This document shows positions 1 to 32,000 of a stretch of DNA of 32,000 nt, one piece after another. The translations under genes and the position numbers were made by a program. The stretch is from positions 3,060,001 through 3,092,000 of the forward strand of contig NC_007517.1 of NCBI RefSeq assembly GCF_000012925.1, given 5' to 3'. Positions within the stretch are counted from its first letter, which is position 1. The number at the start of each line of letters is the position of its first letter. Below the pieces are notes generated by a model. The model saw only the letters and a program-made list of their open reading frames with translations, did no database searches and was not told where the DNA came from. This DNA is from Geobacter metallireducens GS-15 (GTDB lineage Bacteria; Desulfobacterota; Desulfuromonadia; Geobacterales; Geobacteraceae).

Positions 1-1815
1 CCCTCCCAGGCCGGGAAAGCGACAGCACCGCAGACCGTGAGAATAGCCACCGAGAAACTCGACACCCTTCTCCACCAGACCGAAGGGATGCTGACGGCGA
101 AGCTGGCCGCGGCCCAAAGGGCGAAGGAGTTGCGTGGTGAACTCCAGGCGCTGGCCCTCTGGGAAAAGGAGTGGAAAAAGCTGCTGCCTTCATTGCGGCG
201 CCTGCGCAGGGAGCTGAAAAGCGGGGCGAACAGCGGGACCGCTTCGGAGGGAAGCGATGCGCCCACCAGGAAACTCCTCGAATTCCTCGACTGGAATCAG
301 GTGGTGGTCAAGATGACACGGTATCGGCTGAGCCGCCTGACCAGAGGGGCGGAGCACGACCTCATGCACCTGGGGGACATGGTGGAGAGCCTCCTGGGAG
401 ATGTGCGGGAGGCGCTGATGCTCCCCTTCTCGTCACTGCTGTCGCTCCTCCCGAAGCTCGTCCGCGACCTCTCCCGGGACCGGGGCAAGGAGGTGGAGCT
501 GGTCGTGGAGGGGGAGGCCATCGAGATCGACCGGCGGGTCCTGGAGGAGATGAAGGACCCCTTCGTGCACCTGGTACGGAACTGCATCGACCACGGCATC
601 GAACGCCCCGCGGAGCGGGAGCGGCAGGGGAAGCCCCCCCGCGGGAGGATCGCCATCACCGTCGCCCTCTCTGATAACAAGAGGGTCGAGATCGTCATTG
701 CCGACGACGGGGCCGGCATCAACGTCATCCGCCTTCAGGAAGCGGCCGTGAAGCTGGGCCTTGTCTCCCTGGAAGGGGCGGAACAGGATGAGGGACAGGA
801 TCCCCTCTCCCTCATCTTCGCCTCGGGACTGTCAACGAGCCCTGTCATCGACGACATCTCGGGGAGGGGGCTCGGCCTCGCCATCGTGCGGGATAAAGTG
901 GAGCGGCTCGGCGGAACCATCGCCGTCGAAAGCGAGGCGGGACTCGGGACCACCTTCCGCATCACCCTCCCCCTGACCCTCTCCACCTTCAGGGGGGTGC
1001 TGGTCCGGGCGGGCGGCCACCTCTTCGTGCTGCCGACCACCGACGTGGAGCGCGTGGCCCGGAAAGGGAGAACGGCCATCGCCACCGTTGAAAACCGGGA
1101 AACCATCGAACTGGACGGCCGAACTCTCTCCTTTGCCAGATTGAGCGACGTCCTGGAGCTTCCGCGCACGGAAAGGGGCGATGGAGACGGGGAGCACCTC
1201 TCCTTCTTCGTCCTCCCCACCGAGCACGGGGGAATCGCCTTCGGGGTGGACGAGGTCGTGGGGGAGCAGGAGGTGACGGTCAAGGGGCTCGGGCCTCAAC
1301 TGCGCCGCGTGCGCAACATTGCCGGCGCCACGGTTCTGGGGAGCGGCAAGGTGGCGCCGATCCTGAACAGCAGCGACCTGGTAAAGTCGGCGGTCAGGGT
1401 CGCCGGGGCAGGCACCGTCACCGGCTACGCACCTCCTGCGGAGGAAGCGGCTCCGCGCTCGATCTTGGTCGTAGAGGATTCGATCACCGCCCGGACGCTC
1501 CTGAAGAACATCCTGGAAGCGGCAGGCTACCGGGTAAAAACCGCCGTGGACGGTGTCGACGCCCTGACGCTGCTCGGCACCGAGGATTTCGACCTGGTGG
1601 TCTCCGACGTGGACATGCCGCGCATGAACGGCTTCGAGTTGACCGGAAGGATCCGTGAATCACGGCAGCTGGCCGAGCTGCCGGTGGTGCTGGTAACTTC
1701 CCTCGACTCCCGCGAGGACCGGGAACGGGGGGTCGATGCCGGGGCAAACGCCTATATCGTGAAGAGCAGTTTCGACCAGAGCAATCTGCTGGATGCCATA
1801 CGGAGGCTGATTTGA
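1..1815 (+). CDS. cheA: CheA-type chemosensory histidine kinase with fused C-terminal receiver (WspE-like hybrid); 5' end truncated by the window edge
   Basis: The frame is open from base 1, with no stop before the GTG at 37. It has a dimerisation-domain start (RIATEKLDTL), an N-box (HLVRNCIDHGIE), G-boxes (DDGAGI, GRGLGLAIV), a CheW-like P5 region and a C-terminal REC (LVVEDS..DLVVSDVDMPRMNG..K). No Hpt/P1 domain is present, so the start lies upstream of the window. Confidence 0.9.
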   Translation, partial: PSQAGKATAPQTVRIATEKLDTLLHQTEGMLTAKLAAAQRAKELRGELQALALWEKEWKKLLPSLRRLRRELKSGANSGTASEGSDAPTRKLLEFLDWNQVVVKMTRYRLSRLTRGAEHDLMHLGDMVESLLGDVREALMLPFSSLLSLLPKLVRDLSRDRGKEVELVVEGEAIEIDRRVLEEMKDPFVHLVRNCIDHGIERPAERERQGKPPRGRIAITVALSDNKRVEIVIADDGAGINVIRLQEAAVKLGLVSLEGAEQDEGQDPLSLIFASGLSTSPVIDDISGRGLGLAIVRDKVERLGGTIAVESEAGLGTTFRITLPLTLSTFRGVLVRAGGHLFVLPTTDVERVARKGRTAIATVENRETIELDGRTLSFARLSDVLELPRTERGDGDGEHLSFFVLPTEHGGIAFGVDEVVGEQEVTVKGLGPQLRRVRNIAGATVLGSGKVAPILNSSDLVKSAVRVAGAGTVTGYAPPAEEAAPRSILVVEDSITARTLLKNILEAAGYRVKTAVDGVDALTLLGTEDFDLVVSDVDMPRMNGFELTGRIRESRQLAELPVVLVTSLDSREDRERGVDAGANAYIVKSSFDQSNLLDAIRRLI

Positions 1816-1836
1816 GCTGTGGAGTAAGAGGCTGAG

Positions 1837-2880
1837 ATGGTGAAGGTTCTCATTGTGGACGACTCGGCGAGCGTGCGGCTGTTCCTTCAGGGGCTGCTCG
1901 CCGCCGACCCGGGGATAGAGGTGATCGGCACCGCGGCGGACGGGGATGAAGCTGTCGAAGCGGTGGCGCGGCTGAATCCCGACGTGGTAACCATGGACAT
2001 CTACATGCCGCGGATGAACGGCCTGCTCGCCACCCGCCGGATCATGGAAACCCACCCGGTCCCCATCGTCGTGGTGAGCGGAAACCTTGACGCCGAGGAA
2101 GTCGCCTCGACCTTCCGTGCCATAGAGGCGGGGGCCGTCACCGCCCTGCCGCGCCCCCAGGGCCCCGGCCATCCGAACCACGAGCGGGAAGCCAGGTCCT
2201 TCGTCCAGGCCGTGAAGCTGATGGCTGAAGTCAAGGTGATAAAGCGGTGGCCCCGACGCGACAACCCGGCCTCCCTCCCTTCTTTGCCATGCCAGGCGAT
2301 GGTTCCGGCGCGGCTCAAGGCGGTAGCCATCGGCGCTTCGACCGGCGGGCCCATGGTTCTCCAGACCATTCTTGCCGGTCTGCGAAGGGATTTCCCGCTG
2401 CCGGTCCTCATCGTCCAGCACATGGCCACGGGCTTCATCAAGGGATTTGTCGAGTGGCTCAACCTCACCTCGGCCCTGCCGGTGCACATTGCCGGCAACG
2501 GCGACCGACTCATCCCCGGCCACGCCTACGTGGCGCCGGACTGTTTTCACATGCTCGTGACCGAAGACGGAACTGCAATCGAGTTGCAGAACACCCCCCC
2601 GGAAAACGGCCTCCGACCATCGGTCTCTGCCCTCTTCCGCTCCGTGACGCAGGCTTTTGGCGCCCAGACGGTCGGTGTGCTCCTCACCGGCATGGGAAGC
2701 GACGGCGCCAGGGAACTGAAGCGCTTACGCGAGGCCGGAGCCGTCACCATCGTGCAGGACCGGGAAAGCTCCGTCATTCACGGAATGCCGGGCGAGGCCC
2801 TGAAACTGGGGGCAGCGACCCACACGCTCCCTCCCGACCGGATCGTGACCGCCCTTACCAGCCTGGCTATGGAGAAGTGA
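1837..2880 (+). CDS. cheB: Protein-glutamate methylesterase CheB (receiver + methylesterase domains)
   Basis: REC domain (VLIVDDS..VTMDIYMPRMNG) followed by a CheB catalytic domain (AIGASTGGP, VQHM, TGMGSDG). It starts 21 nt after the cheA stop, behind an AAGAGG RBS. Confidence 0.93.
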   Translation: MVKVLIVDDSASVRLFLQGLLAADPGIEVIGTAADGDEAVEAVARLNPDVVTMDIYMPRMNGLLATRRIMETHPVPIVVVSGNLDAEEVASTFRAIEAGAVTALPRPQGPGHPNHEREARSFVQAVKLMAEVKVIKRWPRRDNPASLPSLPCQAMVPARLKAVAIGASTGGPMVLQTILAGLRRDFPLPVLIVQHMATGFIKGFVEWLNLTSALPVHIAGNGDRLIPGHAYVAPDCFHMLVTEDGTAIELQNTPPENGLRPSVSALFRSVTQAFGAQTVGVLLTGMGSDGARELKRLREAGAVTIVQDRESSVIHGMPGEALKLGAATHTLPPDRIVTALTSLAMEK

Positions 2881-2881
2881 C

Positions 2882-4126
2882 ATGGGAGCAACCACGGAAC
2901 AAAGCAACGGCAACATCCTCATCATCGAAGACAGCCCCACCCAGTCAGCACAACTTCGCCACATCATGGAAACGAACGGCTACCACGTCATTTCGGCCTG
3001 CAACGGCAGGGAGGCCCTGGCGCTCCTTTCCGGGCAGACACCTTCTCTTATCATCAGCGACGTCATCATGCCGGGAATCGACGGCTATGAGCTGTGCCGC
3101 AGGATCAAGGAACGGGAAGATTCCAGGAACATACCCGTCATCCTCCTGACCTCCCTTTCCGATCCCCATGATGTCATCAGGGGGCTCGAGTGCGGCGCCG
3201 ACAATTTCATCACCAAGCCCTGCAACGAGAAGCACCTTCTCTCCCGTGTCAGCTACCTGCTGGAAAGCCGGAATCCATGCCAGATCGAAGCGCGATCAGG
3301 CCTTGAAATCCTCTTCGGCGGAGAACGCTACTGCATAACCGCGGACCGCAGGCAGATCCTCGACCTCCTCCTCTGCACCTACGAAACCGCCATTCAGAAG
3401 AATGACGCACTGATCAGGGCGCAGGACGAACTGAGCCGGCTCAACCAGCAACTCGAAACCACGAACCGTGAGCTGGAGGCATTCAACTACACGGTTTCCC
3501 ACGACCTCCGCTCCCCCCTGACAAACATCAGCGGCTACTGCCAGGTGCTTCAGGAACTCCACGGCGACACCCTTGATCCTACCTGCCAGGATTACATCCA
3601 GGAAATATATCGGGCGACCATGCGGATGAACGACCTGATCGGCGACCTGATGGAATTTTCGCGGCTGAACCACCAGGAACTGCAGCGGCAGGAGGTGAAT
3701 CTCAGCACCATGGCCCGCATCATTGCCGTGGAACTGAAATCGAAAGACAGGGAGCGGCGGGTCGAGTTCAGAATCGCCGATGGAATCGTCGGCAACGGGG
3801 ACTCGCGGCTGCTGCAACTGGTGCTGGTGAACCTCCTGGGGAATGCCTGGAAGTACACCGGCAAAAAGGAGAACGCCGTGATCGAGTTCGGCGTCACCAA
3901 TACTGAGGGGAAAGAGGTCTACTTCGTCCGCGACAACGGAGCAGGCTTCGACATGGCCGAGGCCCACCGCCTTTTCGGCACCTTTCAGCGCCTGCACAGC
4001 AAGCAGGAGTTCGAAGGAACCGGCATCGGCCTTGCCACGGTTCAGCGCATCATCCAGCGGCATGGGGGAAGTATCCGGGGCGAGGGAGAGGTCGGAAAGG
4101 GAGCAACCTTTTACTTCACGCTGTAA
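2882..4126 (+). CDS. Response-receiver / histidine kinase hybrid (REC-coiled coil-HisKA-HATPase_c)
   Basis: ATG lies 1 nt after the cheB stop. REC (ILIIEDS..LIISDVIMPGIDG..K), H-box SHDLRSPL, N-box LLGNAWKY, DNGAGF and GTGIGLA. Confidence 0.9.
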   Translation: MGATTEQSNGNILIIEDSPTQSAQLRHIMETNGYHVISACNGREALALLSGQTPSLIISDVIMPGIDGYELCRRIKEREDSRNIPVILLTSLSDPHDVIRGLECGADNFITKPCNEKHLLSRVSYLLESRNPCQIEARSGLEILFGGERYCITADRRQILDLLLCTYETAIQKNDALIRAQDELSRLNQQLETTNRELEAFNYTVSHDLRSPLTNISGYCQVLQELHGDTLDPTCQDYIQEIYRATMRMNDLIGDLMEFSRLNHQELQRQEVNLSTMARIIAVELKSKDRERRVEFRIADGIVGNGDSRLLQLVLVNLLGNAWKYTGKKENAVIEFGVTNTEGKEVYFVRDNGAGFDMAEAHRLFGTFQRLHSKQEFEGTGIGLATVQRIIQRHGGSIRGEGEVGKGATFYFTL

Positions 4127-5500
4127 TTACTTGATCCCCCCCGCCACCTTCTGCAGCACCTCCCAGCTCTTCAGGAGATCCAGGGCACGGGCGAGCTGAA
4201 AGTCCTTCTTCGCATCATCCTCCGGCCCAACGGCGTGCCGTGCGGGTTGCCCCTTTTTCCCACTCTCCTCGTTCTTTTCAATCGGCCCCTTTGCGGGAAC
4301 CGCGTCCTTCCCTCCCCCCAGGTGATTGTCCAGATCCTTCTCGTGGAAGTCCTCCCGCCTGTCCTTGGTCACGCTCTTCAGTTCGGCATTCTCCACGATG
4401 ACGTCGGGTATGATTCCCCTAGCCTGGATGGAGCGCCCCTTGGGAGTGTAGTAGAGGGCCGTGGTGAGCTTGAGCCCGGCGCCGTCCTTCATGGGGATTA
4501 CGGTCTGGACCGACCCCTTGCCGAAGCTGGGGGTTCCCATGATGACAGCCCGGCCATAGTCCTGCAGCGCGCCGGCCACGATCTCCGAGGCACTGGCGCT
4601 GCCGCTGTTGATGAGCACCACCAGGGGATACGGGGGTTCCTTCTCGCCGACGGTGGCACTGAAACGCCGCTTGGCGAACTCCTCGCGCCCCTCGGTGTAG
4701 ACGATGAGGCCATTGTCGAGCCGCTCACCCACGAAGCGGCCGGCCACCGCCACCGCCACCTCCAGAAGCCCGCCGGGGTTGTTGCGCAGGTCGAGCACGA
4801 GCCCCTTGAGAGTACCGCCGTTCTCGGCCCTGAGGTTCCGCAGGGCATTGGCGAAATCCTCTCCGGTCCGCTCCTGGAAGTGGCTGATCCGCACATAGCC
4901 GTACCCGGGCTCCAGGCTCCTGGCCTTGAGGCTCTTGGTCTGGATAATGTCCCGCACGAGGGGAAACTCCCGGGGCTCCGTTTCGCCATTGCGCAGGATC
5001 GTGAGAGTCACCTTCGTCCCCCGCTCCCCCCGCATTTTTTTCACCGCCTGAACGATGGTGAGGTCGCGGGTGGGGGTGCCGTCGATCTTCCAGATATGGT
5101 CTCCGGCCTTGATGCCGGCCCGCCAGGCGGGGGTATCCTCAATGGGTGAAATAACCGTGAGCTTTCCCTCCTTCAGGGCAATCTCGATACCGAGGCCGCC
5201 GAAAGAGCCGGATATCTCCACCTTCATCTCCGAGAACGGCTCGGGAGGTAGATAGGCACTGTGGGGATCGAGGGCGGCGAGCATCCCGTTGACGGCCCCT
5301 TCCAGAAGCTTCTTCCGGTCCACCCTCTCCACGTAGTTCTCTTCCACTTGGCGGAGCACTTCGGCCAAAAGCTTCAGGGAAGCCACCCCTTCACGGTCGG
5401 GGGCGGTTGCGGCAAGCCGCCAGAGGGTGGCACCGCCGAAGGCGAGGCAGGCAATCACAGCCATGAGTCCCAGGGTAATCTTCGTTCTCGTCTGCACCAT
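4127..5500 (-). CDS. ctpA: Carboxy-terminal processing protease, S41 family, with PDZ domain
   Basis: N-terminal membrane anchor, PDZ domain (GLGIEI.., AGIKAGDHIWKIDG), catalytic Ser region (NSGSASASEI) and Lys region (SFGKGSVQ). I trimmed the ORF-track start (5560) to the ATG at 5500 (MVQTRTKITLG..), just before the hydrophobic segment. The start is uncertain. Confidence 0.88.
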   Translation of the reverse strand: MVQTRTKITLGLMAVIACLAFGGATLWRLAATAPDREGVASLKLLAEVLRQVEENYVERVDRKKLLEGAVNGMLAALDPHSAYLPPEPFSEMKVEISGSFGGLGIEIALKEGKLTVISPIEDTPAWRAGIKAGDHIWKIDGTPTRDLTIVQAVKKMRGERGTKVTLTILRNGETEPREFPLVRDIIQTKSLKARSLEPGYGYVRISHFQERTGEDFANALRNLRAENGGTLKGLVLDLRNNPGGLLEVAVAVAGRFVGERLDNGLIVYTEGREEFAKRRFSATVGEKEPPYPLVVLINSGSASASEIVAGALQDYGRAVIMGTPSFGKGSVQTVIPMKDGAGLKLTTALYYTPKGRSIQARGIIPDVIVENAELKSVTKDRREDFHEKDLDNHLGGGKDAVPAKGPIEKNEESGKKGQPARHAVGPEDDAKKDFQLARALDLLKSWEVLQKVAGGIK

Positions 5501-5695
5501 CGAATCTCCATCCGTCGGCGGCACCGGCTGCCAGCTGCGGCCGAACCGGCATAATGACACCTACTGTAGTGCCCCGGTCTTCTCTTGTCAATCGCCGGGA
5601 CCGGAGACGGAAGAAATTCGGCAGAGGCAACCGAAGGCGCCATCCCTCAAGAAATTCAGCCGGTTGCGCGACACTCTCATTAATCAATGAAACCC

Positions 5696-5724
5696 TTGAC
5701 AAATCAACATACTGTGCGTTTCAA
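5696..5724 (+). promoter_or_regulatory. Candidate sigma-70 promoter for the HD-GYP gene
   Basis: TTGACA (5696-5701), then a 17-18 nt spacer, then TTTCAAT. It ends about 30 nt upstream of the ATG at 5755. This is a pattern match only. Confidence 0.35.
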
Positions 5725-5754
5725 TAGCCCCATGAATATATCAGGGACCCTTCC

Positions 5755-6711
5755 ATGAAAAGCCGTTTCTACAGACCCCTTTCCCTCGCATCCGTCTCAC
5801 CCTCCTACTTCCCGGAAATCGCCCTCTACGTCAGGAACAGCGGCAATTACATCCTGTACAAGAACCATGACCGGCAGTTCACGGAGGAGGACCGGCACCG
5901 GCTCGAACGGACCAACACCTCATTCCTCTACGTGAGAAGCGGCGACATGGACGCGGTGACCGAATACCTTGAACAGAACCTGGACACCCTCCTGGCGCGG
6001 GACGACATCGACAGCAACGCCAAGGGGACCATCCTCTACCAGACCGCCGCCAACTACGTCACTGACGTCTTTGATGAACCGGGCAAGACCGCGGATATCA
6101 TCCGCTGCCGGAGCCTGATCCGCCACCTCATGAAGTACGTGGCGGGGCACGAAGACGCCCTGAAGGCGCTCCAGGCCATCACGTCCCAGAACTACTACAT
6201 CTTCACCCACAGCGTCCAGGTGGCCGCCCTGATGATGCTGGTCCACGACCGGCTTTTCCGCTTGAACCAGGACGAAATGATTGACGTGGGGATCGGCTCC
6301 CTCCTCCACGACGTGGGAATGGTCTTCTTGTCCGGCCAACTCCTCGACAAACCGGACGCCCTGGCCGCTATCGAGTACCACAAGGCGAAGCAGCATGCCC
6401 AGAAGGGATACGAGCATCTGCAAAGCGCCGGCACCCTGAGCGAGGTTTCGCTGACCATCGTGCGGCACCATCACGAAAAATACGACGGGAGCGGCTACCC
6501 CGCCGGCCTCAAGGGGGACGACATCCCCCGCAGCGCCCAACTGGCGGCCCTCTGCGACACCTACTGCGCCATGACCACCGACCGTCCCAAGCACACCGCC
6601 CTCCCCGGCGCGGAAGCCCTCCGGATCATGGAAGACGAGGTGGGAGGCGCTTTCAGCCCGGATTTGTTCTATCGTTTTGCGGACGTGGTCAAAGGGAAAG
6701 GTAAAGCCTGA
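5755..6711 (+). CDS. HD-GYP domain protein (putative c-di-GMP phosphodiesterase) with an uncharacterised N-terminal domain
   Basis: HD motif (GSLLHDVGM) and HHEKYDGSGYP, the hallmark of HD-GYP. No receiver domain is present. Confidence 0.88.
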   Translation: MKSRFYRPLSLASVSPSYFPEIALYVRNSGNYILYKNHDRQFTEEDRHRLERTNTSFLYVRSGDMDAVTEYLEQNLDTLLARDDIDSNAKGTILYQTAANYVTDVFDEPGKTADIIRCRSLIRHLMKYVAGHEDALKALQAITSQNYYIFTHSVQVAALMMLVHDRLFRLNQDEMIDVGIGSLLHDVGMVFLSGQLLDKPDALAAIEYHKAKQHAQKGYEHLQSAGTLSEVSLTIVRHHHEKYDGSGYPAGLKGDDIPRSAQLAALCDTYCAMTTDRPKHTALPGAEALRIMEDEVGGAFSPDLFYRFADVVKGKGKA

Positions 6712-6763
6712 GGGAATCCTCCGAGACTGCCACACGCGACAGCACCATGACTCTCCAAAACTT

Positions 6764-6790
6764 AAAGGCCCGCACTTGGCGGGCCTTTTT
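6764..6790. terminator. Bidirectional rho-independent terminator between the convergent HD-GYP and permease genes
   Basis: AAA-GGCCCGC-acttg-GCGGGCC-TTTTT. The GC-rich 7-bp stem is flanked by an A-run and a T-run. Confidence 0.75.
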
Positions 6791-6801
6791 GCGTTGTCTG
6801 T

Positions 6802-8112
6802 TCACATCTTAGGAAAGAACACAAAGAGCGACACCGCCAGGAGCGCCAGCACCCACATGCCGGCCGGCACCTCGCGCCCCCGGCCGGCTGCGGCCTTGAG
6901 GAGCGGATAGGTGAGGAGCCCCGTGCTCATGCCGACGCCGATGTTGTAGGTGAAAATCATGAGGACGATGGTGAGGAAGGCGGGAACCAGCTCGGTGAAG
7001 TCGTCGAATGCGATCCGCTTGATGGGCTCGATCATGAAGGAGCCGATGACGATGAGGGCAATGCCGTAGGCGTGGGAGGGGACGATGGTGAACAGCGGAG
7101 CGAAGAAGAGGGCCAGGAGGAAGAGCCCCGCCACGACGAGGGCCGTGAAACCGGTGCGCCCCCCCTCCTCGATGCCGGCGGCCGACTCGATGTAGGCGCC
7201 GGTGGTGGTGGTTCCCAAAAGCGGCGCCACGGTGGTGGCCAAGGCGTCGGCCAGCATCGGCTTCTCGATCTCGGGGAGGTTCCCGTGCTCGTCCAGGAGG
7301 TCGGCCCGCATGGAGAGGCCGATGAGGGTCCCCACCGTGTCCAGGAACGCCATGATGAAAATGGTGAGGACCACCGGAAAGAAACGGATCTCGAAGACGC
7401 TCCCGATATCCAGCTGGAAGAGGATCGGCGAGATGTCGGGGGGGAGGCTCACGAACTCCTTCGGCATGGGGGTCACGCCAAAGGCGATGGAGAGGGTTGT
7501 GGTGGCCACGATGCCGATCACAATGGCCCCGCGGACCTGCCGCGTCATAAGGAAGACGGTAAGAAGGTAGCCGAAGACCGCCAGGAGCACCGACGGCGCG
7601 GCAATGTTCCCCATCTTCACCGGCGCCCCGGCAACCCCCAGGGTGACGAGGCCGGTCTCATTGAGGCCGATGAAGGTGAGGAAGAGGCCTATCCCCACGG
7701 CAAAGGCGCACTTGAGGGAGAGGGGGATCGCCTCCGCCAGCCAGCTCCGGACCCTGAAGACCGTGAGGATGGAAAAGACGATGCCGGCCACGAAGACCGC
7801 GCCCATGGCCGTCTGCCAGGTATAACCGAGGGTCTTCACCACCGTGAAGGCGACAAAGGCGTTCTCGCTCATGTAGGGGGCGATGGCGAAGGGTCGGTTG
7901 GCCCACAGCGCCATGACCACGCAGCCGAAGACCGCGGCCAGGATGGTGGCCGTGGTCTGGGGCCCCCGCGGGATCCCCCCCGCCTCCAGTATGGCCGGGT
8001 TCACGATGATGATGTAGGCCATGGTCAGGAACGTGGTGATCCCGGCCACGGTCTCCTTCCGGAAGCTGGTACGGTAGTGGTCGAAACGGAAGAACGAAGC
8101 GATAGTTTTCAT
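6802..8112 (-). CDS. NCS2/AzgA-family purine (adenine/guanine/hypoxanthine) permease
   Basis: The N-terminus MKTIASFFRFDHYRTSFRKETVAGITTFLTMAYIIIVNP matches the PbuG/GhxP-type start, and the protein is polytopic throughout. I moved the start to the ATG at 8112 because the 16 extra codons in the ORF track run into the REP palindrome. No clear SD is visible. Confidence 0.87.
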   Translation of the reverse strand: MKTIASFFRFDHYRTSFRKETVAGITTFLTMAYIIIVNPAILEAGGIPRGPQTTATILAAVFGCVVMALWANRPFAIAPYMSENAFVAFTVVKTLGYTWQTAMGAVFVAGIVFSILTVFRVRSWLAEAIPLSLKCAFAVGIGLFLTFIGLNETGLVTLGVAGAPVKMGNIAAPSVLLAVFGYLLTVFLMTRQVRGAIVIGIVATTTLSIAFGVTPMPKEFVSLPPDISPILFQLDIGSVFEIRFFPVVLTIFIMAFLDTVGTLIGLSMRADLLDEHGNLPEIEKPMLADALATTVAPLLGTTTTGAYIESAAGIEEGGRTGFTALVVAGLFLLALFFAPLFTIVPSHAYGIALIVIGSFMIEPIKRIAFDDFTELVPAFLTIVLMIFTYNIGVGMSTGLLTYPLLKAAAGRGREVPAGMWVLALLAVSLFVFFPKM

Positions 8113-8136
8113 GTATGAAAAAAACCCCGAACAATT

Positions 8137-8195
8137 CCCCTCACCCGGCCTTGCGGCCACCCTCTCCCCCGGGGAGAGGGGTTGGGGGTGAGGGG
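8137..8195 (+). repeat. REP-like nested palindromic intergenic element, copy 1
   Basis: CCCCTCACCCggccttgcggccaCCCTCTCCcccggGGAGAGGGgttgGGGTGAGGGG. The outer 10-bp arms and the inner CCCTCTCC/GGAGAGGG arms are both complementary. The first ~45 nt are shared with the copies at 15683 and 29535 (reverse orientation). Confidence 0.8.
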
Positions 8196-8208
8196 CCGGT
8201 GCCGCGTT

Positions 8209-8766
8209 TCAGTACCCCTTGAGAGCGAAAATCCCCGGTGCGTTCCGCCAATACCCCTTGTAGTCCATGCCGAAGCCGAAGAGATAGCGATCCGGCGTCC
8301 TGAGCCCCACGAACTCGGGGACCAGGTCGGGACGGGCCTTGCGGTCATGCTCCTTGTCGATCAGCACGGCCGTCAGCACCTCCTTCGCCTCCATGCCCCG
8401 GCACCAGTCGGCAATGGCGCCCAGGGTCTCCCCCTCGTCCAGGATGTCGTCGATGATGAGGACGGTGCGGTCCTTCAGTTCCTTGGTCGGCCGCACCTTC
8501 CAGTCGAGGACGGTGCCGTAGAGCTTGTGGCCGTAACGGGTGGCGTGGAGGTACTCCGCCTCCAGGGGGAATTCCAGCTTCGGCAGGAGTTTGCCGGTAA
8601 CGATGATCCCCCCCTTCATGACGCAGAAGACGACGGGGTTGGCATCGGCCAGCCGTGCGGTGATCTCCCGCGCCATCCGGTCGATGGTCTCTTCAACCTG
8701 GGGAGCGGTGTAGAGACAGTCGGCCTCCGCGTAGACTTGTTTTACCTCGTCGAGGGTGACGGACAT
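8209..8766 (-). CDS. hpt: Hypoxanthine-guanine phosphoribosyltransferase-like PRTase
   Basis: PRPP-binding motif VLIIDDILDEGETL and a ~185-aa type-I PRTase layout. It sits upstream of a purine permease on the same strand. Confidence 0.82.
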   Translation of the reverse strand: MSVTLDEVKQVYAEADCLYTAPQVEETIDRMAREITARLADANPVVFCVMKGGIIVTGKLLPKLEFPLEAEYLHATRYGHKLYGTVLDWKVRPTKELKDRTVLIIDDILDEGETLGAIADWCRGMEAKEVLTAVLIDKEHDRKARPDLVPEFVGLRTPDRYLFGFGMDYKGYWRNAPGIFALKGY

Positions 8767-8823
8767 GGGAACCTCCGGGCGTTGAAAATAGTGGAAATGA
8801 AAATTTCGCTCAGAAACAAATAC

Positions 8824-10629
8824 TCACGAATTGTTCCGAATCGCCTCAAGAAACGCCGCGCCGTAGCGCCCGAGCTTCTGCTCCCCTACCCCGTTCACCC
8901 GCAGGAGGTCGTCCATGGTTGCGGGACGCAGGGTCGCCATCTCGACCAGCGTGGCGTCGCTGAAGATGACATAGGGGGGGACCTGCTGCTCGTCGGCCAG
9001 TCGCTTGCGGAGAGCCCTCAGCGCCTGGAAGAGATCCTCGTCCCTCTCGGCCAGCGATGCCACTACCCCCTTACGCTTCGGCTCCTTTTTGACCGGGGCA
9101 ACCTTCACCCGGGGCTTCGCAAGGGTCAGGCTCACCTCCCCCCGCAACAGGGGACGGGCCGCCGGGGTCAGCTTCAGCACCGAATAGTTGGCCAGGTCCT
9201 GCTCCAGGTACCCGCGATGAATAAGCTGGCGGATGATGCTTCCCCACGCCTCGGCGGAGCGGTCCGCGCCGATGCCGTAGGTGGAGAGGCGATCGTGGCC
9301 CAGCTGCTGGATCCGCTCGTTTTTCGAGCCCCGCAGCACGTCGATCACATGCCCCATGCCGAAGCGCTGCCCCACCCGGTAGACGCAGGAGAGGGCCTTG
9401 CGGGCATCCTCGGTGGCGTCGAAGCTCTCGGGGGGATCGAGACAGAGATCGCAGTTGCCGCACGGCTCGGCAAGCCGCTCGCCGAAATAGCCCAGGAGCG
9501 CCTCCCGGCGGCAGGTGCCGGCCTCGGCGAACCCCACCATGGCGTTCAGCTTGTGGAGCTCGATCCGCACCTGTTCCGGATTGTTGCCGGACTCGATGAG
9601 GGAGCGGGAGACGGCAATATCTCCATAGCCGAAGAGAAGGAGCGCCTCGGCCGGCAGCCCGTCGCGCCCGGCCCGGCCCGTCTCCTGGTAGTAGCTCTCG
9701 ATGTTCTTGGGAAGGTCGTAGTGGACCACGAACCGGACGTTGGGCTTGTCGATCCCCATGCCGAAGGCGACGGTGGCCACCACAACGCGGACATCATCCC
9801 GCAGGAACGCCTCCTGGACCCGGCCCCGCTCGCCGTCGGCCAGCCCCGCATGGTAGGCGGCCGCCTCGATGCCGGCATCCCGCAGCTTGCCGGCCACCTC
9901 CTCCACCCGCTTTCTGGAGAGGGCGTAGACGATGCCGGCATCCTGAGGGCGGTTCCCCAGAAACGCCAGGAGCTGGTGAAAGGGCTTCTGCTTATCGACC
10001 ACGGTGTACCGGATGTTCGGCCGGTCGAAGCCGGTGACGTAGACCTGGGCGTCCCGAAGCCCCAGCCGGTCGATGATGTCGCTGCGGGTCTGGACGTCGG
10101 CGGTGGCGGTGAGGGCGATGACCGGCACGCCGGGGAAGAGCCCCCGCAGCCGCCCCAGCCCCACGTACTCGGGGCGGAAGTCGTGCCCCCACTGGGAAAC
10201 GCAGTGGGCCTCGTCGATGGCGAAAAGGGCCACGGGGATCTCCCGGAGCCGCTCCAGAAAGGCGTCGGTCATGAGCCGCTCCGGCGCCACGTAGAGGAGA
10301 TCCAGCTCGCCCGCGTGGAGCCGGGCCAGGACCTGCCGGGCCTCCCGCTCGCCCATGGCGGAATTGTAGGCCGCGGCCGCCACGCCGTTCTCCCGCAGCG
10401 TATCCACCTGGTCCTTCATGAGGGAGATGAGGGGAGAGACCACGATGCCGACGCCGGGACGGTGGATGGCCGGAATCTGGTAGCAGAGGGACTTTCCGCC
10501 CCCCGTCGGCATGAGGACAAAGGCATCGCCGCCGCCGATGAGACGGGTGACGATCTCCTCCTGGAAGGGGCGGAAGGTGCGGTAGCCGAAGACCGTCCGG
10601 AGGGTGTCGAGGGGATTGTTGGCGATCAC
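8824..10629 (-). CDS. recQ: ATP-dependent DNA helicase RecQ
   Basis: PTGGGKS Walker A, DEAH box (FAIDEAHCVSQWGHDFRPEY), a RecQ Zn-binding cluster (CRR..CGNCDLC), and winged-helix plus C-terminal HRDC domains. The GTG start overlaps the upstream stop (GTGA). Confidence 0.95.
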   Translation of the reverse strand: MIANNPLDTLRTVFGYRTFRPFQEEIVTRLIGGGDAFVLMPTGGGKSLCYQIPAIHRPGVGIVVSPLISLMKDQVDTLRENGVAAAAYNSAMGEREARQVLARLHAGELDLLYVAPERLMTDAFLERLREIPVALFAIDEAHCVSQWGHDFRPEYVGLGRLRGLFPGVPVIALTATADVQTRSDIIDRLGLRDAQVYVTGFDRPNIRYTVVDKQKPFHQLLAFLGNRPQDAGIVYALSRKRVEEVAGKLRDAGIEAAAYHAGLADGERGRVQEAFLRDDVRVVVATVAFGMGIDKPNVRFVVHYDLPKNIESYYQETGRAGRDGLPAEALLLFGYGDIAVSRSLIESGNNPEQVRIELHKLNAMVGFAEAGTCRREALLGYFGERLAEPCGNCDLCLDPPESFDATEDARKALSCVYRVGQRFGMGHVIDVLRGSKNERIQQLGHDRLSTYGIGADRSAEAWGSIIRQLIHRGYLEQDLANYSVLKLTPAARPLLRGEVSLTLAKPRVKVAPVKKEPKRKGVVASLAERDEDLFQALRALRKRLADEQQVPPYVIFSDATLVEMATLRPATMDDLLRVNGVGEQKLGRYGAAFLEAIRNNS

Positions 10630-11504
10630 AGTTCCCTCAGCACCCGAAAGCCGAGATAGACATACTGCCCATCGGGGGCGCCGCGTCCCCGGGCTGAGGA
10701 GCGGATGTAACGGACCTTGCTCCCGAAGGAGCCACCCCGCTGGACGCGGCGGGTGTCGTCGCCGCCGAGCCAGGGGGAGCCGTCAGTGGGAGCTCCGGTA
10801 TAGCTGTCGTGCCAGGTGTCGAGGCACCATTCCCAGACGTTGCCTGCCGTATCGAAGAGGCCATAGGGATTCGCGGCGAAGGAGCCCGCCGGCGCACCCT
10901 TCTTGTTGTCCCACTTGCTGCCGCACCCCTTGCAGTTGGCCCTTTTTTCGCCGGCGGTTCCCCCCCACCAGAAGGGGGTATCCTTGCCGCCACGGGCCGC
11001 GAACTCCCACTCGGCCTCGCTGGGGAGCCGGTACTTCTGCCCCGTCTGCTCCGACAGCCACTTGGCATAGGCTACGGCATCCTCCCAGCTGACGTTCATG
11101 GCCGGCATCCGTCCCCGGCCCCAGTCCCGGGAGAGAGGACCGAACCAGCGACGGCCGTCCTTGGGCTTCTCCCGGCCGGTGGCATCGCAAAACCGGTCGT
11201 ACTCCCCGAAGGTCACCTCATACTTCCCCATGGCGAAGGGGCGGGCGATTGATACCCAGTGGACCGGCTTCTCGTCGGGGTCGCCGCCGCCGAAGATGGC
11301 CCCCATCCGGAACTTGCCGGCGGGGATGACCACCATCTCGGGACCGGAGGAGCCATTCTTCAGGCGATCGCGGAAAACCGAGCCGGCCGCGGGGGGAGGC
11401 GAAGAAACTTTTGCCGCGGGTTTCACTTCGGCAGCCAATGGCGATACAATAACGAGAAATGCCAGGAGCGCCGCTCCCGTGGCCAGACGGTGGGTATTCA
11501 TCAT
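10626..11504 (-). CDS. Secreted formylglycine-generating-enzyme (FGE/SUMF1) domain protein
   Basis: Signal peptide (MMNTHRLATGAALLAFLVIVSPLAA) and FGE-sulfatase motifs (GNVWEWCLDTW, RGGSF, RVLRE). I trimmed the start to the ATGATG at 11504, behind an AAGGAG RBS. Confidence 0.85.
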   Translation of the reverse strand: MMNTHRLATGAALLAFLVIVSPLAAEVKPAAKVSSPPPAAGSVFRDRLKNGSSGPEMVVIPAGKFRMGAIFGGGDPDEKPVHWVSIARPFAMGKYEVTFGEYDRFCDATGREKPKDGRRWFGPLSRDWGRGRMPAMNVSWEDAVAYAKWLSEQTGQKYRLPSEAEWEFAARGGKDTPFWWGGTAGEKRANCKGCGSKWDNKKGAPAGSFAANPYGLFDTAGNVWEWCLDTWHDSYTGAPTDGSPWLGGDDTRRVQRGGSFGSKVRYIRSSARGRGAPDGQYVYLGFRVLREL

Positions 11505-11555
11505 ATCCGATACTCCTTTAGTTCTACTTATGTCACATTTTCCACCGCTAGTCCC

Positions 11556-11707
11556 CGGAAGGGGTGGAGCTCTCGCGGAGAAGCGATCCCCGCAAAAAAC
11601 CACCTTAGGCACTAGCGGAGGGAAAGCCTCGGGAATAGCTGTTTACGTGCCACGAAGACCGGCTGGTGACGCTGGATCGGTTCGGAGCGAGAGTTCCACC
11701 CCTTCCG
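11556..11707 (+). other. 152-nt element closed by a 21-bp inverted repeat (candidate structured RNA or MITE-like element)
   Basis: 11556-11576 (cggaaggggtggaGctctcgc) pairs with 11687-11707 (gcgagagTtccaccccttccg): 20 Watson-Crick pairs plus one G-T. Further inner pairings are gaa/ttc, cgatcc/ggatcg, cacc/ggtg, ggcac/gtgcc and a gagg-gaaag-cctc hairpin. I recognised no family. Confidence 0.4.
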
Positions 11708-11917
11708 ACACCGTGCGACAAAATAGAATTCAGATGAGGAAAAACTGGTTGCTGCAAACCGAACGCATTTTACGCGCCAGGGGCCCCGGAGGCAACGAAT
11801 TTAACCCGCCGGGCTGCTAACCACCGAGTAATACAGCCATTGCAAAGCACACTTTTTTATGTTGTTTTTTAAGTACTTGCGTGTTAAAAAGTACAAATTA
11901 TCATTCTCGGGAGCACC

Positions 11918-12163
11918 GTGTACCAGCCCACTGAAATCACCCGCTTTTTCCAGGTTCCGCGCCATGACCTCGCCTACCTGAAGTTCATCGTGGAAGCCTA
12001 CGAAGGCCTTGCCACCCTCAGTACGGCTGACCGGAAAACCAGCACTGTCGTCATCACGTATAATAGTTATTTCGCGGGAACATTAGACGCCCTCCTCAAA
12101 TCGCTCGGCACCGAAATTGCTATCAAAGAGGTGTCAGCCACGGAGTTTTCCAGCCATGCTTGA
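11918..12163 (+). CDS. Small conserved protein (DUF4911-like, from memory)
   Basis: 81 codons with a GTG start behind GGGAG. The composition is balanced and non-repetitive (FIVEAYEGLATLST..). Its stop overlaps the tldD ATG by 8 nt, which suggests co-translation. Confidence 0.6.
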   Translation: MYQPTEITRFFQVPRHDLAYLKFIVEAYEGLATLSTADRKTSTVVITYNSYFAGTLDALLKSLGTEIAIKEVSATEFSSHA

Positions 12164-13538
12164 CGGAATGAACCTGAGTGTCATCCTGCGCCGCGCCCTT
12201 GCGGGAGGCGGTGAATTCGCGGACATATACTACGAGGAGGGCTCAAGCACCTCCATTATCTGCGAAGACGGAAAGATTGAGAAAGTCCTCGCCGGCACCG
12301 ATCGGGGGGTGGGGATCAGGGTCATCTCGGACCTGCGCACCGCCTACGCCTACACCAACGAGGTGACCGAAACGGCCCTCCTGGCGCTGGCTGAGACCGT
12401 GAGCAGGGCGGTAAAGGGAGAGCAGTTCGGCCGCGCCATCGACATGCGGACGAAGCTCGTTGGACCGGGCTTCCCCATCGAGATTCCGCCAGATAACGTA
12501 CCACTTCAGGACAAAGTTGCGCTCGTGAACCGGGGCGACGCGGCGGCGCGCGGTTTCGACAAAAGAATACGCCAAGTTACGGCCGTCTACCGCGACGGCG
12601 CCGTCAAAACTCAGATCGCCAATTCGCTTGGTGATTTCACGGAGGCTCTCCGGACCGGCACCCTCTTCCTGACGCAAGTAGTGGCGGCGGACGGAGATGT
12701 AATCCAGACCGGGTACGAGCCCGTGGGTCGATTCATGGGTCACGAGATCTTCCGGGAGCGGAGCCCCGAGGAGGTTGCCCTGGCGGCTGCCCGGAGAGCC
12801 GTGATGATGCTCGGCGCCCGCAAGGCCCCCGGCGGGCTGATGCCGGTGGTCCTCTCTTCCGAGGCGGGGGGAACCATGGTCCACGAGGCCATCGGACACG
12901 GCCTCGAAGCGGACCTGGCCGGCAGCGGCATGTCGGTCTACACCGGCAAGGTGGGGGAGCAGGTGGCCTCGCCCCTGGTGACGGTCATCGACGACGCCAC
13001 GATCCCCAACGCCCGGGGCTCCTTCTCCTTCGACGACGAGGGGACGCCGGCCCAGCGGACCGTGCTCGTGGAAAACGGCATCCTCAAGGGATACCTCTAC
13101 GACCGTCTCTCCGCCATGAAGGACGGGTGCGCCTCCACCGGCAACGGCCGGCGGGAGGGATACCACGCAAAGCCCATCGTCCGGATGACCAACACCCTGA
13201 TCGCGCCGGGGGAAAGCTCGCCGGAGGAGATCGTCCGAGGGGTCGAAAAGGGGCTCTTCGTCCGCAAGATGGGTGGCGGGCAGGTGAACACGGTTAACGG
13301 GGATTTCGTCTTCGAGGTTTCCGAGGGATACCTCATCGAAAACGGGGTGGTGACCGAACCGGTCCGGGGTGCGACCCTCACCGGCAACGGCCCCGACGTG
13401 CTGAAAAAGATCGTGAAGGTGGGAAGCGACCTGGGCTTCGGCATCGGCACCTGCGGCAAAGACGGCCAGGGGGTGCCGGTGTCCGATGCCCAGCCGACGC
13501 TGCTCATCGAGGAAATAACCGTGGGCGGAGCCGCCTGA
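12156..13538 (+). CDS. tldD: TldD-family metalloprotease
   Basis: HEAIGHGLEAD zinc motif and a PmbA_TldD fold-length protein with a glycine-rich C-terminal region (GGGQVN..GDF). I chose the start at ATG 12156; 12168 is also possible. Confidence 0.92.
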   Translation: MLDGMNLSVILRRALAGGGEFADIYYEEGSSTSIICEDGKIEKVLAGTDRGVGIRVISDLRTAYAYTNEVTETALLALAETVSRAVKGEQFGRAIDMRTKLVGPGFPIEIPPDNVPLQDKVALVNRGDAAARGFDKRIRQVTAVYRDGAVKTQIANSLGDFTEALRTGTLFLTQVVAADGDVIQTGYEPVGRFMGHEIFRERSPEEVALAAARRAVMMLGARKAPGGLMPVVLSSEAGGTMVHEAIGHGLEADLAGSGMSVYTGKVGEQVASPLVTVIDDATIPNARGSFSFDDEGTPAQRTVLVENGILKGYLYDRLSAMKDGCASTGNGRREGYHAKPIVRMTNTLIAPGESSPEEIVRGVEKGLFVRKMGGGQVNTVNGDFVFEVSEGYLIENGVVTEPVRGATLTGNGPDVLKKIVKVGSDLGFGIGTCGKDGQGVPVSDAQPTLLIEEITVGGAA

Positions 13539-13564
13539 CCTTTGGAAGAAACGGGACAACTATC

Positions 13565-15625
13565 GTGCACCATGCTGAACTGACTACAATCCAGCCGGTG
13601 GAGCTGCTTGAGGTACTCAAATCGTACCCCTTCCTCGCGCCCTACCAGCTGACCTTCTGCGCCGAGACAGAAGGGGGAATGCCGCTCTACCGGTCCCTCT
13701 TCCCCGTCTGCGAGGCCATCGCCCAGAGCCTGCTCTGCGGCAAGGCCTGCCAGACGGCCGTGGAAGAGGCAGTCCAGAGGGCCATGGGCGAAAACAGGGC
13801 GGTGGTCTTCCGGTGTCAGACAGGACTCCTCAATTTTGCCGTGCCGCTCCGGGGGAGGGATATCCCCTTCACCTGCCTCATCGGCGGCGGAGTCAGGGAG
13901 AAAGATGTCGACCTGGCCCCCATGGAATCCCTCGCCCAGACAGACAGCGTGGACGCTGTTGCCCTTCTGGAAGAGTTGGAAAACCTCCCCGCCGTCACCG
14001 AGGAGGAGGTGGCCGAAACTGCCCGCAAGATTCACGAACTGCTTCCGACACTGCTCGGCCGGAACATCCACACCCTCATCTTCGAAAACACCATGCGGCG
14101 GCTCGCCTCCATCTCCGGGGTTGCCGGCGGCATCGACGCGGCAAAGACCGCCGACGAAGTCCTGGGGCTGTTGAGCGAGACCCTCGGCATCCTCTTCGAT
14201 ATCGGCCGGATCGCCATGCTCTCCCCCGAAGGAAGCAGCACATTCTCCATGAAGGGGCTCTGGGGGATGGAGCCCGACCTGGGAACCATGCCGGCGGCAC
14301 GGGCGTTGTCGATCTTTCCCCGCAACCGGAAAGAGAACGTCGTCACCCTCGACGATGAGTGCCGGACCCTCTTCCCTGAAATCGCCGCCAATCAGGGGTT
14401 GTGCATCCGCTTCGCCTCCAACGGTGATTTTCTCGGCATCATGGTTCTCTTCGATGCGGCCATCACCCGCCGGGACAAGCTCCTCGTGCAACTGGTCGCC
14501 GACCGGGCCTCGGCGAAACTCCTGCGCCTGCGGGAGGAGGAAAAGCACTCCGCCGACAATGCCCAGGCAACCAAGCTCATGACCATGTTCACCGCCCTCT
14601 CCCGGGCCACCTCCAAGGAAGAGCTCAACGAGCAAATCCTCGCCATGGCGGCCGACCTGGCGGATGCCTCCAGCGGCTCCCTCATGTTCATCGACGAAAA
14701 CGGCGAAAACCTCAAAATCGAGGCGGCCCTCGGCATGAACATGCAGCTGGCCCAGAGCATGGTGGTCCAGGTGGGGAGCGGCATTGCCGGCAAGGTGGCG
14801 GCCAGCGGCAACCCCCTCCTTGTGAACGACATCGAGAAGGACAAGCGGATCGGCATCCCCAACCGTCCCCGTTTCAAGACAAAGTCATTCGTCAGCATCC
14901 CCATCAAGCTCAGGGAGAGCGTCGCCGGCGTTCTGAACCTGTCGGACAAGAAGAATCAGGGGATTTTCACCGAGAATGACCTGAATCTGCTCATCACCTT
15001 CGCCGACCATGCCTCCATCATGATCGAGCGGGCCCTGTCCATCGAGCGGGCAGACTTCCTGGAACAGCTGTCAATCACTGACCCGCTGACTGGCCTCTAC
15101 AACCGCCGCTTTCTCAAGCGTCGCATGGAAGAGGAACTGGCCCGGAGCATCCGGCAGAACCTCTCCCTCACCGTGATGCTCATCGACCTGGACAACTTCA
15201 AGATCTACAACGACCTCTGCGGCCACCTGGCCGGCGACCGGGCACTGAAGAAAATGGCACGGATCCTCTCCGACACCGCCCGGCAGATGGACGTGGTAAC
15301 CCGCTACGGCGGGGAGGAGTTCTGCATCATCCTTCCCGGCACCTCCAAGAAGGAATCGCTCTTTGTGGCCGAGCGGATTCGGCGCGAGATCGAAGGGGAG
15401 GAGTTTTCACACGAGGAGAACCTCCCCCAGGGGCGCCTCACTGCCAGCATCGGCGTCTCCTCCTTCCCGGAGGACGGCAACGTCGAGGCAGTACTCGTCA
15501 AGGCCGCCGACGTGGCCCTCTACCGCGCCAAATCGGAGGGACGCAACCGGGTGGTTATCTCCGGCCCACCGCCGGCCGAGGAGGAACACGGCACCCGCCT
15601 CAAGACCGTCACTAATCTGCCATGA
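13565..15625 (+). CDS. Diguanylate cyclase with PocR-like sensory N-terminus, GAF domain(s) and GGDEF domain
   Basis: C-terminal GGDEF domain with a GGEEF active site and an RQMD (RxxD) I-site 5 residues upstream. A central GAF-like region (SGSLMFIDENGENL.., VAGVLNL) is present. The Cys-containing N-terminus (CGKAC.., FRCQTGLLNFAVPL) resembles PocR. GTG start. Confidence 0.88.
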   Translation: MHHAELTTIQPVELLEVLKSYPFLAPYQLTFCAETEGGMPLYRSLFPVCEAIAQSLLCGKACQTAVEEAVQRAMGENRAVVFRCQTGLLNFAVPLRGRDIPFTCLIGGGVREKDVDLAPMESLAQTDSVDAVALLEELENLPAVTEEEVAETARKIHELLPTLLGRNIHTLIFENTMRRLASISGVAGGIDAAKTADEVLGLLSETLGILFDIGRIAMLSPEGSSTFSMKGLWGMEPDLGTMPAARALSIFPRNRKENVVTLDDECRTLFPEIAANQGLCIRFASNGDFLGIMVLFDAAITRRDKLLVQLVADRASAKLLRLREEEKHSADNAQATKLMTMFTALSRATSKEELNEQILAMAADLADASSGSLMFIDENGENLKIEAALGMNMQLAQSMVVQVGSGIAGKVAASGNPLLVNDIEKDKRIGIPNRPRFKTKSFVSIPIKLRESVAGVLNLSDKKNQGIFTENDLNLLITFADHASIMIERALSIERADFLEQLSITDPLTGLYNRRFLKRRMEEELARSIRQNLSLTVMLIDLDNFKIYNDLCGHLAGDRALKKMARILSDTARQMDVVTRYGGEEFCIILPGTSKKESLFVAERIRREIEGEEFSHEENLPQGRLTASIGVSSFPEDGNVEAVLVKAADVALYRAKSEGRNRVVISGPPPAEEEHGTRLKTVTNLP

Positions 15626-15629
15626 AAAA

Positions 15630-15658
15630 GGCCGCCCGATGACTCGGACGGCCTTTTT
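15630..15658 (+). terminator. Rho-independent terminator after the cyclase gene
   Basis: GGCCGcCCGA-tgac-TCGGaCGGCC followed by TTTTT, starting 5 nt after the stop codon. Confidence 0.75.
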
Positions 15659-15682
15659 ATCTACCCTCAACCTGCGCTATTT

Positions 15683-15733
15683 CCCCTCACCCGACCTTCG
15701 GCCACCCTCTCCCCAAGGGAGAGGGGCAGGGAG
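15683..15733 (+). repeat. REP-like palindromic element, copy 2 (right outer arm degenerate)
   Basis: CCCCTCACCCgaccttcggccaCCCTCTCCccaaGGGAGAGGGgcagggag. It abuts the cyclophilin stop codon (15735). Confidence 0.75.
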
Positions 15734-15734
15734 C

Positions 15735-16250
15735 CTACTCCACCACGGAAGCCTTGGTGATGAATACCGGCTCCACCGGCACATCGGAGTGGCCGGCCTT
15801 ATTGCCGGTCTTCACCTGGGCAATGGCATCCACCGCATCCATCCCCTCCACAACCTGGCCGAACACGGCATAGCCGAACATATCAGGGGTTTTCCCCTTG
15901 TGATCGAGGAAGGCGTTATCCACCAGGTTGATGAAAAACTGGCAGGTGGCGCTGTCCACCACGGCGGTCCGGGCCATGGCCAGGGTTCCCCTGTTGTTCT
16001 TGAGACCGTTGGCGGCCTCGTTCTTGATGGCAAATTTGTATTTTTTCTGCTGCATATTCTCGTCGAGTCCGCCCCCCTGGACCATGAAATTCTTGATGAC
16101 CCGGTGGAAGATGAGGCCGTCATAGAACCCTTCCTTCACGTAGGAGATGAAGTTGCGGACGGTGATGGGGGCCTTGTCCTTGAACAGTTCGACGGTGATG
16201 TTCCCCTGGGATGTCTCGATGACGACGCGGGGATTGGTTTCTTCGCCCAT
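15735..16250 (-). CDS. Cyclophilin-type peptidyl-prolyl cis-trans isomerase
   Basis: [13 protein letters not shown] and GTLAMAR motifs. I trimmed the start to the ATG at 16250 ([23 protein letters not shown]), behind an AAAGGAG RBS. Confidence 0.92.
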
Positions 16251-16336
16251 GGTGTGCTCCTTTCTCGATGAAAAATCGCTCTCTTGTACCACAAAAGCCG
16301 TGGCAGGAGAACCGTTTTCTGAATCACCCTGCCCAC

Positions 16337-16364
16337 TTGCAACTTCCTTTGATGGGGATATGCT
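16337..16364 (+). promoter_or_regulatory. Candidate sigma-70 promoter for the peroxiredoxin gene
   Basis: TTGCAA, a 16-nt spacer, then TATGCT, about 43 nt upstream of the ATG. This is a pattern match only. Confidence 0.3.
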
Positions 16365-16406
16365 TGTGACGTTTCCGTCGTCAATAAATCCCACCAGGAG
16401 GTTCCC

Positions 16407-17078
16407 ATGAACCGCATAACGGCACTACTCGCTGCAATCCTCGCCACCTCACTCTTTGCGGGCCCAGCCTGCGCCGCCCCCGAAAAAGCCGACGACATGA
16501 CCAAGGCCACGGAGCTCATGGTCCAGCACCACAAGGGGATGGTCCGCACCGCTCCCGAGATGGCCAAGGTGGGGGAGCCGGCTCCGCCATTTACCCTCGA
16601 TGCGGTGGTGGACAAGGAATTCAAGAAGGTGAGCCTGGGCGACTACCGGGGCAAGTGGGTGGTCCTCTTCTTCTACCCCGCCGACTTCACCTTTGTCTGC
16701 CCCACGGAGATCACCGGCTTCAACAAGGCCATGGATCGGTTCACGGAACTCAATGCCCAGCTTCTCGGCGCCTCCGTGGACAGCAAGTACTCTCACCTGG
16801 CCTGGATCAAGCGGGGGGACCTGGGCGACCTGAAGTACCCTCTCCTGGCCGACAACAAGAAAGAGGCGACGGCCCGCTATGGCATCCTCGACGAAAAGGA
16901 GGGGGTGGCACTGCGGGGGCTCTTCATCATCGACCCCAACGGTGTCCTCCAGTACCAGGTGGTGAACAACCTCTCGGTGGGACGGAGCGTGGATGAGACC
17001 CTCCGGGTGCTGGAAGCGCTCCAGACCGGCGAGCTCTGCCCCCTGGGGTGGAAACCGGGGGAGAAGACGATCAAATAA
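16407..17078 (+). CDS. Typical 2-Cys peroxiredoxin (AhpC/Tsa family) with N-terminal signal peptide
   Basis: Peroxidatic FTFVCPTE and resolving GELCPLGW motifs. The N-terminal [25 protein letters not shown] looks like a Sec signal with an AXA cleavage site. AGGAGG RBS. Confidence 0.92.
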
Positions 17079-17093
17079 GCCTTATAAGCCTTC

Positions 17094-17236
17094 AATAACA
17101 CGGAGAACCGGAGAACACGGAGTAGAATCAGTCAATTGCCATTCAAAACCATCTGATTGGCATCACCTGCTGAGACCCCAACCAAATCCATTAACGTTAT
17201 TGATTTTCTCCGTGCTCTCCGTTTCTCCGTGTTATT
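17094..17236. repeat. 143-nt element with 29-nt inverted terminal arms between convergent genes
   Basis: The left arm aataacacggagaaccggagaacacggag (17094-17122) and the right arm ctccgtgctctccgtttctccgtgttatt (17208-17236) are complementary at 27/29 positions, with an 85-nt spacer. The arms contain a tandem cggagaac. Confidence 0.7.
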
Positions 17237-17249
17237 CAAACTAACTTTT

Positions 17250-19286
17250 TCAGGAAAGTTTCTCCCGCATCCGGGCGAAGAAATCCTGGGCCATGGCCTC
17301 CTGCTCCTCCTCGGTGGCGGCCTTCTTCACCTCACCTTCATGAACTTGCACGAGCCGCTCCGGAATCTCCTCCAGGAAGCGGCTCGGCTGCCGCTCCAGG
17401 AGCTTGCCGTACTTCTTCCGGTGGAGGCAGCGGGTTATGGTGAGGTGCCGGCGGGCCCGGGTGATCCCCACGTAGCAGAGGCGCCGCTCCTCGTCGATGC
17501 TCATCCCCTCCTCCACGGACTTCTTGTGGGGGAGGATCTCCTCCTCGAACCCCACTAAAAAAACGAAGGGGAACTCCAGCCCCTTGCTGGAGTGGAGCGA
17601 CATGAGCGTCACGGCATCCTTGCCATGCTCCTTCTTGTCCTTGCCGCTGAAGCGATCCTCGTCCATGAGGGAGACCTTCTCCAGGAACCCCGAGAGGGTC
17701 GCCCCCGGAATCCTCTCCTCGTACCCCGCCATGGAGTTGATGATCTGCTCCACGTTCTCCACCTTGCGCCGGGCCGTGGCCGGCTCCTCGATGGTACGGT
17801 AGAGCTCCTCCTCAAGGCCGATCCGGTCGTAGAACCCCTTCACCCGCGCCGCCAGATCTCCCGGACGGCGGAACTCCCCGGCCGCGCCCGTGATGAGCCG
17901 GTGGAAGGTCAGGACCTTCTCCCGGGTCGCGCCAGGGATGCCTTCGATCTCCTCCACCCTCCCCATAGCCTCCAAGAGCGGGCATTCGTGCTCCAGGGAC
18001 CACTGGTTGATCTTCACCACGGTCCCGTCGCCGATCCCCCGGCGGGGGAAATTCACCACCCGCAACAGGGCCTGCTCGTCCAGGGGGTTGTCGATCACCT
18101 TCAGGTACGAGAGGGCGTCCTTAACCTCCTTGCGCTCGTAGAACTGCATCCCCCCCACGAGCACGTAGGGGATGTCCTCGAAGCGGAGCTGCTCCTCGAA
18201 GGCCCGGCTCTGGGAGTTGGTCCGGTAGAGGATGGCGAAGTCGCCGAAGGAGAGGTTATGCTGGTAGCGCTCCATCTGGAGCCGCTCCACCACCAGGGTC
18301 GCCTCCTCCTCGTCGTCCTGGGCGATGACCATGTCGATGGGGCGTCCCTCCCCCACATCGGTCCAGAGACGCTTCTCCTTCCGTTTCGCGTTGTTCTTGA
18401 TGACCTGGTTCGCCGCCTCCAAGATCGTGCCGGTGGAGCGGTAGTTCTGCTCCAGCTTCACCACCCGGCACCCCGGGTAGTCCCGCTCGAAGTCGAGGAT
18501 GTTCCCCACGTCGGCCCCGCGCCAGCCGTAGATGGACTGATCATCGTCCCCCACCACGCAGAGGTTGCGGTACTTCCGCGCCAGGAGCGAAATGAAGAGA
18601 TACTGGGAGGCGTTGGTGTCCTGGTACTCGTCCACCATGATATAGCGGAAGCGCTCCTGCCAGTGGTCCAGCACCTCAGGGTAGTCCTGGAGGAGCCGCA
18701 CCGTCAGCATGATGATGTCGTCGAAGTCGATGGCGTTGCAGGCGTGGAGGAGCGCCTGGTAGCGAGGGTAGACGTCGCAGGCCAGGAGCTCGTCGGGATC
18801 GTCGTAGCGGGGGACGGCCCGGTCCGGCGGGATGAGTCCGTTTTTCCAGCCGGAGATCCGCCAGAGGAGCGTCTCGGCGTCGAACTTCTTCCCGTCGGCG
18901 TTCACCTCCCGCATGGCCTGGCGGATGAGGCCGATCTGGTCCGAGGTGGTGTAGATGCTGAAATTCTTCTTGTAACCGAGCCGTTCGATGTCCCGGCGCA
19001 GGATTCGGACCCCCAGTGAGTGGAAGGTGGAGATGACCATCCCCTTGGCCTTGCCACGCCCAACCAGCTCGCGGACCCGCTCCTTCATCTCGCCTGCCGC
19101 CTTGTTGGTGAAGGTGACCGCCAGGATGTCCTCGGCCTTCACCTTCTTGTCGAGAAGGAGGTGGCCGATCCGGTACGTGATGACCCGGGTCTTGCCGGAG
19201 CCGGCGCCGGCCAGGACCAGGAGCGGCCCCTCGGTGTGCTCCGCAGCGGCCCGCTGGGGTGGATTGAGGGTGGAGAGGTCAAGCAT
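17250..19286 (-). CDS. UvrD/Rep/PcrA-family SF1 ATP-dependent DNA helicase
   Basis: GAGSGKT Walker A, DEYQDT motif II, a YRS.. motif and VGITRA near the C-terminus. It is 678 aa long. Confidence 0.93.
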   Translation of the reverse strand: MLDLSTLNPPQRAAAEHTEGPLLVLAGAGSGKTRVITYRIGHLLLDKKVKAEDILAVTFTNKAAGEMKERVRELVGRGKAKGMVISTFHSLGVRILRRDIERLGYKKNFSIYTTSDQIGLIRQAMREVNADGKKFDAETLLWRISGWKNGLIPPDRAVPRYDDPDELLACDVYPRYQALLHACNAIDFDDIIMLTVRLLQDYPEVLDHWQERFRYIMVDEYQDTNASQYLFISLLARKYRNLCVVGDDDQSIYGWRGADVGNILDFERDYPGCRVVKLEQNYRSTGTILEAANQVIKNNAKRKEKRLWTDVGEGRPIDMVIAQDDEEEATLVVERLQMERYQHNLSFGDFAILYRTNSQSRAFEEQLRFEDIPYVLVGGMQFYERKEVKDALSYLKVIDNPLDEQALLRVVNFPRRGIGDGTVVKINQWSLEHECPLLEAMGRVEEIEGIPGATREKVLTFHRLITGAAGEFRRPGDLAARVKGFYDRIGLEEELYRTIEEPATARRKVENVEQIINSMAGYEERIPGATLSGFLEKVSLMDEDRFSGKDKKEHGKDAVTLMSLHSSKGLEFPFVFLVGFEEEILPHKKSVEEGMSIDEERRLCYVGITRARRHLTITRCLHRKKYGKLLERQPSRFLEEIPERLVQVHEGEVKKAATEEEQEAMAQDFFARMREKLS

Positions 19287-19296
19287 AAAAATAATC

Positions 19297-19417
19297 CTCG
19301 AAACGGTTGAATCGGTGCTCCAGACGCACGACAGCCGGGCTGGTCGGCCCGGCTGTCATCATTGATAGCAGAGGTGTCGGGAGAAATGCAAGGGAGCGAT
19401 TACCGTGCCAAGGGAAA
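19297..19417. repeat. Direct repeat copy A (~121 bp) flanking the PEP-CTERM cassette
   Basis: It aligns with 20773-20893 at roughly 85-90% identity by eye. The blocks atcggtgctc, acagccgggctggtcggcccggctgtca, cattgatagcagaggt and gcgattaccgtgccaaggg are identical. Confidence 0.8.
19395..19411 (-). promoter_or_regulatory. Sigma-54-type -24/-12 element inside repeat A
   Basis: The minus strand reads TTGGCACGgtaaTCGCT. The consensus is TGGCACG-N4-TTGCW; the GG-N10-GC spacing is exact and there is one mismatch in the -12 box. It lies ~110 nt upstream of the helicase ATG. Confidence 0.4.
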
Positions 19418-19443
19418 CCGGTTGGAACCATGTCTCCAATGAA

Positions 19444-20283
19444 TTACTTCCGGCGCCTCAGCCACACCACTCCCCCAAGGCCGGCGCCCAGGAGAAGGAA
19501 CGTGGATGGTTCAGGGATCGGGTCTGCCTCCATCGACAGGCCGCGAGAGGTCAGCATGCCGTTGGGAACAACGCTGAAATCGAACATTAAGGCCATCGAA
19601 AACGGATCGACATTGCTAACGCCATAGGGACCGCCGTTGAAACCGAACGAATCATGATCACTGGTTGCTGTATCGCTGAAGCTCGCAACCAGATCTCCCG
19701 AAAGCAGCGAGGCCCAGCCCTGGTCAAAGCTATCAAAATCTGCAAAAAGCACCGGCGCAGGATTCGGATTTCCCAGGGTATCAAATGGAACGAACGGAGC
19801 AGCATACTGCCCGTTGTTGGGATCATTATAATACCCCAGAGCAATAGTCGAGCCTGCCGCATTGGTCCACGTGCCGCTGCCGGTGACGAAAGTGGCATTG
19901 GTCGGCGGCTTGAAATCCGTATCACTGACCACGACGAAAGCGCGACTCGTGGTCCCCCTGGTATTGGTCACGGACGATGACGCGCTGGTGAGGATATTCG
20001 GCTCCAAGTGGGCGGTATGATATGAACCTTGGACAACAAAACCTGGGATGGGCTCAAAATTGTTCCCGAGGAGGATTGCATGAGGATTCGGATCAAGGTC
20101 ACCTGCACCATTGTCCACAATTACCCGACTGTAGAAATTGGTGGGATCGGCGGTGTCATACACGGTCACTCCCACCTGGAGTGTCGACGCCTGTGTCGGA
20201 TTTGACTGAACGAGGACCAGCACTACCATGCCGGCGGCAATTGCCAAGGCTTTACTGGTGAAACTTTTCATCTTCCCATTCAT
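19444..20283 (-). CDS. Secreted PEP-CTERM sorting-domain protein
   Basis: The C-terminus ..DPIPEPSTFLLLGAGLGGVVWLRRRK has the PEP motif, a TM helix and a basic tail. It has an N-terminal signal peptide and a Thr/Ser/Asn/Gly-rich body. I set the start at the ATG at 20283, 5 nt after AAAGGAGAG. GC is visibly lower than in the neighbouring genes. Confidence 0.85.
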   Translation of the reverse strand: MNGKMKSFTSKALAIAAGMVVLVLVQSNPTQASTLQVGVTVYDTADPTNFYSRVIVDNGAGDLDPNPHAILLGNNFEPIPGFVVQGSYHTAHLEPNILTSASSSVTNTRGTTSRAFVVVSDTDFKPPTNATFVTGSGTWTNAAGSTIALGYYNDPNNGQYAAPFVPFDTLGNPNPAPVLFADFDSFDQGWASLLSGDLVASFSDTATSDHDSFGFNGGPYGVSNVDPFSMALMFDFSVVPNGMLTSRGLSMEADPIPEPSTFLLLGAGLGGVVWLRRRK

Positions 20284-20772
20284 TGTCACTCTCCTTTCAC
20301 AAACTGATTTGTACTTCCGATGGGTGTTGTAACGGTCCTCCTTTCCTGTGATTTTGACCCATCCTCACGGGAATGGGTAAGCATCTCAGATATCGACCGC
20401 GTTACGGCAGGTTCATAGTGCCAGCACAGGGTGGTAACAAAGTAAAACAACACAACCAACACAACGGCAACCAAACGGAATTATTGCACTTTTTTCAAAA
20501 TTAAAGTTGCATAATCCAAGCCATGACGTAACATGGCGATTCTTCGCACGTTGAACATTAAAATTGAGCCAACATTAAAATATCATTACACTTTTTGTAA
20601 AATGTCCAGGGCACATCTGTAAGAACCCTCGACACACAGGCATAACTTAATGAAATCACAAGAAATAACGAGCCACGTTAGCTAATTTCAACTAATTGGG
20701 AGATGGGCGCTACATTGGCACATTGGCTTTGTCGTGGGGGGAAGGTCCGGTGAAGGGCTCAGGCATTGGAAT

Positions 20773-20893
20773 CTCGAAACGGCAAATCGGTGCTCAAAAC
20801 GCACAACAGCCGGGCTGGTCGGCCCGGCTGTCACCATTGATAGCAGAGGTATCAGGCGAAATACGAGAAGGCGATTACCGTGCCAAGGGGAAA
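20773..20893. repeat. Direct repeat copy B (~121 bp)
   Basis: See copy A. It begins 13 nt beyond the ypfJ stop codon (20906). Confidence 0.8.
20870..20886 (-). promoter_or_regulatory. Sigma-54-type -24/-12 element inside repeat B
   Basis: The minus strand reads TTGGCACGgtaaTCGCC. The core 16 nt are identical to copy A and the GG-N10-GC spacing is exact. Confidence 0.4.
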
Positions 20894-20905
20894 GGCACCA
20901 TCAAT

Positions 20906-21760
20906 CTACAACGATTGGGCCCCGAAGGTATTGCACGCCCCGAAGTTGCCGGTGTCGAGGCCGGTTTTGAACCAGCGGACCCGCTGCTCGGAGCTGCCGT
21001 GGGTGAAGCTTTCGGGGACGACGTACCCCTGGGCCTGCTGCTGGAGGCGGTCGTCGCCGATGCTGGTGGCCGCCTGGAGCGCCTCCTCCACGTCGCCGCT
21101 TTCGAGAACCTGCCGGCTCCGGTCGGCGTGGTGGGCCCAGATGCCGGCCAGGCAGTCGGCCTGGAGCTCCAGTCGCACCGAGAGCTGGTTCGCCTGGGTC
21201 TTACCGCTCCGCTGCTGGAGGTCGTGGGCCTTCTCCGAAATGCCGAGGAGCGACTGGACGTGGTGCCCCACTTCGTGGGCGATGACGTACGCCTGGGCAA
21301 AGTCCCCCGGCGCCTTGAAGCGCTCCTTCAGGTCCCGGTAGAAGCTGAGGTCGATGTAGACCTTCTGGTCCAGGGGGCAGTAAAAGGGGCCCATGGCGGC
21401 CTGGGCATAGCCGCAGGCCGACTCCACGGCGCCGGTGAAGAGGACCAGCTTCGGCTCCTGGTAGGTCTTGCCGTTCTTCCGGAAGAGCTCGTGCCAGGTA
21501 TCCTCGGTGTCGGCCAGAACCACCGACACAAACTGGGCAAGTTCGTCACTGGCGGGAGGCTTGCCGGCCTGTCTCGTCTCTGTCGGCGCTGTGAGGGGAG
21601 AGCCCCCCTGCTGCAGGACCACCGACGGGTCGATGCCGAAGTACATGGCGACCAGCGCGAGAATGATCGTGCCGATGCCGCCCCCCACCGCCTTCCGGCC
21701 AACGGTCATCCCCCGGCGGTCTTCCACGTTGTCGCTTCTCCGTCCGTCACTCCATCGCAT
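20906..21760 (-). CDS. ypfJ: YpfJ-family putative neutral zinc metallopeptidase
   Basis: N-terminal MRWSDGRRSDNVEDRRG followed by a TM helix, and a HEVGHH zinc motif. The layout is typical of the Zn_peptidase (YpfJ) family. Confidence 0.85.
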   Translation of the reverse strand: MRWSDGRRSDNVEDRRGMTVGRKAVGGGIGTIILALVAMYFGIDPSVVLQQGGSPLTAPTETRQAGKPPASDELAQFVSVVLADTEDTWHELFRKNGKTYQEPKLVLFTGAVESACGYAQAAMGPFYCPLDQKVYIDLSFYRDLKERFKAPGDFAQAYVIAHEVGHHVQSLLGISEKAHDLQQRSGKTQANQLSVRLELQADCLAGIWAHHADRSRQVLESGDVEEALQAATSIGDDRLQQQAQGYVVPESFTHGSSEQRVRWFKTGLDTGNFGACNTFGAQSL

Positions 21761-21844
21761 GGCAAGGCACTCCTGTCATGGTCTGCCGATTGAATGCACA
21801 CGGGGCGCGGATAACCCCCATGAACCATCCGCGCCCCGTGTCAG

Positions 21845-23041
21845 CTATTTCTTTGTCACCCGGACGTCGATCCTTCTGTTCTGCTGCCGTCCTTCCTCCG
21901 TGGCGTTGTCGGCAACCGGATGCTCCTCCCCGTACCCTTCGGATTCAAGGCGGGAGGGATCGATGCCCAGCTTCACCAGTTCCTGCATGGTGTTGCTTGC
22001 CCGGTCCCGGGAGAGCTTGAGGTTTGCTTGGGGATCACCCACGTTGTCGGTGTAGCCGCCGATCTTGATGGCCACCTGGGGGAACGCCTTGAGGATCGCG
22101 GCGATATTGCCGAGTTGCTCCTGGGATGAAGGCTTCAGCACGGCGCTGCCGGTCTCGAACTGGAGCCGGTCGAAGGTGAACCAGGTGGTCTTGTCCACGG
22201 GTCTCGCCCCATCCTGGATGAAGGCGAGGAGCTTCCGCTCGATGCCGAATTCGGGAATGTTCAGGGTGACGCCGTCGGGGAGCGTCACATCACCGAAGGC
22301 TCCCAGCTTCGGATCAACCTTGACGGCCGGTGCCTGCACTTGGGGCGGCGCCGGCTGGATTGCCGGAGTCTTCATGGAGCAGCGCTGGGGCAATGTGTAC
22401 AGGAGGAAGGCAACCACGATGCCGGCCAGAATCCAGACGATCTTCGAGAGGGGGCCGGAGAAGAGGGCGCTGGGGCACGCGCCGCCCCCGAGGCCCGACA
22501 GGCTGGAGAGGCCGAGCAGGCCGGCCAGTCCCGCCGGGGCGGCCTGTTGCAGAAATGGCCCCTGGCCTTCCAGGAGCCCCGAAAGCCCCACCGCCCCCAG
22601 ATCCTTCTCCTGTGCCTCCTTGCCGATCTTCCCCATGACGAAGGGGGCCAGGAGAGCCAGCAGCGACTGGGCGCTCCCCTTTCCGAGGCCGCTCACGGAC
22701 GACAGCCACTCCGCAACCCCGCCGGCCCTGTTGCCGAGGAGCGAGCCGACGAGGGAGTTTCCCTGCTCCAGGAGCCCCTTGGTCGCCTCACCCCCTGCCA
22801 GTGACGCGGCCATCCCCGAGAGGGTATTCTCCCCGAACCCGCCGGAGCGGACCTGACCGAGAATCTGCGACGCACCGTCCGTCGACACACCCTTTGCCGC
22901 AACCCCACCCACCAATGCCGAGAGGGCAGCCGGCACCCCCTTCTGGACGGCCGGCGTTCCCTCCCCCAGAAAATGGCCGATCTGCCCCACTAGGTCACTG
23001 GTAAACATCCCGCTAAGCTGCTCCAACAGGTTCGTCGCCAT
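21845..23041 (-). CDS. DUF937-like N-terminal domain / TM helix / C-terminal OmpA-MotB peptidoglycan-binding domain protein
   Basis: The C-terminus GYTDNVGDPQANLKLSRDRA..NRRIDVRV is a canonical OmpA_C-like domain. The Gly/Ala/Leu-rich N-terminal half starts MATNLLEQL. I set the start at the ATG at 23041, behind an AAGGAGGG RBS. Confidence 0.85.
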   Translation of the reverse strand: MATNLLEQLSGMFTSDLVGQIGHFLGEGTPAVQKGVPAALSALVGGVAAKGVSTDGASQILGQVRSGGFGENTLSGMAASLAGGEATKGLLEQGNSLVGSLLGNRAGGVAEWLSSVSGLGKGSAQSLLALLAPFVMGKIGKEAQEKDLGAVGLSGLLEGQGPFLQQAAPAGLAGLLGLSSLSGLGGGACPSALFSGPLSKIVWILAGIVVAFLLYTLPQRCSMKTPAIQPAPPQVQAPAVKVDPKLGAFGDVTLPDGVTLNIPEFGIERKLLAFIQDGARPVDKTTWFTFDRLQFETGSAVLKPSSQEQLGNIAAILKAFPQVAIKIGGYTDNVGDPQANLKLSRDRASNTMQELVKLGIDPSRLESEGYGEEHPVADNATEEGRQQNRRIDVRVTKK

Positions 23042-23233
23042 GGCTCCCTCCTTGTGACGTGGCAATCACCACTATTCGCGCCGTGTCCGGCAGTGACAAT
23101 TAAAACATACTTATTGCGACATTCAATCCTTTCGAGGTTTTAGCGAAAAGTCGCGTCCTTGTACCCTGCTCTACCGAAAACCAGAGGCGCCTGTAACCAA
23201 TCCCTGCACAGCCCTGTTAACCATCCCGACAAA

Positions 23234-25585
<2,352 letters not shown>

Positions 25586-25722
25586 AGATACGCAGCAATG
25601 ATTTCATTTTGCTAGACCCGACCCCGCCCCCTGAGCCCTCCACTGTGGCGCATCTGGGTCTGGGCATCGCCGGGTGGCGTCGGAACAAGAACTGAACCGA
25701 CACGCCCATTCGTTACGCGCAG

Positions 25723-25754
25723 AAAGAGGCTTCCTGTTCGGGAAGCCTCTTTTT
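25723..25754. terminator. Bidirectional rho-independent terminator (acyP / radical SAM gene)
   Basis: AAAGAGGCTTCC-tgttcg-GGAAGCCTCTTT followed by more Ts. The A-run on the other side allows use on both strands. Confidence 0.75.
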
Positions 25755-25780
25755 CGTTCAACAGCGTTGGAAAGTCGAAG

Positions 25781-27106
25781 TCAGCGGATCGGCCAGCTCT
25801 TCTCCAGTCCCTCGGGGTAGAAGTTCTCCCGGGTCCGGTTGTAGTAGCCGTACTGGATCCGGGGAAACTCCCGCTTCACCCGCTCCAGCATCCGGTACAT
25901 GCCGATCCCCCGTCCCGTGACCCCCATCCGTTTATTGTAGAAGTCGGGATCGATGGAGAGGTTCCGCATCTGGATCATGTCCAGGCCGGTGTCGCCGATG
26001 AACCGCAGGAGCGCCTCCACCTCGTCGGCATTGTCGGAGAGCCCTGGCGAGACCAGGTAGTTGATCATCACGAAAAGCCCCCGTTCCTTGGCCAGCCGCA
26101 CCGATTCCTTCACGTCGGCGAAGCGGTACCCCACCGGCCGGTAGTATTTGTCGTAAAACTCCTCCCGCACCGAATTCATGGAAAAGCGCATAGAGTCCAT
26201 CCCCGCGTCGCAGAGCATGGCGATCCGGTCGAGGAAGGAGCCGTTGGAGTTGAAGTTCACGATTCCCCGGCTGGTGGCCTTCTTCAGCCGCCGGGTCGCC
26301 TCGGCCACGGTGTCGGCCTGCATGATGGGATCCCCCTCGCACCCCTGGCCGTAGGAGACGATGGGCTCCGGCGCCTGCTCCAGGTGCGGCAGGGCCAGCT
26401 CCACGATCTCCTCGGGCGTGGGGACGAAGCCGATCCGCTCGTGATTGGACGGGCAGCAGTCCGAGGGCTGGAGGCTGATGCACCCCAGGCACCGGGAGTT
26501 GCAGGCCGGCGACGTGGGTAGCGGCGCCTCCCAGCGGCGGAAGAAAAGGTTCTTGGCGGCGAAGCAGTGGTAATCCACGGCGCAGCGGGCAAGCTGCTCC
26601 AGGAGGCGGTTGTTGGGCATCTCCGCCAGCCGCTGTCGCACCAGGGGATCCAGCTTCCGGTCGTCGTAGTTGTTCGGGTTCCAGTTGTCGTTGGTATCCA
26701 CCCTTGAGGCGGCCACCACGAAGCAGTCCCGCTCCTCGTCCCACCCCACGGCGGTGTAGGACCAGAGCGGCAGGTGCACCTTCTTCCTGCCGTAATCGCA
26801 AGCGGGAAGCAGCGTCCGCACGTACCCCGGCGCCATGAAGGCCGACACCGCCTGCACCGGCAGGTTTCGCCGCCCCTCCCGGACCGTGGGCACGGTCACG
26901 AATTTCCGCTGCTTCTCGTCCCAGGCAACTGGCGGGGTATCGGGGATGGTGAAGAGCCGGCTCCCCTCGGGGAGCGGAATCAGCTCAACCCCCTCGGGGA
27001 GCACCGCCTCGGGGCCGCTCATGCCGGCCATGCAGAGGTCGGGGTGGTCGAAGATGTTCCCCTTGGCGTCGGCATAGAGGAGTTTTGGAAGGGTTTTTCG
27101 TTTCAT
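25781..27106 (-). CDS. Radical SAM protein with ~190-aa uncharacterised N-terminal domain
   Basis: CNSRCLGC (CX3CX2C) cluster motif around residue 200 and a GQGCEGDP glycine-rich SAM motif. There is no SPASM or B12 domain. It starts 50 nt downstream of the chrA pair on the same strand. Confidence 0.85.
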   Translation of the reverse strand: MKRKTLPKLLYADAKGNIFDHPDLCMAGMSGPEAVLPEGVELIPLPEGSRLFTIPDTPPVAWDEKQRKFVTVPTVREGRRNLPVQAVSAFMAPGYVRTLLPACDYGRKKVHLPLWSYTAVGWDEERDCFVVAASRVDTNDNWNPNNYDDRKLDPLVRQRLAEMPNNRLLEQLARCAVDYHCFAAKNLFFRRWEAPLPTSPACNSRCLGCISLQPSDCCPSNHERIGFVPTPEEIVELALPHLEQAPEPIVSYGQGCEGDPIMQADTVAEATRRLKKATSRGIVNFNSNGSFLDRIAMLCDAGMDSMRFSMNSVREEFYDKYYRPVGYRFADVKESVRLAKERGLFVMINYLVSPGLSDNADEVEALLRFIGDTGLDMIQMRNLSIDPDFYNKRMGVTGRGIGMYRMLERVKREFPRIQYGYYNRTRENFYPEGLEKSWPIR

Positions 27107-27156
27107 GGCGTTACCTTACCACGGACCGGTGAGCGTTGCCAACCGGCCATGATCTT

Positions 27157-27681
27157 TCAGGAAAAATGAAGAAAATACCCCAGCGCTCCGGCGCCGAGGA
27201 TGACGAAGAGGGGACTCACCTTCGTGAACTGGAGAATGGCGAAGCCGGCGACGAAGAGGAGAATGTCCCGCGCCGAGCCGAGGGAGGTGCTCCCCAGCTT
27301 CCAGCCGGCGGACGCCACGAGCCCCACCACGGCCGGCACGACCCCGTCCAGCACCTCGCGGATCAGGCGAATGTTCCGCAGCCGCTCGTAGCGCCGGGTA
27401 AGGAAGACCATGAGGGCGGTACAGGGGAGGAAGATCGCGACGGTCCCCACCAGGGCGCCGGCAAAGCCTCCGGCCCGGTATCCCACGAAGGTGGCGAGGA
27501 TCGCCAGGGGGCCGGGGGTGAGTTGGGAGAGGGCCAGTCCGTCCAGGAACTCCTTCATGGTGAGCCAGTGGTACTGGTCCACCATGATCCGGTGGAGAAG
27601 CGGAATGAGGACGTACCCTCCCCCCACGAAGACCAGGCCGATCTTCAGGAACGTCCAGGCAATGGTGGCAAGGGACCCCAT
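27157..27681 (-). CDS. chrA: Chromate ion transporter (CHR) family, short-chain half, second subunit
   Basis: FLKIGLVFVGGGYVLIPLL..EFLDGLALSQLTPGP is the CHR signature. I set the start at the ATG at 27681, which overlaps the upstream TGA by 1 nt (TGATG). Confidence 0.85.
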   Translation of the reverse strand: MGSLATIAWTFLKIGLVFVGGGYVLIPLLHRIMVDQYHWLTMKEFLDGLALSQLTPGPLAILATFVGYRAGGFAGALVGTVAIFLPCTALMVFLTRRYERLRNIRLIREVLDGVVPAVVGLVASAGWKLGSTSLGSARDILLFVAGFAILQFTKVSPLFVILGAGALGYFLHFS

Positions 27682-28235
27682 CAGTGGTGCACCTGACGGA
27701 ACCGGGCCCGGGCCAGGGACCAGAAGGCGGTCAGAGCCAGGAGCGCGAGGCCGTTCACCTGGAAGAACGCGGCGAGCCCGAAGGTGAGAAGGGCGATGGC
27801 CCACGGCTCCACACCGCGAATCTTGCGGCCCATGCCAATGGCCGCCACCAGGATCAGGGCGATGATGACGGGGTTGGTCCCCTGCAGGGCCGACTGGAGT
27901 TCGGGAAGTTCATGGTAGCGGAAGTAGAGGAGCGAAAGGAATGAGACAATCAGAAACGACGGGAGGATGAAGGCGAACGCGGCCACGGTGCCCCCGATGC
28001 GGCCCCGGAGGGTGCACCCGACGAAGGTGCAGGAATTGAGGGAGAAGGGGCCCAGGAACTGCCCGAAGGCGAGGCCGTGCATGAACTCCTCGTGGCTGAG
28101 CCATTCCTTGTCGTGGACGCAGACCCGTTCCACCAGGGCCACCACCGCCATCCCCCCGCCGAAGCCGGTAACACCGATGATGAGGAACGTGCGAAAAATT
28201 TCCCCGAGGGATACCCGATTACCTGTCGTTTCCAT
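27681..28235 (-). CDS. chrA: Chromate ion transporter (CHR) family, short-chain half, first subunit
   Basis: FLIIGVTGFGGGMAVVALV..EFMHGLAFGQFLGPFS is the CHR signature. I chose the start at ATG 28235 (METTGNRV..); 28259 is also possible. Confidence 0.82.
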   Translation of the reverse strand: METTGNRVSLGEIFRTFLIIGVTGFGGGMAVVALVERVCVHDKEWLSHEEFMHGLAFGQFLGPFSLNSCTFVGCTLRGRIGGTVAAFAFILPSFLIVSFLSLLYFRYHELPELQSALQGTNPVIIALILVAAIGMGRKIRGVEPWAIALLTFGLAAFFQVNGLALLALTAFWSLARARFRQVHH

Positions 28236-28297
28236 GTAATTCCTTATAGCAAGGGGCATCCGTGGGGGGCAAGGGAAAAGCCATACGGTATACGTGC

Positions 28298-28327
28298 TTG
28301 CATAGAATCTTCTGGTAAAATTATACT
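28298..28327 (+). promoter_or_regulatory. Candidate sigma-70 promoter for the BioD/DRTGG gene
   Basis: TTGCAT, an 18-nt spacer, then TATACT. This is a pattern match only. Confidence 0.35.
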
Positions 28328-28360
28328 CGTCGTTTGGGTAGTGGATCTCAGCGGTCAGAG

Positions 28361-29470
28361 ATGGAAGCGATCACCATGTGCAAGAAGGTTTTCATCGCGG
28401 CAACGGGAATGAACTCGGGCAAGACCACCATCAGCGTCTCGCTGATGCACCTGGCCCGGAAAAAGTACGGCAGGGTCGGCTTCATCAAGGCCATCGGCCC
28501 CAAGTGCCAGCTCTTCAACGATATCACCGTCGACATGGACGCGGCCCTCATGGCGCGCATCTTCGGCCTCGAAGGGGACATCAACCATATGTCGCCGGTA
28601 GTGCTGGAGCGGGGCTCCACCAAGCGCTTCATCGACGGGGAGATCCCCACCCTCTGGCCCGCGGAGCGGATCACCGAAGCAGTGCGGGAGTTGGAGCGGA
28701 AAAACGACTACCTCATCATCGAAGGATCGGGCCACGGCGGGGTCGGTTCCGTCATCGGCATGAACAACGCCAAGGTGGCCAAGCTGGTGGATGCCCCGGC
28801 CATCATGGTCTCCGGCGGCGGCATCGGCAACGTCATCGACTCAGTCCAGCTGAACCTCCCCCTCTACCGGATGGAGGGAGCCGACCTGCGGATGCTCCTG
28901 GTCAACAAGCTCATCCCCGAGAAGCGGGAGACCTCCCTCTCCTACCTCCAGCGGGCCTTCACCCCCCACGGCATCAACGTCGTCGGGGCCTTCGACTGGT
29001 CGCCGATCCTCGCCAACCCCACCCTCAACAACATTGCGCGGCTCCTGGCCCACCCCCTCAGGGGGGACCAGAGCCAGGGGACCCGGATCATCCACCATAT
29101 CCAACTGGGGGCAGCCTCGTCCCAGAAGGTCATCGACGGACTTGCCGAATCGACCATGCTCCTGGTCACCAGCTCCCGGGACGAGCTCCTCGTCACCCTC
29201 TCGTCCCTCTACAACATCCCCGCCTACCGGGAGAAGATCGCCGGCCTCGTGGTTCCCGGCCACGCGCCGGTCTCCGCCATCACCCAGAAGATCCTCGACG
29301 ACAGCTCCATCCCCTACATCCGGATCCACGAGACCACCGCCGACATCTTCTCGGCCATGAAATACCACGTCTCCAAGATCAGCGCCGAAGACGCCGAGAA
29401 GATCGATCTCGTCAAGGCCCAGGCGGAAAAGGTGCTGGATTTCGACGAACTGGACCGGATGCTGTCATAG
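28361..29470 (+). CDS. BioD-like P-loop + DRTGG-type domain protein resembling the N-terminal (non-catalytic) half of long phosphotransacetylases
   Basis: KKVFIAATGMNSGKTTISVSLMHLARKK..GFIKAIGP resembles the Pta N-terminus and BioD-like P-loop. LIIEGSGHGGVG and a later LLVTSSRDELL segment resemble a DRTGG domain. No PTA_PTB domain is present. The start is ambiguous (28361 or 28376). Confidence 0.65.
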   Translation: MEAITMCKKVFIAATGMNSGKTTISVSLMHLARKKYGRVGFIKAIGPKCQLFNDITVDMDAALMARIFGLEGDINHMSPVVLERGSTKRFIDGEIPTLWPAERITEAVRELERKNDYLIIEGSGHGGVGSVIGMNNAKVAKLVDAPAIMVSGGGIGNVIDSVQLNLPLYRMEGADLRMLLVNKLIPEKRETSLSYLQRAFTPHGINVVGAFDWSPILANPTLNNIARLLAHPLRGDQSQGTRIIHHIQLGAASSQKVIDGLAESTMLLVTSSRDELLVTLSSLYNIPAYREKIAGLVVPGHAPVSAITQKILDDSSIPYIRIHETTADIFSAMKYHVSKISAEDAEKIDLVKAQAEKVLDFDELDRMLS

Positions 29471-30805
29471 GGGGCAGGGCGAGGGGTGTAATTCCCTCTC
29501 CCCGTGGGAGAGGGTGCCCGGAGGGCGGGTGAGGGGATATTCGCCTCGCCGCACCATCGCCTCAAGGGTCGCGTCCAGGTACTCCCGCTGGCATGCCACA
29601 CCGTCCACCGCACCCGTTTCCACCAGCCTCATGAAGCGGCAGCCACCGAAGCAGAGGGGGAGGTAGGCGCAGTCGAGGCACTCCTCCTGCTTCCAGGCGT
29701 CCATCCCGTACGCGTCCCCTGCGCTGCCGGCGCCGTTTCGTAGATGGCCGGCAACGAACGCCGGCCGGCCGATGAAGGCGGGACAGCGGTAGATGGCCCC
29801 ATCGGTGTCGACCACCAGATCGGTGTCGAACTCCACCATGCAGGCGGCCGGGGCCGGTTTAGACGTCAGGTACCCTCGTTTCACGATCTCCTCCCGAAGG
29901 ACGAGGGACGCCTCCACGAGCCACGGCTCAGTGAGTCCGCCGCACCCTTCCGAAAAGTCGGGAAGCCCCGCAACACCCTCCCGGCCGATCACCGGATCGA
30001 ACCTGACGAGACGGACCCGCTCCGGGGTGAGCCCCGCGACAGGGAGAATGTCGAGGAGTTGGGGGAACTCCCGCCAGGTGTCGCGGGTGTAGTTCCCGCC
30101 GATGGCGATGCCGATCAGGCCGCACACCTCCCGCAGGTTGGCGATGATCGCGGCAAAGCTCCCCTCTCCCGAGACAAAGGGACGCAGCCGGTCATGGATT
30201 TGCGGCGGGCCGTCGAGGGTCACCTTGGCGCCGTCCAGGCCGAGGGGGAGAAGATCTTTCACCAGCGTCCGGGTGAGGAGGGTACCGTTGGTGACCAGGC
30301 TGAAGGAAAACCGGTCGCCGCCGGTCGCCCGCAGCGGTCCGGCGATCCGGCGGATCAGGTCGGGGCGCAGCAGCGCCTCGCCGCCGTAGAAATTGAGCGA
30401 GACCCTCCGTCCCCGGGCCAGGTGTTCCCGCTCCACCAAGGATACGAAGAGGTCGGCGGTCTCCCCGTCCATCTGGCGCAGGCTCGGCTGATTCGCCTCG
30501 AAGCAGTAAGGGCAGGCGAGGTTGCAGGCCCGGGTCAGGACCACCACGGCGCTGCAGCGGCGCCGCCGCGCGTTGATCCGGTCGAACCAGGCGAGCATCT
30601 CCCGCTGCTCCGTTCCCGGGTCTTCGGCGAGAAAGCCGTGGCGGGAGAGGGTTTCGGCGGGCTTAGGCGAAAGGGTGCCGCCGCGGGCGGCTTCGAGGAG
30701 GGGGGCGGGTACGCGGAGCACCGCTCCGGTGCGGCAGGAGAAGAGAATGAGATGGCCCGGCTGCTCCGTGCAGGGGAAGACTTTCACGTGGCGGGAGAGG
30801 ATCAT
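29465..30805 (-). CDS. Radical SAM / SPASM-domain peptide-modifying enzyme (RiPP maturase candidate)
   Basis: CNLACPYC (CX3CX2C). The SPASM signature is complete: C-X13-G-X4-C (CMVEFDTDLVVDTDGAIYRC) plus CLDCAYLPLCFGGC (CX2CX5CX3C). The N-terminal ~90 aa are of the type seen in peptide maturases (..GHLILFSCRTGAVLRVPAPLLEAA). I trimmed the start to the ATG at 30805, because the ORF-track start at 30895 would overlap the short ORF. Confidence 0.9.
   Translation of the reverse strand: MILSRHVKVFPCTEQPGHLILFSCRTGAVLRVPAPLLEAARGGTLSPKPAETLSRHGFLAEDPGTEQREMLAWFDRINARRRRCSAVVVLTRACNLACPYCFEANQPSLRQMDGETADLFVSLVEREHLARGRRVSLNFYGGEALLRPDLIRRIAGPLRATGGDRFSFSLVTNGTLLTRTLVKDLLPLGLDGAKVTLDGPPQIHDRLRPFVSGEGSFAAIIANLREVCGLIGIAIGGNYTRDTWREFPQLLDILPVAGLTPERVRLVRFDPVIGREGVAGLPDFSEGCGGLTEPWLVEASLVLREEIVKRGYLTSKPAPAACMVEFDTDLVVDTDGAIYRCPAFIGRPAFVAGHLRNGAGSAGDAYGMDAWKQEECLDCAYLPLCFGGCRFMRLVETGAVDGVACQREYLDATLEAMVRRGEYPLTRPPGTLSHGERELHPSPCPL
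29471..29535 (-). repeat. REP-like palindromic element, copy 3 (reverse orientation), embedded in the 3' end of the SPASM maturase ORF
   Basis: The reverse complement reads CCCCTCACCCgccctccgggcaCCCTCTCCcacgGGGAGAGGGaattacacccctcgccctgcccc. The first ~45 nt match copies 1 and 2. Confidence 0.75.
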
Positions 30806-30816
30806 GGCTACCCCCA

Positions 30817-30845
30817 AAAGAGCCGGGGGAACCCGTCCCCCGGCT
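30817..30845 (-). terminator. Hairpin with short U-tract between precursor ORF and maturase (candidate leaky terminator/attenuator)
   Basis: AGCCGGGGGA-cgggt-TCCCCCGGCT forms a perfect 10-bp GC-rich stem. On the minus strand it is followed by CTTTTGGGGG, and the maturase ATG lies 11 nt after the T-run. Confidence 0.55.
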
Positions 30846-30875
30846 AAATACACCGCACGCCATCGCAAGCATCCG

Positions 30876-30980
30876 TTAAAAGAAGAAAGCAACACTCACC
30901 GTGCAACAGGCCAGGGGCCCATCGGCCGACTCCTCAACCCCTTCGTCGAGAACAACCACTTCCTCACGTTCCTCAGTCAT
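30876..30980 (-). CDS. 34-aa candidate RiPP precursor peptide MTEEREEVVVLDEGVEESADGPLACCTVSVAFFF (not in ORF track)
   Basis: ATG at 30980 and TAA at 30876-30878. A strong SD (GGAAGGAGGT, 30988-30997) sits 8 nt upstream. The first half is acidic and leader-like, and the tail is hydrophobic and contains Cys-Cys. The ORF lies 70 nt upstream of, and co-oriented with, the SPASM enzyme. Confidence 0.6.
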   Translation of the reverse strand: MTEEREEVVVLDEGVEESADGPLACCTVSVAFFF

Positions 30981-31148
30981 GGCGCTCACCTCCTTCCGTT
31001 GACCTCGCCTTGGCGGCAGCAGCAAAATAACGGGTGACACAACAAAACTTTCCTGCTAAAAATCCGGAAAATTGTTCTCACCTCGCGCAACGTCAAATAA
31101 CCAGGACCCATAACATTCACAAGCAACTCACATGCCCGAATCGCCATC

Positions 31149-31212
31149 AATCAACGACGTTATTGAATCCTCCCACCCCCCCTTGGGGAGCCGGGCAAAT
31201 ACGTCGTTGATT
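31149..31212 (+). promoter_or_regulatory. Perfect 12-nt inverted repeat forming a 64-nt stem-loop immediately upstream of the TonB-dependent receptor start
   Basis: aatcaacgacgt (31149-31160) pairs with acgtcgttgatt (31201-31212). An inner ctccc/gggag pairing is also possible. The 3' arm ends 3 nt before the ATG at 31216. Confidence 0.4.
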
Positions 31213-31215
31213 CGC

Positions 31216-32000
31216 ATGGTTATCTCGGCACTTCTCGTCTGTTTCACCCTTCTTTTCACCGGTGCCCCCCCCCTCCACGCCGCAGAGGAGAGTGACTCAA
31301 ATTTGTTGGAGCTCTACTACGAGCCCAGCGATTTGGCGGTATCAGCCGCCACCCGCTCCCCCCGCCCCCTTTCCCGCAGCGCCGAAGACATCACCGTGGT
31401 CACCGCCGCGGAGATCGAGGCCCAGAACGCCCATAACCTGGCAGAGGTGCTGAACAGGGTCCCCGGGGTCCAGGTCGACCTGCGGGGTGGACTCGTCACC
31501 GACTACTCGCTGCTGGGCTCCAGTTTCCGCCATGTCCTGGTCCTCGTGGATGGCGTCTCCATGAGCAATCTGTCCGACAACGCCGCGGTCATCGCCCAGA
31601 TCCCGGTGGGGAACATCGAACGGATCGAAATCGTGAAGGGGCCGGCCTCCACGGCCTGGGGCTCCGCCCTGGGGGGGGTCATCAACGTTATCACTAAATC
31701 CCCCCGGGAAACTGCCATCCCCGGCGGGTCCGCCTCCTTCTCCGGGGGGGAGCGCGGCACCCGCGACGCCCAAGGCGAGCTGACCGGGACCATGGGACGG
31801 CTGGGCTACTACCTCTCGGGCGGCAACGTCCGGTCCGACGGCTTCCGCCCCCATAATGCCTCCGACAGCAACAACCTCTATGCCAAGCTCCTCTGGAGCC
31901 TCCGCGACAAGGGGAGCATCCGCTTCACCATCAACTACCTCAAGGGTGCAGCGGGCGAAGGGGTCTTCCCGCTCCCCGCCCGGCTGCTCCCCATTCTGTC
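31216..32000 (+). CDS. TonB-dependent outer-membrane receptor (plug domain and start of barrel); 3' end truncated by the window edge
   Basis: I translated frame 1 by hand. It has a signal peptide (MVISALLVCFTLLFTGAPPLHA-AEE) and plug motifs (ITVVTAAEIEAQNAHNLAEVLNRVPGVQVD, VLVDGVSMSN, IERIEIVKGPASTAWGSALGGVINVITK). The frame is open to base 32000. It is absent from the ORF track because it has no stop codon. The start is uncertain; an in-frame ATG at 31132 also exists. Confidence 0.88.
   Translation, partial: MVISALLVCFTLLFTGAPPLHAAEESDSNLLELYYEPSDLAVSAATRSPRPLSRSAEDITVVTAAEIEAQNAHNLAEVLNRVPGVQVDLRGGLVTDYSLLGSSFRHVLVLVDGVSMSNLSDNAAVIAQIPVGNIERIEIVKGPASTAWGSALGGVINVITKSPRETAIPGGSASFSGGERGTRDAQGELTGTMGRLGYYLSGGNVRSDGFRPHNASDSNNLYAKLLWSLRDKGSIRFTINYLKGAAGEGVFPLPARLLPIL

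Follow-up and report, generated by a model that had tools for sequence, protein, structure and literature searches.

Foreign DNA that lies between two copies of a host sequence is known from several systems. In Campbell-type integration, and in attL-attR elements that restore a tRNA 3′ end, the incoming DNA is bracketed by an imperfect direct repeat and one end of the disrupted gene stays intact and functional. Transposons likewise leave host sequence doubled on either side of the insertion, as target-site duplications that typically measure 2-14 bp, and tandem duplications of the FoSTeS/MMBIR type carry unrelated DNA exactly at the duplication junction. We analysed a locus of Geobacter metallireducens GS-15 that resembles each of these systems in part. 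In the window, by which we mean the whole 32,000-nt stretch of DNA that was analysed (positions 3,060,001 to 3,092,000 of NC_007517.1), 1.33 kb of DNA comprising a PEP-CTERM gene and a 0.47-kb AT-rich spacer lies between imperfect direct repeats of ~145 nt, and the helicase gene at its border keeps an intact functional end. Unlike the att-type systems, the insert comes without an integrase, excisionase or tRNA gene, and the substitutions between its repeats are unlike those of two hybrid sites. Unlike transposon target-site duplications, the duplication measures ~145 nt and is accompanied by neither terminal inverted repeats nor a transposase. The locus resembles FoSTeS/MMBIR-type duplications in its topology, in the strong hairpin within the duplicated unit and in a 17-nt, templated-looking patch of helicase sequence in the cargo.

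Both repeat copies have been annotated before, as "2 predicted short RNAs" named Gmet_R0126 and Gmet_R0127 (Aklujkar 2009, PMC2700814 Table S4, Figure S8o). These are the same two sequences as our copy 1 and copy 2. In that paper they form a family of exactly two members in G. metallireducens, and our genome-wide count for this organism rests on it. Gmet_R0126 was placed between the 3′ end of Gmet_2725 and the 5′ end of the UvrD-superfamily helicase Gmet_2724 (a locus tag that we took from Table S4), and Gmet_R0127 between the 3′ end of the zinc metallopeptidase Gmet_2726 and the 5′ end of Gmet_3623. The paper neither read the pair as a duplicated helicase control region around a lineage-specific insertion nor described empty sites. 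We propose, with a probability of roughly three in four, that the insertion took place inside the 5′ end of the helicase gene in the G. metallireducens lineage and was accompanied by duplication of the control region of that gene. This reading builds on a two-copy structure, single-copy empty sites in relatives, a lineage-specific cargo and an asymmetric divergence of the two copies.

The direct repeats of the original prediction proved to be real, and a stringent local alignment changed their extent: on the helicase side they reach 28 nt past position 19297, where the prediction had ended them. In this alignment the copies are ~87% identical, with one indel of 1 nt and one of 4 nt (coordinates of all features are given in the table). 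A repeat search of the window returned a gapless match of 88% identity (19310-19417 against 20785-20892), and no such pair is expected by chance. The longest perfectly identical block measures 28 nt, 15 of 117 core positions differ between the copies, and the window contains exactly two occurrences of the 26-nt hairpin core, for which shuffled sequences give an expectation of 0.00. The genes for ypfJ, the PEP-CTERM protein and the helicase all lie on the minus strand, which corrects the earlier description, and the helicase-side end of the repeat takes in the ribosome-binding site (RBS) and the ATG, as well as the opening 18 nt of the helicase ORF, of which copy 2 retains the remnant ATGCCTGAGCCCTTCACC. 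Because the similarity beyond the repeat, toward the stop codons of ypfJ and the PEP-CTERM gene, was not significant (1190 of 5000 shuffles equalled it), duplication of the whole intergenic region was rejected. The predicted insertion with duplication is thus supported by the empty sites, the lack of dispersal and the composition, with the amendment that the duplicated unit is not simply the intergenic region; it consists of the putative helicase promoter and leader and the first 18 coding bases.

Table. Features of the repeat-bracketed insert and its neighbours; positions are those of the window.
Feature	Position	Strand	Remarks
SF1 DNA helicase, PcrA/Rep/UvrD-like, Gmet_2724	17250..19286	-	Pfam UvrD-helicase 3e-92, UvrD_C 1.9e-67
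Repeat copy 1	19269..19417	-	Gmet_R0126; from just before the sigma-54-type motif to helicase codon 6
GC-rich hairpin GACAGCCGGGC-CGACCA-GCCCGGCTGTC, copy 1	19330..19357	-	Perfect 11-bp stem
TCTGCTATCAAT box (TGnTATCAAT), copy 1	19361..19372	-	TCTGnTATCA invariant in 9 orthologues
Predicted sigma-54-type -24/-12 motif TTGGCACGGTAATCGCT, copy 1	19395..19411	-	14/17 positions of the RpoN consensus
TTGGCACGGTAATCGC, copy 1			Sequence carrying the GC of the sigma-54-type motif
26-nt insert tail, PEP-CTERM stop to copy 1	19418..19443	-	Outside the significant repeat
PEP-CTERM protein gene, 279 aa, Gmet_2725	19444..20283	-	Insert cargo; PF07589, TIGR02595
AT-rich region upstream of the PEP-CTERM gene	20284..20748	-	GC 0.41-0.44; holds small ORF Gmet_3623
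Repeat copy 2	20749..20892	-	Gmet_R0127; beside ypfJ, ends in 18-nt helicase-ORF remnant
Hairpin core, copy 2	20806..20831	-	Same as copy 1, loop included
Intact sigma-54-type motif TTGGCACGGTAATCGCC, copy 2	20870..20886	-	
ypfJ, KPN_02809-family neutral zinc metallopeptidase, Gmet_2726	20906..21760	-	PF04228 4.9e-123; NF050010 396.9 bits (cut-off 250)

The repeat is the conserved upstream control region of a PcrA/Rep/UvrD-type helicase gene and not a mobile or dispersed element. Pfam and NCBIfam profile matches bore out the predicted identities of the helicase, PEP-CTERM and ypfJ genes; the best NCBIfam matches of the helicase were pcrA and rep, both under their equivalog cut-offs. A single element stands directly before the helicase ATG in eight other Geobacter loci, irrespective of the upstream gene (L019 from G. 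grbiciae, L020 from G. hydrogenophilus, L021, L037, L065, L066, L067 and L069), and none of these eight loci holds a second copy. At this position copy 1 is 95% identical to the element of G. grbiciae and 93% identical to that of G. hydrogenophilus. From this conservation and a published computational prediction, we infer that the element would act as promoter and leader of the helicase gene.

The predicted motif TTGGCACGGTAATCGCT combines the GG at -24 and the GC at -12 of a sigma-54 promoter at canonical spacing with likeness to the consensus, for which we used the G. sulfurreducens RpoN consensus TTGGCACGGTTTTTGCT (PMC2725144). The GG, the GC and their spacing are invariant in nine orthologues, and upstream of the motif there is no conservation among relatives with differing neighbours; a loose sigma-54 pattern is expected 0.37 times by chance across the window. 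The orthologous site of G. sulfurreducens is the predicted RpoN 'Promoter 37' before GSU0891.1 (Leang et al. 2009, PMC2725144), which occupies the orthologous position before the orthologous 680-aa helicase. Its motif CTGGCACGAATATCGCC is identical to that of the G. anodireducens locus (L067) and aligns with TTGGCACGGTAATCGCT, with CGC as the -12 element against TGC in G. metallireducens. Promoter 37 is a PromScan prediction that lies outside the primer-extension-verified set of that study, and a literature search for transcription-start or RpoN ChIP data on Gmet_2724-2726 or GSU0891.1 yielded only microarray values.

Because a simple promoter scan did not flag a sigma-70-like site at the TCTGCTATCAAT box, the box can be assigned only by inference: it may belong to the leader RNA, or it may be the extended -10 of a sigma-70-type promoter that also includes the TTGCAT 18 nt upstream. 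In the hairpin that follows, 98% of cells are paired across 10 sequences, and the stem is kept and the loop varies between species. On the helicase-sense strand it has 8 G.U cells and one compensatory change, in an alignment that is too invariant for covariation to be informative (the observed score was matched in 265 of 500 shuffles). No intrinsic terminator was called in 19000-21200; the hairpin is followed by GTGCGTCTGG instead of a T-run.

The original prediction had proposed a search for empty sites in related genomes, and we found them. In four of the eight relatives' loci (G. grbiciae, G. hydrogenophilus and two metagenome contigs), ypfJ lies upstream without the PEP-CTERM gene, and clean empty sites with ypfJ, one element and the helicase are present in G. 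grbiciae, G. hydrogenophilus and the metagenome contig L065. In L065 the spacing from the ypfJ stop to the element is short, as it is at copy 2. The metagenome relative L021 has other cargo at the site, without a duplicated leader, and the cargo that fills the ligA-helicase interval differs between nearly all Geobacter lineages. One related contig, L024, shares the whole two-copy arrangement, and the event is therefore older than the split from L024. Its PEP-CTERM allele is deeply different (dS about 0.96) between near-identical flanks, so recombination has replaced the interior of the cassette one or more times. Compared with G. grbiciae, synonymous divergence is 0.04-0.10 left of the insert and jumps to 0.21 in the helicase; the history of the locus has therefore been blurred by later recombination, which leaves room for an imported copy.

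The 1.33-kb insert is specific to the G. metallireducens lineage. It has no similarity to the relatives' loci, no second copy of the cassette occurs in the window or in those loci, and plasmid and phage searches gave no match. The protein exceeds both curated cut-offs for the PEP-CTERM domain (PF07589, 28.5 bits against 20.7; TIGR02595, 26.9 bits against 16) and has a C-terminal PEP motif, hydrophobic helix and basic tail, together with a hydrophobic, signal-like N-terminus that ends in ..QA and is conserved across the aligned homologues. It shares its sorting signal with the known PEP-CTERM, exosortase-sorted surface proteins, unlike which its passenger domain lies outside described families: this part matched no family in the Pfam/NCBIfam profile search. 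The family is very rare, with seven other homologue clusters, eight in all, among 5.8 billion proteins. The gap between the radical-SAM and acylphosphatase genes holds a different PEP-CTERM gene in G. hydrogenophilus, L022 and L066; a move of the PEP-CTERM gene from this gap, ~5 kb away, was rejected because the proteins are unrelated apart from the sorting signal.

The predicted low GC content of the cassette holds as a contrast with the local flanks and does not make the gene atypical genome-wide. No other real gene of the window has a GC3 as low as the 0.61 of the PEP-CTERM gene (the others range from 0.74 to 0.92), and the spacer has a GC of 0.41-0.44. The overall GC of the gene is 0.548 and the genome-wide mean for genes is 59.5% with an SD of 5.9% (PMC2700814), so the gene is unusual only beside its GC-rich neighbours; Gmet_3623 (47.5%) is the only ORF of the insert included in the published low-GC list (PMC2700814). 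Homologues of the PEP-CTERM gene elsewhere also have upstream gaps of ~0.6 kb. In L024 the AT-rich spacer is 94-98% identical and the 26-nt insert tail is identical. The spacer had no Rfam match, and a candidate sigma-54 site in it, CTGGCACTATGAACCTGC, was rejected by eye because its GG-GC spacing is wrong. The 17-nt helicase patch inside the PEP-CTERM gene is an exact match (5 of 2000 shuffles) and hints at template switching at this locus.

The two copies have diverged asymmetrically. Polarised with five close orthologues, copy 1 shows 0 derived substitutions and copy 2 shows 11. In copy 2 the RBS region carries a 4-nt deletion and the TTG of the -35-like box is gone. Its changes fall in 1 of the 42 columns that are invariant in nine orthologues and in 14 of the 75 others (p = 0.01). 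Copy 2 keeps its sigma-54-type motif, TATCAAT box and hairpin, features from which it may still fire toward the cassette. At three states copy 2 agrees with G. grbiciae against copy 1. The hairpin-loop states G and C are common only to the two G. metallireducens copies and occur in no relative; the copy was therefore probably made from resident sequence.

Taken as a sequence of events, the preferred account would run as follows. In the lineage leading to G. metallireducens, 1.33 kb of foreign DNA, composed of a PEP-CTERM surface-protein gene of a rare family and the 0.47-kb AT-rich region that belongs upstream of it, would have entered the helicase gene ~18 nt inside its start. Together with the insertion or directly afterwards, the ~145 nt that precede the insertion point would have been duplicated, a stretch with the sigma-54-type motif, the TGnTATCAAT box, the GC hairpin, the RBS, the ATG and six codons. 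Because the control region was duplicated, the helicase would have kept a complete promoter, leader and start in copy 1, and the second copy would have been stranded between ypfJ and the new gene. Copy 1 would since have driven the helicase under strong constraint, and copy 2 would have lost the -35-like TTG, the RBS and the ORF. A single event of illegitimate recombination or template switching, without the action of a recombinase, probably gave rise to the duplication.

As the original prediction had noted for integrase and transposase, the repeats are flanked and separated only by ypfJ, the PEP-CTERM gene and the helicase gene: neither the insert nor the DNA beside it carries an integrase, a recombinase, an excisionase, a tRNA gene or any other mobility gene, and within the insert there is no transposase and only the PEP-CTERM gene and short ORFs. 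A tRNA/tmRNA search found none, and no terminal inverted repeats occur at the insert ends, the only inverted repeats being the hairpins within the two copies. An integron gene cassette, which would show an imperfect palindrome of attC type behind a promoterless ORF and an integron integrase or attC array in the vicinity, was rejected, as the perfect 11-bp stem belongs to the conserved helicase leader and occurs in two copies without an integrase.

A different route to the same arrangement would be Campbell-type integration, in which a circle carrying the PEP-CTERM cassette and a homologous helicase leader, for example from another Geobacter strain, recombined with the resident leader by a single crossover and left the homology duplicated on either side. 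Such a crossover is known to yield exactly the observed topology; the copies are 13% diverged, about as much as the leaders of different species; and both the mosaic identity of the locus to G. grbiciae, which indicates frequent homologous exchange, and the exchanged interior in L024 are in keeping with it. We nevertheless consider this route unlikely. Two hybrid copies would be expected, whereas copy 1 resembles its orthologues over its whole length, each of the 11 changes that could be polarised belongs to copy 2, where they are scattered on either side of the hairpin, and the loop specific to G. metallireducens is common to both copies. In addition, the donor must already have had the cassette beside a helicase leader, so that the route explains spread and not origin, and the protein-cluster, plasmid and phage searches found no such donor, plasmid or phage copy.

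The published annotation (PMC2700814 Table S4, Figure S8o) suggests another reading, in which the copies are two working versions of a small regulatory RNA gene or a cis-acting RNA, selection keeps them similar and it is a coincidence that they stand on either side of the cassette. Folding was better than in shuffled sequences for both strands (gene-sense z = -3.8 and -3.2), G.U changes are tolerated in the sense-strand hairpin, and the substitutions of copy 2 avoid deeply conserved columns, all of which would fit an RNA. We judge this reading improbable, since in all eight relatives one copy abuts the helicase start, as fits a 5′ control region, and the repeat includes the RBS, the ATG and 18 coding bases, for which a small-RNA gene would have no use. 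No intrinsic terminator was called, and no Rfam family emerged: Rfam 15 gave 0 matches at gathering score in the whole window, and even at E <= 10 the interval 19100-21100 gave nothing usable, with best scores of 17-19 bits against cut-offs of 35-47. The empty sites would stay unexplained, so that an RNA would at best add a function to copy 2.

It is very improbable that the two-copy cassette is ancestral, an old excisable segment that recombination between the repeats removed in the relatives. The single-copy state of L065 would result if direct repeats recombined and deleted what lies between them, and the divergence between the copies (15/117) is no smaller than that between species; against this, independent losses in at least eight lineages, among them outgroups such as the G. 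anodireducens/sulfurreducens clade, would be needed in place of a single gain, the cargo has an atypical GC3 and an extremely narrow distribution, and the loop states are common only to the two G. metallireducens copies. The suggestion that the cassette can be excised found no backing either: every G. metallireducens-type contig long enough to show the site carries it, and neither an excised form nor an empty-site contig was seen among the assemblies of this type that we examined.

The idea that two members of a dispersed repeat family, of REP, MITE or similar type, lie here by chance is effectively refuted: the element contains a strong palindrome and many multicopy intergenic sequences are known in this genome (PMC2700814), but the family has two members there and two matches in the 32-kb window, short of the many intergenic copies per genome of REP-like repeats; its position before the helicase is fixed and orthologous in eight relatives; no terminal inverted repeats bound the cassette; and a hairpin-pattern scan of 185,579 species genomes, among whose matches G. 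metallireducens itself did not appear, gave a single copy each for G. hydrogenophilus and Geobacteraceae GEOBC, with single chance matches in unrelated taxa as the only others. The further copies for which the original prediction had asked are absent from the published two-member family.

The insertion of a PEP-CTERM gene with duplication of the helicase control region is a clear but ordinary gene gain, whose repeat pair had been catalogued with the genome in 2009 (PMC2700814); it reveals no new mobile element, recombinase or RNA class. The reading as a duplicated helicase control region replaces the published label of two 'predicted short RNAs', and the finding marks the ligA-helicase region as variable across Geobacter. 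More speculatively, and with little credence on our part, the hairpin-bearing helicase leader could be a preferred entry point for genes across Geobacter, with G. metallireducens as the one case in which entry downstream of the promoter led to retention of the duplicate; hairpin-provoked fork stalling with template switching, or a recombinase acting in trans, may then have provided the route. If that were true, the duplicate sigma-54 promoter and hairpin would wire the PEP-CTERM gene to the regulatory signal of the helicase. The practical value of the result lies in annotation and in studies of the regulation of the helicase or of PEP-CTERM proteins in G. metallireducens. Because promoter, leader and start codon were duplicated, the helicase gene survived the insertion, and the locus provides a clean, datable example of a housekeeping gene that was not destroyed when a horizontally acquired gene settled within its 5′ end.

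The direct repeat claimed in the original prediction is real. A search of the window for repeats aligned 19310-19417 with 20785-20892 at 88% identity, the window contains exactly two occurrences of a 26-nt palindromic core, where 0.00 are expected, and a stringent local alignment paired 19269-19417 (copy 1, before the helicase gene) with 20749-20892 (copy 2, beside ypfJ), with one 1-nt and one 4-nt indel. The pair therefore stands, but its helicase-side end lies 28 nt further on than had been proposed, so that the helicase ribosome binding site (RBS) and ATG, plus the first 18 nt of the ORF, fall within the repeat. The helicase-ORF remnant in copy 2 reads ATGCCTGAGCCCTTCACC; the corresponding helicase sequence is ATGCTTGACCTCTCCACC. 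An extension at the opposite end, reaching both stop codons, was rejected as non-significant because 1190 of 5000 shuffles matched it. Because the 2009 genome paper lists the repeat as a two-member family (Gmet_R0126/R0127, Table S4 in PMC2700814), the question of further dispersed copies is answered. A hairpin-pattern scan of species genomes missed both G. metallireducens and G. grbiciae, in which the hairpin is present, and its negatives have no bearing on the source genome of the window.

Coordinates of genes and promoter-like motifs around the insert (window positions)
Feature	Position	Strand	Remark
DUF937/OmpA protein gene	23065-21845	minus	
ypfJ	21760-20906	minus	
PEP-CTERM gene	20283-19444	minus	
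PcrA/Rep/UvrD-like helicase gene	19286-17250	minus	
Sigma-54-type -24/-12 motif	19395-19411 and 20870-20886	minus	conserved across Geobacter before the helicase

All genes of this stretch lie on the minus strand. The insert between the two copies (20748-19418, 1331 nt) is made up of 465 nt of AT-rich DNA, the PEP-CTERM gene (840 nt) and a 26-nt tail, and shows no similarity to the loci of relatives; no match to the cassette was found in plasmids or phages. The predicted contrast in composition holds locally, with a GC of 0.548 and a GC3 of 0.61 for the PEP-CTERM gene versus a GC3 of 0.74-0.92 for the window's real genes and a spacer GC of 0.41-0.44. Genome-wide, however, the PEP-CTERM gene is not an outlier because the mean gene GC is 59.5% with an SD of 5.9% (PMC2700814). 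The spacer also contains a 62-aa ORF (20286-20474, minus strand), which is probably the manually added gene Gmet_3623, listed in the 2009 paper among atypically low-GC genes (47.5%; PMC2700814). The PEP-CTERM signal of the protein is genuine, but no family matches its passenger part; homologues form only seven other clusters among 5.8 billion proteins, all on short metagenomic contigs with long gaps upstream.

The anticipated empty site was found in relatives. The nearest named relatives by YpfJ protein, G. grbiciae (95%) and G. hydrogenophilus (92%), and the metagenome contig L065 all have ypfJ, a single element and the helicase gene without the PEP-CTERM gene. In L065 the element follows the ypfJ stop as closely as copy 2 does, and a BLAST alignment with the window runs continuously from ypfJ through copy 2. 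Eight other loci each have one element immediately ahead of the helicase ATG, whatever the upstream gene, and a second copy is absent from all eight. The element is preceded by DUF937/OmpA and ypfJ in G. grbiciae (L019), G. hydrogenophilus (L020) and L065, by ypfJ with GDSL lipase, PLD and dodecin genes in a metagenome relative (L021), directly by ligA in two further relatives (L066, L069), by an S8 peptidase gene in G. anodireducens (L067) and by a 310-aa ORF in Geobacteraceae GEOBC (L037). Across these eight loci, the gene content between ligA and the helicase leader differs in nearly every Geobacter lineage, and this interval appears to be a hotspot for gene gain and loss. PEP-CTERM genes a few kb away in G. 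hydrogenophilus and in two other relatives (L022, L066) proved to be unrelated to the cassette gene. They lie between radical-SAM and acylphosphatase genes (L020 1154-1882, L022 884-1615, L066 1579-2220), and this site is unoccupied in the window; the neighbourhood seems to have acquired PEP-CTERM genes repeatedly.

From its position, its conservation and a published prediction, we infer that the element controls the helicase gene from upstream, as its promoter and leader. The columns invariant in nine orthologues spell three elements. The first, TGGCA...T.GC (in full TTGGCACGGTAATCGCT), matches the G. sulfurreducens RpoN consensus TTGGCACGGTTTTTGCT at 14 of 17 positions, with GG and GC at canonical spacing, and the orthologous site in G. 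sulfurreducens, before GSU0891.1, had been predicted independently as RpoN 'Promoter 37'. GSU0891.1 spans 2043 nt, consistent with the 680-aa length of the G. anodireducens helicase orthologue. The predicted RpoN control of a PcrA/Rep/UvrD-like helicase would be unusual. The second, CTTG-N18-TCTGnTATCA, could be a sigma-70 -35 box with an extended -10 box. The third is an 11-bp GC hairpin whose stem is conserved and whose loop is different in each species. Pairing reaches 98%, with eight G.U cells on the helicase-sense strand and a single compensatory change, a variation too small for a statistical case. The element matched no Rfam family, and no intrinsic terminator was called.

The two copies have diverged unequally. 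Copy 1 is 95% and 93% identical to the element of G. grbiciae and G. hydrogenophilus, respectively, versus 89% and 82.5% for copy 2 and 87% between the copies. When polarised with five close orthologues, copy 2 carries 11 derived substitutions and copy 1 none, and two hairpin-loop states are common to both G. metallireducens copies only; a copy made from the resident sequence would fit this pattern. After duplication, one copy would stay in service of the helicase and the other would be freed from most constraint. Copy 2 has lost the TTG of the -35-like box and the ORF and has a 4-nt deletion at the RBS, yet its decay is non-uniform, affecting 1 of 42 deeply invariant versus 14 of 75 variable columns (p = 0.01). 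Copy 2 may still act on the cassette, since it keeps an intact sigma-54-type motif, TATCAAT box and hairpin.

The same cassette with the same two leader copies is present in a Logan SRR28820821 contig of a related strain (L024, 1-1426 versus window 20851-19384), and the event is therefore older than the split from L024. The flanks, signal-peptide end and PEP-CTERM anchor are about 91-98% identical at the nucleotide level and the first 35 codons 86%, whereas the gene interior reaches only 73% (dS about 0.96, dN/dS about 0.2) and is shorter by a 45-nt segment; codon 13 of the L024 gene is an in-frame TAG. The interior looks like a deep allele brought in by recombination rather than the product of fast positive selection. 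G. grbiciae lacks the two-copy arrangement. Its identity to the window is mosaic, including about 2 kb at essentially 100% (within 21700-23785, DUF937/OmpA and the start of ypfJ) versus 91-97% on the helicase side, and dS rises across the insertion site from 0.04 (DUF937/OmpA) through 0.10 (ypfJ) to 0.21 (helicase). This pattern indicates recent homologous exchange that stops near the cassette; later exchange has thus blurred the history, and fine dating is impossible.

Host sequence is duplicated on either side of foreign DNA and, as had been pointed out for integrase and transposase, no terminal inverted repeats, recombinase or transposase were found at the insert or its flanks. Together with the empty sites, the lineage-specific and compositionally distinct cargo supports insertion with duplication. 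Such a topology would result from a duplicative illegitimate event, either a replication template switch or staggered-break repair that takes up a foreign fragment at the junction of the duplication. With DNA inserted 18 nt into a helicase gene that is apparently important, only products in which the full promoter, leader and start had been regenerated would be tolerated, which can explain why this one survived. Campbell-type single-crossover integration of a circular molecule with its own leader homologue would produce the same topology but is unlikely, since the copies would then be expected to be hybrids, which they are not, and since the donor must already have possessed the arrangement. 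The proposed alternative of an excisable cassette is unsupported. Recombination between the copies would give back a site like that of L065, but the copies share no identical block longer than 28 nt, and among 20 G. metallireducens-type contigs from many sequencing runs every one that is long enough to show the site carries the cassette, with no empty-site contig seen.

For template switching at this locus, a small independent hint comes from an exact 17-mer, TCCGAATCCTGCGCCGG (gene strand), common to the helicase ORF (19009-18993) and the PEP-CTERM gene (19768-19752), where it lies inside a 15-residue insertion unique to the GS-15 allele among eight homologues. Any 17-mer shared with the rest of the window arose in only 5 of 2000 cassette shuffles. 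The stretch is also present in helicase orthologues, which makes the helicase the source, and the 17-mer may be a templated patch from the neighbouring gene.

New here are the empty sites, the likely identity of the element as the conserved control region of the helicase, the asymmetric decay of its two copies and a cargo that is lineage-specific and compositionally distinct. The locus represents a known type of event, here well documented, rather than a new system.

Follow-up and report, generated by a model that had tools for sequence, protein, structure and literature searches.

The region that we analyzed lies in a 32,000-nt stretch of contig NC_007517.1 of Geobacter metallireducens GS-15, which is referred to below as the window. 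Three minus-strand genes make up the locus: in the order of transcription, a Zn-metallopeptidase gene, a gene for a PEP-CTERM protein, and a gene for a UvrD/PcrA-type helicase (Table 1). A repeat search of the window found a 108-nt minus-strand sequence in two direct copies, which are 88% identical and 1475 nt apart. Copy A precedes the helicase gene, and copy B is located between the Zn-peptidase gene and the cassette that contains the PEP-CTERM gene. When the two copies are aligned, weaker homology reaches approximately 165 nt, beginning at the stop codon of the gene upstream and ending about 18 nt within the helicase ORF.

Each copy carries a sigma-54-type -24/-12 box and, downstream of it, a hairpin. 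The coordinates and sequences of both elements, as given in a preliminary description of this DNA, were exact on re-checking. An invariant sigma-70-type promoter, which that description overlooked, is sited between the box and the hairpin.

Table 1. Positions of genes and sequence elements at the helicase locus (window coordinates)
Feature	Position	Strand	Sequence or remarks
UvrD/PcrA-type helicase gene, 678 aa	17250-19286	-	Pfam UvrD-helicase, E = 3e-92
Shine-Dalgarno sequence of helicase gene	19295-19299	-	GAGGA; weakened to GAGA in copy B
Repeat copy A, core	19310-19417	-	Repeat search and alignments; weaker homology to copy B from ~19438 down to ~19269
Leader hairpin, copy A	19331-19356	-	ACAGCCGGGC-cgacca-GCCCGGCTGT; 10-bp stem; predicted -20.6 kcal/mol
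Extended -10-like element, copy A	19362-19370	-	TGCTATCAA; copy B equivalent at 20837-20845
-35-like hexamer, copy A	19386-19391	-	TTGCAT; 4 nt after the -12 GC plus one base
Sigma-54-type box, copy A	19395-19411	-	TTGGCACGGTAATCGCT; 1 mismatch to consensus
Low-GC cassette, ~1.3 kb	19444-20748	-	PEP-CTERM ORF and ~460 nt upstream region
PEP-CTERM ORF	19444-20289	-	ATG at 20283; Pfam PF07589
Candidate sigma-54 promoter of PEP-CTERM gene	20508-20524	-	ATGGCTTGGATTATGCA; PWM score 15.1 bits, higher than either repeat copy
Inverted repeat	20586-20602	-	TTTTACAAAAAGTGTAA; 61 nt upstream of the cassette sigma-54 candidate
Helicase-start remnant in copy B	20749-20766	-	ATGCCTGAGCCCTTCACC; ~18 nt
Repeat copy B, core	20785-20892	-	Repeat search and alignments; homology from ~20915 down to 20749
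Leader hairpin, copy B	20806-20831	-	Same sequence as copy A hairpin
-35 position, copy B	20861-20866		Altered to TCGTAT
Sigma-54-type box, copy B	20870-20886	-	TTGGCACGGTAATCGCC; 2 mismatches to consensus
Zn-metallopeptidase gene	20906-21760	-	Upstream of copy B; PF04228, E = 4.9e-123

The module upstream of the helicase gene

Orthologs of the helicase occur across Geobacteraceae (70-98% identity). In 11 related loci from Geobacter, Geotalea, and Geomonas, designated here by L numbers, one copy of the module was found, always directly upstream of the helicase ortholog. It directly precedes the helicase in L014, L091, L092, L095, L096, L098, L100, L101, L108, and L011, whatever the upstream gene; the neighbors on that side include a divergent ligA, Zn-peptidase, S8 peptidase, and PLD-family genes, and a hemerythrin gene. 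Two further loci were recovered by a pattern scan of metagenomes, both of them upstream of a helicase, and the module is missing at the more distant helicase loci L012, L013, L109, and L110. Copy A and the single-copy modules of L014, L091, L100, and L101 are collinear.

The box has TTGGCACGGTAATCGC(T/C) in common between the two copies (minus strand). Both read TGGCACG-GTAA-TCGC, with the exact 10-nt separation of GG and GC that the preliminary description had noted. A match to the consensus TGGCACG-N4-TTGCW is by itself weak evidence, because seven sites with no more than two mismatches were observed in the window and 4.15 were expected. We also scored the sites with a position weight matrix (PWM) derived from 89 G. 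sulfurreducens sites, which are themselves PromScan predictions. Copy A scored 13.8 bits, which places it at the 31st percentile of the training sites, and 0.5 such chance hits are expected per 32 kb. Copy B scored 10.0 bits (8th percentile; 5.9 chance hits expected over the same length), and the orthologous site of G. sulfurreducens scored 8.5 bits. The scores are only moderate since the -14 position is occupied by C or A rather than by the near-invariant T; among the 89 training sites, C is found in none and A in one.

Comparison with other genomes is more informative. TGGCAYG-N4-T(C/A)GC, with a variable spacer, recurs in nine single-copy regions of Geobacter, Geotalea, and Geomonas, where its position before the helicase ortholog is unchanged. 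The box of copy A is identical in L014, L091, L100, and L101 and is kept with spacer changes in L092, L096, L108, and L011. Geotalea and Geomonas have the motif in identical form, although the remainder of the Geomonas region is unalignable. Two loci that otherwise keep the module, L095 and L098, lack the box, as do L109 and L110. Conservation in nine single-copy orthologous regions, out to Geotalea and Geomonas, indicates that the box is probably a real sigma-54 site, as had been proposed from the window alone. The accompanying view that such a site would be unusual before a helicase gene has to be given up: it is the conserved state of the family and not an oddity of this genome.

The sigma-70-type promoter is conserved still more uniformly. 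TTGCAT, TTGCGT, or TTGATT occurs at a fixed distance in all 11 single-copy relatives, and the gap between the box and this -35 element is rigid at 4 nt in 10 of 10 box-bearing sequences. The extended -10 element CTGnTATCA is invariant in the eight sequences of one alignment and in the 12 of a larger one. The composite pattern TTG(CAT/CGT/ATT), 17-18 nt, TGnTA(T/A)(C/T)(A/T)N is found in 11/11 single-copy regions, including the box-less L095 and L098; in copy A the spacer measures 18 nt. A simple consensus scan for promoters and terminators called neither the -35/-10 pair, in which the -35 matches at three of six bases, nor the hairpin of the module, and both assignments therefore rest on comparative evidence. 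An upstream ORF that would begin at ATGATG inside the -10 box was considered and rejected, as by eye its frame, stop codon, and presence are not kept in L091, L096, and L108.

The hairpin begins 3-9 nt after the -10 element, and 5-6 nt after it in the two window copies. Its stem core, GCCGG..CCGGC, does not vary among 12 sequences, across which 95% of cells are paired; a covariation test on the same number of sequences gave no compensatory base pairs. The identity of the hairpin between copies A and B had been read as a sign of selection. Each ortholog, however, has a different loop, and the identity of the loop within the window therefore argues for recency or gene conversion instead.

A U-run follows the hairpin in L095, L096, L098, L108, and L011, and Geomonas has a hairpin of other sequence together with CTTTTCGTTT at the same place. 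In L096 and L098 the ATG follows the hairpin after only about 25-35 nt, so that L096 has no room for a further promoter. On these comparisons, the hairpin looks like a leader terminator or attenuator. In the window, the tail of the copy A hairpin, CGUGCGUCUGG, is a poor U-run. The tail of the copy B hairpin, TGTGCGTTTTG (UGUGCGUUUUG where it was examined for a U-run), is richer in U, and TGTGCG and then TTTT follow the stem there, as reported previously. Neither window copy has a U-run directly after the stem, and the terminator scan called neither. The window hairpins would thus be at best a weak version of the terminator, and termination may be weak in the window's own clade. Folding predicts that the helicase Shine-Dalgarno sequence can pair with a CU-rich segment, UCCCGA, in the longer leader that would begin at the sigma-54 site; pairing of this CU-rich to Shine-Dalgarno type is possible in copy A and L011 and inconsistent across species.

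The inserted cassette and the second copy

The cassette between the two copies has a GC content of 0.36-0.55, compared with approximately 0.63 in its flanks. It is also present in the close relative L107, again between two repeat copies, and is absent from L014, L091, L100, and L101. The order in L100 is Zn-peptidase gene, single module, helicase gene, and the window is collinear with it apart from the insertion and the duplication. The duplication that flanks the insert amounts to about 140-165 nt. Copy B retains some 18 nt of the helicase start, which align with ATGCTTGACCTCTCCACC of the helicase gene and ATGCCTGACCTTTCTACC of L100, and it is for this reason identified as a duplicate of the helicase 5' region. 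The sequence nearest to copy B is copy A (83%), yet copy B lies on a long branch: it is 76-79% identical to the orthologs, as against 86-89% for copy A.

The 13 mismatches between the copies avoid the box and hairpin blocks (1 mismatch in 43 nt, hypergeometric P = 0.009) and are concentrated in the 20 nt of spacer that follow the -12 element (7/20, P = 0.002). The longest identical run between them, 28 nt, is not significant alone (P = 0.21). The real support for function comes from conservation of the sequence in other genomes rather than from the comparison of A and B within this genome.

As for the fate of copy B, the module is 94.1% identical between the window and L107, and the adjacent non-coding DNA is 94.8% identical; thus, no extra constraint on copy B is detectable in this comparison. 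Moreover, the copy B hairpin of L107 has a stem-breaking change. Three blocks of copy B are nevertheless kept better than a model of uniform decay predicts (P = 0.0004, for blocks chosen partly after looking at the alignment), and because of this excess copy B may retain some function.

Interpretation and alternatives

We propose that the repeat is the native promoter-leader of the helicase gene, consisting in each copy of a sigma-54 box, a sigma-70 promoter, and a hairpin, and that it was doubled when the PEP-CTERM cassette inserted between the Zn-peptidase gene and the helicase gene. We put the probability of this reading at roughly 0.6. Copy A, judged from its sequence and collinearity, would be the promoter and leader that the helicase gene uses.

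Under this proposal, the sigma-70 promoter would start the helicase mRNA at the hairpin or shortly before it, and the sigma-54 site might provide a second start about 25-30 nt farther upstream. All helicase transcripts would then cross the hairpin, which could terminate or attenuate transcription in the leader or act as a stabilizing stem at the 5' end, with expression kept low. RNA polymerases carrying sigma-54 and sigma-70 would be unable to share the overlapping sites simultaneously, and for this reason the box may compete with the sigma-70 promoter or, with an activator, drive the longer leader, whose CU-rich 5' part could pair with the Shine-Dalgarno sequence in several species. Copy A would still serve the helicase. 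It alone has the helicase start codon, preceded by a good Shine-Dalgarno sequence. Copy B, which is without -35 element, Shine-Dalgarno sequence, and ORF, would at most end Zn-peptidase transcripts or yield a short orphan RNA, and the PEP-CTERM gene would be transcribed from a sigma-54 promoter of its own.

It could be argued that the box is not used by sigma-54 at all and belongs to the sigma-70 promoter as a transcription factor site or an UP-like element. Counted from the start of that promoter, the box covers about -54 to -39, and its rigid distance to the -35 element would suit such a role. The bases of its spacer show unusual conservation (Geotalea and Geomonas share GGATAT), its -14 base is non-consensus, and the -11 base is often C. 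Alignment gave no conserved candidate for an activator site upstream of the box, where the ortholog sequences are unrelated. No protein with a Sigma54_activat domain was found among the scanned window ORFs; an activator may be encoded elsewhere or may act without binding DNA. In G. sulfurreducens, the corresponding gene GSU0891.1 (COG0210) is listed with a predicted RpoN site, "Promoter 37" (PromScan score 85), only in Additional file 4 (PromScan target genes) and is absent from Additional files 1, 2, and 5, which contain the genes with changed expression (Leang 2009, PMC2725144). A literature search for GSU0891 gave no paper. On the other hand, a conserved block with TGGCA(C/T)G and GC exactly 10 nt after GG is very unlikely if sigma-54 does not read it (a chance of approximately 1e-5 per position by our own estimate), the variation seen in the box (C/T at -21, spacer changes) is of the kind that sigma-54 sites tolerate, and the PromScan score of 85 is mid-range among 110 candidates. 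We regard a role of the box apart from sigma-54 as doubtful.

A second alternative follows the suggestion of the preliminary description that the copies are paralogous regulatory or sRNA modules. Each copy would be an independent sigma-54-dependent sRNA gene, kept as one of two paralogs; its RNA, about 60-65 nt long, would be CU-rich in the 5' part and carry a terminator hairpin. In its broadest form, the helicase gene of Geobacteraceae would be preceded by a sigma-54-driven RNA of about 60 nt, with a CU-rich, anti-Shine-Dalgarno-like 5' part, a terminator hairpin, and an overlapping sigma-70 promoter; RpoN would both occlude the helicase promoter and make a regulatory RNA, and copy B would be a stand-alone sRNA gene. 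Several features fit. True U-runs in L096, L108, L098, and L011 would end a sigma-54 transcript at about 55-65 nt, the segment between box and hairpin is CU-rich and anti-Shine-Dalgarno-like in most species, and copy B retains the box, the -10 element, and the hairpin, with a tail more U-rich than that of copy A. However, apart from copy B the module is never found away from a helicase start, the metagenome loci (2/2) included, and in the supposed RNA body the conserved bases are those of the sigma-70 promoter, at its -35 and -10 elements. The window U-runs are poor, copy B is no better conserved between the window and L107 than its non-coding surroundings, and L107 has a change that breaks the stem. 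Rfam gave no match at the gathering threshold anywhere in the window, and a relaxed scan of positions 19200-21000 gave chance-level matches only (best E-values 0.29-2.2). A transcript of about 60 nt is still conceivable, in view of a hairpin that is conserved, and terminator-like in relatives; independent maintenance of the two copies is not borne out, as copy B appears to be a partly decayed duplicate of the helicase promoter-leader. Both the narrow and the broad form of the sRNA reading seem improbable to us.

The preliminary description also considered that sigma-54 might transcribe the PEP-CTERM gene from copy B, which would give a leader of about 575 nt. Copy B does lie upstream in the same orientation, and PEP-CTERM genes have been linked to sigma-54 and PrsR (PMC1569441, PMC9850573); for one of them, dependence on RpoN was shown experimentally (PMC9850573). 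Exosortase (EpsH) and PrsK/PrsR genes have been attributed to both G. sulfurreducens and G. metallireducens (Haft 2006, PMC1569441), and a domain scan detected none of them within the 32-kb window. The published layout upstream of PEP-CTERM genes comprises motif 1, a spacer averaging 62.8 nt, and a sigma-54 motif, which is followed by the start codon at an average distance of 71 nt and a maximum of 221 nt (Haft 2006, PMC1569441), far less than the leader required from copy B. The cassette itself has this arrangement: the PEP-CTERM domain, a long upstream region, an inverted repeat, 61 nt, and a candidate sigma-54 site at 20508-20524, which scores 15.1 bits against 10.0 bits for copy B. This candidate is conserved in L107. 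In L106, which contains a distant homolog, the analogous site TTGGCTTGTCGTTTGCT scores 16.0 bits, and the counterpart of the inverted repeat, CTGTAAAATGTTTTTACAG, is separated from it by 62 nt. The inverted repeat is possibly an activator site of the PrsR type; its identity as motif 1 of Haft is inferred from the layout. The PEP-CTERM gene thus appears to have its own, better candidate promoter, and consequently copy B is not needed for this purpose. In addition, copy B derives from the helicase promoter and not from the cassette, and a strong hairpin of its own, with a U-rich tail, lies directly downstream of it. Copy B is an unlikely promoter for the PEP-CTERM gene, and we give this reading little weight.

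The simplest alternative, that the hairpin is merely the intrinsic terminator of the upstream gene (Zn-peptidase or PEP-CTERM) and the promoter-like motifs are due to chance, is highly improbable. The hairpin does lie 75 nt (copy B, Zn-peptidase gene) and 88 nt (copy A, PEP-CTERM gene) past the upstream stop codons, and U-runs are present in L095, L096, and L098, all of which have co-directional upstream genes. But the same hairpin occurs in L091 and L092, where the upstream ligA is divergent and leaves nothing to terminate, which largely refutes this reading, and different genera keep the box and the -35/-10 elements at a fixed spacing. Finally, a mobile or dispersed element of the REP/MITE type, suggested by a direct repeat that has an internal palindrome and flanks a low-GC insert, was rejected, with next to no probability left to it: there are only two copies in 32 kb and one per relative, always at the helicase start, terminal inverted repeats are missing, and the copy reaches into the helicase ORF.

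Comparison with known systems

The likeness of this locus to the PEP-CTERM regions described by Haft (2006, PMC1569441) belongs to the cassette (20508-20602) and not to the repeat. The two share an inverted repeat, a spacer (61 nt here), and a GG-N10-GC site; the distance of about 224 nt from this site to the PEP-CTERM ATG is at the upper end of the published range.

The closest relative of copy A in the literature is Promoter 37 of G. sulfurreducens (PMC2725144, Additional files 3 and 4). This orthologous site, CTGGCACGAATATCGCC, at 954365-954381 in G. sulfurreducens, is located 91 nt before a 2043-nt COG0210 helicase gene, aligns with copy A, and is identical in the G. soli/anodireducens locus (L096). 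As published, it is a PromScan prediction only, and the gene is mis-annotated as a 'subtilase domain protein' (PMC2725144). The sigma-70 promoter, the leader hairpin, and the duplication are described here and not in the Promoter 37 entry of Leang 2009. If our reading is correct, it provides comparative support across three genera for a promoter that was previously computational.

It would also mean that a repair/replication helicase of Geobacteraceae is wired to RpoN, an essential global sigma factor, and that sigma factor competition and attenuation are combined in a compact form on a gene whose overexpression is usually harmful. The duplication illustrates that a host promoter-leader can be copied when a foreign gene inserts, with an orphan promoter and terminator left behind. 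This is relevant to annotation, since such duplicated leaders can pass for sRNA genes. Overall, we view the locus as a real but fairly ordinary regulatory region; nothing in it, including the duplication and the sigma-54 reading, changes current concepts.

Among UvrD-family helicases, a parallel is uvrD of Escherichia coli, which is controlled by LexA and for which a leader attenuator was reportedly described by Easton and Kushner in Nucleic Acids Research in 1983. Common to both is a terminator-like hairpin between the promoter and the start codon of the helicase gene, a hairpin that limits expression in uvrD. Unlike uvrD, the Geobacter module has a sigma-54-type upstream element and, in the window's clade, a weak U-run, and no LexA-type box was recognized in it.

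Overlapping sigma-54 and sigma-70 promoters are exemplified by glnAp1/glnAp2. Occlusion of overlapping promoters by sigma-54, for example at E. coli crl (Zafar 2014, as cited in PMC4591121), and occupancy of sites by the sigma-54 holoenzyme without transcription are described in PMC4591121. What the Geobacter module would share with crl and with glnAp1/glnAp2 is a sigma-54 site too near a sigma-70 promoter for joint binding, an arrangement that is predicted here. Particular to the Geobacter module are the class of gene that it precedes, a helicase, the fixed 4-nt juxtaposition of the two promoter elements, and the leader terminator.

Origin of the two copies

The region immediately upstream of the UvrD/PcrA-type helicase gene appears, from comparison with related genomes, to be a conserved promoter-leader that was doubled through an insertion. 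Its two copies form a 108-nt direct repeat, 88% identical and 1475 nt apart, and the boxes and hairpins read in them agree with the preliminary description. The shared hairpin has a predicted energy of -20.6 kcal/mol. In alignment, weaker homology covers ~165 nt; it begins at the upstream gene's stop codon and reaches ~18 nt into the helicase reading frame, where copy B carries ATGCCTGAGCCCTTCACC as a helicase-start remnant versus ATGCTTGACCTCTCCACC in copy A.

Features of the window, with genes and repeat copies in transcription order from DUF937-OmpA to the helicase
Feature	Position	Strand	Sequence or remark
ligA	23292-25307	opposite to helicase	
DUF937-OmpA gene	21845-23065	minus	
Inverted repeat	21798-21841		ACACGGGGCGCGGAT, 14 nt, ATCCGCGCCCCGTGT
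Zn-metallopeptidase gene	20906-21760	minus	
Copy B	20785-20892	minus	
Sigma-54-type box, copy B	20870-20886	minus	TTGGCACGGTAATCGCC
Hairpin, copy B	20806-20831	minus	ACAGCCGGGC-cgacca-GCCCGGCTGT
Low-GC stretch	20290 to about 20748	minus	about 460 nt
Cassette inverted repeat to sigma-54 site	20508-20602	minus	TTTTACAAAAAGTGTAA (repeat)
Cassette sigma-54 site (candidate)	20508-20524	minus	ATGGCTTGGATTATGCA
PEP-CTERM gene	19444-20289	minus	
Copy A	19310-19417	minus	
Sigma-54-type box, copy A	19395-19411	minus	TTGGCACGGTAATCGCT
Hairpin, copy A	19331-19356	minus	identical to copy B
UvrD/PcrA-type helicase gene	17250-19286	minus	
Inverted repeat	17091-17122 and 17208-17239		CACGGAGAAC-like units
825-aa open reading frame	8182-10659	plus	no Pfam match
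Best sigma-54 matrix match	12105-12121	plus	TCGGCACCGAAATTGCT, 16.5 bits
Second-best matrix match	31870-31886	minus	TTGGCATAGAGGTTGTT, 15.9 bits

Helicase orthologs across the Geobacteraceae are 70-98% identical. In each of 10 loci whose upstream regions were examined, a single module lies immediately 5' of the helicase start: Geobacter L014 (98%), L091 (96%) and L092 (89%), the Desulfuromonadales MAG L095 (86%), G. soli/anodireducens L096 (85%), L098, deposited as Geotalea uraniireducens (83%), Geotalea uraniireducens Rf4 L108 (75%), Geomonas L011 (71%), and the metagenome contigs L100 and L101. The link holds despite varying upstream neighbors (divergent ligA, a Zn-peptidase or its remnant, an S8 peptidase, a PLD-family gene or a hemerythrin gene). 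In L100 the order is Zn-peptidase, module, helicase, and except for the insertion its layout is collinear with that of the window. Among the loci examined, the arrangement of copy B, cassette and copy A is common only to the window and L107, a close relative with ~95% identity to the window in non-coding DNA. Although copy B is nearest to copy A (83%), its branch is long: identity to the orthologs is 76-79% for copy B and 86-89% for copy A. Taken together, these relationships indicate that the helicase 5' region was duplicated within the lineage along with cassette insertion, after which copy B appears to have decayed at its -35 element, Shine-Dalgarno sequence and ORF start. The earlier suggestion that the copies are independent sRNA modules is unlikely.

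The PEP-CTERM segment has a GC content of 0.36-0.55 versus ~0.63 in its flanks. Gene content of the ligA-helicase interval (window about 19290-23290) varies between most Geobacter genomes examined; in the window, L014, L091, L092, L095, L096, L098 and L108 it holds nothing, DUF937-OmpA, a Zn-peptidase, an S8 peptidase, a PLD-family gene or a PEP-CTERM gene, and it is probably a hotspot of gene gain and loss. In L014 (5664-5858) the Zn-peptidase gene is cut to a ~140-nt 3' remnant immediately 5' of the single module, apparently by deletion at the same spot. A perfect 15-bp, terminator-like inverted repeat separates the DUF937-OmpA stop codon from the Zn-peptidase start codon. A 32-nt inverted repeat (91% complementary, arms 85 nt apart) lies in the gap between the peroxiredoxin and helicase genes, which are convergent; it is possibly a bidirectional terminator or some other structured element. 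Elsewhere in the window, the 825-aa frame may not be a real gene, because a long opposite-strand ORF overlaps it.

Sequence elements of the helicase leader

The sigma-54-type box, TGGCA(C/T)G-N4-T(C/A)GC(C/T), was found in 9 single-copy regions, with variable spacers (GGTA, GGAT, GAAT) and C or T at -21; it is missing from the L095 and L098 modules. Geotalea and Geomonas boxes share TGGCATGGATATAGCC, and the remainder of the Geomonas region does not align. Exactly 4 nt 3' of the box begins a sigma-70-type promoter, in which a -35-like element (TTGCAT, TTGCGT or TTGATT) is separated by 17-18 nt from an extended -10, TGnTATCA(A/C). CTGnTATCA is invariant throughout the Geobacter and Geotalea sequences, box-less ones included; the Geomonas -10 region reads TGGTAATTA.

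The hairpin starts 3-9 nt 3' of the -10, and Geomonas has a hairpin at the equivalent place that differs in sequence. A U-run follows the hairpin in L095, L096, L098 (ten Ts), L108 and L011. In its place, members of the window's clade carry CGTGCGTCTGG and ~15 extra nt. In L096 and L098 only ~25-35 nt separate hairpin and ATG, so every helicase transcript must cross the hairpin. By these comparisons, the sigma-70 promoter and leader hairpin seem supported at least as well as the sigma-54 box.

The 13 mismatches between copies A and B avoid the box and hairpin blocks (P = 0.009) and are concentrated in the 20 nt 3' of the -12 element (7/20, P = 0.002). On its own, the longest stretch of identity (28 nt) does not reach significance (P = 0.21). 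This most diverged part, the spacer including the -35, varies most among orthologs too, and within it copy B has lost its -35 and reads TCGTAT at that position. The preliminary description took the identity of the hairpins as a sign of selection. Constraint fits the stem, whose core is invariant in all orthologs, and not for the loop, which differs in every one. Since the loop is identical in copies A and B though variable among orthologs, a recent common origin or gene conversion is suggested. No compensatory changes in the hairpin were found across the aligned orthologs.

With up to 2 mismatches (<=2), TGGCACG-N4-TTGCW occurs at 7 sites in the window versus 4.15 expected; a consensus match by itself is hardly more than chance. 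A weight matrix was trained on 89 of the G. sulfurreducens sites of Leang et al. 2009, which are computational candidates. The copy A box scored 13.8 bits (31st percentile of the training set; 0.5 such matches expected per 32 kb) and the copy B box 10.0 bits (8th percentile; 5.9 expected). The weakness of the match lies in the C at -14, a position occupied by T in 85/89 listed sites. Leang et al. 2009 (PMC2725144) predicted an RpoN site, one of 110 computational candidates, with the target GSU0891.1 (954472-956514, COG0210). This gene appears only in their Additional file 4 (PromScan target genes) and is absent from files 1, 2 and 5 (genes with changed expression). It can be recognized as the ortholog of the window helicase by its 2043-nt length, its COG and a site sequence shared exactly with L096. 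The box before the helicase, being conserved and previously predicted, is therefore not peculiar to this genome, and on this comparative evidence and the earlier prediction we put the probability that it is genuine at roughly 0.6-0.65.

The best matrix match in the window overlaps the listed start (12117) of a PmbA/TldD ORF, and the second-best lies 16 nt 5' of an unannotated 170-aa ORF.

Copy B and the PEP-CTERM cassette

Copy B had been considered as a sigma-54 promoter for the PEP-CTERM gene. The cassette has its own candidate site, ATGGCTTGGATTATGCA, ~224 nt 5' of the PEP-CTERM ATG and kept in L107; with GG-N10-GC spacing and 15.1 bits, it scores above both copies (copy B, 10.0 bits). Copy B is thus not needed as promoter, and this role is unlikely. 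Upstream of the cassette site, at a distance of 61 nt, is the inverted repeat TTTTACAAAAAGTGTAA. On an unrelated contig encoding a 51%-identical homolog (L106, 3723-3820), CTGTAAAATGTTTTTACAG is followed after 62 nt by TTGGCTTGTCGTTTGCT, which scores 16.0 bits. According to Haft et al. 2006, PEP-CTERM genes are single-gene units with long upstream regions, in which motif 1 is followed by a spacer averaging 62.8 nt and a sigma-54 motif. Both loci match this PEP-CTERM/PrsR cis-element in arrangement. RpoN dependence has been demonstrated for one PEP-CTERM gene with such a layout (PMC9850573). The proposed link between PEP-CTERM and sigma-54 therefore stands, with the site placed in the cassette instead of copy B.

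The tail of copy B contains more U than the copy A tail, so copy B could still serve as a terminator for Zn-peptidase transcription; alternatively, it may yield a short orphan RNA. When the window is compared with L107, copy B is 94.1% identical, equal to the neighboring non-coding DNA (94.8%), and its L107 hairpin carries a stem-breaking change. At the DNA level, the PEP-CTERM frame (L107 623-1366) shares just 77% identity with that of the window and has indels mid-gene, compared with 94-98% for the flanking non-coding DNA; the signal peptide and PEP-CTERM anchor ends are conserved. This pattern suggests either a hypervariable surface protein or replacement of the allele.

Possible regulation of the helicase gene

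Relative to the sigma-70 promoter, the sigma-54 box would occupy roughly -54 to -39, and a sigma-54 start would fall just 3' of the -35 hexamer. Because the promoters overlap, the two holoenzymes could not bind together. Sigma-54 holoenzyme can be DNA-bound without transcribing and is known to repress overlapping promoters (PMC4591121, citing Zafar 2014). With an activator, sigma-54 would produce a leader ~25-30 nt longer. In folding predictions for copy A and Geomonas, the Shine-Dalgarno sequence is able to base-pair with the CU-rich 5' end of this leader, but the pairing is inconsistent between species.

No sigma-54 activator gene is present among the window genes, and comparison of ortholog upstream regions revealed no conserved activator site 5' of the box. 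The lack of such a site counts against a classical activator-dependent promoter; it favors occlusion, an activator acting from elsewhere, or a protein other than sigma-54 reading the box.

The hairpin could terminate or attenuate transcription within the leader where the U-run is present; for the window's clade, a weaker effect of this kind or a role as 5'-terminal stabilizing stem might apply. Easton and Kushner reportedly described a leader attenuator in E. coli uvrD in 1983. The module would match two known kinds of element, overlapping sigma-54/sigma-70 promoters and a leader terminator.

Follow-up and report, generated by a model that had tools for sequence, protein, structure and literature searches.

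The geopeptide locus

The region analysed, referred to below as the window, is a 32,000-nucleotide stretch of the Geobacter metallireducens GS-15 genome. Its minus strand includes a gene of 34 codons plus stop (coordinates 30876-30980), with an ATG at 30980 and a TAA at 30878-30876, the product of which is MTEEREEVVVLDEGVEESADGPLACCTVSVAFFF. This peptide consists of an acidic leader, with nine Asp or Glu residues among the first 20 and a VVVLDEG motif, a G-P dipeptide at positions -5/-4, the pair Cys25-Cys26, and an 8-residue hydrophobic tail, TVSVAFFF; no signal peptide was found in it. The maturase gene, encoding a 446-amino acid protein (29465-30805, minus strand), starts at an ATG at nucleotide 30805, 70 nt downstream of the peptide stop codon and on the same strand. 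The ORF, its limits and acidic composition, and the 70-nt gap are all as described in the original prediction. The strong Shine-Dalgarno sequence included in that description is also present, as GGAAGGAGGT (30988-30997, minus strand), but its last base lies 7 nt ahead of the ATG and not 8. Transcribed divergently from about nucleotide 31213 to the end of the window at 32000 (plus strand) is the 5' part of a TonB-dependent receptor gene, cut by the window end and encoding a signal peptide and a Plug domain (Pfam Plug, E 6.7e-24).

Both the peptide and the maturase belong to curated NCBIfam families, and this is therefore a geopeptide locus. In NCBIfam profile searches the peptide scored 34.5 bits with TIGR04229 (geopeptide; cut-off 30, E 1.1e-08), its residues 8-30 covering the whole 22-position model, and the enzyme scored 673.3 bits with TIGR04280 (geopeptide maturase; cut-off 400), residues 1-420 matching model positions 1-423 of 428. 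Matches above the cut-offs were also obtained with PF04055 (radical SAM, 54.9 bits, gathering score 29.5) and TIGR04085 (SPASM, 49.8 bits, cut-off 27, residues 322-400). The two geopeptide models had been named, with some hesitation, in the original prediction, and they do apply: the peptide is identical to WP_004511725.1, "geopeptide [Geobacter metallireducens]", the enzyme is identical to ABB32952.1/WP_004511726.1, and RefSeq names the genes geopeptide and geopeptide radical SAM maturase. The pair is thus already catalogued, and the G. metallireducens locus is a member of the computationally defined TIGR04229/TIGR04280 pair with no difference in the pair itself. In the literature searched we found no mention of the geopeptide family, nor data on its chemistry, product, function or expression. 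About 75 geopeptide loci were collected; their range extends beyond the Desulfuromonadales and includes the Geobacteraceae, the Desulfobulbales and the Nitrospirota (Thermodesulfovibrionia).

The precursor peptide

A 34-codon ORF is by itself weak evidence for a gene because short ORFs are frequent in 63% G+C DNA, 52 of at least 25 amino acids being found in 5 kb, and the original GenBank record of GS-15 has no annotation for this one (ABB32952 and ABB32953 are consecutive). Both facts would fit an ORF that arose by chance, or an RNA-level element, with the maturase acting on another substrate. What places the ORF above chance is the TIGR04229 match together with the presence of in-frame homologues upstream of maturases and the synonymous bias in the leader. 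Conservation beside orthologous maturases, on which the original prediction had made the ORF depend, was found in all 18 genome loci with upstream flank (in one of them, L009, the homologue lies 1.7 kb upstream of the maturase) and in 55 of 57 metagenome loci, including one doubtful call (L140). The homologues remain in frame across phyla and keep the leader motif although their nucleotide sequences no longer align, and the Cys-Cys pair is invariant among the 76 peptides compared position by position. In almost every one of the 18 loci inspected, a GGAGG-type site lies within 60 nt ahead of the peptide ATG. These comparative data effectively refute a chance origin, for which we see practically no likelihood; judged from the sequences compared, the short ORF is a genuine gene under selection. 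The family matches and the conserved pairing likewise support its assignment as a RiPP-type precursor accompanied by a radical SAM/SPASM maturase.

Across the relatives the leader motif has the form hydrophobic-VL-D/E-x-G, located about 11-12 residues ahead of the cysteines, and G-P is often found at -5/-4. The tail that follows Cys-Cys is 7-13 residues long and in many relatives has the pattern CC-x-(G/T)-(G/S/A)-Phi-x-P-Phi-R, a pattern whose common P and R are absent in G. metallireducens. TIGR04229 picks up only 9 of 21 divergent precursors, all of whose maturases pass TIGR04280.

The leader is under purifying selection while the core diverges fast, a combination that fits the leader/core pattern of RiPPs. 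Comparison with locus L081 showed 12.5 synonymous and 4.5 non-synonymous differences in the leader (dN 0.08, dS about 2), an excess of synonymous changes. With locus L085 the leader dN/dS was about 0.1, and the core dN was 0.335 as compared to 0.03 for the maturase. Overall, leader dN/dS was about 0.04-0.1, and dN was 0.03-0.08 for the leader versus 0.26-0.50 for the core. Five of the eight tail residues differ between strains whose maturases are only 3-5% apart (95-97% identity). The genes of the module, with omega values of 0.19-0.39, evolve faster than the neighbouring AAA_26 gene (0.05).

The maturase

The start of the maturase, M1 at 30805, is supported by alignment. The radical SAM cluster motif C94-X3-C98-X2-C101 (C94-NLA-C98-PY-C101; 30503-30526, minus strand) is invariant in alignment A1. 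The SPASM region (29591-29842, minus strand; TIGR04085) includes C322, C341, C376, C379, C385, C389 and C405, which are invariant in alignments A1 and A3, with the spacing C322-X13-G336-X4-C341 followed by C376-X2-C379-X5-C385-X3-C389. The length of the enzyme and these motifs agree fully with the original description. Together with C288, just upstream of the SPASM region, there are eight invariant cysteines (288, 322, 341, 376, 379, 385, 389, 405), and the SPASM cysteines match the arrangement predicted for two auxiliary [4Fe-4S] clusters. The SPASM region also includes a family-specific motif, YLPLCFGGCR. The AlphaFold2 model of the maturase, of moderate confidence (pLDDT 72), shows an N-terminal domain of about 80 residues (30566-30805, minus strand) with beta-beta-beta-alpha-alpha-alpha secondary structure, presumed to be a leader-recognition (RRE-like) domain; Pfam PqqD gave no match in the maturase even at E 10.

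Among characterised families, the closest appear from profile scores to be those of thioether-forming or Cys-rich-peptide maturases. CefB, TIGR04463, PapB, the Clo7bot peptide maturase, QhpD, CcpM and the SCIFF maturase all matched below cut-off. Membership in a characterised thioether-forming family is not supported by the scores, all well below cut-off (bits/cut-off: PapB 108/340, SCIFF 69/425, QhpD 91/453, RumMC 57/720). The nearest outgroup families by HMM are CefB (Cys-every-fifth) and TIGR04463, with 114-187 bits under cut-offs of 600 and 525; these likewise combine a radical SAM/SPASM enzyme with a short Cys-containing peptide, although the peptide families differ, and to our knowledge their maturases are uncharacterised. 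A cofactor-type assignment was not sustained either, since no PqqE or MftC model was present among the best 25 of 73 NCBIfam matches and PqqE appeared in the PDB sequence search at E 8e-05 only.

The best PDB match was CteB (sequence E 1.9e-15; Foldseek comparison of the AlphaFold2 model, E 2e-18 over 438 columns). CteB/SCIFF maturases, PapB and QhpD share with the geopeptide maturase an N-terminal peptide-binding domain, the radical SAM barrel and a SPASM domain with two auxiliary clusters, and the substrates are Cys-containing peptides in both cases. As CteB forms thioethers, its being the nearest solved structure is consistent, by analogy, with the cysteine chemistry suggested for the pair. 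The geopeptide substrate, however, has one Cys-Cys pair, in contrast to the several spaced cysteines with Asp, Glu or Thr acceptors of the CteB/PapB/QhpD type, and the geopeptide system differs further in its Gram-negative host and its linkage to a receptor gene.

Putative transcription signals

A terminator- or attenuator-like hairpin with a 10-bp stem, AGCCGGGGGA-CGGGU-UCCCCCGGCU followed by CUUUU, is located in the gap between the two genes (30816-30845, minus strand), and the same element is found in L081 and L085. A hairpin plus T-run at most 90 nt past the peptide stop was present in 59 of 75 loci as compared to 42 of 1500 random windows (2.8%). Upstream of the peptide there is a predicted sigma-54-type -24/-12 element, GGGCATGTGAGTTGCT (31122-31137, minus strand), 142 nt from the ATG and facing it, in a block that is 100% conserved with L085. 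The sequence TGGCAT-N5-TTGC is found at a similar distance in L081, L082 and L084 and in a similar intergenic place in L089, and related elements (GGGCATGCATGTTGCG) are present in L097, L121 and L147; the background rate is 0.04-0.05 per kb. Such peptide-facing elements were seen in only part of the geopeptide family. A sigma-54-activator response regulator is encoded in 17 of the 44 long-flank loci (about 40%); no such gene was found beside the kinase in the G. metallireducens flanking DNA examined. A search of the locus for metal-responsive riboswitches and known RNA elements found none.

Linkage to a receptor, a binding protein and a sensor kinase

Contig L086, 100% identical to window nucleotides 24105-32000 and continuing beyond them, includes the rest of the receptor gene followed by genes for a PF04392 binding protein (287 amino acids) and a HAMP histidine kinase (523 amino acids); the accession numbers of the three products are ABB32953, ABB32954 and ABB32955. 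A TonB-dependent receptor gene is adjacent or upstream in 39 of the 40 loci with enough flank, and in many loci it is co-transcribed with, and immediately upstream of, the peptide. Receptor, PF04392 protein and HAMP kinase are all present, in three gene orders, in 21 of 22 fully flanked loci. The original prediction regarded the peptide and its maturase as a minimal cassette, but these counts make the pair one half of a conserved module, of which the window includes the start of the receptor gene. The pair is thus almost always found beside a receptor, a PF04392 protein and a sensor kinase and is probably not a stand-alone cassette; no description of this linkage was found in the literature searched. 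Across the 44 long loci, conserved neighbours are limited to the receptor, the PF04392 protein, the kinase and the sigma-54 activator. They include no gene for an ABC permease or ATPase, for MbnB/MbnC (DUF692-type), or for the partners PqqB/C/D and MftB/D/E/F. Nor is any exporter, leader protease or immunity gene conserved in cis, which extends to the family what had been noted for the single locus.

The receptor resembles BtuB- and siderophore-type receptors with scores below their cut-offs, the PqqU model being among the weak matches. A signal peptide is predicted for the PF04392 protein, whose relatives with solved structures (3lkv, 3lft and 6hni) presumably bind aromatic amino acids; in the kinase, a periplasmic loop of about 125 amino acids is flanked by two transmembrane segments. 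PF04392 relatives also occur together with HAMP kinases at places that lack both a receptor and a radical SAM gene; this pairing, and the lack of a permease or ATPase, suggest that the PF04392 protein is a co-sensor rather than a component of an importer. The arrangement resembles those of LuxP-LuxQ and TorT-TorS, in which the gene for a secreted binding protein lies beside that for a periplasmic-loop kinase and there are no ABC permease genes, but the binding protein of the geopeptide module belongs to PF04392. As in PfeS/PfeR with PfeA, the receptor gene is in the same operon as sensor genes. We know of no PF04392/HAMP-kinase pair that has been characterised.

Two RiPP-derived small molecules, methanobactin (MbnA, MbnB/C; MbnT, MbnE) and PQQ (PqqU), have a dedicated TonB-dependent receptor, and the Mbn cluster also encodes a periplasmic binding protein. 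Following these precedents, or that of siderophore sensing by PfeS/PfeR/PfeA, the module could serve a metallophore or nutrient shuttle, in which a released cysteine peptide, fully or partly modified, binds a metal or other scarce ligand, is recovered through the receptor, and is sensed in its loaded form. The tight linkage of a receptor and a periplasmic binding protein to RiPP genes, the invariant Cys-Cys pair, the kinship of the receptor to BtuB- and siderophore-type proteins and the dependence of Geobacter on metal chemistry speak for such a shuttle. We nevertheless consider it unlikely. Unlike the methanobactin and PQQ systems, the geopeptide locus lacks MbnB/C or PqqA-E, has other modifying enzymes, includes neither an exporter nor an inner-membrane transporter for cytoplasmic import, and pairs its binding protein with a histidine kinase. 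The peptide offers just two conserved potential ligand residues, the thiols of which would be consumed by the likely thioether chemistry; a fast-diversifying tail is not expected of a metal-binding site, and a metal-responsive RNA element is missing.

The original prediction favoured an intracellular or cofactor-like role. The product could be a cofactor, redox mediator or regulator, with the receptor, binding protein and kinase sensing another ligand and controlling its production. Gene linkage indeed implies that the genes work together but not which of them acts on which, and a sensor responding to another ligand could control the peptide. PQQ and mycofactocin are precedents for cofactors made by radical SAM/SPASM enzymes, the peptide has no signal peptide and no exporter or protease in cis, and the operon could plausibly be under sigma-54 or two-component control. 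The receptor-sensor linkage, with the receptor co-transcribed directly upstream of the peptide in many loci, argues against a purely intracellular role, as does the distance of the maturase from PqqE and MftC. The conserved neighbours include no partner dehydrogenase or other enzyme that would use a cofactor, and a cofactor precursor would hardly vary at most of its tail between such close strains. An intracellular product is accordingly, in our estimation, decidedly unlikely.

The rapid divergence of the tail between close relatives could instead reflect an arms race, the peptide being a narrow-spectrum bacteriocin that kills relatives and the receptor its entry route or a means of self-regulation. 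Antimicrobial activity is a property of sactipeptides and of some ranthipeptide-like products, and TonB-dependent receptors are common entry gates for bacteriocins. We regard this as very improbable: the 44 long loci show neither a conserved immunity gene nor a dedicated ABC or C39 exporter, a producer with an uptake receptor beside its toxin gene would sensitise itself, and the conserved binding protein and kinase would be left with no role.

Proposed function

The model that we favour, at slightly under an even chance of being right, is that the Cys-Cys pair undergoes a thioether-type modification and that the peptide is then imported and sensed in the periplasm. A sigma-54-type promoter would drive the operon, and the hairpin past the peptide gene may end most transcripts, so that the precursor would be made in excess over the enzyme. 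The RRE-like domain of the maturase would bind the leader motif, and 5'-deoxyadenosyl radical chemistry aided by the auxiliary clusters would modify the cysteines, most probably by forming thioether bridges to residues of the tail, as in sacti- or ranthipeptides. The mature peptide would exit the cell by a route for which there are no candidate genes in cis. The receptor would then carry it across the outer membrane; in the periplasm it would be captured by the PF04392 protein and its presence reported by the kinase. The module would thus be an uptake-and-sensing circuit for a peptide signal or shared molecule and not an intracellular cofactor pathway. Against this model, the lack of an exporter and a leader protease in cis leaves the steps after modification with no machinery, the relatives on which the proposed chemistry is based all score below their own cut-offs, and the potential cross-link acceptor residues in the tail vary. 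The missing Pfam match for the RRE-like domain, the moderate confidence of the AlphaFold2 model, the restriction of peptide-facing sigma-54-type elements to part of the family and the silence of gene linkage on which partner controls the other also count against it.

A more specific version of the favoured model, which we offer tentatively and as rather doubtful, is a Gram-negative circuit of an undescribed kind for peptide communication or a public good, in which a cross-linked peptide, its tail specific to the strain, would be released, taken up again and sensed periplasmically. Re-import would be TonB-dependent, the PF04392 protein and the HAMP kinase, often with a sigma-54 activator, would provide the readout, and the tail and the sensor genes would co-diversify like pherotypes.

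As RefSeq already names the pair, finding it is no discovery. The comparative analysis does alter what should be cloned and tested, the unit being five or six genes and not two, and G. metallireducens is genetically tractable. It also extends the geopeptide family well beyond Geobacter, to divergent precursors most of which are missed by the curated peptide model. If the receptor, binding protein and kinase recognise the mature peptide, the module would represent one of few examples of signalling or sharing based on RiPPs among Gram-negative anaerobes, and it would give a first function to the PF04392/HAMP-kinase sensor pairs. Geopeptide modules are widespread in lineages of anaerobic sediments, from the Geobacteraceae to the Desulfobulbales and the Nitrospirota/Thermodesulfovibrionia.

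The geopeptide gene and its conservation

The minus strand carries the short ORF and the radical SAM/SPASM enzyme, with its cysteine motifs, that the original prediction had described. The ORF consists of 34 codons (MTEEREEVVVLDEGVEESADGPLACCTVSVAFFF; ATG at 30980, stop codon at 30878-30876) and is preceded by a Shine-Dalgarno sequence, GGAAGGAGGT, located on the same strand at 30997-30988, the 3′ end of which is 7 nt short of the ATG. Its stop codon is separated by 70 nt from the start of the maturase gene (ATG at 30805, end at 29465, minus strand), which encodes a protein of 446 amino acids including the motifs C94-X3-C98-X2-C101, C322-X13-G-X4-C341, and C376-X2-C379-X5-C385-X3-C389. An NCBIfam profile search placed both proteins over the curated cut-offs of the two models that the original prediction had named: the peptide scored 34.5 bits with TIGR04229, 'geopeptide' (cut-off 30), and the enzyme 673.3 bits with TIGR04280, 'geopeptide radical SAM maturase' (cut-off 400). 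The enzyme was also over the cut-off for the SPASM model TIGR04085 (49.8 versus 27) and for Pfam PF04055. Exact-sequence look-ups identified the peptide as WP_004511725.1, 'geopeptide [Geobacter metallireducens]', and the enzyme as ABB32952.1/WP_004511726.1, 'geopeptide radical SAM maturase'. The peptide is missing from the original GS-15 GenBank record, in which no accession lies between ABB32952 and ABB32953. As a member of the geopeptide families, the locus is already known as a finding; the family is catalogued but uncharacterized. No paper on it was found in the searchable full-text literature, and the G. metallireducens genome paper is silent on the locus.

A 34-codon ORF is unremarkable in DNA that is 63% G+C (the ORF listing has 52 ORFs of at least 25 amino acids within 5 kb), and therefore the case for a gene must rest on the comparison across loci. 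Two collection scans, the second of which returned 490 relatives with the family-specific motif YLPLCFGG, provided 18 orthologous loci from genomes and 80 loci from metagenomes. An in-frame short ORF including a Cys-Cys pair was found 5′ of the maturase in all 18 genome loci with upstream flank and in 55 of the 57 metagenome loci that extend 350 nt or more upstream of the maturase gene; the call for L140, counted among the 55, is doubtful. Of 18 loci inspected, nearly all have a GGAGG-type ribosome-binding site ahead of the peptide gene. All nine divergent maturases tested (L001-L016), from Nitrospirota, Thermodesulfovibrionales, Desulfobulbales, and one Pseudomonadota-labelled MAG, exceeded the TIGR04280 cut-off with scores of 468 to 589 bits. 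Candidates rejected as orthologues belong to other radical SAM/SPASM families; these are the Omnitrophota locus L019, with a TIGR04280 score of 268 against the cut-off of 400, and L021-L080, mostly from Lachnospiraceae and about 25% identical. Among the metagenome loci flanked on each side by over 3 kb, L098 is the sole one with a maturase homologue (approximately 3674-5026) and no recognisable CC peptide, receptor, binding protein, or kinase nearby, and it forms an exception to the module described below.

The CC pair is the sole invariant feature among 76 distinct geopeptides. A leader motif, (I/V/L)(I/V)(V/L)L(D/E/K)xG, is found 11-12 residues ahead of it, and relative to the pair Pro occupies position -4 in 38 and Gly position -5 in 28 of the 76 peptides. 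In the window peptide the leader motif corresponds to V9-G14, and leader cleavage is predicted near G21-P22. The tail has 7-13 residues (median 9), with small residues preferred at +2 and +3, F, L, or Y at +4 (46/76), Pro at +6 (28/76), and Arg at +8 (39/73). The aromatic residues F, Y, and W make up 16% of the tails versus 3% of the leaders. The curated TIGR04229 model picks up only 9 of 21 divergent precursors.

Variation in the precursors includes leader charge, which is acidic in Geobacter-type loci and basic in those from Nitrospirota and Desulfobulbales. In three Nitrospirota/Thermodesulfovibrionales loci, L007 (5709-5948), L008 (5704-5949), and L126 (5′ of the maturase), the precursors are 79-81 amino acids long and a Lys/Ala/Thr-rich, histone-H1-like N-terminal extension, e.g. 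MKKVAAKKPAKKKTVAKKTTAKK..., replaces the VVLDxG leader, the CC pair and the tail being retained. An apparent tandem of two geopeptide genes is found about 310 nt 5′ of the maturase in L166, where a second Shine-Dalgarno sequence and MKEERIIIIDEG... begin directly after the stop codon of the first peptide.

Codon comparisons were made with L081, whose maturase is 76% identical, and with L085, a G. grbiciae-like contig whose maturase is 97% identical. Residues 1-26 of the peptide differ from L081 by 12.5 synonymous and 4.5 non-synonymous changes. With respect to L085 the leader has a dN of 0.034 and a dS of 0.35, the maturase has a dN of 0.03, and the eight tail codons include five amino-acid changes (dN 0.335). 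These comparisons of aligned codons show selection acting on the peptide at the protein level. Absence of conservation, or conservation only of nucleotides with frameshifts, was what the original prediction had named as fatal to the gene, and the in-frame homologues together with the protein-level selection settle that point in the gene's favour. As judged from the alignments, the precursor is a selected one with a conserved leader, an invariant CC pair, and a fast-evolving tail, and both its identity as a geopeptide and the reality of the gene are virtually certain.

The maturase

Besides those in CX3CX2C, eight cysteines are invariant in the maturase alignment, which is enough for two auxiliary clusters. 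An AlphaFold2 model built from 16 input sequences (pLDDT 72, pTM 0.70) shows an N-terminal beta3-alpha3 domain (residues 1-80), a partial TIM barrel, and a less confident C-terminal region. CteB was the top Foldseek match in the PDB (5why/5wgg, E 2e-18, 438 aligned columns), followed by TigE, anSME, SuiB, and SkfB, and it was also the closest solved relative by sequence (E 1.9e-15). The next NCBIfam models were CefB, TIGR04463, PapB, Clo7bot peptide maturase, nif11-peptide maturase, QhpD, CcpM, and SCIFF maturase, and the scores were all far under their cut-offs. The enzyme would work most like the Cys-directed radical SAM/SPASM enzymes CteB/SCIFF and PapB, although it is not a member of those families, and the test for membership of the sacti- and ranthipeptide maturase families placed it outside them. 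By analogy, thioether formation at the invariant Cys pair would be the likeliest chemistry, with about an even chance of being correct. Pfam finds no match to PqqD or an RRE in the N-terminal 90 residues, and recognition of the leader by the N-terminal domain is therefore proposed on the basis of the predicted fold. The last 25 or so residues are unconserved and have low pLDDT; the G. grbiciae-like orthologue is shorter by 16 amino acids, and the last full 40-column alignment block has 18 differences, a number that includes the gap columns from this difference in length.

A linked receptor, binding protein, and histidine kinase

All-against-all comparison of neighbouring ORFs, Pfam annotation, and tblastn over the metagenome loci agreed in linking three further genes to the pair. 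A TonB-dependent receptor of about 630 amino acids, consisting of Plug and barrel without the STN signalling domain, adjoins the peptide in 39 of the 40 loci with at least 2.6 kb of upstream sequence, and the receptor, a PF04392 ('ABC_sub_bind') protein, and a HAMP histidine kinase are found together in 21 of 22 fully flanked loci. Of the original interpretation, then, the identity of the pair stands, backed by the NCBIfam and RefSeq names, but the description as a minimal cassette does not, the comparisons showing a conserved module of five to six genes. Three gene orders were found: kinase<-binding protein<-receptor divergent from peptide->maturase (the Geobacter type, 12 loci), kinase<-binding protein divergent from receptor->peptide->maturase (7 loci), and receptor->peptide->maturase->binding protein->kinase (2 loci). 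That the genes stay linked through these rearrangements, and across phyla, is evidence that they function as a unit. In the set of 44 long-flank loci the conserved families are limited to the receptor (43 loci), the maturase (41, with 3 more falling in a cluster of antisense shadow ORFs), the binding protein (36), the kinase (33), and a response regulator of the sigma-54-activator type (17); no other family exceeds 5 loci.

In the window the 5′ part of the receptor gene extends on the plus strand from about 31213 to 32000, where it is cut by the window end, and includes the Plug domain (E 6.7e-24). The Logan contig L086, which is 100% identical to 24105-32000, continues past the receptor with the binding protein gene after a gap of 21 nt and the kinase gene after a further 7 nt. 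The receptor, binding protein, and kinase have the accessions ABB32953, ABB32954, and ABB32955. The binding protein has a predicted signal peptide, and the kinase has two transmembrane segments around a periplasmic loop of about 125 amino acids, followed by the HAMP domain; all three proteins are accordingly predicted to be located in the cell envelope. The receptor (L001, L082, and the window fragment) gave weak matches, all far below the cut-offs, that include NCBIfam models named for selenocysteine-containing TonB-dependent receptors (CU, PUIUD, PCPU, and FCYXU motif types), probably reflecting generic receptor similarity only.

A distant relative of the binding protein (36% identity) lies within a full geopeptide module, and two others (33%) directly precede genes for a HAMP kinase and a response regulator, in surroundings that lack a receptor, radical SAM gene, or ABC permease. 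These latter pairings suggest that the PF04392 protein may be a co-sensor of the kinase rather than part of an importer. The same arrangement, a PF04392 protein directly 5′ of a HAMP kinase and response regulator (L170:7001-9935 and L171:5167-8721), suggests a general binding-protein/kinase sensor pairing that, to our knowledge, is uncharacterized. The solved relatives of the binding protein are 3lkv, 3lft, and 6hni, which we take to bind aromatic amino acids; together with the aromatic-rich tails this offers a lead.

Other neighbours were excluded from the system, their synteny being limited to close Geobacter relatives. They are an AAA_26/DRTGG gene (approximately 28376-29470, plus strand), convergent with the maturase gene and overlapping its 3′ end by 6 nt (29465-29470), two chromate-transporter halves (27157-28259, minus strand), and, syntenic with these, a second radical SAM protein of 441 amino acids (25781-27106, minus strand). 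The latter matches PF04055 at residues 197-369, has weak similarity to MoaA, and includes an N-terminal region of about 190 amino acids without assignment.

Intergenic elements

A hairpin with a 10-bp G+C-rich stem followed by CUUUU occupies part of the 70-nt spacer that separates the two genes (30845-30816, minus strand). Its folding energy by itself is not significant against shuffles (z -1.1), and its support is therefore positional conservation: a hairpin with a T-run within 90 nt of the peptide stop is present in 59 of 75 loci versus 42 of 1500 random windows from the same loci, the stems being unrelated in sequence. We infer from this conserved terminator-like structure a leaky terminator that would yield more precursor than enzyme, a surplus common to many RiPP operons. 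In three Geobacter-type loci, L082 (5696-5990), L084 (7670-7990), and L089, the peptide-maturase spacer is enlarged to about 300 nt and has a common palindromic element, CCCCCACGTACTTTCTTTGGGCG(G/C)CCAAAGAAAGTACGCAAAGAAAACCGCCCCC, which the window lacks and which may be an insertion of the REP or MITE kind. Screening against Rfam gave no family or riboswitch, either in the intergenic region or elsewhere in the window, which excludes a B12 riboswitch before the BtuB-like receptor.

A sigma-70 promoter scan gave plus-strand matches only, irrelevant to the peptide. A sigma-54-type -24/-12 element, GGGCATGTGAGTTGCT, is found at 31137-31122 on the minus strand, 142 nt 5′ of the peptide ATG; the block around it has the identical sequence in L085. 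L081, L082, and L084 have TGGCAT-N5-TTGC 125-160 nt before the start codon of the peptide, L089 has it at a similar site in the intergenic region, and L097, L121, and L147 share a weaker GGGCATGCATGTTGCG at that location; the background of such elements is 0.04-0.05 per kb. A family-wide search for a sigma-54 promoter before the peptide, which would have accounted for the activator genes nearby, returned at a score of at least 9 one metagenome locus, L108, in which neither match resembles a sigma-54 box. With a relaxed threshold, peptide-facing elements were found in the Geobacter-type subclade and not before the peptide elsewhere in the family, and GGCAC-N5-CTGCT faces the receptor operon in 7 of the 14 loci scanned that include an activator gene. 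The evidence for control of the module by sigma-54 is suggestive but not general. A box TA(T)AGCAG(A/G), at 31045-31065 on the minus strand and about 60-80 nt 5′ of the peptide ATG, is kept at equivalent positions in L081, L082, and L084, between the sigma-54-like element and the Shine-Dalgarno sequence; it could be a regulator site or a transcript start region.

A possible import-and-sense system

The maturase would bind the leader and cross-link the Cys pair, and the product would reach the cell exterior, from where the receptor may carry it into the periplasm to be detected by the binding protein and the kinase. We consider this model tentative, with a probability somewhat short of even. 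Import and periplasmic detection are supported by the rates of divergence, which come from a single strain pair: between G. metallireducens and the L085 strain dS is alike for all genes (0.09-0.13), omega is 0.19-0.39 for the module genes versus 0.05 for the adjoining AAA_26 gene, and the peptide tail evolves ten-fold faster still. This is the pattern that a co-diversifying signal and sensor would produce.

The original prediction had seen no protease, exporter, or immunity gene in cis, and this holds across the family, none being conserved in the 44 long-flank loci. The lack of a linked exporter or protease counts against import and sensing. Rival explanations are a metallophore, an intracellular product under control of the sensor, and a bacteriocin, the last having the lack of a conserved immunity gene against it. 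In its coupling to a receptor and a sensor, the geopeptide pair is most like two known kinds of system: the uptake of methanobactin by MbnT/MbnE or of PQQ by PqqU, and the periplasmic ligand sensing by LuxP-LuxQ, TorT-TorS, or PfeSR-PfeA. No description of a RiPP pair coupled to a receptor and sensor in this way was found in the searchable literature. The comparisons delimit the module concretely enough for it to be tested, and its host is amenable to genetics.
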